From: TPA_inf: Saccharomyces
Lineage: Eukaryota
NCBI GenBank assembly: GCA_000146045.2
Contig: BK006935.2
Span: 32,001 to 96,000, forward strand
DNA length: 64,000 nt
Direction of reading: 5' to 3'
The position numbers were made by a program, and so were the translations under genes. Within the stretch, counting starts at the first letter, position 1; each line of letters starts with the position of its first letter. Below the pieces are notes generated by a model that was not told the DNA's origin, did not search any database, and saw only the letters and a list, made by a program, of their open reading frames with translations. This document shows positions 1 through 64,000 of this stretch, one piece after another.

Positions 1-940
1 AGACGTGCCCGCAGGAGATATTGGTGTCGGTGGCCGTGAAATTGGCTACCTATTCGGCGCTTACAGATCATACAAGAACTCCTGGGAAGGTGTGTTGACT
101 GGTAAGGGTTTAAACTGGGGTGGCTCACTTATCAGGCCGGAGGCCACCGGGTTCGGCTTAGTTTACTATACGCAAGCAATGATCGATTATGCAACAAACG
201 GCAAGGAGTCGTTTGAGGGCAAACGTGTGACAATCTCCGGAAGTGGCAATGTTGCGCAATATGCAGCTTTGAAAGTGATCGAGCTGGGTGGTATTGTGGT
301 GTCTTTATCCGATTCGAAGGGGTGCATCATCTCTGAGACGGGCATTACTTCTGAGCAAATTCACGATATCGCTTCCGCCAAGATCCGTTTCAAGTCGTTA
401 GAGGAAATCGTTGATGAATACTCTACTTTCAGCGAAAGTAAGATGAAGTACGTTGCAGGAGCACGCCCATGGACGCATGTGAGCAACGTCGACATTGCCT
501 TGCCCTGTGCCACCCAAAACGAGGTCAGTGGTGACGAAGCCAAGGCCCTAGTGGCATCTGGCGTTAAGTTCGTTGCCGAAGGTGCTAACATGGGTTCTAC
601 ACCCGAGGCTATTTCTGTTTTCGAAACAGCGCGTAGCACTGCAACCAATGCAAAGGATGCAGTTTGGTTTGGGCCACCAAAGGCAGCTAACCTGGGCGGC
701 GTGGCAGTATCCGGTCTGGAAATGGCTCAGAATTCTCAAAAAGTAACTTGGACTGCCGAGCGGGTCGATCAAGAACTAAAGAAGATAATGATCAACTGCT
801 TCAACGACTGCATACAGGCCGCACAAGAGTACTCTACGGAAAAAAATACAAACACCTTGCCATCATTGGTCAAGGGGGCCAACATTGCCAGCTTCGTCAT
901 GGTGGCTGACGCAATGCTTGACCAGGGAGACGTTTTTTAG
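1..940 (+). CDS. GDH3: NADP-glutamate dehydrogenase, C-terminal ~312 aa; the 5' end lies outside the window
   Basis: The translation ...[22 protein letters not shown]...[10 protein letters not shown]... is typical of the GDH family. The frame is open from the window edge, and the ORF caller's 'M' at position 5 is a GTG codon. Stop TAG at 938-940. Confidence 0.9.
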
Positions 941-1447
941 CCGTAAGCGCTATTTTCTTTTTGTTCGTAACTATCTGTGTATGTAGTAGTGTAATCTACT
1001 TTTAATTTACTATGCAAATAGGGTTCAGCATTACGGAAGAAACTGAAATCCCTTCCGCGGAAGTTTCTTAGTAGTGGCCGTGCGGGGTGAGGAGATTACA
1101 TGTCGGTAATTAGATGATTAACCTAGGCAATTTGAAGGGGGATAGTGGCATTGGTTAGCTCAGATATGATAAGGAGAACTAAGCAAGGGGGTTAACCACC
1201 ACGGCTGTAGCACAAGACCGGCAGATGCGATTATTAGCAACACATTAGTTAATGCTTTTGATAAAATGTATATAAAGGCTGTCGTAATGTGCAGTAGTAA
1301 GGACCTGACTGTGTTTGTGGTTCTCTTCATTCTTGAACCTTGTCATTGGTAAAAGACCATCGTCAAGATATTTGAAAGTTAATAGACAGTTAACAATAAT
1401 AACAACAGCAATAAGAATAACAATAAATTCATTGAACATATTTCAGA

Positions 1448-2701
1448 ATGAGAGCCTTAGCGTATTTCGGTAAAGGTAACATCAGATTCACCAACCATTT
1501 AAAGGAGCCACATATTGTGGCGCCCGATGAGCTTGTGATTGATATCGAATGGTGTGGTATTTGCGGTACGGACCTGCATGAGTACACAGATGGTCCTATC
1601 TTTTTCCCAGAAGATGGACACACACATGAGATTAGTCATAACCCATTGCCACAGGCGATGGGCCACGAAATGGCTGGTACCGTTTTGGAGGTGGGCCCTG
1701 GTGTGAAAAACTTGAAAGTGGGAGACAAGGTAGTTGTCGAGCCCACAGGTACATGCAGAGACCGGTATCGTTGGCCCCTGTCGCCAAACGTTGACAAGGA
1801 ATGGTGCGCTGCTTGCAAAAAGGGCTACTATAACATTTGTTCATATTTGGGGCTTTGTGGTGCGGGTGTGCAGAGCGGTGGATTTGCAGAACGTGTTGTG
1901 ATGAACGAATCTCACTGCTACAAAGTACCGGACTTCGTGCCCTTAGACGTTGCAGCTTTGATTCAACCGTTGGCTGTGTGCTGGCATGCAATTAGAGTCT
2001 GCGAGTTCAAAGCAGGCTCTACGGCTTTGATCATTGGTGCTGGCCCCATCGGACTGGGCACGATACTGGCGTTGAACGCTGCAGGTTGCAAGGACATCGT
2101 CGTTTCAGAGCCTGCCAAGGTAAGAAGAGAACTGGCTGAAAAAATGGGTGCCAGGGTTTACGACCCAACTGCGCACGCTGCCAAGGAGAGCATTGATTAT
2201 CTGAGGTCGATTGCTGATGGTGGAGACGGCTTCGATTACACATTTGATTGCTCCGGGTTGGAAGTCACATTGAATGCTGCTATTCAGTGTCTCACTTTCA
2301 GAGGCACCGCAGTGAACTTGGCCATGTGGGGCCATCACAAGATACAGTTTTCTCCGATGGACATCACATTGCATGAAAGAAAGTACACAGGGTCCATGTG
2401 CTACACACACCACGATTTTGAGGCAGTAATAGAAGCTTTGGAAGAAGGCAGGATTGACATTGATAGAGCAAGACATATGATAACGGGCAGAGTCAACATT
2501 GAGGACGGCCTTGATGGCGCCATCATGAAGCTGATAAACGAGAAGGAGTCTACAATCAAGATTATTCTGACTCCAAACAATCACGGAGAGTTGAACAGGG
2601 AAGCCGATAATGAGAAGAAAGAAATTTCCGAGCTGAGCAGTCGGAAAGATCAAGAAAGACTACGAGAATCAATAAACGAGGCTAAACTGCGTCACACATG
2701 A
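1448..2701 (+). CDS. BDH2: Medium-chain (Zn) alcohol dehydrogenase, paralog of BDH1, 417 aa
   Basis: ATG-initiated 417-aa ORF with the MDR Zn-ADH motifs GHEMAG and GAGPIGL. Its first ~380 aa are collinear with the downstream BDH1 ORF, and it carries an extra K/E-rich C-terminal tail. Confidence 0.92.
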   Translation: MRALAYFGKGNIRFTNHLKEPHIVAPDELVIDIEWCGICGTDLHEYTDGPIFFPEDGHTHEISHNPLPQAMGHEMAGTVLEVGPGVKNLKVGDKVVVEPTGTCRDRYRWPLSPNVDKEWCAACKKGYYNICSYLGLCGAGVQSGGFAERVVMNESHCYKVPDFVPLDVAALIQPLAVCWHAIRVCEFKAGSTALIIGAGPIGLGTILALNAAGCKDIVVSEPAKVRRELAEKMGARVYDPTAHAAKESIDYLRSIADGGDGFDYTFDCSGLEVTLNAAIQCLTFRGTAVNLAMWGHHKIQFSPMDITLHERKYTGSMCYTHHDFEAVIEALEEGRIDIDRARHMITGRVNIEDGLDGAIMKLINEKESTIKIILTPNNHGELNREADNEKKEISELSSRKDQERLRESINEAKLRHT

Positions 2702-3154
2702 TTGTGATTGAGTACTCACGTTCTCGTGTTAATCCCGCGGTCTTCTTGTTTTACTAACTTTTCTTTCTCTCATAGCATTCTCTTGACAGTGTTTTATATA
2801 CATCATATGTACATTTATCGAGCCAATCGAGGGCAGCAGTTTAACATCAAGCCGGATTTGCTCACGCTACTTTGACCCCTTTTCGTTTCGACGGAGAGAA
2901 GAAACCGGTGTTTTCCTATCCTTGCCTATTCTTTCCTCCTTACGGGGTCCTAGCCTGTTTCTCTTGATATGATAATAGGTGGAAACGTAGAAAAAAAAAT
3001 CGACATATAAAAGTGGGGCAGATACTTCGTGTGACAATGGCCAATTCAAGCCCTTTGGGCAGATGTTGCCCTTCTTCTTTCTTAAAAAGTCTTAGTACGA
3101 TTGACCAAGTCAGAAAAAAAAAAAAAAAGGAACTAAAAAAAGTTTTAATTAATT

Positions 3155-4303
3155 ATGAGAGCTTTGGCATATTTCAAGAAGGGTGATATTCACTTCACTA
3201 ATGATATCCCTAGGCCAGAAATCCAAACCGACGATGAGGTTATTATCGACGTCTCTTGGTGTGGGATTTGTGGCTCGGATCTTCACGAGTACTTGGATGG
3301 TCCAATCTTCATGCCTAAAGATGGAGAGTGCCATAAATTATCCAACGCTGCTTTACCTCTGGCAATGGGCCATGAGATGTCAGGAATTGTTTCCAAGGTT
3401 GGTCCTAAAGTGACAAAGGTGAAGGTTGGCGACCACGTGGTCGTTGATGCTGCCAGCAGTTGTGCGGACCTGCATTGCTGGCCACACTCCAAATTTTACA
3501 ATTCCAAACCATGTGATGCTTGTCAGAGGGGCAGTGAAAATCTATGTACCCACGCCGGTTTTGTAGGACTAGGTGTGATCAGTGGTGGCTTTGCTGAACA
3601 AGTCGTAGTCTCTCAACATCACATTATCCCGGTTCCAAAGGAAATTCCTCTAGATGTGGCTGCTTTAGTTGAGCCTCTTTCTGTCACCTGGCATGCTGTT
3701 AAGATTTCTGGTTTCAAAAAAGGCAGTTCAGCCTTGGTTCTTGGTGCAGGTCCCATTGGGTTGTGTACCATTTTGGTACTTAAGGGAATGGGGGCTAGTA
3801 AAATTGTAGTGTCTGAAATTGCAGAGAGAAGAATAGAAATGGCCAAGAAACTGGGCGTTGAGGTGTTCAATCCCTCCAAGCACGGTCATAAATCTATAGA
3901 GATACTACGTGGTTTGACCAAGAGCCATGATGGGTTTGATTACAGTTATGATTGTTCTGGTATTCAAGTTACTTTCGAAACCTCTTTGAAGGCATTAACA
4001 TTCAAGGGGACAGCCACCAACATTGCAGTTTGGGGTCCAAAACCTGTCCCATTCCAACCAATGGATGTGACTCTCCAAGAGAAAGTTATGACTGGTTCGA
4101 TCGGCTATGTTGTCGAAGACTTCGAAGAAGTTGTTCGTGCCATCCACAACGGAGACATCGCCATGGAAGATTGTAAGCAACTAATCACTGGTAAGCAAAG
4201 GATTGAGGACGGTTGGGAAAAGGGATTCCAAGAGTTGATGGATCACAAGGAATCCAACGTTAAGATTCTATTGACGCCTAACAATCACGGTGAAATGAAG
4301 TAA
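3155..4303 (+). CDS. BDH1: (2R,3R)-2,3-butanediol dehydrogenase, 382 aa
   Basis: 382-aa ORF MRALAYFKKGDIHFTNDIPRPEI...LLTPNNHGEMK with the MDR Zn-ADH motifs. Confidence 0.93.
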   Translation: MRALAYFKKGDIHFTNDIPRPEIQTDDEVIIDVSWCGICGSDLHEYLDGPIFMPKDGECHKLSNAALPLAMGHEMSGIVSKVGPKVTKVKVGDHVVVDAASSCADLHCWPHSKFYNSKPCDACQRGSENLCTHAGFVGLGVISGGFAEQVVVSQHHIIPVPKEIPLDVAALVEPLSVTWHAVKISGFKKGSSALVLGAGPIGLCTILVLKGMGASKIVVSEIAERRIEMAKKLGVEVFNPSKHGHKSIEILRGLTKSHDGFDYSYDCSGIQVTFETSLKALTFKGTATNIAVWGPKPVPFQPMDVTLQEKVMTGSIGYVVEDFEEVVRAIHNGDIAMEDCKQLITGKQRIEDGWEKGFQELMDHKESNVKILLTPNNHGEMK

Positions 4304-4508
4304 TGACAAAATAATATTTGGGGCCCCTCGCGGCTCATTTGTAGTATCTAAGATTATGTATTTTCTTTTATAATATTTGTTGTTATGAAACAGACAGAAG
4401 TAAGTTTCTGCGACTATATTATTTTTTTTTTTCTTCTTTTTTTTTCCTTTATTCAACTTGGCGATGAGCTGAAAATTTTTTTGGTTAAGGACCCTTTAGA
4501 AGTATTGA

Positions 4509-5147
4509 ATGTGGGAACAAAGACGACAAAAGGTAGTTTTTTCCTTGACTATACTGGTAAGATATCGTCTAAAACAAAGCATGGCCAAGAAAATATCAAA
4601 GAATTCAAGAGCTGCTAGACAATCGGATGCTCTTGAACCAGAGGTAAAGGATTTAAGTGAACTACCTAGAGCTGAAAAAACCGATTTGACTAATATTTTG
4701 ATTAGAACAGCAGCCAAGAATGAGGCATTGCTGGAAGCAAAGATATCTAAGAAAGCCAATAAAAGTAAGAGGGGCAAGAAGTTAAATAAAAAGGCTCTGG
4801 AAGACAAACTGGCCAACTCTATTTCATCCATGGACAGGGATCGTTTAGTGAAGGCCTTGAATTTTACCAATCGTCTGGACGGTAAAATTGCCAAGTCCAT
4901 TTCTCGTGCCAAGTACATTCAAAATACAAGAAAGGCTGGCTGGGATAGCACCAATGAGACTATAAAAAAAGAGCTGGCTTTTTTGAACGGAGGGTTGTCT
5001 GTGCAGGCAAAAAGTGCTAGTGAAGGTAATGCTGAAAAGGAAGATGAGGAGATCCCAGAAGTTTTTGACTCTTTAGCAGAGGATAACACAGTGCAGAAGA
5101 CTCCTACAAATAGATTCGGTGTCCTGCCAGACGATGTTGAAGAATAG
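4509..5147 (+). CDS. ECM1: Pre-ribosomal / 60S export-associated protein, 212 aa
   Basis: 212-aa ORF from the first ATG (MWEQRRQK...MAKKISKNSRAARQSD...), basic and K-rich. The size and sequence match ECM1. Confidence 0.85.
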   Translation: MWEQRRQKVVFSLTILVRYRLKQSMAKKISKNSRAARQSDALEPEVKDLSELPRAEKTDLTNILIRTAAKNEALLEAKISKKANKSKRGKKLNKKALEDKLANSISSMDRDRLVKALNFTNRLDGKIAKSISRAKYIQNTRKAGWDSTNETIKKELAFLNGGLSVQAKSASEGNAEKEDEEIPEVFDSLAEDNTVQKTPTNRFGVLPDDVEE

Positions 5148-5463
5148 AAAATTTTCATATGAAAGGTCCTAGGAATACACGATTCTTGTACGCATTCTTC
5201 TTTTTTCTATCTTCTTTCATTCTTTGTACATTAGATAACATGGTTTTAGCTTAGTTTTATTTTATTTTTTATATATCTGGATGTATACTATTATTGAAAA
5301 ACTTCATTAATAGTTACAACTTTTTCAATATCAAGTTGATTAAGAAAAAGAAAATTATTATGGGTTAGCTGAAAACCGTGTGATGCATGTCGTTTAAGGA
5401 TTGTGTAAAAAAGTGAACGGCAACGCATTTCTAATATAGATAACGGCCACACAAAGTAGTACT

Positions 5464-6972
5464 ATGAAATTTTCTGCGTATTTATGGTGGCTGTTTTTGA
5501 ATCTAGCGTTGGTGAAAGGCACTTCATTGCTATCCAACGTTACATTAGCGGAAGATTCTTTCTGGGAGCATTTTCAGGCTTACACTAATACAAAGCATTT
5601 AAACCAAGAGTGGATCACAAGTGAAGCCGTCAACAATGAAGGCTCTAAAATATATGGTGCACAATGGCGACTATCACAGGGTCGATTGCAAGGATCCGCA
5701 TGGGATAAAGGAATCGCAGTTCGAACAGGCAATGCCGCAGCTATGATAGGACATCTCTTGGAGACACCTATTAATGTTTCAGAAACGGATACCTTGGTTG
5801 TCCAGTACGAAATTAAGTTGGACAATTCTTTGACGTGCGGCGGTGCGTTTATTAAGTTAATGTCTGGTTTCATGAATGTTGAAGCATTAAAACACTATGC
5901 ACCCGATACAGAGGGTGTCGAGTTAGTTTTTGGTCCGGATTATTGTGCTCCTGAAATAAATGGCGTGCAATTTGCCATCAATAAGGTTGACAAGATCACA
6001 CATGAATCTAAACTAAGATATTTGCAAGAGATGCCCCTGTCAAAATTAACTGATACCTCGCAATCTCATCTGTATACGCTCATAATAGATGAATCAGCGC
6101 AGTCTTTTCAAATTCTTATAGACGGTAAGACGGTTATGGTAAGAGAACATATCGAAGACAAGAAAAAGGTCAATTTTGAGCCACCCATTACACCGCCTTT
6201 AATGATTCCTGATGTTTCAGTAGCGAAACCGCATGATTGGGATGATCGCATCCGAATCCCAGATCCTGAGGCGGTGAAGCTCAGTGATCGGGATGAACGA
6301 GACCCATTGATGATTCCACATCCAGATGGCACTGAACCACCAGAATGGAACAGCTCCATCCCCGAATACATTCTTGACCCAAATGCTCAAAAGCCCTCGT
6401 GGTGGAAGGAACTTGAGCACGGGGAATGGATACCGCCCATGATTAAAAATCCTCTTTGCACTGCAGAACGTGGTTGTGGCCAGCAGATACCAGGGCTGAT
6501 AAATAATGCCAAGTACAAAGGTCCAGGCGAACTCAATGAAATCATAAATCCCAATTACATGGGGGAATGGCATCCACCGGAAATTGAAAACCCGCTATAC
6601 TACGAAGAGCAGCACCCATTGCGCATCGAAAACGTTATCAGTGGTGTGATCCTCGAGTTTTGGAGTGGATCTCCAAACATGTTGATAAGCAACATTTATG
6701 TTGGTAAAAATGTAACAGAGGCGCAAATTATTGGGAATAAGACTTGGCTGATGAGAGACCGCGCGTTTAGAGGCTCCGATGGCCCCACAGAACGCAAATT
6801 CATGAATAGCAGACTAGGAAATCTACAAACAACTTTCCATAACGAAAGAGAATCCCCTAATCCATTTGACCGCATTATAGATCGCATATTAGAGCAACCT
6901 CTGAAATTTGTGCTTACTGCGGCCGTCGTGCTCTTGACGACGTCGGTTCTTTGTTGTGTAGTATTTACATAG
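5464..6972 (+). CDS. CNE1: Calnexin homolog (ER chaperone), 502 aa
   Basis: N-terminal signal peptide, calnexin P-domain repeats (PxxWDD.., PDPxAxKPxDWDD) and a C-terminal transmembrane segment. 502 aa. Confidence 0.93.
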   Translation: MKFSAYLWWLFLNLALVKGTSLLSNVTLAEDSFWEHFQAYTNTKHLNQEWITSEAVNNEGSKIYGAQWRLSQGRLQGSAWDKGIAVRTGNAAAMIGHLLETPINVSETDTLVVQYEIKLDNSLTCGGAFIKLMSGFMNVEALKHYAPDTEGVELVFGPDYCAPEINGVQFAINKVDKITHESKLRYLQEMPLSKLTDTSQSHLYTLIIDESAQSFQILIDGKTVMVREHIEDKKKVNFEPPITPPLMIPDVSVAKPHDWDDRIRIPDPEAVKLSDRDERDPLMIPHPDGTEPPEWNSSIPEYILDPNAQKPSWWKELEHGEWIPPMIKNPLCTAERGCGQQIPGLINNAKYKGPGELNEIINPNYMGEWHPPEIENPLYYEEQHPLRIENVISGVILEFWSGSPNMLISNIYVGKNVTEAQIIGNKTWLMRDRAFRGSDGPTERKFMNSRLGNLQTTFHNERESPNPFDRIIDRILEQPLKFVLTAAVVLLTTSVLCCVVFT

Positions 6973-7258
6973 TGGACAAGTGTTAGTTTATAACATGGTC
7001 TCAATAATTGCACCACAACGGCTTCTCTTTTATAGATGGTTAACATTATAGTATCAATATTATCATCATGATTAAATGATGATGTATAATACTTACCCGA
7101 TGTTAAATCTTATTTTTTCATGCAGTAAGTAATCATGCAACAAGAAAAACCCGTAATTAAGCGAACATAGAACAACTAGCATCCCCGATAAGACGGAATA
7201 GAATAGTAAAGATTGTGATTCATTGGCAGGTCCATTGTCGCATTACTAAATCATAGGC

Positions 7259-9901
7259 ATGGAAATTTCCAGTTCACCATGGAACGACGGTGGATACAGC
7301 CCCTATGAGAGAAACAGAGTCGCTGTATCACCATTTTCATCAGCGTTGGAAGGCGAAGAACGAATAGAAACCTCTCGATCTTTGGGTGATCATTGCTTTG
7401 AACCTTTGCCATACGTGACGAATTATCTTTCTATTTTCGCGCTTTTTGGTAAAGAGATATTTGGTGACAAGGGAAATGTGAGCTCAAGAAATGAATATTT
7501 GCTAAAAAAATACTACTCTTTGAAAAAGCCATTTGTATTGCGACATAATGGGCATGCGTTGAAGAATCCCGACATGCCACTCCAGAGGAATGACATATTG
7601 CAAACCAATTTCATGGTTGACAAATTTCTGAATCGTACTGTGCGGTCAGTGAATTTTAATAATTTCAAGATAATATCAGATATGCAAAGTAAAAGCGGTC
7701 GAGGAACAAAGTCAGGCACAAATCAGAATCAAAGTGCCGACGCTATTCAAAATATTTGTCTACCATCTATACCGTCGGCGTTGCCTTATTTCCAGTATTA
7801 TAGGAAGCTATTGACAGTTAATACCAAAGAATGGGATATTTTAAAACTGCACAGTTTATGGGTACCAAAGCTAAGGAAGGATTTTAAAGATTTTTCGTTG
7901 TATGGTGATAAAAACTCTTTAAAGCCGATCGATAGTCACTATGATGAGGATAATACCATGAAGAAAAATTTATTTTTTGAAAGATCTCCAAGTCGACAGA
8001 CTCTAGATGGTAAAGGGTGTGCCTCTAAGGGGTATGACATTTCTTCCGGTAATATGATTATCCCATCCCTATTTTCTGAAGATAAGCTGCCGGCTTTAAC
8101 TTATCATTGTTCCGTAGAATTAAATGGAAACATTTACATATTTGGGGGATTGATGCCATGCTACAGCTATGAGGAGGATGCGCCGATGCTGAACGATTTT
8201 TTTGTAGACGGAATAAAGAACTTACCTCCGCCTTTACTACCTCAAGTGATTAATAATCCATCAATGGTCAATAATCCTCATCTTTATGTCGCTTCTATAC
8301 CATCATGCCGGTTTAGCAAACCTAAAATGGGGGGTTATATACCGCCTCCATTGCTATGTGTTCAAGGATCCAAATTAACGGACCGACATATTTTCTTTTA
8401 TGGCGGATTTGAAATCAGGACAGAAACCCGTGGTGATGAAAATGGGAAGTATCATCTCAAGAAAAGATTATATGTGAATAACACTGGTTACATACTCGAT
8501 ATTATGTCGTTCAAGTTCACTAAAATAGATATCATAGTACAACCTTCCAAATATAATGCATATCCGACAATGTCATCGAGGTTTGGTCACTTACAAATTT
8601 CTATTGATAATCCAAATAGGAGAGCTAGCGTTCATTCTTCAAGCATGAACGAAATTCATAAAATGGGGAGTGCTTCCATGAAACAAGGTAGCAGCATCAC
8701 TTCCGGGCGGCTTGAAAAAGCAGCAGTACTTTCATCATTACCTCATAATACTGTGCACACGGTTATAATATTTGGTGGTTACAGACAAACCGGTGATGAT
8801 CGTTACGAAGCAATGAATGATTTGTGGAAGATAGAGATACCCGTGATACGTCGCGGTAAAAAAGGTTATTGTAAGTTTTCAGAGACAGCTAACGCGATAC
8901 TACTGACGCCAAGCGAAAAGGACAAATCGGATTGGCCCGAAGAAAGAGCCTTTTCTGCCTTTTCTGTTCATGGGACTTCGTTAATGGATAGGAGTTCTCT
9001 TGACATGAGACTATTGAACAACTTAAAAAACCATTTTGTTTTAAAACCGTCATATATATCACAGGATCGCGTTGTTAGTCCTAAACCGGTTTTCCCCATG
9101 ATGGTTCATGGCACGCATCAAGATCTTTTCAATAGTGGCTCTGCGGCACAAGAATCGCCCAAAGCTGGTGCCTCGGCCAGCAGCGCAAGTGCTGCGAGCT
9201 TTGATCCCGATATGGACGATAATTTGGAAAATTATATAGTCAATCCAGGGAGAAAATCGTCATCTATTCCAATGACTGCGATAGGGAGACAGAGATTAAT
9301 TTTAAGCCAAGAGAAGCCAGTAGGTAAAACTGTTGTATTGCATGGTGGGTCTAACGGTCTCAACGTTCTTGATGATATGTGGTTGATGGACTTAGAGTGT
9401 GAGACATGGACTCCAATAGAGACATTTGCAAAGGCAGATTCGAGCGAAGACGGTGATGAAAAATTGGATAGTGTGAACGTAGGTCTCGTTGGCCACAGAA
9501 TGGAAAGTATTGGACGAATATGTGTATGTATAGGTGGTATGGTACAAGAGGATGTTGACCAATTTTACTCGGAGAATGATGATGAGCCTCCTCGAAAACG
9601 CAAGGTCGATACATTACCGTTGGGTGGTAATTTTTTGAACACAATTGATTTAAGCACGCAGTGTTGGGAAGAACATAAAATTACTCTGTCCAAGAAGGAA
9701 GACGATGAGGACAGACAAGATAGCGAAAATGAAGATACAAATTCAAATATAGTAGTTGGTGTCGGTGGCACTTCTTTGCAATGTGACAAAAGTATTATTT
9801 TGATTGGCGGATTGATATCTAGACGGAGCAATGTAAAAGAAATATATTTACATGGTACCATAACGAAAAGTATTTTTCCTAGCGTAAATCCTAGTGCATA
9901 A
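7259..9901 (+). CDS. GPB2: Kelch-repeat protein, 880 aa
   Basis: 880-aa ORF MEISSSPWNDGGYSPYERNRV... with repeated kelch-like IFGG/IYIFGG blocks. Confidence 0.9.
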   Translation: MEISSSPWNDGGYSPYERNRVAVSPFSSALEGEERIETSRSLGDHCFEPLPYVTNYLSIFALFGKEIFGDKGNVSSRNEYLLKKYYSLKKPFVLRHNGHALKNPDMPLQRNDILQTNFMVDKFLNRTVRSVNFNNFKIISDMQSKSGRGTKSGTNQNQSADAIQNICLPSIPSALPYFQYYRKLLTVNTKEWDILKLHSLWVPKLRKDFKDFSLYGDKNSLKPIDSHYDEDNTMKKNLFFERSPSRQTLDGKGCASKGYDISSGNMIIPSLFSEDKLPALTYHCSVELNGNIYIFGGLMPCYSYEEDAPMLNDFFVDGIKNLPPPLLPQVINNPSMVNNPHLYVASIPSCRFSKPKMGGYIPPPLLCVQGSKLTDRHIFFYGGFEIRTETRGDENGKYHLKKRLYVNNTGYILDIMSFKFTKIDIIVQPSKYNAYPTMSSRFGHLQISIDNPNRRASVHSSSMNEIHKMGSASMKQGSSITSGRLEKAAVLSSLPHNTVHTVIIFGGYRQTGDDRYEAMNDLWKIEIPVIRRGKKGYCKFSETANAILLTPSEKDKSDWPEERAFSAFSVHGTSLMDRSSLDMRLLNNLKNHFVLKPSYISQDRVVSPKPVFPMMVHGTHQDLFNSGSAAQESPKAGASASSASAASFDPDMDDNLENYIVNPGRKSSSIPMTAIGRQRLILSQEKPVGKTVVLHGGSNGLNVLDDMWLMDLECETWTPIETFAKADSSEDGDEKLDSVNVGLVGHRMESIGRICVCIGGMVQEDVDQFYSENDDEPPRKRKVDTLPLGGNFLNTIDLSTQCWEEHKITLSKKEDDEDRQDSENEDTNSNIVVGVGGTSLQCDKSIILIGGLISRRSNVKEIYLHGTITKSIFPSVNPSA

Positions 9902-10176
9902 AAAGGCAGTTTTCAATGCTTTCACTTTGTAAACTTTGTTTAGTAGTAGAATATAATATATTCAGTTTTGTTTTATAGTCACATAACACTTTGTCTTTCA
10001 AAGAATAATCTCCTTCGCAATACCAGCGAAATATTTTGGCAAAAAATTAACAATTAGGTTCATAGTCCCCTAATTCAATTAATCGAAAAAAAAAAAATAA
10101 AATATAAGGGAAGATTGTGCTGATGAAATAGACAATGAAACAATAATGAAGAATAAAGAAGAAGAAGATATAAAAC

Positions 10177-10719
10177 ATGCCACCACCATCAAGAAGTAGA
10201 ATAAACAAAACAAGAACATTAGGAATAGTGGGTACAGCTATAGCAGTGTTGGTCACGTCCTACTATATATATCAAAAGGTGACAAGTGCAAAGGAAGATA
10301 ATGGGGCACGACCTCCAGAGGGTGATTCAGTAAAAGAGAACAAAAAGGCAAGGAAGAGCAAATGTATTATAATGAGCAAGTCGATACAAGGACTGCCCAT
10401 AAAGTGGGAGGAGTACGCCGCTGATGAAGTGGTTTTGCTGGTACCTACGAGCCACACTGATGGATCAATGAAACAAGCCATTGGGGATGCCTTTCGCAAG
10501 ACGAAAAACGAACACAAAATCATATATTGCGATAGCATGGATGGATTATGGTCATGTGTAAGACGGCTAGGTAAATTTCAGTGCATATTGAACTCCAGGG
10601 ACTTCACAAGTAGTGGTGGTAGCGATGCAGCAGTCGTTCCTGAAGATATAGGCAGGTTTGTCAAATTTGTTGTTGATAGCGATGTAGAGGATGTGCTGAT
10701 TGACACTTTATGCAATTAA
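10177..10719 (+). CDS. PEX22: Peroxisomal membrane anchor for Pex4, 180 aa
   Basis: 180-aa ORF MPPPSRSRINKTRTLGIVGTAIAVLVTSYYIY... with an N-terminal transmembrane anchor. Confidence 0.9.
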   Translation: MPPPSRSRINKTRTLGIVGTAIAVLVTSYYIYQKVTSAKEDNGARPPEGDSVKENKKARKSKCIIMSKSIQGLPIKWEEYAADEVVLLVPTSHTDGSMKQAIGDAFRKTKNEHKIIYCDSMDGLWSCVRRLGKFQCILNSRDFTSSGGSDAAVVPEDIGRFVKFVVDSDVEDVLIDTLCN

Positions 10720-10880
10720 TGTAGAAAAGAGTTTCTTGTAACAGTATGTAAAGAATAAATAATTATAAGTATAAATAAAAAGAGAAGGTGAAATAATAAT
10801 AAGTAAGCAGCTCGGTTATAAGAGAACAAAAACACACGAAAAAAAAAAAGTCGTCAATATAAAAAGGAAAGAAATCATCA

Positions 10881-13022
10881 TTACAACTTGACCGAATCAA
10901 TTAGATGTCTAACAATGCCAGGGTTTGACAATGTAGAAACGTCGCCTAGTTGGTCACTTTCTCCTGCTAGGATTTTTCTTAAAATACGTCTCATAATTTT
11001 GCCGGATCTTGTCTTGGGCAAGTCATCCACTAAAATGATCAATTTTGGTGCGGCAAATGGCCCGATGTCTTTTCTAACAGTAAAGACCAAATGCTTCTTG
11101 ATATCTTGTAATTCATCATCTGTTGCGGTGGACCAACTAGATTTGTTTTTCAACACCACAAATGCAGCAACTGCTTGACCAGTCAAGTCATCGTTGAATC
11201 CGACAACAGCACACTCGGCCACAATTGGATCTTCGATAATAGCAGCCTCAATTTCAGCGGTAGACAGACGGTGACCAGAGACGTTCACCACATCGTCTAC
11301 ACGACCCAAAATCCAGATATAACCATCCTTATCCTTTGCAGCACCATCACCAGTGAAATAGTAGCCAGGGTAAGGGTTCAAATAAGTGTCTAGATACCTA
11401 TCATGATTTTTCCAAATAGTTCTTGCAAATGATGGCCATGCAGCTTTGACGGCAAGGACACCCTCTGCGTGGCTGGTGTTAAGTTCTTCACCAGTGTTAG
11501 GGTCAAGAACAACTGCATCAATACCGAAGAAGGGGAATGAGGCAGAACCCGGTTTCATTGGTGTAACACCACCAGCCAGCGGGGTGACCAGATGCGAACC
11601 AGATTCTGTTTGCCAGTAGGTGTCTACAATGGGGATTTCATTTTTACCTATTTTTTCAGAGTACCACTCCCAAACTTCAGCAGCAATTGGCTCACCGACC
11701 GAACCCAAGCAACGCAAAGATTTTAAGGAATGATTTTCGATGTAGGAATCACCAGCTCTTTTCAACAAACGCAAAGCAGTTGGCGCAACATAAAATTGGG
11801 TGACTTTGTGTTCATCAATAATATCCCAATAACGGGAGTAATTTGGGTACGCAGGAGTCCCTTCAAAGACCAAAGTGGCACAACCATATAGTAAGGGACC
11901 ATAAACCACATAAGTGTGGCCTGTAATCCAGCCAATGTCTCCAGCTGTGAAGAAAACGTCTTCTTGGTGAGTGTCAAAAGTGTAGCGCATGGTCAACAAA
12001 GCTCCCAGCAAGTAACCTGCGGTAGAATGTTGAACACCCTTGGGGGCACCAGTAGAACCAGACGTATACAACAAGAATAATGGATCCTCAGAATCAACGG
12101 GTGTGCATGGATAGTAGGTCTTGTATTTCTTCTTTTCTGTTGCCCAATCCAAATCTCTGGGGGCATGGAAAGCAACAGATGGATTGTTGGTCTTTCTATA
12201 AACCAAGACGTGTCTCACGCCTGGGGTCTCTCTTAGCGCGTCATCAACAATTCTTTTAGTCTCAATGACTTTACCACCTCTGTTGGATTCATCTGTAGTG
12301 ATGACAACTTTAGAGTCCCCATCGTTGATACGATCTCTCAAGGAGTTGGAAGAAAACCCGGCAAAGACTACGGAGTGAATGGCACCGATACGGGAAATGG
12401 CCAACAAGGTTATGATTGCTTCTGGGACCATAGGCATGTACACGGCAACAGTATCGCCCTTGCGAACGCCCATAGAGTAAGTCAGCACTTGTGCCACTTG
12501 ACAAACTTCTTCAAGTAGTTCCTTGTAGGTAATGGAATAGCCTTGGCCAGGCTCGTCACCTTCGAAAATAATGGCTTTCTTGTTAGGAGTCTTCAAGGCA
12601 TGTCTGTCAACACAGTTGTAACAGGCGTTTAATTGGCCGTTGAGGAACCATGCATTGTTCTGGAAGGAGGGCCTGCCCGTTTTAGGGTCTGGGATGAACA
12701 CCTTATCGAATGGCTTAGACCAGTTTAAAAATTGGGTAGCTTTAGAACCGAAGAACTTAGCAGGGTCTTCAATAGACTCCTTGTGCAAGCGCTGATAGTC
12801 CTGCAACCCGTCCAAGTGTGGAGAATAGTGGGTAGCAATTGCGGGCTGCAGTCTATCTGAGATGGGCCGTTGTGGCACGATCTTGACCGAAGTCAAATGT
12901 TCATACTCATGTTCCTTCTTCTGCTGCGCAGTGGCGGCAGACTGGGACATTTTTGCTTTCAACTTGTCAATTTCACTTGACTGTTCTTCTAGTTTTGATG
13001 ATTGTACGGCAGAGGGCGACAT
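10881..13022 (-). CDS. ACS1: Acetyl-CoA synthetase (glucose-repressed isoform), 713 aa
   Basis: 713-aa ORF with the AMP-binding signature [11 protein letters not shown] and C-terminal ...[12 protein letters not shown]... The N-terminus [14 protein letters not shown] matches ACS1. Confidence 0.95.
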
Positions 13023-13239
13023 AGCACAGTGGGCAATGTCTTTCTAGTAGTTTTGATATGTTTGGTTTTGCTTATAGATAGAAAATATAAGAACAAGATA
13101 TAACGTACTACCAGATAACCTAAGGGAGAAATATGCTTAGAATAGCCGCCCAGTTTATATACAAAATGAAGGGAGAACTATTTGCCACCGAGGAACTGTA
13201 CCCCAACTGCAATACCCATTGAATAATGGCATCGGAGGC

Positions 13240-13248
13240 TCGGCGGCA
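13240..13248 (+). promoter_or_regulatory. ACS1: URS1-like (Ume6) element TCGGCGGCA, about -220 from ACS1
   Basis: Matches the URS1 core TCGGCGGCT in 8 of 9 positions. Confidence 0.4.
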
Positions 13249-13436
13249 ATTCGTACCCCAACCTTTTTTTTTTACTTTTCTTTGGATCTTAGAGATAACA
13301 GAAAAAAAGGATGACCCCAATCATTTGCCACGGCATGTCAACAGGTGAGTGCCTTTTGAGGGGGGGGGGTCATCTCGACATCCGGCGAAATGGAGCAGTC
13401 ACACGTGAACATTTTTAGGGGATGGAGAGTGCTACG

Positions 13437-13447
13437 CCGTTCGTCCG
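13437..13447 (+). promoter_or_regulatory. ACS1: Carbon-source-responsive element (CSRE) in the ACS1 promoter, about -420
   Basis: CCGTTCGTCCG is a perfect match to the CSRE consensus CCRTYSRNCCG (Cat8/Sip4 site). Confidence 0.55.
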
Positions 13448-13634
13448 AGATGATTATCATATTTACACAGCCGTACATACACGTGCCATTTATCTTGATA
13501 TCATTCTGGACGTATGTGCACATGTGATTTGCTTTTGTTTTTTTAAGAATGTCGGGTAATAAACAGATTGTTTTTCTGGGAGGATAATCTTTTCTTTTTT
13601 CCTGTTGGTATTCTAAAATTAACCTTGCTGTTTC

Positions 13635-13650
13635 TTTTTTTTTTTTTTTT
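13635..13650 (+). repeat. Poly(dT) tract, T16, in the ACS1/FLC2 divergent promoter
   Basis: Homopolymer T16. Confidence 0.9.
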
Positions 13651-13898
13651 CGCGCGACTACTCAGCCATCTTGCATTTTTAAAGAAAAAGATAATCATTA
13701 ATGCCTTCACGGGAATACGTATAGAACATTATTAAAAGTATATGAATGGCATATATATATAGAACACCACCCTTGGAAAACATTTATACCCCTTAAACTA
13801 AAACAATTTGCTGCGCTATACCGTGTTTCAGTGTATTATAATACATTCATTTCTGTTTCATTACGATTATATTGACGTGATAAAAAGATTATATAGCC

Positions 13899-16250
13899 AT
13901 GATCTTCCTAAACACCTTCGCAAGGTGCCTTTTAACGTGTTTCGTACTGTGCAGCGGTACAGCACGTTCCTCTGACACAAACGACACTACTCCGGCGTCT
14001 GCAAAGCATTTGCAGACCACTTCTTTATTGACGTGTATGGACAATTCGCAATTAACGGCATCATTCTTTGATGTGAAATTTTACCCCGATAATAATACTG
14101 TTATCTTTGATATTGACGCTACGACGACGCTTAATGGGAACGTCACTGTGAAGGCTGAGCTGCTTACTTACGGACTGAAAGTCCTGGATAAGACTTTTGA
14201 TTTATGTTCCTTGGGCCAAGTATCGCTTTGCCCCCTAAGTGCTGGGCGTATTGATGTCATGTCCACACAGGTGATCGAATCATCCATTACCAAGCAATTT
14301 CCCGGCATTGCTTACACCATTCCAGATTTGGACGCACAAGTACGTGTGGTGGCATACGCTCAGAATGACACGGAATTCGAAACTCCGCTGGCTTGTGTCC
14401 AGGCTATCTTGAGTAACGGGAAGACAGTGCAAACAAAGTATGCGGCCTGGCCCATTGCCGCTATCTCAGGTGTCGGTGTACTTACCTCAGGGTTTGTGTC
14501 TGTGATCGGTTACTCAGCCACTGCTGCTCACATTGCGTCCAACTCCATCTCATTGTTCATATACTTCCAAAATCTAGCTATCACTGCAATGATGGGTGTC
14601 TCAAGGGTTCCACCCATTGCTGCCGCGTGGACGCAGAATTTCCAATGGTCCATGGGTATCATCAATACAAACTTCATGCAAAAGATTTTTGATTGGTACG
14701 TACAGGCCACTAATGGTGTCTCAAATGTTGTGGTAGCTAACAAGGACGTCTTGTCCATTAGTGTGCAAAAACGTGCTATCTCTATGGCATCGTCTAGTGA
14801 TTACAATTTTGACACCATTTTAGACGATTCGAATCTGTACACCACTTCTGAGAAGGATCCAAGCAATTACTCAGCCAAGATTCTCGTGTTAAGAGGTATA
14901 GAAAGAGTTGCTTATTTGGCTAATATTGAGCTATCTAATTTCTTTTTGACCGGTATTGTGTTTTTTCTATTCTTCCTATTTGTAGTTGTCGTCTCTTTGA
15001 TTTTCTTTAAGGCGCTATTGGAAGTTCTTACAAGAGCAAGAATATTGAAAGAGACTTCCAATTTCTTCCAATATAGGAAGAACTGGGGGAGTATTATCAA
15101 AGGCACCCTTTTCAGATTATCTATCATCGCCTTCCCTCAAGTTTCTCTTCTGGCGATTTGGGAATTTACTCAGGTCAACTCTCCAGCGATTGTTGTTGAT
15201 GCGGTAGTAATATTACTGATCATCACGGGACTTCTGGTTTATGGAACTATAAGGGTTTTCATCAAGGGAAGAGAGTCTCTCAGATTATACAAGAATCCTG
15301 CGTACCTACTTTACAGTGATACCTACTTCTTGAACAAGTTTGGGTTCTTATACGTTCAATTCAAAGCAGATAAGTTTTGGTGGCTTTTACCCTTATTAAG
15401 TTATGCGTTCTTAAGATCCCTGTTTGTTGCCGTTTTACAAAACCAAGGTAAGGCTCAAGCAATGATCATCTTTGTCATTGAACTAGCTTACTTCGTTTGT
15501 CTCTGTTGGATAAGACCATATTTGGACAAGAGAACTAATGTTTTCAATATTGCTATTCATTTGGTGAATTTGATCAATGCATTTTTCTTTTTGTTTTTCA
15601 GTAATTTGTTCAAGCAACCAGCAGTGGTTTCGTCAGTGATGGCGGTTATTCTGTTCGTTTTGAACGCGGTGTTTGCTCTATTCCTATTATTGTTCACTAT
15701 TGTCACCTGTACACTGGCATTACTACACAGAAACCCAGATGTCCGTTACCAACCAATGAAAGATGACCGTGTGTCATTCATTCCTAAGATTCAAAATGAT
15801 TTCGATGGCAAAAACAAAAATGATTCTGAACTGTTTGAATTGAGAAAAGCTGTTATGGACACCAATGAAAATGAGGAAGAAAAAATGTTCCGTGACGACA
15901 CTTTCGGCAAGAACCTGAATGCAAACACAAATACAGCAAGACTCTTTGATGATGAGACTAGTTCATCCTCTTTTAAGCAAAATTCCTCTCCCTTCGATGC
16001 CTCGGAAGTAACGGAGCAACCTGTGCAACCAACCTCCGCTGTCATGGGTACGGGTGGCAGCTTCTTGTCTCCACAGTACCAACGTGCGTCATCTGCTTCT
16101 CGTACTAATCTAGCGCCGAATAATACAAGCACCTCCAGTTTAATGAAGCCTGAATCAAGTCTCTACCTGGGGAATTCCAATAAATCATATTCGCATTTTA
16201 ACAACAACGGCAGCAACGAAAACGCCCGCAACAACAACCCATATTTGTAA
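13899..16250 (+). CDS. FLC2: Multi-pass membrane protein, TRP-like / flavin-carrier family, 783 aa
   Basis: Signal peptide, many transmembrane segments and an N/S-rich C-terminal tail. 783 aa, matching FLC2. Confidence 0.9.
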   Translation: MIFLNTFARCLLTCFVLCSGTARSSDTNDTTPASAKHLQTTSLLTCMDNSQLTASFFDVKFYPDNNTVIFDIDATTTLNGNVTVKAELLTYGLKVLDKTFDLCSLGQVSLCPLSAGRIDVMSTQVIESSITKQFPGIAYTIPDLDAQVRVVAYAQNDTEFETPLACVQAILSNGKTVQTKYAAWPIAAISGVGVLTSGFVSVIGYSATAAHIASNSISLFIYFQNLAITAMMGVSRVPPIAAAWTQNFQWSMGIINTNFMQKIFDWYVQATNGVSNVVVANKDVLSISVQKRAISMASSSDYNFDTILDDSNLYTTSEKDPSNYSAKILVLRGIERVAYLANIELSNFFLTGIVFFLFFLFVVVVSLIFFKALLEVLTRARILKETSNFFQYRKNWGSIIKGTLFRLSIIAFPQVSLLAIWEFTQVNSPAIVVDAVVILLIITGLLVYGTIRVFIKGRESLRLYKNPAYLLYSDTYFLNKFGFLYVQFKADKFWWLLPLLSYAFLRSLFVAVLQNQGKAQAMIIFVIELAYFVCLCWIRPYLDKRTNVFNIAIHLVNLINAFFFLFFSNLFKQPAVVSSVMAVILFVLNAVFALFLLLFTIVTCTLALLHRNPDVRYQPMKDDRVSFIPKIQNDFDGKNKNDSELFELRKAVMDTNENEEEKMFRDDTFGKNLNANTNTARLFDDETSSSSFKQNSSPFDASEVTEQPVQPTSAVMGTGGSFLSPQYQRASSASRTNLAPNNTSTSSLMKPESSLYLGNSNKSYSHFNNNGSNENARNNNPYL

Positions 16251-16563
16251 TCCAATATATACTCACATGTAACAACTTATTATATAAATATTTAAGGGCA
16301 AGGATATCCTACATTATATTTCATAGAAAACCGCTCAAAAAGGTGTATTATCTCCATTACATCCCAACACCACACATATTTCAGCGATAAAAACCTTAAA
16401 TGTGAAATTCGCTTTGGCTCTGCTTCCTTAAATGTACGCAATTGCCGCTTTTTTCTGACATCTTTTTTGACGTGTAGAGAAGGAAACAGATCCTCCAGAA
16501 GGGATTTACTGTTGGCTATTTTGTGTTAGAAGCAGGTTAATAATAGATTAGGTTGCGTAAGTC

Positions 16564-19500
16564 ATGGTCGAAAATAGTACGCAGAAGGCCCCACATGCCG
16601 GAAATGATGATAATAGCTCTACCAAGCCATATTCGGAGGCGTTTTTCTTAGGGTTCAATAACCCAACGCCTGGATTAGAAGCTGAGCACTCAAGCACATC
16701 GCCTGCCCCCGAGAACTCCGAAACACATAATAGGAAAAGAAATAGAATATTGTTTGTCTGCCAGGCTTGTAGGAAGTCAAAAACAAAGTGTGATAGAGAA
16801 AAACCTGAATGTGGTCGATGCGTCAAGCATGGGTTAAAATGTGTTTATGACGTATCAAAACAGCCAGCACCACGAATTCCGAGTAAAGACGCCATTATAT
16901 CAAGGTTGGAAAAAGATATGTTTTATTGGAAAGATAAAGCTATGAAGCTACTAACAGAGAGAGAGGTGAATGAATCAGGCAAGAGATCAGCAAGTCCGAT
17001 CAATACAAACAATGCTAGCGGGGACAGTCCTGATACCAAGAAGCAGCATAAAATGGAACCTATATATGAACAAAGTGGTAACGGGGATATAAACAATGGT
17101 ACCAGAAATGATATTGAAATCAACTTGTATAGAAGTCATCCAACCATGATCATGAGTAAAGTCATGAAAAGAGAAGTTAAGCCGTTATCTGAAAATTATA
17201 TTATAATTCAGGACTGTTTTCTAAAAATCCTGGTCACTTCAGTGTTCCTTGACACTTCAAAGAACACGATGATACCGGCATTGACGGCAAACGCGAATAT
17301 TACAAGAGCCCAGCCTAGCGTAGCAAATAACCTTTTGAAATTGAAGGAAATGCTAATCAGACAGTGTCAAACCGAAGATGAAAAAAATCGTGTAAACGAA
17401 TTCACTGATAGAATACTACAAAATACAAATTCAAATAGAAACTTGAAAATCGGTATGCTATTATCAATGCTTTACAATTCTGTCGGTTACCAATATCTGG
17501 AGGATCATTGCCCTCAAGGTGGCGAATATTCGGATTTATTGAGAAATTTGATCAATGAATGTGAAGCTATTTTGCCATCTTACGAAATTATTGAACGCTA
17601 CAAGAACCACTTTTATGAGTACGTTTATCCAAGTCTACCTTTCATCGAATTAGAAATTTTTGAAGAATCATTAAGTCAAACAATTTTTCCGGACCCAAAC
17701 AACCCCTCCAAGGTGCAAATACGTATGGGTAGCACACATTTGAGAGCTAAGGTGGAAAACTTGAGTCTTCTATTGGTTATCTTGAAACTCTCATACATGT
17801 CAATAAGGTTTTTAGATCATAGTACAGCAGACTCGAGTTTTTATCTTTCAAAGGAAATAATTGATAAATACCCAATACCGAACGATTTTATTTTATTGAG
17901 TCAAAGATGTCTAGCATCGGAAAATTGGTGTGCATGCGCTAATGAAAACATCATATCATGTTTACTATATATCTGGTCTTTTTTTGCTTTTTCTCCTGAA
18001 GAGGGTGATTTCTTTCTCGAGCACCCCACCGATGTTATCAGTAGTTTGATAATGATGCTTTCCACCTCGATTGGTCTCCACAGAGATCCTTCAGATTTCC
18101 CTCAATTGATTTCCCCGTCCACCTCAGATAAAAGAACCTTGAATCACAGAAGAATACTCTGGTTGAGTATCGTTACCGTTTGTTCGTTTGAAGCAAGTCT
18201 CAAAGGTAGACATTCTGTCTCACCGATATCTTTAATGGCCTTATTCCTAAATATTAAGGATCCTGATTCTCTGACGGTATATATGAACCGAGTTAGGGGC
18301 GATCTAAGCGATATCAATAATCACAAACTTTTGAGAATTCATAAATTTACATTCAAGAGAGCCCAGCTTGCGTTACTCCTGTCGGACTTAGATAACTTGA
18401 CGATGACATACTATGGTAGTTTCCATTTGCATTCAATTGAATTCATAAGAGAAAAGATTGAGATTTTTGTGGAGGAAAACTTTCCCATAGTACCATTAAA
18501 AAGTGTCGCACAGGATAAGTCAGACCTTGATGACATGAATGTGATTTCAGAAATGAATATATTATCTTCAGAAAATTCTTCTTCATTTCACAATCGAATA
18601 ATGAATAAACTATTGATGTTGAGAACTTCAATGGCCGTATTCTTGCATTTTGAAACACTTATCACTAAGGATAAAAGTATCTTCCCATTCTACAAGAAAT
18701 ACTTTATGGTTAGCTGTATGGATGCGTTGTCACTAATAAATTATTTCAATAAGTTTTTCAACGGAGAATATCGACACGCAATATCTTCTTTAACCAGTTT
18801 TAATGTTACAAAATTTATTCAGTTAGCACTATCCAGCACAATCTTCAGCCTATTAGGGATTATACTAAGAATAGGTTTAGCCATCCATATGTTATCTTCT
18901 GAAGTACAAAAGTTATCGGGAACGACAGATCCAAGAATAAAGGAGTTAAATACCAAAGTCGAAAAATTTAGTACCCTGCAAAGAGATCTCGAGTCTGCTT
19001 TAGAAGGTATATATTGCTCTGCTTCGGAACATTTAAGATTCACATACTTCCCCGTTTTTAAGATGTTGGCTTTATTCGATGTCATTGTACAAAGGATGAG
19101 AAAGGGTGAATTATGGCACGGCATATTTACGATGATTCAAATGGAACAAATGCATTCTAGGATAATCAAGACATTAAGCATTACCTTAGGAGTCAAACTG
19201 GACAAAAAGGATAGGCTATTAGAGGAATTGATGGCATGCAATCACGTTGCGAATTTTAGCGTTGAAGATATAGATGAGCTGAACCGTAATATCAAAAAAG
19301 AGATTCAAATTTCTTCAGGATTGAAGCCGCCTGTAAACACAATTGACTTAACCAACGGCGAACCATTCGGAAATGCTGTTCCTACCTTCACAAAGACATG
19401 GAGTTCATCCTTAGATAATTTAGAAAAACTATCATCGGCCGCTGCAGTTGGTCAGAGCTTGGACTACAACAGTGGTTTACGTCAGGGTCCTTTGGCGGGT

Positions 19501-19707
19501 GGTGGTTCAAAAGAGCAAACGCCAATAGCCGGGATGAATAACTTGAACAATTCAATCAATGCTACACCAATTGTCGATAACTCATCTGGATCACAACTTC
19601 CTAATGGTTTCGATAGAGGCCAAGCGAATAATACTCCTTTTCCAGGTTATTTTGGAGGTTTGGATTTATTTGATTATGACTTTTTGTTTGGCAATGACTT
19701 TGCTTAA
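16564..19707 (+). CDS. OAF1: Zn2Cys6 oleate-activated transcription factor, 1047 aa
   Basis: Zn(II)2Cys6 cluster CQACRKSKTKCDREKPECGRCVKHGLKC near the N-terminus. 1047 aa. Confidence 0.93.
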   Translation: MVENSTQKAPHAGNDDNSSTKPYSEAFFLGFNNPTPGLEAEHSSTSPAPENSETHNRKRNRILFVCQACRKSKTKCDREKPECGRCVKHGLKCVYDVSKQPAPRIPSKDAIISRLEKDMFYWKDKAMKLLTEREVNESGKRSASPINTNNASGDSPDTKKQHKMEPIYEQSGNGDINNGTRNDIEINLYRSHPTMIMSKVMKREVKPLSENYIIIQDCFLKILVTSVFLDTSKNTMIPALTANANITRAQPSVANNLLKLKEMLIRQCQTEDEKNRVNEFTDRILQNTNSNRNLKIGMLLSMLYNSVGYQYLEDHCPQGGEYSDLLRNLINECEAILPSYEIIERYKNHFYEYVYPSLPFIELEIFEESLSQTIFPDPNNPSKVQIRMGSTHLRAKVENLSLLLVILKLSYMSIRFLDHSTADSSFYLSKEIIDKYPIPNDFILLSQRCLASENWCACANENIISCLLYIWSFFAFSPEEGDFFLEHPTDVISSLIMMLSTSIGLHRDPSDFPQLISPSTSDKRTLNHRRILWLSIVTVCSFEASLKGRHSVSPISLMALFLNIKDPDSLTVYMNRVRGDLSDINNHKLLRIHKFTFKRAQLALLLSDLDNLTMTYYGSFHLHSIEFIREKIEIFVEENFPIVPLKSVAQDKSDLDDMNVISEMNILSSENSSSFHNRIMNKLLMLRTSMAVFLHFETLITKDKSIFPFYKKYFMVSCMDALSLINYFNKFFNGEYRHAISSLTSFNVTKFIQLALSSTIFSLLGIILRIGLAIHMLSSEVQKLSGTTDPRIKELNTKVEKFSTLQRDLESALEGIYCSASEHLRFTYFPVFKMLALFDVIVQRMRKGELWHGIFTMIQMEQMHSRIIKTLSITLGVKLDKKDRLLEELMACNHVANFSVEDIDELNRNIKKEIQISSGLKPPVNTIDLTNGEPFGNAVPTFTKTWSSSLDNLEKLSSAAAVGQSLDYNSGLRQGPLAGGGSKEQTPIAGMNNLNNSINATPIVDNSSGSQLPNGFDRGQANNTPFPGYFGGLDLFDYDFLFGNDFA

Positions 19708-19854
19708 AAATTTTCTTTCCAAACTCCTACCTATTCATTTCATCAATTAATTAATATTATATAGCCACGAATTTATGAAACTGACCGATAATATAAAGTG
19801 CTCAATATATATATATATGTATATAACGGTTAACGTAAGAAGAGCTCTTCCCTC

Positions 19855-20595
19855 TTAAACATTCGAAAAATGATTGAACCAGTATATTTGGTCGAGCAAG
19901 ACTTTCTCCTTCGCATATTTTACGGCAGGTATGGATATATCGCCTCTTGCTGCAAACCCGTGAGCCACACCACTGAAGAGGTCTAACTGGTAAGTAGCGT
20001 GATTATCCTTTAATTTTTCCTCCGTTAAGTGTCTTAAGTTTGCCGGAAAGATGTGATCCTCTTCCGCTGCTGAAATCAATATTGGTTTCTTGCTATCAAT
20101 TGCTTCAATTTCCTCGATGCTGACGAAAGATGGATGTGCAATGGCTGCAGCATTGGCAAGACCCCCGTCGCCACTAATGTGTTGGACGGCAAACTTTGCA
20201 CCAAAACAGTAACCCACAACGCCAATAAACTTTGGGTCATATTCAAGTTTTAACAACTTCATGAATCCATCAACAATTTTCTTGGTGACTTCAGGAGAAT
20301 GTCTTTGAAACCAGGCATCACGATCAATTGGTTTGTCCGATGAGATAGCATCGCCGAATAAAATATCGGGAACAAAGACCATGTACCCAGCACTAGCAAA
20401 TTTGTCGGCCGTTAATAAAACATTGTTGAATTTATTGCCATACACATCTGTCAAGATAACTATAACTTTTTCCTTGGGAGATGTAGAGCCTGCTGCATAA
20501 GTATCTAAACCGAAGATTTCTTCACGACGACCCTTGGGTGTTCCATCGTGACAAACTCCTTCAAAGCAACACTTGCCAGGTTGATTAGATGCCAT
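19855..20595 (-). CDS. AIM2: Dienelactone-hydrolase-family protein, 246 aa
   Basis: 246-aa [25 protein letters not shown]... with the DLH-family nucleophile motif GYCFGAKF. Confidence 0.9.
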
Positions 20596-20800
20596 TTGAT
20601 TGAAATAATTTTGTTCTGCTGTAGTTAGACGTAGTGGAAAACTTTAAGTCTACTGAGTCTTGAGACCTTATCACCCTTTGAAGGTTTCTTGCAAATGAGC
20701 GTGGTTTGGCATTTTTTATCGGAAAGAAAAAAAGGGCTCCGCCTTAGGCCAGATATCATAGAAATGCAACACTTCCCTAATATAGAAATTTGGGCATTAA

Positions 20801-22789
20801 TTATTTTGAGAATTTTGATGATTTGAATAATTTCATTAACGTAAAGGAACATAGTGCTACGAATCCAACAGTGGACCCAAAAATGAGAGCCGTTTGTCTG
20901 TAGTCGACATCTTTTGCTGCTGTTTCTTCTGGCAATCCCGGAGTGTTTTTGCCAGGATCAAGAGCAGCTTCTGTGATTTTAATAAACAATTCATTAAGGG
21001 AACTTAGCCATCTGGATGATATGTGCAGTGGGTGGTTCACAAATAGCTCGTCTGCCAGTTCATCTGGTTGGATTTGACACCTTTGTTGCTGCTTATCCAA
21101 ATCTGCCTTAGAAGCTACAAATACCAACGGTAGATCTTGTAAATGTGTGAATTTGTCTAGAAGCGAAACTAAGTAGGAGAATGATTCTGGGTCGCTGGAA
21201 TCGTATGTTAGACAGATTACGTCACATTCTTTTAACTTATCCTTATTCTCTAGTATGGCGTATTCCTGTTCTCCAAGTTCTTGCAAAATCAAATAGTACT
21301 GTTTCCCACCTTTGAGTTCTAAACTATTGACTGCAATTCTTGGTTTGATTGTCGGAGAATACTCCTCCGAGAAAGATCTGCCCAAGAAGGCCTCTAGCAA
21401 AGAGCTTTTGCCGCAACATGGCTTTCCAATGACAAAGCAATTGAACACTTTTCTGTCATTGATATTGGATCTGTAAAGTTTCCCGGAACGGCGTCTCATT
21501 TTCCTTGGCTTGGTTACTTGTAGGGCTAGTCTTGCATCTTCCTGAAAGCCAAAATACACCAAGTAAGCGGTAGTTGTGCTATAGTTCAAGAAAGTCGTCA
21601 TACTCCATTGTGCTAGCCAGCCTTGTAAGGTGATGCAACCCTTGTTGTTTACGACAGTGGAGAAGGGGAAATTCGTTGAGGTCCATAGTTTAGGCAGCCC
21701 TGGTGTGCACTTAAATAGACGATGTAATTCTTGATTATTCAAACCACCATCATTGTCGATATCAAACTTCAAAAAAATATCTACAAGAAATCTGTAGCCC
21801 TTGGGGCTCAATTCCACACTGGAAGTGTCAGGGACAACCAACCTCGGATGGAGAATTTTGTCATTAATACACAAGGAATCTGTGTAATGGAAAGTTCTTA
21901 GGATAGCCCATGTAGTTTCGTGTCTCCCCCTTTCAGCGTATATTTTGTTCAGTACAAGGAAACCATCTTTGGTGATGCCTTTTCCCGGTACGTATAGCTT
22001 GCGGTTAATGTACTCTTGATCGTGCTTGGAAATATCCAAAAGCAAATCTTTAATAAAATTCAGTTCGTTTACATCGATACTCTTATTGAAGCACTTTTTT
22101 TGTAAGCCCAAGATTTCGTTGTCATCTAAATATGAGTCCTGGTTTAAATCGCTTAAAAGAAAAATTCTTTTTAAAGCCATGACAGCCAATGGCTTTAGTT
22201 CACCTACCATGGCATCAAATAAAGGTGATATTGGGTGTGTTATAGCCCTTTGGCAAAGATAAAACGCTTGGTTAAGATCAAACTGTGTCTTGGCACTTGT
22301 CTTAATGCAAGTGTCGATTTCTTTAAACTCCATTAATATTGGGATAAATTCTTCATCCTCCACTTTGGTATCGATATCATCATCACTGTTCTCTGACACG
22401 ACCATTGCATTGGCATTAACATTCGATATGGAATCACATTTATTTTTGCAGAGAATGACAGGAATATTCAACCCCAGGGATCTGAAATGAGGCAACCAAA
22501 AGAGAGAAACATGGTCATACGATTCGTGATCGCAATACACAAGCCAAATTACGTCGGCGGACTTCAACTCATGGTCTAAAGCTATGAGGTCCGAATCTGA
22601 AGTGTCTATAAGTACTGTATTCTTAGGAGAATATGTAGGTGATGATGAGAAATCTCTTGGGATACTGATGGGTGGCAGCACGTCCTGTATGGTCGGTATG
22701 AATTCAGCTTTTGTTAATGATACAATCAGACTGGATTTACCAACCCCTTCATCACCGCAAATAACTACCCGAATCGTTTCTTTAGTCAT
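20801..22789 (-). CDS. GEM1: Mitochondrial outer-membrane Miro GTPase, 662 aa
   Basis: Two GTPase P-loops (GDEGVGKSS and GKPCCGKSS) flank EF-hand regions, with a C-terminal transmembrane anchor. The ORF caller's 686-aa call starts 24 codons upstream; the recognised protein starts MTKETIRVV, where a CAT is present at 22787-22789 on the + strand. Confidence 0.9.
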
Positions 22790-22988
22790 TGTGTTGTTCA
22801 ACACATTAGTATTTAGAAGTCCGCTATTTTTGTTTTCAATTTTTATTTGTTTAATATACAAATTTCATTCTTGTTTTGAGGGTAAACCACTATACCAAAT
22901 GTTGAAGATCTAAAGGTATCGATCAAATATGTTGCTAGAGAGTGACTGAGTGTTACATTAAATATATTTATATATAAACGTATGATAT

Positions 22989-33777: not shown

Positions 33778-35520
33778 TCAGCGAGTTTTCTTGAGGTTGC
33801 TACTATCATTAAAATCACAATCCACAGAGGAAGTTGATCTCTTTTTCAGTTGGGTGGGGGCAGAGCATGGGTGAGCAGTGGCCATGGGTCTAACAGGAAA
33901 TAATCTTTTTGAACGCACAGATAAATTTTGTAATAATTTTCTATTTGACATTAGAGATGGGGTGGTGGGAGTTAGTGGGCTTGGCCAAAAGATGCTTGAA
34001 TTTTGTGGGATGCTCAGTGACCTTTTAAAAGAATTTTGGGTAGAAGAGAACGAACCTGAATGTGAATGGTGTGATGCAGAGTCTGGGGTCGTCATTGAAC
34101 TTGAAGTCTTGTAAGGGGAATTGAATGGAGATGGAGAGGATGAAGATGAGGTTGGAGTGAAGGCAAATGGTGGAGAAATGCTATCTTTGGTCAACCTTCT
34201 TAAATGAGTGTGATCCGAGAAATAGTCTGTGGCCGCAGATGAAACCGTAGCGCTCTTTGGAGTAGTAGCATTTGAGTAAACACAAGTCAATGAATCGCTG
34301 TCAAAGGACTGAGCAAAGATAGTATTGTACATGGTTTCCAATTCTTGTGAACGGTAGAATTCTTCCAGTTTCAATTGAATACAATAGTTTTGTAATGCGT
34401 CTAAGAGAGATTTTGCTAAAGATGTCTTATTGCTATTCAAATATTTTGATTTGAAACTGGAGGGGAAAGAATTTTGGTCCATTGCTATATCCAATAAAGT
34501 ATTAGAGATTTCTGACAATTTAATATCTAGGTCTTGGCAGTTTTCCTCCAAAGCCAGATTGATATTTTCCCAAAGGTTTGAATTATAGTAGTTCAAAGAT
34601 AATTTGATGAGGTTAATTGCACCCAGCGCAATTAGTGAACGATCATATTTAAATGATAATTCGAGATTGAAGGAAGCTAACTCGCACAACATAATGGCAC
34701 CCAATTTGATCTCGTTGATGTTCAAAGAGGGGCCTTGAGAAGAGGACGATTTATTAATAGCAGTACCAGCAGCGTTATTTAATAAGGCCAGTTTCTGTTG
34801 AATGAAAGCTTCCAAAGGGGCAGAAAGGACAACGCCAGGCGATAACGGGGACGTAGATTGGAACAAGAAGATGTCGATGTAGGAGTCGAATGTTGCCGAC
34901 TGACAGATGGACCAATCGAGTGATTTGAAAAGATGCATTTCCATAGTCGTGAATTGCTTTATAGAATATTGATTGCAACACAAGTTTTGCAAGACTTTCA
35001 AAGTGGCCATTCTATTCTTGGAGTCCCAAAATTTGGACGAAATCCAAAGCGCGGTCAAGGACAAGAGCTGGTAGTTGTAACTCTTGATAATGAACCGCGA
35101 GGAATACTTGTCCAAGATAGTGAAAGTAAGGAACAAAGTCGAGGTCGATAGATTGAGTCTTGTGTGACAGTACATGATGAAGTCAAAGATCAAGAAACGC
35201 ATCTTCGGATTAACTTGTGGCTGAGAGTTGAAGTTAGTCAGGTTGTACAGCGGCCTTTCTGTGTGGGAAAGACGGAAATAGTGGTCCAATTGATCATTAT
35301 TGTATTCGCTGATCGCTGAGTGATGTGCTTGCAATTCTCTTTTAACGAGATTAGGGTTTTTAGACTTTGCACTAGCAATGGCCCGCCTCTTTTGCAAGAG
35401 CAAGGGCAAATTAGGACATGAGGCAGCGCTGACAGAGGCGGCAGTGGCGGTGGAAGTGCCACTAGCGGTAGCATACCTTGCATTAGCGTATCTAATTATG
35501 GTATCCTTCAATATGGCCAT
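33778..35520 (-). CDS. CLN3: G1 cyclin, 580 aa
   Basis: Cyclin box MRFLIFDFIMYCHTRLNLSTSTLFLTFTILDKY... and a C-terminal PEST-rich region. 580 aa. Confidence 0.95.
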   Translation of the reverse strand: MAILKDTIIRYANARYATASGTSTATAASVSAASCPNLPLLLQKRRAIASAKSKNPNLVKRELQAHHSAISEYNNDQLDHYFRLSHTERPLYNLTNFNSQPQVNPKMRFLIFDFIMYCHTRLNLSTSTLFLTFTILDKYSSRFIIKSYNYQLLSLTALWISSKFWDSKNRMATLKVLQNLCCNQYSIKQFTTMEMHLFKSLDWSICQSATFDSYIDIFLFQSTSPLSPGVVLSAPLEAFIQQKLALLNNAAGTAINKSSSSQGPSLNINEIKLGAIMLCELASFNLELSFKYDRSLIALGAINLIKLSLNYYNSNLWENINLALEENCQDLDIKLSEISNTLLDIAMDQNSFPSSFKSKYLNSNKTSLAKSLLDALQNYCIQLKLEEFYRSQELETMYNTIFAQSFDSDSLTCVYSNATTPKSATVSSAATDYFSDHTHLRRLTKDSISPPFAFTPTSSSSSPSPFNSPYKTSSSMTTPDSASHHSHSGSFSSTQNSFKRSLSIPQNSSIFWPSPLTPTTPSLMSNRKLLQNLSVRSKRLFPVRPMATAHPCSAPTQLKKRSTSSVDCDFNDSSNLKKTR

Positions 35521-35823
35521 CGTACAGAAAGCGTATCAAATCAGTGTCTTGAACGAGAGTAAAAGGGAGATGCAATGGAATGTAAGAAATGCTATGGGTC
35601 AGAAAAGAAATGCAGAGGAGTTAAACCGAATGAGGAAATGCAATGGATACGTTAAATTGGAGATGTGAGATTGCGACTGGGACTCGGATGGATGCTTGCT
35701 TTTGGATGCTAGTACAGAGAAAAAAGAGGGAGAAAAGAAAAGAGAAATAGAAAAAGGTTGGTTTAAGTCGGCAGAGGAGACTACTCGGGCAATTCGTTTC
35801 CTAATGGGTATAGTCCTCTTTCC

Positions 35824-35835
35824 TCAGAAATCCAT
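35824..35835 (-). promoter_or_regulatory. CLN3: Three-codon uORF (ATG GAT TTC TGA) in the CLN3 5' leader at -315
   Basis: The + strand 35824-35835 reads 'tcagaaatccat'; its reverse complement is ATGGATTTCTGA. The A of the ATG lies exactly 315 nt upstream of the CLN3 start. A translational-control uORF at -315 is established for CLN3. Confidence 0.75.
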
Positions 35836-36097
35836 TTGACTGGCAGACTCAGTAGTAGAAGAAAAAATCAAGAAAGAAATTGTGTGAAAGTATACTACAC
35901 AAGAAAATGTTTAAGAAGAAGATTAAAAGCTCGAGGAAAGTACAGATATACAAATTATAAATAGGTAGGAGGAAGAAAAAAAAAAGATGAGGGCAAAAAC
36001 CCAAGGCCAAATATGGAAATGTGGCAGAGGGACACACTAATCCGATAGTAAATTTATGTAACTTGATCATTACAGTGAGAGCAGGCTTGGTAATTTC

Positions 36098-36142
36098 TTT
36101 TTCTTGCCTGATAATTTTTCACTTTTTCTTTTTTTTTTTCTT
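36098..36142 (-). promoter_or_regulatory. CLN3: Three A2GA5 (AAGAAAAA) repeats in the CLN3 sense orientation; candidate Azf1 / glucose-response elements
   Basis: The + strand TTTTTCTT occurs at 36098-36105, 36123-36130 and 36135-36142, which places the repeats -578 to -622 from the CLN3 ATG. Confidence 0.45.
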
Positions 36143-36409
36143 GAAAGTTCACAATTTAGGGTTTGAGCACAGCGTTTGGTTGCGACACTTCCCCAGAAGG
36201 AAAACCGGCCTCTTTGGCTGGGGAGGGAAGAAGGGGGAGGAGAGCTCAGAAAGCCCTATCGCGATATGAGGGACCGATCTGTATCAGCATACTTTCGGTA
36301 TCATCACGGTCGCAGGATAGAGATAGTGAATGAGTTAGCTGTTTTACAGGCCAAGCGTTCAAACGAGACGAATGGCGACATTTGCCCGTCAAGAAAACCC
36401 GCCGAGTTT

Positions 36410-36425
36410 TTTCCTAAACGGGTAA
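36410..36425 (-). promoter_or_regulatory. CLN3: Early-cell-cycle-box (ECB; Mcm1 plus flanking) element about -890 from CLN3
   Basis: The minus strand reads TTACCCGTTTAGGAAA against the ECB consensus TTtCCcnntnAGGAAA. Confidence 0.55.
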
Positions 36426-36715
36426 AACAGCCATGCACCGCAGCACGTCGACGAGGTGATATTTCCAATTTGGGAAATTTCCCAAATCAGTAATGTAGCC
36501 TCTACGGGTGTCTCTGTCAGCCCCGTGGTCGCCAGCACAGAATGTATCGTACCCCTGAAGGTAGTTTTTTACCGCCGTGGCACACGATAAAGGTGCACCT
36601 TGTGATAATAAGGTGGAAAAATATATATGAAAAAGTGAAATTGATTGTGGCTGCACTAGGACATCATTATTTCTTACTTGGCTATTTACACGTACTTACG
36701 CTGGCTGTATATCAT

Positions 36716-37525
36716 TTAAGGGGCGGAGGACGAAGAGGACGGACCCGAGATCATCCGGTCCAAGAAACGGGTCATCCGGTCCTTAGCATTGTCTAGACTA
36801 TCTAGGGCAGGACGGACATCCACGTGGAAAGTAGGCATTCCGTTTTCGTCGTCGGGCCCTCCGTAGAAATCCAAGACGTATCTAACTTCCTTGAAGGTTG
36901 GAGGTTGTTGTTCCGCTTTGCGCTCGCCTCGGAGTACAATCCAGTCGTGCCTGTCGAATGGTAGTTCTTGGCTAAAATGGGACGGAAACAGTAGGCCGCA
37001 CAGGTGCATCCAGCGAGCACGAGGGCTCAATACGCCCGGTTTCCCCATGAATTTCAGCAACTTAGGCTGCACGTGGCTTTCATCTGTGTGCGGTTTTTCC
37101 CATTCGAGCACTTCCTGCCAGCACCCTTCATTTAGAAAGTTGTGGACCTGCACCATGGACTCCACTGCATCTTCGGCGACTTCGCCGCTACCGCCAATCT
37201 TGCCCTTTCTAACCATAGCATTGTACATCTGTTGTGGAGAAGGATACTCCCAGAACTCGTTACTGTCTGGACTCTTGGGGATGCTGGAGATGGTCCGATC
37301 AACGGGCAAGTCCATCTTTTGGCCAGGCTGTTTGGATGCTGCCAACTCCGGCATATTGTTCAGCGGGTTTATTCTATCGTTATCTCCCTGCATAACGGGG
37401 CACTCAGAGGATGGTGGCGACGACGACGACGACTCGTGCATGACTGGGCACCCTGACATGGATGATACTGCTGCCCCACCAATATCTTTGCCCGTAGTTT
37501 TTTGATCTGCCCAAAACCAACCCAT
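36716..37525 (-). CDS. CYC3: Holocytochrome-c synthase (cytochrome c heme lyase), 269 aa
   Basis: Two CPV heme-regulatory motifs (SGCPVMHE and SECPVMQG) and the conserved CCHL core. 269 aa. Confidence 0.93.
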   Translation of the reverse strand: MGWFWADQKTTGKDIGGAAVSSMSGCPVMHESSSSSPPSSECPVMQGDNDRINPLNNMPELAASKQPGQKMDLPVDRTISSIPKSPDSNEFWEYPSPQQMYNAMVRKGKIGGSGEVAEDAVESMVQVHNFLNEGCWQEVLEWEKPHTDESHVQPKLLKFMGKPGVLSPRARWMHLCGLLFPSHFSQELPFDRHDWIVLRGERKAEQQPPTFKEVRYVLDFYGGPDDENGMPTFHVDVRPALDSLDNAKDRMTRFLDRMISGPSSSSSAP

Positions 37526-38418
37526 TTTTTGTAGTTTCTGTTGTATTTGCTCTGCTTTATTCGTGCTACTCGTATGTGTATGCTATCTTATTAGCTGCCT
37601 ATTTCATTTCTCTTAGTATTCGCATTTAAAGCTGAGAAATTTTTTGATAATCATTTCCCGATGAAAAGAAAAAAGGGAAAAAGTCGATAAAAAGAGGTAA
37701 GCGAAAAGAAAAAGAAAAAATAGAAAATTTGGGTGGGGGGGGCGGAAGATCCCACGCCGCGCAAGAGATATTTCAATATTACTACTACATAGTATATGCG
37801 GCGCTACCATACGTACAACTTTTTTTTCTTTTTTTTTTTTTTTGCCTTCTAAATTTGTAATTCGGTCACACTTTTGTCGCAGTGTTGCAAACGTCTTGAA
37901 AGAATTGTAGGTGTTGTAAACCACAACTTGCTCCCTTGAAAGCGTTGCTGATTATTTCCTTTGAACCTGTTGCATTGTTGTATTGTTGTATTGCTGCTGA
38001 TGTTTTAGGCACTTAGTATTAGATATTCCTAAGCCTCCCTCACCATAAATTACCTTTATTACTTGCATGACTATTATTAGCAGAGCATGTAGTATGGGAC
38101 TCAAGACCGATATGATACACACCAAAGACGTAGGCACCGGCGATTAAATCAAAGGCTCCGATAGCCGAAAAGTGAGAAGAAAAAAAAAGGAAAAAAAGGA
38201 ATTGTCCTAATGAGCGGTGTGGCCGACTTGCCATAATATCAGTTAGGGCTACTATCAATGTTTTATCTACGTTGGAGTAAGATCGTTTATCACTTCCATA
38301 TTTGGACCAAATGAAAAGTTCAATCGGCCAAGTATTTCATGGATGGAATGACGTTTGGTAAGGAAGTGCTTTTTCTTTTTCCACATATTTTCCCTTTCTC
38401 TCGGGGAAATTTTGTTTC

Positions 38419-38429
38419 TAAACATAAAA
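38419..38429 (-). other. Perfect ARS consensus sequence; candidate origin core in the CYC3-CDC19 intergenic region, possibly ARS106
   Basis: The minus strand reads TTTTATGTTTA, matching WTTTAYRTTTW, and sits in an A/T-rich 2.2-kb intergenic region. Confidence 0.4.
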
Positions 38430-38906
38430 AATAAAGCAACAGCAAAAAAGAGGGTCTGTCCAGCGAATAAGAAGAAAACCTCCTTTTCGGCTTTTGAAGA
38501 TAGGTTGCAGTTGTCTGCGGGCACAAAATGGGCAATTTTTTTAATACTTTTTACGTATGAGACAAGATTTTTTTCGCCAATTATATCGCATGAAGAATAA
38601 CCAGAGTTTTTCTCCGAACGTTAAGGGAGTTGAAGTAAAAATAAAGAAAGGACCAAATGAGAATGGGTATGCTTGGTCTTAGTCTTCGAATCAAATTCTG
38701 CTTCCCTGTTCATGGCAACGTCACCTCAATTATTTGGAAAGGGGGGGTTTTCCGACTTTATTTGAGATGACTTGAGATGTGTGTCAATGCTAGTATTTTG
38801 GAGATTAATCTCAGTACAAAACAATATTAAAAAGAGGTGAATTATTTTTCCCCCCTTATTTTTTTTTTGTTAGAATTGATCCAAATGTAAATAAACAATC
38901 ACAAGG

Positions 38907-38928
38907 AAAAAAAAAAAAAAAAAAAAAA
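38907..38928 (+). repeat. Poly(dA) tract, A22
   Basis: Homopolymer A22 in the CDC19 upstream region. Poly(dA:dT) tracts are nucleosome-excluding. Confidence 0.9.
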
Positions 38929-39131
38929 TAGCCGCCATGACCCCGGATCGTCGGTTGTGATACGGTCAGGGTAGCGCCCTGGTCAAACTTCAGAACTAAA
39001 AAAATAATAAGGAAGAAAAAAATAGCTAATTTTTCCGGCAGAAAGATTTTCGCTACCCGAAAGTTTTTCCGGCAAGCTAAATGGAAAAAGGAAAGATTAT
39101 TGAAAGAGAAAGAAAGAAAAAAAAAAAATGT

Positions 39132-39152
39132 ACACCCAGACATCGGGCTTCC
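39132..39152 (+). promoter_or_regulatory. CDC19: CDC19 UAS1: Rap1 site ACACCCAGACATC with an adjacent Gcr1 CT box (GGCTTCC)
   Basis: ACACCCAGACATC at 39132-39144 and CTTCC at 39148-39152, which lie -654 to -634 from the ATG. The Rap1 plus CT-box architecture is typical of glycolytic-gene UAS elements. Confidence 0.65.
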
Positions 39153-39585
39153 ACAATTTCGGCTCTATTGTTTTCCATCTCTCGCAACGGCGGGATTCCT
39201 CTATGGCGTGTGATGTCTGTATCTGTTACTTAATCCAGAAACTGGCACTTGACCCAACTCTGCCACGTGGGTCGTTTTGCCATCGACAGATTGGGAGATT
39301 TTCATAGTAGAATTCAGCATGATAGCTACGTAAATGTGTTCCGCACCGTCACAAAGTGTTTTCTACTGTTCTTTCTTCTTTCGTTCATTCAGTTGAGTTG
39401 AGTGAGTGCTTTGTTCAATGGATCTTAGCTAAAATGCATATTTTTTCTCTTGGTAAATGAATGCTTGTGATGTCTTCCAAGTGATTTCCTTTCCTTCCCA
39501 TATGATGCTAGGTACCTTTAGTGTCTTCCTAAAAAAAAAAAAAGGCTCGCCATCAAAACGATATTCGTTGGCTTTTTTTTCTGAA

Positions 39586-39593
39586 TTATAAAT
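39586..39593 (+). promoter_or_regulatory. CDC19: TATA box (TATAAATA) about -200 from the CDC19 ATG
   Basis: The consensus TATAAATA lies in an AT-rich context upstream of a highly expressed gene. Confidence 0.5.
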
Positions 39594-39785
39594 ACTCTTT
39601 GGTAACTTTTCATTTCCAAGAACCTCTTTTTTCCAGTTATATCATGGTCCCCTTTCAAAGTTATTCTCTACTCTTTTTCATATTCATTCTTTTTCATCCT
39701 TTGGTTTTTTATTCTTAACTTGTTTATTATTCTCTCTTGTTTCTATTTACAAGACACCAATCAAAACAAATAAAACATCATCACA

Positions 39786-41288
39786 ATGTCTAGATTAGAA
39801 AGATTGACCTCATTAAACGTTGTTGCTGGTTCTGACTTGAGAAGAACCTCCATCATTGGTACCATCGGTCCAAAGACCAACAACCCAGAAACCTTGGTTG
39901 CTTTGAGAAAGGCTGGTTTGAACATTGTCCGTATGAACTTCTCTCACGGTTCTTACGAATACCACAAGTCTGTCATTGACAACGCCAGAAAGTCCGAAGA
40001 ATTGTACCCAGGTAGACCATTGGCCATTGCTTTGGACACCAAGGGTCCAGAAATCAGAACTGGTACCACCACCAACGATGTTGACTACCCAATCCCACCA
40101 AACCACGAAATGATCTTCACCACCGATGACAAGTACGCTAAGGCTTGTGACGACAAGATCATGTACGTTGACTACAAGAACATCACCAAGGTCATCTCCG
40201 CTGGTAGAATCATCTACGTTGATGATGGTGTTTTGTCTTTCCAAGTTTTGGAAGTCGTTGACGACAAGACTTTGAAGGTCAAGGCTTTGAACGCCGGTAA
40301 GATCTGTTCCCACAAGGGTGTCAACTTACCAGGTACCGATGTCGATTTGCCAGCTTTGTCTGAAAAGGACAAGGAAGATTTGAGATTCGGTGTCAAGAAC
40401 GGTGTCCACATGGTCTTCGCTTCTTTCATCAGAACCGCCAACGATGTTTTGACCATCAGAGAAGTCTTGGGTGAACAAGGTAAGGACGTCAAGATCATTG
40501 TCAAGATTGAAAACCAACAAGGTGTTAACAACTTCGACGAAATCTTGAAGGTCACTGACGGTGTTATGGTTGCCAGAGGTGACTTGGGTATTGAAATCCC
40601 AGCCCCAGAAGTCTTGGCTGTCCAAAAGAAATTGATTGCTAAGTCTAACTTGGCTGGTAAGCCAGTTATCTGTGCTACCCAAATGTTGGAATCCATGACT
40701 TACAACCCAAGACCAACCAGAGCTGAAGTTTCCGATGTCGGTAACGCTATCTTGGATGGTGCTGACTGTGTTATGTTGTCTGGTGAAACCGCCAAGGGTA
40801 ACTACCCAATCAACGCCGTTACCACTATGGCTGAAACCGCTGTCATTGCTGAACAAGCTATCGCTTACTTGCCAAACTACGATGACATGAGAAACTGTAC
40901 TCCAAAGCCAACCTCCACCACCGAAACCGTCGCTGCCTCCGCTGTCGCTGCTGTTTTCGAACAAAAGGCCAAGGCTATCATTGTCTTGTCCACTTCCGGT
41001 ACCACCCCAAGATTGGTTTCCAAGTACAGACCAAACTGTCCAATCATCTTGGTTACCAGATGCCCAAGAGCTGCTAGATTCTCTCACTTGTACAGAGGTG
41101 TCTTCCCATTCGTTTTCGAAAAGGAACCTGTCTCTGACTGGACTGATGATGTTGAAGCCCGTATCAACTTCGGTATTGAAAAGGCTAAGGAATTCGGTAT
41201 CTTGAAGAAGGGTGACACTTACGTTTCCATCCAAGGTTTCAAGGCCGGTGCTGGTCACTCCAACACTTTGCAAGTCTCTACCGTTTAA
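39786..41288 (+). CDS. CDC19: Pyruvate kinase 1, 500 aa
   Basis: [33 protein letters not shown]... Codon usage is extremely biased (GGT/TTG/AAG/GCT/GTC), typical of highly expressed glycolytic genes. Confidence 0.97.
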
Positions 41289-41420
41289 AAAAAGAATCAT
41301 GATTGAATGAAGATATTATTTTTTTGAATTATATTTTTTAAATTTTATATAAAGACATGGTTTTTCTTTTCAACTCAAATAAAGATTTATAAGTTACTTA
41401 AATAACATACATTTTATAAG
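41289..41420 (+). terminator. CDC19: CDC19 3' end-formation region
   Basis: AT-rich sequence with a TATATAAA efficiency-like element and A-rich positioning elements just after the stop. Confidence 0.4.
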
Positions 41421-42019
41421 GTATTCTATAAAAAGAGTATTATGTTATTGTTAACCTTTTTGTCTCCAATTGTCGTCATAACGATGAGGTGTTGCATTTT
41501 TGGAAACGAGATTGACATAGAGTCAAAATTTGCTAAATTTGATCCCTCCCATCGCAAGATAATCTTCCCTCAAGGTTATCATGATTATCAGGATGGCGAA
41601 AGGATACGCTAAAAATTCAATAAAAAATTCAATATAATTTTCGTTTCCCAAGAACTAACTTGGAAGGTTATACATGGGTACATAAATGCAGATGCCAGTG
41701 AACTATGTTCAGCTTCTGGCCTTCGTTTGGTGGTTTAATCTATTTTTTATAAAAAATGACGCGGGCAGATTCAATTAGTGTCCTAAATTTATTCGCGTTT
41801 CAAGATTTCAAAGGATTGATCCTCTTATCAGAAACGATAAGTGCTACTCCGTCCTATTCTTCTAGCCATCTAGTACGTATTCTTTTCATAACATAATCCC
41901 TTATTTACAGAATGTGTTTCGAAGAAAAATTAATTAGATGGGAAGAAAACTGAAGTGGCTTATATAATCAGTGACATAGTGCCAATAATTACGCAAAAAG
42001 CAAAGGAAATAACACTGCT

Positions 42020-42823
42020 ATGGATATGGAAATCGAAGATTCAAGCCCCATAGATGACCTGAAGTTACAAAAACTGGATACCAATGTTTATTTTGGACCC
42101 TGTGAGATATTGACACAACCTATTCTTTTGCAATATGAAAATATTAAGTTCATCATTGGTGTCAATCTAAGTACTGAAAAGATAGCGTCGTTTTATACCC
42201 AGTATTTCAGGAACTCTAATTCGGTAGTCGTGAATCTTTGCTCACCAACTACAGCAGCAGTAGCAACAAAGAAGGCCGCAATTGATTTGTATATACGAAA
42301 CAATACAATACTACTACAGAAATTCGTTGGACAGTACTTGCAGATGGGCAAAAAGATAAAAACATCTTTAACACAGGCACAAACCGATACAATCCAATCA
42401 CTGCCCCAGTTTTGTAATTCGAATGTCCTCAGTGGTGAGCCCTTGGTACAGTACCAGGCATTCAACGATCTGTTGGCACTCTTTAAGTCATTTAGTCATT
42501 TTGGAAATATCTTGGTTATATCATCACATTCCTATGATTGCGCACTTCTCAAATTTCTTATTTCCAGGGTGATGACCTACTATCCACTAGTGACCATCCA
42601 GGATTCTTTGCAATATATGAAAGCAACCCTGAACATATCCATCAGTACATCCGATGAGTTCGATATTCTGAATGATAAAGAACTGTGGGAGTTTGGCCAA
42701 ACCCAGGAAATTCTAAAACGTAGGCAGACGAGCTCAGTCAAGAGGAGATGTGTCAATTTACCAGAAAACTCTACGATCGATAACAGAATGCTTATGGGTA
42801 CCACAAAGCGAGGTCGCTTTTGA
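42020..42823 (+). CDS. Protein of unknown function, 267 aa (YAL037W)
   Basis: ATG-initiated 267-aa ORF MDMEIEDSSPIDDLKLQKLDTNVYFGPCEI... I recognise no motif by eye. Confidence 0.8.
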   Translation: MDMEIEDSSPIDDLKLQKLDTNVYFGPCEILTQPILLQYENIKFIIGVNLSTEKIASFYTQYFRNSNSVVVNLCSPTTAAVATKKAAIDLYIRNNTILLQKFVGQYLQMGKKIKTSLTQAQTDTIQSLPQFCNSNVLSGEPLVQYQAFNDLLALFKSFSHFGNILVISSHSYDCALLKFLISRVMTYYPLVTIQDSLQYMKATLNISISTSDEFDILNDKELWEFGQTQEILKRRQTSSVKRRCVNLPENSTIDNRMLMGTTKRGRF

Positions 42824-43042
42824 AGAGCCCTCGGTAGCATAACATTTTTAATTATTACGACTGTTTTTTTTATTCATTATGTAGAGATAATTAAATGTTA
42901 TAGATGCTCTATACTCAAACGGTGGAAGAAAAACAGCGAAAAAAAATAACCGATACCCCCTTTTCGAATACAAATGCTTGTATATTCAATTATGAATTAT
43001 TTTTTTTTTTTTTCATTTCTTATATTATTTTTTGTTCGAGAA

Positions 43043-44152
43043 TCACTTTTTCAAGATGGTAACAACATCTTCGTCTTCCAAAATGTGACTCAACCCCACG
43101 TATTGAGGTTGATGTTTGACACTGCTACCGTAAACCAGAGCATTTCTAAAGTCGTCCACTAAAGATTTATGAATTTGGTTACAAAAATCCTTGACACTGC
43201 AACGGTCTGATCTTAGCACCACAGGGTCGGTAAAATCTGGTATTTGGCCCTTTGGTTTAGTGTAAATACGGACTAGATTTAGTCTATCCCACATGACTTG
43301 CAACAGCTCGTCCAAGTTCCAATCTTGACCAGACGAAATAGGCACGGCATTAGGAATTCGGTAAAGTAATTCCAATTCCTCTATTGACAGAGAATCAATC
43401 TTGTTTAACACATAGATGGCAGGCATGTATCTTCTTGACGAAGCTTCCAAAACATCAATCAAATCATCCACAGTGGCATCACACCTGAAGGCAATCTCAG
43501 CGCTATTTATTCTGTACTCGCTCATAACGGCTCTGATTTCGTCATTCCCCAGATGGGTCAATGGGACTGTGTTTGTGATGGAAATACCACCTTTCTCTTT
43601 TTTTTTGATCAAGATATCTGGCGGAGTTTTATTCAGACGAATCCCCACACCTTCCAGTTCCTTCTCAATGATTTGCTTATGATGCAAGGGTTTGTTCACA
43701 TCTAGGATGATAAATAACAGGTTACAGGTTCTTGCCACGGCAATAACTTGCTTACCTCTACCTCTACCATCCTTAGCACCATCGATAATACCAGGTAAAT
43801 CCAACATTTGGATCTTGGCACCTTTATAACGAATGACACCGGGGACGGTAACCAGGGTGGTAAACTCGTACTCAGCTGCTTCAGACTCAGTACCAGTCAA
43901 CTTGGACAGTAATGTAGATTTCCCCACCGACGGGAACCCGACAAACCCCACACTGGCCACACCAGTTCTAGCCACATCAAAACCAATACCAGCACCACCA
44001 CCGCTGCCGGATGAAGCACTGGTCAACAATTCTCTTCTCAGTTTGGCCAGCTTGGCCTTCAGTTGACCCAAATGGAAAGATGTGGCCTTGTTCTTTTGGG
44101 TACGGGCCATTTCATCTTCGATAGCTTTGATTTTTTCAACTGTAGTAGACAT
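43043..44152 (-). CDS. RBG1: Developmentally-regulated GTP-binding protein (Obg/DRG family), 369 aa
   Basis: G1 motif GFPSVGKST, a G4 NKID motif and a C-terminal TGS domain. The first codon of the ORF-track call is TTG (revcomp of + 44159-44161 'caa'); the first ATG is at 44150-44152 ([12 protein letters not shown]...), which gives 369 aa. Confidence 0.9.
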
Positions 44153-44426
44153 TTTGCTCAATCAACAACTCTACGCTTGCACCTACTGCATCTAGCTTCA
44201 AACACTTCCTATCATTGCGCCCTCATCACACCGTAATATCCCATCTTAAAAGTGGAAAACTCTTATAGCTCATCGATGAAAAAAACGGGCCCTCGTCGCT
44301 TGTGATGTGAAAAAATTTTTCAAGCTTTAAGCCCATTGAAAGCAAGAGATCTTGCACTAGAATAAGTGGCAAAGGTGAACTTTGAGGGGATAAGAAGGGC
44401 AATCAGGAACATCAGATAAGTGAAAG

Positions 44427-55854: not shown

Positions 55855-58800
55855 TTATTTTCTGTCTAATTTTATAATTTTACTGACAGTAGCTAAGCCC
55901 TCTGTATTGCTGTTCTGTGTTATTGCACTAGTGTCATAACGCAGATGGTTTTTAGCAGAGTCAAATTGGGCAGAAAGCATAATTTCCATCTTCCCTGGCA
56001 AAGACAGATTTTCTCTTTTGATCACGTTAGCTAAATAATTCAAGATTTCGTTCGGTACTCCAGCTTCGCCCTTGTTAGCAGGCTTGTATTTCAACAGAAT
56101 TGCTTGTATTTGGGCTGGATTCAAGGCATACCAGAAATCGAATAGTAACTTGAACTCGTTCAAGTTGCTTATCTTCAACTGTAATATCTTGACAGCCTGA
56201 ATTATTTGAATCAAATTGGGACGAACGTCTTCAATTCTTGGTTCAAACCAGCTCACCAACCGCTCGATATTTCTATCCACTTCGTACCCATACTTCCAAT
56301 TTAACGCGGGACATTTGGTTATTAGGTCATTAAATAGCATTACGTTCAGATACTTCAGGGTGTCGTTAAAAATTTTTGTATGCATTGAGTCAACAACTTG
56401 AAATTTACACAAGACAGCATCAAATTCATTTAAGAATGTGAATAATTTAGCGAACTTCTCATCACCAGAATTTTTAAATAGCTTCTCGTTTAAAACCATA
56501 TCGAAGATCTCGATGTGGGCTGAAGCATGCTTCATGAATTTCACTAACCAAGTGGAATAAATCTTGTCGAATACTTTTAAAGTTTCATTCTCCAAATCAT
56601 TCAAATATATCAGTGTTAACTTATCTTTTTCATCACCACCATTCGCTTCATATAATGTTTTTTGATTTGCAGCAAATGCGGGAAGTCTGGAAAGATTACT
56701 TAACCAAAAGATACCACCAAGCATTGTTTCGTCCTTTGGTAGACTCATAACAATGCTTTCTACAGTCAATAGGACTTTCGAGATGAATTTGCTACTTTGA
56801 ATCAATAACCCATTTCTCACTAAGCTACTTACCACTGTAGTAATGACGTGTATAGGACCCAGAACATTGTCTCCATTCACCTCAGTAACATTTACTTTTT
56901 TCAAGTAACCTTCTGTGACTTCTAATGTGTAACAATTCAGGTCCATTAGTAATTCTAGAAGATCAGGATTTCCTGATTCTCTACGAATTACATTGACTAG
57001 CTTCGGTTTTACTTGTTGTCCTGCGATTCCCAAACCTTTCACTTTATCATTCTTATTAGCAGAATATGTGGTGGTGAAATCTTGTGCTATTACGTTTTCA
57101 ATAAACGCTAGTTCTTGCTTCATTGATTTGACTTCATCACTTAATCTTGAAGGTTTGTTACCTTTTATAGCAGCCAAACTTTGCATATGTGACTGTATTA
57201 AAGAAGATTGCTTCTTTTTTCTCTCCTTCAAGGCATTCTTCTTGTTTAAAGTATTCATGATTTCAACTTGTAACGTCTTCAGCTTGGAAATCTTATCATT
57301 ATAACCATTTACTATCGTTTCGTACTCTTGCCTTTGCTTAGATGGAATATTTGACAAATCTCCCTGCAACAACTGTGTTAATCTTGTATATGAGTCATTT
57401 AACATCTCTAGATTCAAAATGAAAGAGTTCTTAAATTCGATAGCTTCCTCCAGTAATCCAATCCCGTAACTAGCCCTAATATTCCGTTCTTCAACTTCTT
57501 TTTGCAGAACTATATACCTTCGTCTAGCTAACTGCATTCTCATGGCGCTTTGTACAAGAATGGAGCTCCTTTTCAATGTTCTGTAATCTGTTTTGTGACC
57601 ATATGATCTGATGTAGCTTTGGATAATTACTGCCGCCATGAGCATGAATTTCCTGTTAACACTATCTAAAATCAATTTTCTTTTACAGGTACATTGTAGT
57701 TTTATTATTTGCCCAATGGCAGCTCTATAGTATTCCCGTTTCCATAATGCTCTAATGTTCGTTTGTAGTAATATGGCAGCTCTTGTCTTGAGCTCATGAT
57801 CGACCCTTGTACGAACCAACAAACTTCTAATTTGGCTTTGGCACTTCTTTATTGATTCCATGGTCTGCAAATACTGAAGCCTATAGTATCTTGCCCTTAT
57901 CTTTTTCTGTATTATGATGCATATTTCATTCATTTTATTAGTCCTTAGCTTTTCCAAAAATGCAAGCATTCCTGCTTTAAAGAAAATTTTGGTATTACCA
58001 ATTTGGTATTTTGCTGAATCAGAGATAGTAGCATCTAGAATAGATTGACAGAAGTTGACGATTGCCTCTTTTGGGAGGTCTGGATTATAAAGAATTCCAC
58101 TCCATAAGCTGTAGTCCGTCAGGAGGAAATATCTTTGAACGAATTCGTCAAAAGTCCATCTTGATGGAAAGCCTGCACATGAAATCCTGATTGTTTCCAG
58201 CACACCACAAGCTCTTAATTGCGATAAGACCATCAAATTATCGAACTCCCATGGCTTTTTTTCAGAATTTGGTTTTATGCAACGAATATAATGAACATTA
58301 GTAGAATTTATGATGGCCATCAATTCCCCGAGCGATTTTTTGAACATAGATCCCAGGGTTGGTTTCTTTTGACTTAATCTTGCTGGGATCATTATCTTTT
58401 TTTCAGTATTTTGCTCTTCAGGAGCATCGTCACTCCTAAGTTCTCTGTTGTCTAAAATTTGTTTGAAAATTGGATTTGTCGTTGCTTTGAAAACATCCAG
58501 ATGACCTAGGGAAACGCTGTCTCTATTCTTTTCAATAAACCCTTCAACTTCATATTCTACATCAACAGCATAATGGCTTACTATAAACTTCGTTTGTCCG
58601 AATCTTGGCTTCGAAAAAACTTCATTTGAGGGCGGTTTATTAAAGGCAGAATATAGTTTTGAGGCCCATGATTCATCTGAGCCTGATGGTAATCTACTTT
58701 CTTCATCTAATAGAGAAAGTATTCCAAGTTTATTCTCAATCAAGTCTATGCAAGGTTGGTTGTCGCTGAACTCAATGAAAGACCACTCAATTTCCTCCTT

Positions 58801-60270
58801 TACATATTCTTCTTGCTCCAATTTGAAAACGTGCTGGTTGAACTCTTGTTGTAATTTTTCATTCGCATAGTTTATACAGAATTGTTCGAATGAGTTTTTC
58901 TCAAAATGCTCAAACCCGTAGATATCTAAAATACCAATAAAGGAAAAGACATGATCTTGTTGATCCAGCTCAGGATCGTATAATGTCTTGTTAATGTTGT
59001 CTACTAGCCAATCAAAAAGCGTGGAATAAATAAATTTCGCCACAGAGTCCCTAGCAATTAGCGCTTGATTGTAATTCAAATTAGTGACAATTTTTTCAGA
59101 CCTTGTGACGATTTGTTTCTTGACAATCCATTTTGCAAAATTGAAGGGATCAATACCCAATAATTCACATGCGATTTGCAGGTTTTGCTCTTCCGATGAT
59201 AGTGATGCGTCGTTTCTAGTCATTTTCATCTCGATATTACCTATATGTAGCAAGCCTGCAAGAATTTTGAAAATTCCAAGCTGAGTCTCGTGGTTTATAC
59301 CTACTAATGACAGGGCATCAGTGGTTATCTTGTATTCTCGAGCTTCATCTATACCAGCTATGTTCGGCTGTCCACCTTGGTTAGTATAATGGTAGTCCTT
59401 GGGAGATGACAAATGCAGTTCTTGTTTTACCGGTTCTGGCAATCCTTCCAAAATTTGGTAAAAAATATGGTAATTTCTTTCTGTCTCTGGCTGATAAACT
59501 AACCTGGATTTTTCCAAGAGATAGGTTCTAATTTTGGACCCCCTGATGGTAGTATTCTCATCAAATAAAATTTGCAGATATTTGCCGAAACGAGAGGAAT
59601 TATCATTTCTGGTAGTTTTGGCGTTACCAAAGGCTTCCATGATCGGGTTAGTAGCTAAAATTTGGCTCTCGATTTGAGACATTTCCACTTCCCCTTCACG
59701 ATTGTTGCTTTCTTGGACTGAGGCAAAGTATCTCATAATGTATTTAGCAGAGACGGTCTTACCAGCACCGGATTCACCACTGACTACAACAGTCTGGTTA
59801 GCCTTTTCATGGACCATGAACCTGTACGCCTCCTCTGCTATGGCAAAAAGGTGCGGCTCCAGCTCATCTTTACGCTTACTAGAATAATTCTGTATCATCT
59901 CGCGAGAGTACAAATGGTCGACTTTATCAAAGGGATTAGCGGCAATAAGGACAATACCAGAGTAAGTATATATCTGTCCATTCATGTATCTTTTTTTTAT
60001 GGCATGCAGCACTGCCGGTTCGTTCAGATATGATAGGGTGGTTAAGTCATCAGTAGACTCTAAAATAGGTGGGTTTCGTAGTACAGGTAGCGTGGGATGA
60101 TCATCATCATTTTCGAAGCTATTTGTTTCAATGGATACAGTTTCTCCATCCTCCAATTTCAACTCTAAGTGGAACGTTCCTTCAAAGAAGTCATTCTTGG
60201 TGACTTCGCCGCCTATCCAGCCTTGTTCTTTGTGAGGGTACCAACACTTAGTTCCTACTTCAAATGACAT
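55855..60270 (-). CDS. MYO4: Type V myosin motor (mRNA transport), 1471 aa
   Basis: Myosin head with P-loop GESGAGKT, IQ motifs and a C-terminal cargo-binding domain. 1471 aa. Confidence 0.95.
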   Translation of the reverse strand: MSFEVGTKCWYPHKEQGWIGGEVTKNDFFEGTFHLELKLEDGETVSIETNSFENDDDHPTLPVLRNPPILESTDDLTTLSYLNEPAVLHAIKKRYMNGQIYTYSGIVLIAANPFDKVDHLYSREMIQNYSSKRKDELEPHLFAIAEEAYRFMVHEKANQTVVVSGESGAGKTVSAKYIMRYFASVQESNNREGEVEMSQIESQILATNPIMEAFGNAKTTRNDNSSRFGKYLQILFDENTTIRGSKIRTYLLEKSRLVYQPETERNYHIFYQILEGLPEPVKQELHLSSPKDYHYTNQGGQPNIAGIDEAREYKITTDALSLVGINHETQLGIFKILAGLLHIGNIEMKMTRNDASLSSEEQNLQIACELLGIDPFNFAKWIVKKQIVTRSEKIVTNLNYNQALIARDSVAKFIYSTLFDWLVDNINKTLYDPELDQQDHVFSFIGILDIYGFEHFEKNSFEQFCINYANEKLQQEFNQHVFKLEQEEYVKEEIEWSFIEFSDNQPCIDLIENKLGILSLLDEESRLPSGSDESWASKLYSAFNKPPSNEVFSKPRFGQTKFIVSHYAVDVEYEVEGFIEKNRDSVSLGHLDVFKATTNPIFKQILDNRELRSDDAPEEQNTEKKIMIPARLSQKKPTLGSMFKKSLGELMAIINSTNVHYIRCIKPNSEKKPWEFDNLMVLSQLRACGVLETIRISCAGFPSRWTFDEFVQRYFLLTDYSLWSGILYNPDLPKEAIVNFCQSILDATISDSAKYQIGNTKIFFKAGMLAFLEKLRTNKMNEICIIIQKKIRARYYRLQYLQTMESIKKCQSQIRSLLVRTRVDHELKTRAAILLQTNIRALWKREYYRAAIGQIIKLQCTCKRKLILDSVNRKFMLMAAVIIQSYIRSYGHKTDYRTLKRSSILVQSAMRMQLARRRYIVLQKEVEERNIRASYGIGLLEEAIEFKNSFILNLEMLNDSYTRLTQLLQGDLSNIPSKQRQEYETIVNGYNDKISKLKTLQVEIMNTLNKKNALKERKKKQSSLIQSHMQSLAAIKGNKPSRLSDEVKSMKQELAFIENVIAQDFTTTYSANKNDKVKGLGIAGQQVKPKLVNVIRRESGNPDLLELLMDLNCYTLEVTEGYLKKVNVTEVNGDNVLGPIHVITTVVSSLVRNGLLIQSSKFISKVLLTVESIVMSLPKDETMLGGIFWLSNLSRLPAFAANQKTLYEANGGDEKDKLTLIYLNDLENETLKVFDKIYSTWLVKFMKHASAHIEIFDMVLNEKLFKNSGDEKFAKLFTFLNEFDAVLCKFQVVDSMHTKIFNDTLKYLNVMLFNDLITKCPALNWKYGYEVDRNIERLVSWFEPRIEDVRPNLIQIIQAVKILQLKISNLNEFKLLFDFWYALNPAQIQAILLKYKPANKGEAGVPNEILNYLANVIKRENLSLPGKMEIMLSAQFDSAKNHLRYDTSAITQNSNTEGLATVSKIIKLDRK

Positions 60271-60899
60271 GCGGGAGAACTGGTTATAGGATTTTTTTTG
60301 TTTTTTTGTGTTTTAGAATTAGATTGAATTATAAAAAGAAGAACAAAAGGGTATCGTATTGAAAATAAATTGTCTCGCCAAACTGGTAACAATGTTTTCA
60401 GCTAGAACAATAAGAAAAGAAGAGAAGGTAAAAAAAAAGGTGATAACTCCGTAGGAATTGAGGAATTGAGTATGCAGAATCAGAATAAAGGCTGACTTTC
60501 AAAAAAAGGTTGTATTACAATTGCAGGTTTTCGATAAAAGAGACCCTATTCTCATCTACTACTGCTAAACTTCGAGATATTTTCGAATTTTTCAGTCTTT
60601 TCTTTTTTTTTTTTCGCATTAGTTCAGAACCCTAAAGAATGGTAAACATTCTATGGATAACCCGGAGAGTGAGTTTCTTAAAGACCTAGTTTTATTTTAA
60701 GGGTTTTAACTCAATCTTGATGTTTTCATTGTGTACCCTAAAGAAAGTTTAAGAATAGCCCTAACTGTTACCTTTTGAAATAAAATAAGGGGAAGGTCAA
60801 AAAGCTATTGTTCTATTGTTATGAAACATTGTCTCAAAGAGTAAGAATAACACAAATTGATGGCAGTTTTTTACGTAGTCCAGTAGTTGTCCAGGTACA

Positions 60900-62486
60900 A
60901 TGCAAAATGCTCAAATAAAGAGCTCTTCTAAAGGCAGCGGAATAGATGGTACAGATCGCAATAGCAAAGATGGTGTAGAAAAGAGACCCCTGGAAGATGT
61001 AAAGCAAATGATTGACGCTGGAACACCAGATGTTGGCCACAAATCTACTGTTGAAACTAAGCCAAACGTTGGATGGCAAGCCTCTCACAGTAATTTGGCT
61101 GCATTACACGAAAAAGAGCAGAAATATGAAATGGAGCACCATCATGCTCGTCATAAACTGCATCGTCAAGTTATTCCGGATTACACGTCTGCCTCGACCG
61201 CAATGTTCAGCGATTGTATGTTCAACGCAGCACCAGATAAAGTACGAAGTCTCAGTACGATGAAGTCTTCTGGACTCTCGCCAAAACACCCATTTAACGT
61301 AGTCGCCACCTTTAAAGGACCATTCCCGCAGCATAGTGTAGAATCAAAGCCTCTCGATGGTGGATACTCTGCCAAAGACCATTTTCCCTCATTTAAGATG
61401 TTGCAAGCCCAGCAGCACCCAGCCCATCGCCATTACAAAGACAACGACAAGTACGGTCTTAAATCACCTTCCCGGTCCTTCGTGAAGGACAAGAAAAGGT
61501 TGGTTCACCGGTTTTTGAAATCCATGGAGCCTTCTTCGTCTGGGCAATCTAAGGATTCGTCTGCACTGGCGCCGGCTTTCGATCCAATATTGCCCAATGT
61601 TATATCTAAGCCTTCCAAGCGACCCACACATCATTCGCATTCATCAGACGGGAGTTCTAGCACGCAGACAGATATATCGTTACAGAGCTTGCTTTACCAT
61701 GATCTTGAAAGCTCACCAAAGAAACATGTTTCGCCCTCAAGACCGCCCTCTGTAGCTTCCGAATCCTCTCCTGCCGTTGCTAATCCCATTGGGCTTTCGC
61801 CAAAAGACGCCTGCAATGCATCGTTTTCGCAGTCGTCCTCATCTTCGTTGTCTTCTTCTTCATCGTCTTCATCATCGACGTCATTCTCACAGTCAGTGGC
61901 TGTTGATCCTCTTGAACCTCCTGGAAATATCACATATAGTAGTTCGAATCTTTCGCTAAATTCAGATGAATTAGACTACTATCAGCGTCATATCGGATTG
62001 CAGTTACAGCAGACAGAAGCTTTACTAAAGCACAGTTTGAAAGATGAGGTTCTGAAAGATGAAAATGACCTTGTTAAAAACATTGCAAATTTTGACAAGA
62101 TCGTTAAAGAGCTAAGGGACTTAAGATCCAGGACCATTGGATGGAAAGAGCTTGTTGAAGAGGATTATTTAATGAATTTGAAACAGGATTTTGACAAGGA
62201 AAACCCCGAATCATTTGAGGCACGTTTGAGTGATACAATAAATACAAACGTGGCAAAATTACAAGATTTAGAGAAAAGAATGGCTTCTTGCAAAGACAGG
62301 TTGGCCTCTAGGAAGGAAGTAATGAGGAAAATGGAAAGTTTATTGTCTTTGGAGAATTCCTTAATGATATCCAAAAAAAATGTAACATTCGCATCTAAAT
62401 ACCGCAACGAGGCCCTTGATATTGTCTTTTTAATTATCATCATCGTCATATGCTATACCTTCAAGCATCTAGTATCGCATAAATAA
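60900..62486 (+). CDS. FRT2: Tail-anchored ER membrane protein, 528 aa
   Basis: 528-aa ORF MQNAQIKSSSKGSGIDGTDRNSK... with a Ser-rich tract and a C-terminal transmembrane segment IVFLIIIIVICYTF. Confidence 0.88.
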   Translation: MQNAQIKSSSKGSGIDGTDRNSKDGVEKRPLEDVKQMIDAGTPDVGHKSTVETKPNVGWQASHSNLAALHEKEQKYEMEHHHARHKLHRQVIPDYTSASTAMFSDCMFNAAPDKVRSLSTMKSSGLSPKHPFNVVATFKGPFPQHSVESKPLDGGYSAKDHFPSFKMLQAQQHPAHRHYKDNDKYGLKSPSRSFVKDKKRLVHRFLKSMEPSSSGQSKDSSALAPAFDPILPNVISKPSKRPTHHSHSSDGSSSTQTDISLQSLLYHDLESSPKKHVSPSRPPSVASESSPAVANPIGLSPKDACNASFSQSSSSSLSSSSSSSSSTSFSQSVAVDPLEPPGNITYSSSNLSLNSDELDYYQRHIGLQLQQTEALLKHSLKDEVLKDENDLVKNIANFDKIVKELRDLRSRTIGWKELVEEDYLMNLKQDFDKENPESFEARLSDTINTNVAKLQDLEKRMASCKDRLASRKEVMRKMESLLSLENSLMISKKNVTFASKYRNEALDIVFLIIIIVICYTFKHLVSHK

Positions 62487-62686
62487 AAAATAGTATTTGT
62501 ATATCAAAAAATGATCCTGTGATTTTTTCATATGTAACGTATAAATGTAAAAATGTGCTTCTTCTGGTATTTTTAATCAAGTGGAAAGATGAGTGGAAAA
62601 AAGGGCAATGAAATAGAAAAGGACAGGCCTGAAAGGGAAGAATACAAGAAGATTGAGTATATTGGACTTCACAGTAACCGTGAAAA

Positions 62687-63472
62687 ATGGCACCAAGTAT
62701 AGCAACGGTAAAGATAGCCAGGGACATGGTTTTGCCATTACGTATATTTGTCAATAGAAAGCAGATCCTTCAAACCAATGATAAGACTAGCAATAAGTCG
62801 AATGCCACTATATTTGAAGCACCATTATTATCAAATAACTCCATAATCTGCTTAAAATCACCAAATACAAGAATATATTTATCGCAACAAGATAAGAAGA
62901 ATCTTTGTGACGAGATCAAGGAGGACCTGTTATTGATTGTTTACGAACTAGCGTCCCCGGAAATCATCAGTTCCGTACTCAGCAAAATAAGAGTTGGTCA
63001 TTCTACTGATTTCCAAATCAACGTTCTGCCCAAACTTTTTGCAGGTGCCGATACGGATAATGCGGTAACTTCTCACATCCAGTCTGTGACAAGGCTGGCT
63101 AAATTCAAATACAAGTTGCACTACAAACATAAGTGGGAGCTCGACATATTCATCAACAGCATTAAGAAGATCGCCAATTTAAGGCACTATTTGATGTTTC
63201 AAACATTAACATTAAACGGTTTCTCATTAAATGCAGGACCCAAAACGTTATTAGCTAGGAAAATAGAAAAACAGCCCCAGGTACCTAATTTGTTAATAGA
63301 AAATGGGGACGCTGATGCCCTGGATACACCGGTGGAAGAGGATATAAAACCTGTAATAGAATTTATGTACAAGCCTGTTATTAATTTAGGTGAAATTATT
63401 GATGTACATGTGTTGCATAGGCCTAGAAGACATAAGGTACGTACCCAGTCGAAGCAACCCCAGGAGGAATGA
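62687..63472 (+). CDS. SAW1: Single-strand-annealing factor that recruits Rad1-Rad10 to 3' flaps, 261 aa
   Basis: 261-aa ORF MAPSIATVKIARDMVLPLRIFVNRKQILQ... Confidence 0.88.
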   Translation: MAPSIATVKIARDMVLPLRIFVNRKQILQTNDKTSNKSNATIFEAPLLSNNSIICLKSPNTRIYLSQQDKKNLCDEIKEDLLLIVYELASPEIISSVLSKIRVGHSTDFQINVLPKLFAGADTDNAVTSHIQSVTRLAKFKYKLHYKHKWELDIFINSIKKIANLRHYLMFQTLTLNGFSLNAGPKTLLARKIEKQPQVPNLLIENGDADALDTPVEEDIKPVIEFMYKPVINLGEIIDVHVLHRPRRHKVRTQSKQPQEE

Positions 63473-63629
63473 AAAACCGATAACAAAGTGATGGCTTAAT
63501 ATTATAACTTCTATATAACGGATATATTTTATGGTAAATGTACATATTTCAGTAATGGTAATAATGACTTTTCTTTTTATCTTATTTTTATTTTTGTATT
63601 TTTTGTCTTCTGCTCTTTGTTTCTGTGCC

Positions 63630-64000
63630 TCATATATCAAATGAAATATCATCTCTCGAAGAACTGAATCTATTTGAATTTTGATTACCATCAGCAAATG
63701 GATTTTCAATGAACGGTTCTGCACTTTCAAAGTCGTTACTTCCCAGTCCATTATTGTCATTAAAGGGGTTCGCCGAAGCATCTTGTAATTCACCGTACTT
63801 ACCTCTCTTTTGAGTAGTATCATACATTCTGACAATTTTTTCTTGCCCACCCTCTTCAGCCTGTGAAAAGGCAAATCCTCTTTGTTTTTTCATTCTTTGC
63901 ACTTGCCTCACCTTCCTGATGGCATTTTGAAATTGCTGAACGTGCGGCCTAGAGTCGCTGATATTGTATTTCTGCATTTCTTGAATAACATGATACGTTT
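63630..64000 (-). CDS. DRS2: P4-ATPase aminophospholipid flippase, C-terminal tail only; the 5' end lies beyond the window
   Basis: The C-terminal tail ...RMKKQRGFAFSQAEEGGQEKIVRMYDTTQKRGKYGELQDASANPFNDNN... ends at the TGA stop (revcomp of 63630-63632). The frame is open to the window edge. Confidence 0.85.
   Translation of the reverse strand, partial: TYHVIQEMQKYNISDSRPHVQQFQNAIRKVRQVQRMKKQRGFAFSQAEEGGQEKIVRMYDTTQKRGKYGELQDASANPFNDNNGLGSNDFESAEPFIENPFADGNQNSNRFSSSRDDISFDI

Follow-up and report, generated by a model that had tools for sequence, protein, structure and literature searches.

The CLN3-CYC3 intergenic region of Saccharomyces cerevisiae: published control elements of CLN3 and a palindrome of two ECBs with arms that co-vary between species

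The intergenic region between CLN3 and CYC3 of Saccharomyces cerevisiae is 1195 bp long, and raises the question of which sequences within it control the G1 cyclin gene, and whether any of them reach beyond what is already published. An initial annotation, made from the letters alone, had read the region as a combined translational and transcriptional control module, with a uORF, an ECB, a second Mcm1-like palindrome and a set of A2GA5 repeats. Every sequence that it quoted is found where it had been placed, its four observations being exact. The uORF, six ECBs and the Azf1/A2GA5 element are already in papers, so that the annotation, though right, brings nothing that had not been reported. The interval is best regarded as the CLN3 promoter and 5' leader, working as the literature describes, a reading to which we give a probability of roughly 0.9. 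The sequence itself yields the motifs together with their coordinates, enrichment and conservation across seven species, while factor binding and phenotypes come from the papers cited. The one new point is a palindrome of two ECBs with arms that change in step between species; all else has been published.

The window, by which we mean the whole 64-kb stretch analysed, belongs to S. cerevisiae chromosome I and includes CDC24, CLN3, CYC3 and CDC19, identities that are confirmed by a domain search (CDC24, Cyclin_N, cytochrome c heme lyase and pyruvate kinase domains). The CLN3 coding sequence (33778-35520, minus strand) appears in the list of open reading frames as a G1 cyclin of 580 amino acids, with a match to Pfam Cyclin_N at E=1.4e-23 and 99% identity to proteins named S. 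cerevisiae Cln3p by their sources, and a published CLN3 primer (bioRxiv 10.1101/240713) matches positions 35521-35540 of the window. Promoter positions are counted from the A of the ATG at 35520, taken as +1; this coordinate frame is validated by the Ace2/Swi5 sites, whose computed positions agree with the ones given in Di Talia 2009. For comparison, the region was aligned from seven Saccharomyces species (S. cerevisiae, S. paradoxus, S. mikatae, S. kudriavzevii, S. arboricola, S. uvarum and S. eubayanus), the first alignment being of five species, with S. paradoxus and S. uvarum checked in addition.

Translational control is suggested by the uORF ATGGATTTCTGA, three codons in length (ATG GAT TTC TGA), that lies on the minus strand at 35824-35835 (-315 to -304). 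The annotation had put its start at -315, and the A at 35835 is indeed the base changed in the published A-315T mutation. The uORF has an AUG and an in-frame stop codon, lies entirely upstream of the CLN3 ORF with no overlap, and provides the sole sense-strand ATG in the 400 nt that precede the CLN3 start codon. The length of the CLN3 leader was reportedly given as about 364 nt by Polymenis and Schmidt in 1997. Within the 364 nt taken as leader, one ATG is present as compared with 3.7 in mononucleotide shuffles (P(<=1) = 0.095). In all seven Saccharomyces species the uORF is kept as three codons in the context cAAATGG, at positions ranging from -289 to -320, with codon changes that are synonymous or conservative (GAT/GAA, TTC/TTT, TGA/TAA), and its conservation across the seven exceeds that of the surrounding leader. 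A 3-codon uORF is also present in N. castellii and T. globosa, where homology is uncertain.

The function of this uORF has been addressed experimentally. The A-315T change, placed in the 5' leader by the preprint that describes it, inactivates the uORF and alters the scaling of Cln3 protein with growth rate (bioRxiv 10.1101/240713; also reviews), with a change in protein output and none in mRNA; the effect is partial, and is taken by the authors to indicate further mechanisms (bioRxiv 10.1101/240713). The uORF found here is identical in sequence and position to the published one (10.1101/240713), and its conservation among sensu stricto species was reported earlier in a comparative study (PMC1964767). 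What is added is its retention in the seven species and a conserved block of about 35 nt 3' of its stop codon. Like uORFs of the GCN4 and YAP1/YAP2 types, that of CLN3 is very short, is positioned far upstream of the main AUG and lowers ribosome flow to the main ORF, and it resembles these short uORFs in its sensu stricto conservation (PMC1964767). CLN3 has a single uORF, however, whereas GCN4 has a four-uORF reinitiation switch, and the logic proposed for CLN3 is a dependence on ribosome abundance rather than on eIF2 phosphorylation (10.1101/240713).

The conserved block, GGAAAGAGGACTATACCCATTAGGAAACGAATTGCC, is located directly 3' of the uORF stop codon (35788-35823, minus strand) and includes the ECB-half-like sequence ACCCATTAGGAAA. 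The uORF stop codon and the next 24 nt (-306 to -280; window positions 35800-35826) are invariant at 25 of 27 positions in five species, and a two-mismatch match to the ECB pattern occurs at 35797-35812. RNA structure was rejected as an explanation of the block, the consensus fold being weak with z-scores of +0.1, -1.9 and +1.5; the absence of covariation around the uORF follows from the invariance of the block. Further downstream in the leader, between 35570 and 35709 of the minus strand (-189 to -53), are six GCAT motifs (GCAU in the mRNA), the Whi3-binding repeats of the daughter delay element (DDE), as compared with 1.05 expected (P=0.0004), and each species carries six to eight copies. 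According to Di Talia 2009, the DDE sites form part of the transcript, and the repeat at the centre of each is bound by Whi3.

Upstream of the leader, the core promoter is represented by a block at 35941-35963 (minus strand), invariant at 21 of 23 positions, that contains the TATA element (TATTTATAA in the sense and TATAAATA in the antisense direction, -443 to -436); a fragment from -472 to -389 has been called the 'minimal core promoter' (PMC2873916). Just downstream of the TATA box is the Xbp1 repressor site CTCGAG (35930-35935, -415 to -410), which is invariant in seven species; the Xbp1 consensus is CTCGAG/A, and Xbp1 has been found at the CLN3 promoter by ChIP (PMC3814307). An Ace2/Swi5 site, GCTGGG, is present at 36217-36222 of the plus strand (about -700), with a related GCTTGG at 36085-36090 (about -569), and two conserved Ace2/Swi5 sites have been reported at -701 and -569 (Di Talia 2009). 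The GCAU/Whi3 cluster, the Xbp1 site, the Ace2/Swi5 sites and the TATA box are known elements that were missing from the annotation.

Transcriptional control at M/G1 is attributed to ECBs, which PMC3649975 and PMC12239796, citing McInerny 1997, MacKay 2001 and Pramila 2002, describe as the Mcm1 sites of the M/G1 genes SWI4, CLN3, CDC6 and CDC47, repressed by Yox1/Yhp1. ECBs are reported to confer M/G1-periodic transcription (PMC3649975; Di Talia 2009). Six have been described in the CLN3 promoter, mutation of which lowers expression and abolishes association of Bck2, and Mcm1, Yox1 and Bck2 are all detected at this promoter by ChIP (PMC3649975; PMC12239796). A literature search for literal ECB sequences returned nothing relevant, and we infer the assignment of the individual boxes found here to the six published ones.

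The ECB that the annotation had noticed, which we call ECB-A (TTACCCGTTTAGGAAA; 36410-36425, minus strand, -905 to -890), matches the strict consensus TTWCCCNNNNAGGAAA at 16 of 16 positions and is its only zero-mismatch match in the 64-kb window. ECB-B (TTTCCCAAATTGGAAA on the CLN3 strand; 36462-36477, minus strand, -957 to -942) matches the same consensus at 15 of 16 positions, with one mismatch, and both boxes fit TTWCC-N6-GGAAA without mismatch. The CC-N6-GG cores of ECB-A and ECB-B are found in all seven Saccharomyces species, S. paradoxus and S. uvarum included. Seven such cores are present in the region as against 2.0 expected, and only these two are kept in every species of the five-species alignment. 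It is the CC/GG core pattern alone that is special: the flanks and N6 of ECB-A vary among species while its CC-N6-GG stays, and in raw identity the boxes (9/16 and 11/16 invariant) do not exceed the average of the region. A block that adjoins ECB-A on its 5' side, GCGGTGCATGGCTGTT (36426-36441, minus strand), is better conserved than ECB-A itself, being invariant at 15 of 16 positions in five species. At up to two mismatches, 18 ECB matches occur in the window as compared with 14.5 expected, that is, with no window-wide enrichment; seven of the 18, at about five independent loci, fall within 35797-36477 against an expectation of 0.19 (Poisson P about 2e-6).

Two candidate further Mcm1 sites lie closer to CLN3. 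The first is an ECB-like box at -683 (TTTCCTTCTGGGGAAG in the sense direction; 36188-36203) with one mismatch, whose core is kept in three of five species in the first alignment and which is a zero-mismatch ECB in S. eubayanus. The second, at -496, is a perfect CArG-type core of the form CC-(A/T)6-GG (CCATATTTGG; 36007-36016), kept in four of five species in the same alignment, with a left flank, CTGCCACATTTCCA, invariant at 12 of 14 positions.

Compared with the ECBs of other M/G1 genes, the CLN3 boxes share the 16-bp pattern TTtCCcnntnaGGAAA and its CC-N6-GG MADS core, are positioned in the CLN3 UAS in several copies as published (six), and have cores that are conserved across Saccharomyces. 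They differ from that system in lacking an adjacent YAATTA, the homeodomain site of Yox1/Yhp1, which was found in the flanks of none of the boxes in S. cerevisiae. Such a site is not obligatory, because Yox1 can be anchored by Mcm1 where Yox1 itself has no site (PMC12239796). A second difference is that two of the CLN3 boxes are fused head to head, with zero spacer and with co-varying arms.

This fused arrangement was glimpsed in the annotation as the near-palindrome TTTCCAATTTGGGAAATTTCCC at 36462-36483. Its sequence and place are as given, but the description as a degenerate Mcm1 P-box is not, the element being a good ECB with one mismatch (ECB-B), and the centre of symmetry was misplaced, the axis of the larger dyad lying between 36477 and 36478. 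ECB-B forms the right arm, and the left arm is a decayed third box, ECB-C (TTACTGATTTGGGAAA; 36478-36493, minus strand, -973 to -958), whose CC-N6-GG core is intact in the other six species (for instance, TTTCCGTTTCGGGAAA). Together the inverted boxes make a zero-spacer dyad of 32 bp (36462-36493, -973 to -942) with a perfect 20-bp core at 36468-36487, which is longer than any other palindrome in the window, low-complexity ones apart. The dyad is perfect over 32 bp in S. paradoxus, S. kudriavzevii, S. arboricola and S. eubayanus, and has one to three asymmetries in S. cerevisiae, S. mikatae and S. uvarum; the near-palindrome is what S. cerevisiae retains of this palindrome of two ECBs. The central positions of the dyad differ among species, with the changes mirrored in both arms, and a score this low was reached by only 4 of 5040 label permutations. 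No description of a double-ECB palindrome with co-varying arms was found in searchable papers, and a metagenome scan for further lineages recovered only S. cerevisiae, identical to the window. A heat-shock element was considered and rejected, as the four perfect nGAAn units of S. kudriavzevii (TTTCG GGAAA TTTCC CGAAA) are reduced to two in each of S. cerevisiae, S. paradoxus and S. eubayanus, and S. arboricola has none.

Such mirrored change is suggestive of a dyad that has evolved in concert through the whole of sensu stricto history, with the centre, unconstrained by Mcm1, drifting in both arms and S. cerevisiae representing a decaying lineage; the cause would be a templated process, such as quasi-palindrome template switching or repair directed by a hairpin, or else selected palindromy (a cruciform or hairpin). 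We consider this proposal evenly balanced between right and wrong. In quasi-palindrome template switching, imperfect short inverted repeats are made perfect by copying one arm from the other, a conversion familiar chiefly from large palindromes and from reporter genes, where it creates mutational hotspots. The process would yield mirrored substitutions like those of the dyad, but would, unlike in the known cases, have to operate on two transcription-factor sites for millions of years. A more doubtful version is that the palindromy is kept by selection for structure, whether a cruciform that helps Mcm1 to load or a hairpin formed by an upstream transcript, or else by mutational homogenisation in which template switching copies arm onto arm. 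Compensatory double changes at 4 of 16 mirror pairs, one of which shows TA, AT, CG and GC, are in keeping with it, as are DNA hairpins predicted at -14.5 to -16.9 kcal/mol in the species with a perfect dyad. However, asymmetries are tolerated in S. cerevisiae, S. mikatae and S. uvarum, and the G:T wobbles to which they lead fall on one strand or the other depending on the species, so that no single transcribed strand is favoured; moreover, no comparable palindrome was found upstream of CLN3 in N. castellii, Nakaseomyces bracarensis, T. globosa or K. lactis. If the concerted evolution of the dyad is real, it would represent a clean natural example of this process on the scale of a very short palindrome with a regulatory role. 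Nothing else in the analysis than this mirrored evolution of the double ECB could matter further, and it invites the question of whether the timing of CLN3 depends on palindromy and not just on the presence of two Mcm1 sites.

Between the UAS and the TATA box is the A2GA5 region (36079-36142, minus strand), where the annotation's three exact copies of AAGAAAAA are confirmed at 36098-36105, 36123-36130 and 36135-36142 (-578 to -622). According to PMC2873916 and PMC4046665, Azf1 activates CLN3 through A2GA5, and the former attributes glucose induction to Azf1 binding. As with the Azf1-bound glucose-response elements that these sources cite from Parviz 1998 and Newcomb 2002, the AAGAAAAA copies are situated in the CLN3 promoter upstream of the TATA box; they differ in that only two of the three sense copies are conserved, the five-species counts of invariant positions being 8/8 at 36098, 7/8 at 36123 and 2/8 for the distal copy at 36135, and in that two further exact copies are inverted (35859-35866 and 35973-35980). 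The octamer is common across the window (34 matches as against 11.6 expected), and copy count is accordingly weak evidence by itself, conservation being the stronger argument. The copies sit inside the best-conserved block of the promoter (-612 to -559, 48 of 54 positions invariant), a degree of conservation reached by only 10 of the 1142 windows of equal length. Consistent presence of the copies was not observed in the distant yeasts N. castellii, Nakaseomyces bracarensis, T. globosa and K. lactis.

It is unlikely that the A-rich block is chiefly a generic poly(dA:dT) tract that excludes nucleosomes, with AAGAAAAA repeats that are incidental rather than specific Azf1 sites. The frequency of the octamer would fit such a tract, as would the location of the distal copy within a run of 11 A that varies in length and sequence between species. 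The interspersed non-A bases (AAGAAAAAGTGAAAAATTATCAGGCAAGAAAAAGAAAT), however, are nearly invariant in seven species, indicating sequence-specific recognition, and glucose induction is credited to Azf1 binding in PMC2873916. Nucleosome exclusion and Azf1 recognition by the block are not mutually exclusive.

In the case of ECB-A, an improbable alternative is that in S. cerevisiae 36410-36425 serves Reb1 more than Mcm1, being mainly a Reb1 site that sets a nucleosome-free region. TTACCCG, which we take to be the Reb1 consensus, is found once in the region, exactly at -905, but is absent from the six other species, all of which keep CC-N6-GG, and in a divergent S. cerevisiae strain a C-to-A change at -900 destroys it with the Mcm1 core kept. 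The Reb1 reading is rejected, its motif being neither conserved between species nor fixed within S. cerevisiae.

The view that the motifs are functionless chance matches in AT-rich yeast intergenic DNA, to which the 34 octamer copies, the window-wide ECB count and the only mildly unusual single uATG in a 364-nt leader might lend themselves, is already contradicted by conservation and published mutant phenotypes (PMC3649975; 10.1101/240713), as the ECB matches are clustered locally and all seven species retain the 3-codon uORF and the exact CC/GG cores amid neighbouring bases that vary.

Taken with the published work, the elements can be arranged into a probable scheme. In the distal UAS (about -975 to -890), constitutively bound Mcm1 would activate the ECB cluster at M/G1, with Yox1/Yhp1 repressing it at other times and Bck2 competing with Yox1/Yhp1, and the A/G-rich A2GA5 block (-622 to -578) would serve as an Azf1-bound, glucose-responsive element. 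The core promoter (about -440), with its conserved TATA box and the adjacent Xbp1 site, would precede a leader some 360 nt long. Here, the uORF (-315) may capture scanning ribosomes such that fewer reach the CLN3 AUG, an effect that would be disproportionately strong at low ribosome availability and would tie Cln3 synthesis to growth rate, and the GCAU repeats (-189 to -53) may offer Whi3 a handle on CLN3 mRNA. The elements of the annotation couple Start to growth (uORF), mitotic exit (ECB/Mcm1) and glucose (A2GA5/Azf1), and add nothing on CLN3; their value is that of a positive control, because all four were placed to the base from sequence alone.

As for the control module that the annotation had proposed, its functional assignments are borne out by papers on the uORF, the ECBs and Azf1, and footprinting agrees; its distal end is another matter. 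CLN3 and CYC3 are both on the minus strand, and the distal end of the intergenic region therefore also bears the 3' end signals of CYC3. The CYC3 stop codon and the conserved 3' end blocks TAAATGATATACA and GTGTAAATAGCCAAGTA (12/13 and 15/17 positions invariant) are located at 36675-36718 of the minus strand, and from their position these distal 45 bp or so are probably CYC3 3' processing signals rather than part of CLN3 control.

The ORF list places a 580-aa cyclin (CLN3) at 33778-35520 and, with support from a domain search, a 269-aa cytochrome c heme lyase (CYC3) at 36716-37525, both on the minus strand; in the same searches, the neighbourhood of 35521-36715 has a CDC24-type RhoGEF upstream and pyruvate kinase downstream. 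The cyclin is 99% identical to public proteins named S. cerevisiae Cln3p, and window positions 35521-35540 are identical to CGTACAGAAAGCGTATCAAA, a published CLN3-leader primer (bioRxiv 10.1101/240713). The two ORFs, the Cln3p identity and the primer match thus define 35521-36715 as the 1195-bp CYC3-CLN3 intergenic region which, since both genes are on the minus strand, comprises the 3' end of CYC3 along with the promoter and 5' leader of CLN3. Negative positions are relative to the CLN3 ATG, and this numbering agrees with the literature, as the Ace2/Swi5 sites (three GCTGGS, and GCTTGG at about -569) fall at the positions printed in Di Talia et al. 2009. Orthologous regions were compared from S. 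paradoxus, S. mikatae, S. kudriavzevii (two strains), S. arboricola, S. eubayanus and S. uvarum, together with a divergent S. cerevisiae strain (L015). In alignments of the intergenic region, the share of S. cerevisiae positions that show no change is approximately 46% across five species and 41% across seven.

The initial annotation described a dense control module made up of a uORF, an early cell-cycle box (ECB), a second Mcm1-like palindrome and A2GA5 repeats. By direct check, all of its quoted sequences are present where it placed them, confirming the observation; the interpretation is supported, and all four elements are already known. The mechanism to which we commit is the published one, namely Mcm1 at ECBs, Azf1 at A2GA5, a uORF brake and Whi3 at GCAU, with binding and phenotypes taken from the cited papers and sequence, enrichment and conservation from the present analysis.

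The uORF, ATGGATTTCTGA at 35835..35824 (minus strand), begins with an A exactly 315 nt before the CLN3 ATG, as annotated, and supplies the sole upstream ATG within the preceding 400 nt; shuffles of an assumed 364-nt leader average 3.7 ATGs (P = 0.095). It is retained in 7/7 species at -289 to -320, with exactly three codons, the context cAAATGG, and codon variation that is synonymous or conservative only (GAT/GAA, TTC/TTT, TGA/TAA), in agreement with a comparative study (PMC1964767). The A-315T mutation, which removes the start codon, leaves mRNA unchanged, and Cln3 protein then shows a narrower dependence on growth rate (bioRxiv 10.1101/240713, and reviews). The short uORF would act as a ribosome-abundance-sensitive brake on scanning toward the CLN3 AUG. 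The leader also contains six GCAT motifs (GCAU in mRNA) at 35570-35709 (minus strand), where 1.05 are expected (P = 0.0004), and every species has 6-8 copies. These motifs correspond to the Whi3-bound repeats of the daughter delay element mentioned by Di Talia 2009, and it is through this cluster that Whi3 would act.

Directly 3' of the uORF stop, a block at 35788-35823 (minus strand, -303..-268) is near-invariant in seven species and includes the ECB-half-like ACCCATTAGGAAA. A search for an RNA structure signal in this block was negative and no described function was found; it might influence reinitiation after the uORF, or serve as a downstream DNA site. Three-codon uORFs are also present upstream of CLN3 in N. 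castellii (ATGCTACCGTAA at -399) and T. globosa (ATGAGGATGTGA at -242, context tcaaATG), with ECB-like boxes farther upstream, and the homology of these uORFs to that of S. cerevisiae is uncertain. The sequence upstream of CLN3 in K. lactis has neither feature. In S. kudriavzevii (-379/-374 in the two strains) and S. eubayanus (-350), an extra upstream ATG opens a 19-43-codon ORF that spans the conserved uORF and would be transcribed only if the transcript starts far enough upstream.

Three AAGAAAAA repeats were found as annotated, at 36098-36105, 36123-36130 and 36135-36142 (-578 to -622). Copy number by itself says little, since the window as a whole has 34 copies of this common octamer. Of the three repeats, the two proximal ones are invariant at 8/8 and 7/8 positions and are housed in the best-conserved promoter stretch, -612..-559 (48/54 invariant, equalled by only 10 of 1142 equal-length windows), and the distal copy lies within a variable A-run (2/8 invariant). 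A generic poly(dA:dT) tract may fit the distal A-run, but leaves unexplained why G, T and C residues of the proximal block do not vary. Azf1 activates CLN3 in glucose via A2GA5 (PMC2873916, PMC4046665), and glucose induction would come from Azf1 on this block. Besides the Ace2/Swi5 sites and the GCAT motifs, conserved blocks that match known elements unlisted in the initial annotation are the TATA block (-443..-421) and an Xbp1 site, CTCGAG, at -415; a -472..-389 fragment has been termed the 'minimal core promoter' (PMC2873916).

The first ECB, TTACCCGTTTAGGAAA at 36425..36410, is the sole perfect match to TTWCCCNNNNAGGAAA within 64 kb. At two or fewer mismatches, 7 of 18 matches in the window lie in 35797-36477, where 0.19 would be expected; conservation and this local clustering of ECB matches exclude chance. 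The region also has seven CC-N6-GG cores versus 2.0 expected. The only cores common to every species in the five-species alignment are the two that had been flagged, which are also present in S. paradoxus and S. uvarum. The flagged 16-mers have ordinary overall identity (9/16 and 11/16 invariant), and the alignments indicate that the conserved feature is Mcm1 core geometry, not the entire box.

This first box overlaps, at 36419-36425 (minus strand, -905..-899), a TTACCCG heptamer, the Reb1 consensus, and was considered as a Reb1 site rather than an Mcm1 box. The heptamer is found only in S. cerevisiae among the species compared, and in L015 a C-to-A polymorphism at -900 removes it with the CC-N6-GG Mcm1 core intact. 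On the 5' side of the box, GCGGTGCATGGCTGTT (36426-36441, minus strand, -921..-906) is 15/16 invariant, outdoing the adjoining ECB in conservation.

Six ECBs have been reported in the CLN3 promoter, where ECB mutation cuts expression and abolishes Bck2 association and ChIP detects Mcm1 and Yox1 (PMC3649975, PMC12239796); M/G1 expression of CLN3 is Mcm1-driven via ECBs (Di Talia 2009). With Mcm1 as the factor, the M/G1 burst would come from the distal ECB cluster. Which individual boxes are the published six we infer; a perfect CArG-type core, CCATATTTGG at 36007-36016 (-496), with the A2GA5 block on one side, the TATA box on the other and a conserved left flank, is possibly one. No YAATTA Yox1 site adjoins the S. 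cerevisiae CLN3 ECBs, and such a site is stated to be dispensable (PMC12239796).

The 22-mer at 36462-36483 was correctly located, but is not the degenerate P-box proposed: on the CLN3 strand it reads GGGAAATTTCCCAAATTGGAAA, the last 16 bases being an ECB with one mismatch. In other species, the 'palindrome' is where two complete ECBs, arranged head to head, meet without a spacer. At the orthologous position in seven fetched sequences (L001, L002, L003, L004, L009, L012 and L013), this dyad is a perfect 32-bp palindrome, with 0 asymmetries, in S. kudriavzevii (left TTTCCGTTTCGGGAAA, right TTTCCCGAAACGGAAA), S. eubayanus (TTTCCGCATCGGGAAA, TTTCCCGATGCGGAAA), S. arboricola (TTTCCGTTTTGGGTAA, TTACCCAAAACGGAAA) and S. 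paradoxus (TTTCCGATTTGGGAAA, TTTCCCAAATCGGAAA), with 1 asymmetry in S. mikatae (TTTCCGTTTCAGGAAA, TTTCCCGAAACGGAAA) and 2 in S. uvarum (TTTCCGGATCGGGCAA, TTACCCAATCCGGAAA). The S. cerevisiae dyad (36462-36493; TTACTGATTTGGGAAA, TTTCCCAAATTGGAAA) has 3 asymmetries and a decayed left arm, a form identical in L015; its remnant is a perfect 20-mer (36468-36487), the longest non-low-complexity palindrome in the window. The longest of all is a low-complexity perfect 22-bp palindrome, ATATATGTATATATACATATAT, at 55804-55825. The dyad is absent from the sequence examined upstream of CLN3 in distant yeasts.

Differences between species fall at arm positions 3, 7, 9 and 10, and each change is in both arms. 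If each arm had diverged on its own from an ancestral palindrome, an arm should lie as far from its partner's reverse complement within a species as between species; the observed within-species total of this distance is 6, versus a mean of 18.4 under permuted species labels, with only 4 of 5040 permutations scoring as low. Mirror pairs changed on both sides number 4/16 (10 cells), one being found as TA, AT, CG and GC, and the covariation score of 0.28 (0.106 in shuffles; 0/500) collapses on sliding the register. As DNA, the perfect dyads are predicted to fold into hairpins of -14.5 to -16.9 kcal/mol, and the S. cerevisiae dyad into one of -6.5. The asymmetries are mostly transitions, creating G:T wobbles whose strand differs from species to species, and hence give no sign of a hairpin in one particular transcript. 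A DNA-level cause is favoured, either templated quasi-palindrome correction or selection for palindromy. This mirrored evolution of a double ECB is the sole point for which no description was found in the literature searched. Two S. paradoxus short-read contigs (L010 and L011) stop exactly at the dyad centre, beginning TTTGGGAAATTTCCC, as expected for a true palindrome, suggesting that de Bruijn assemblers break at the CLN3 dyad.
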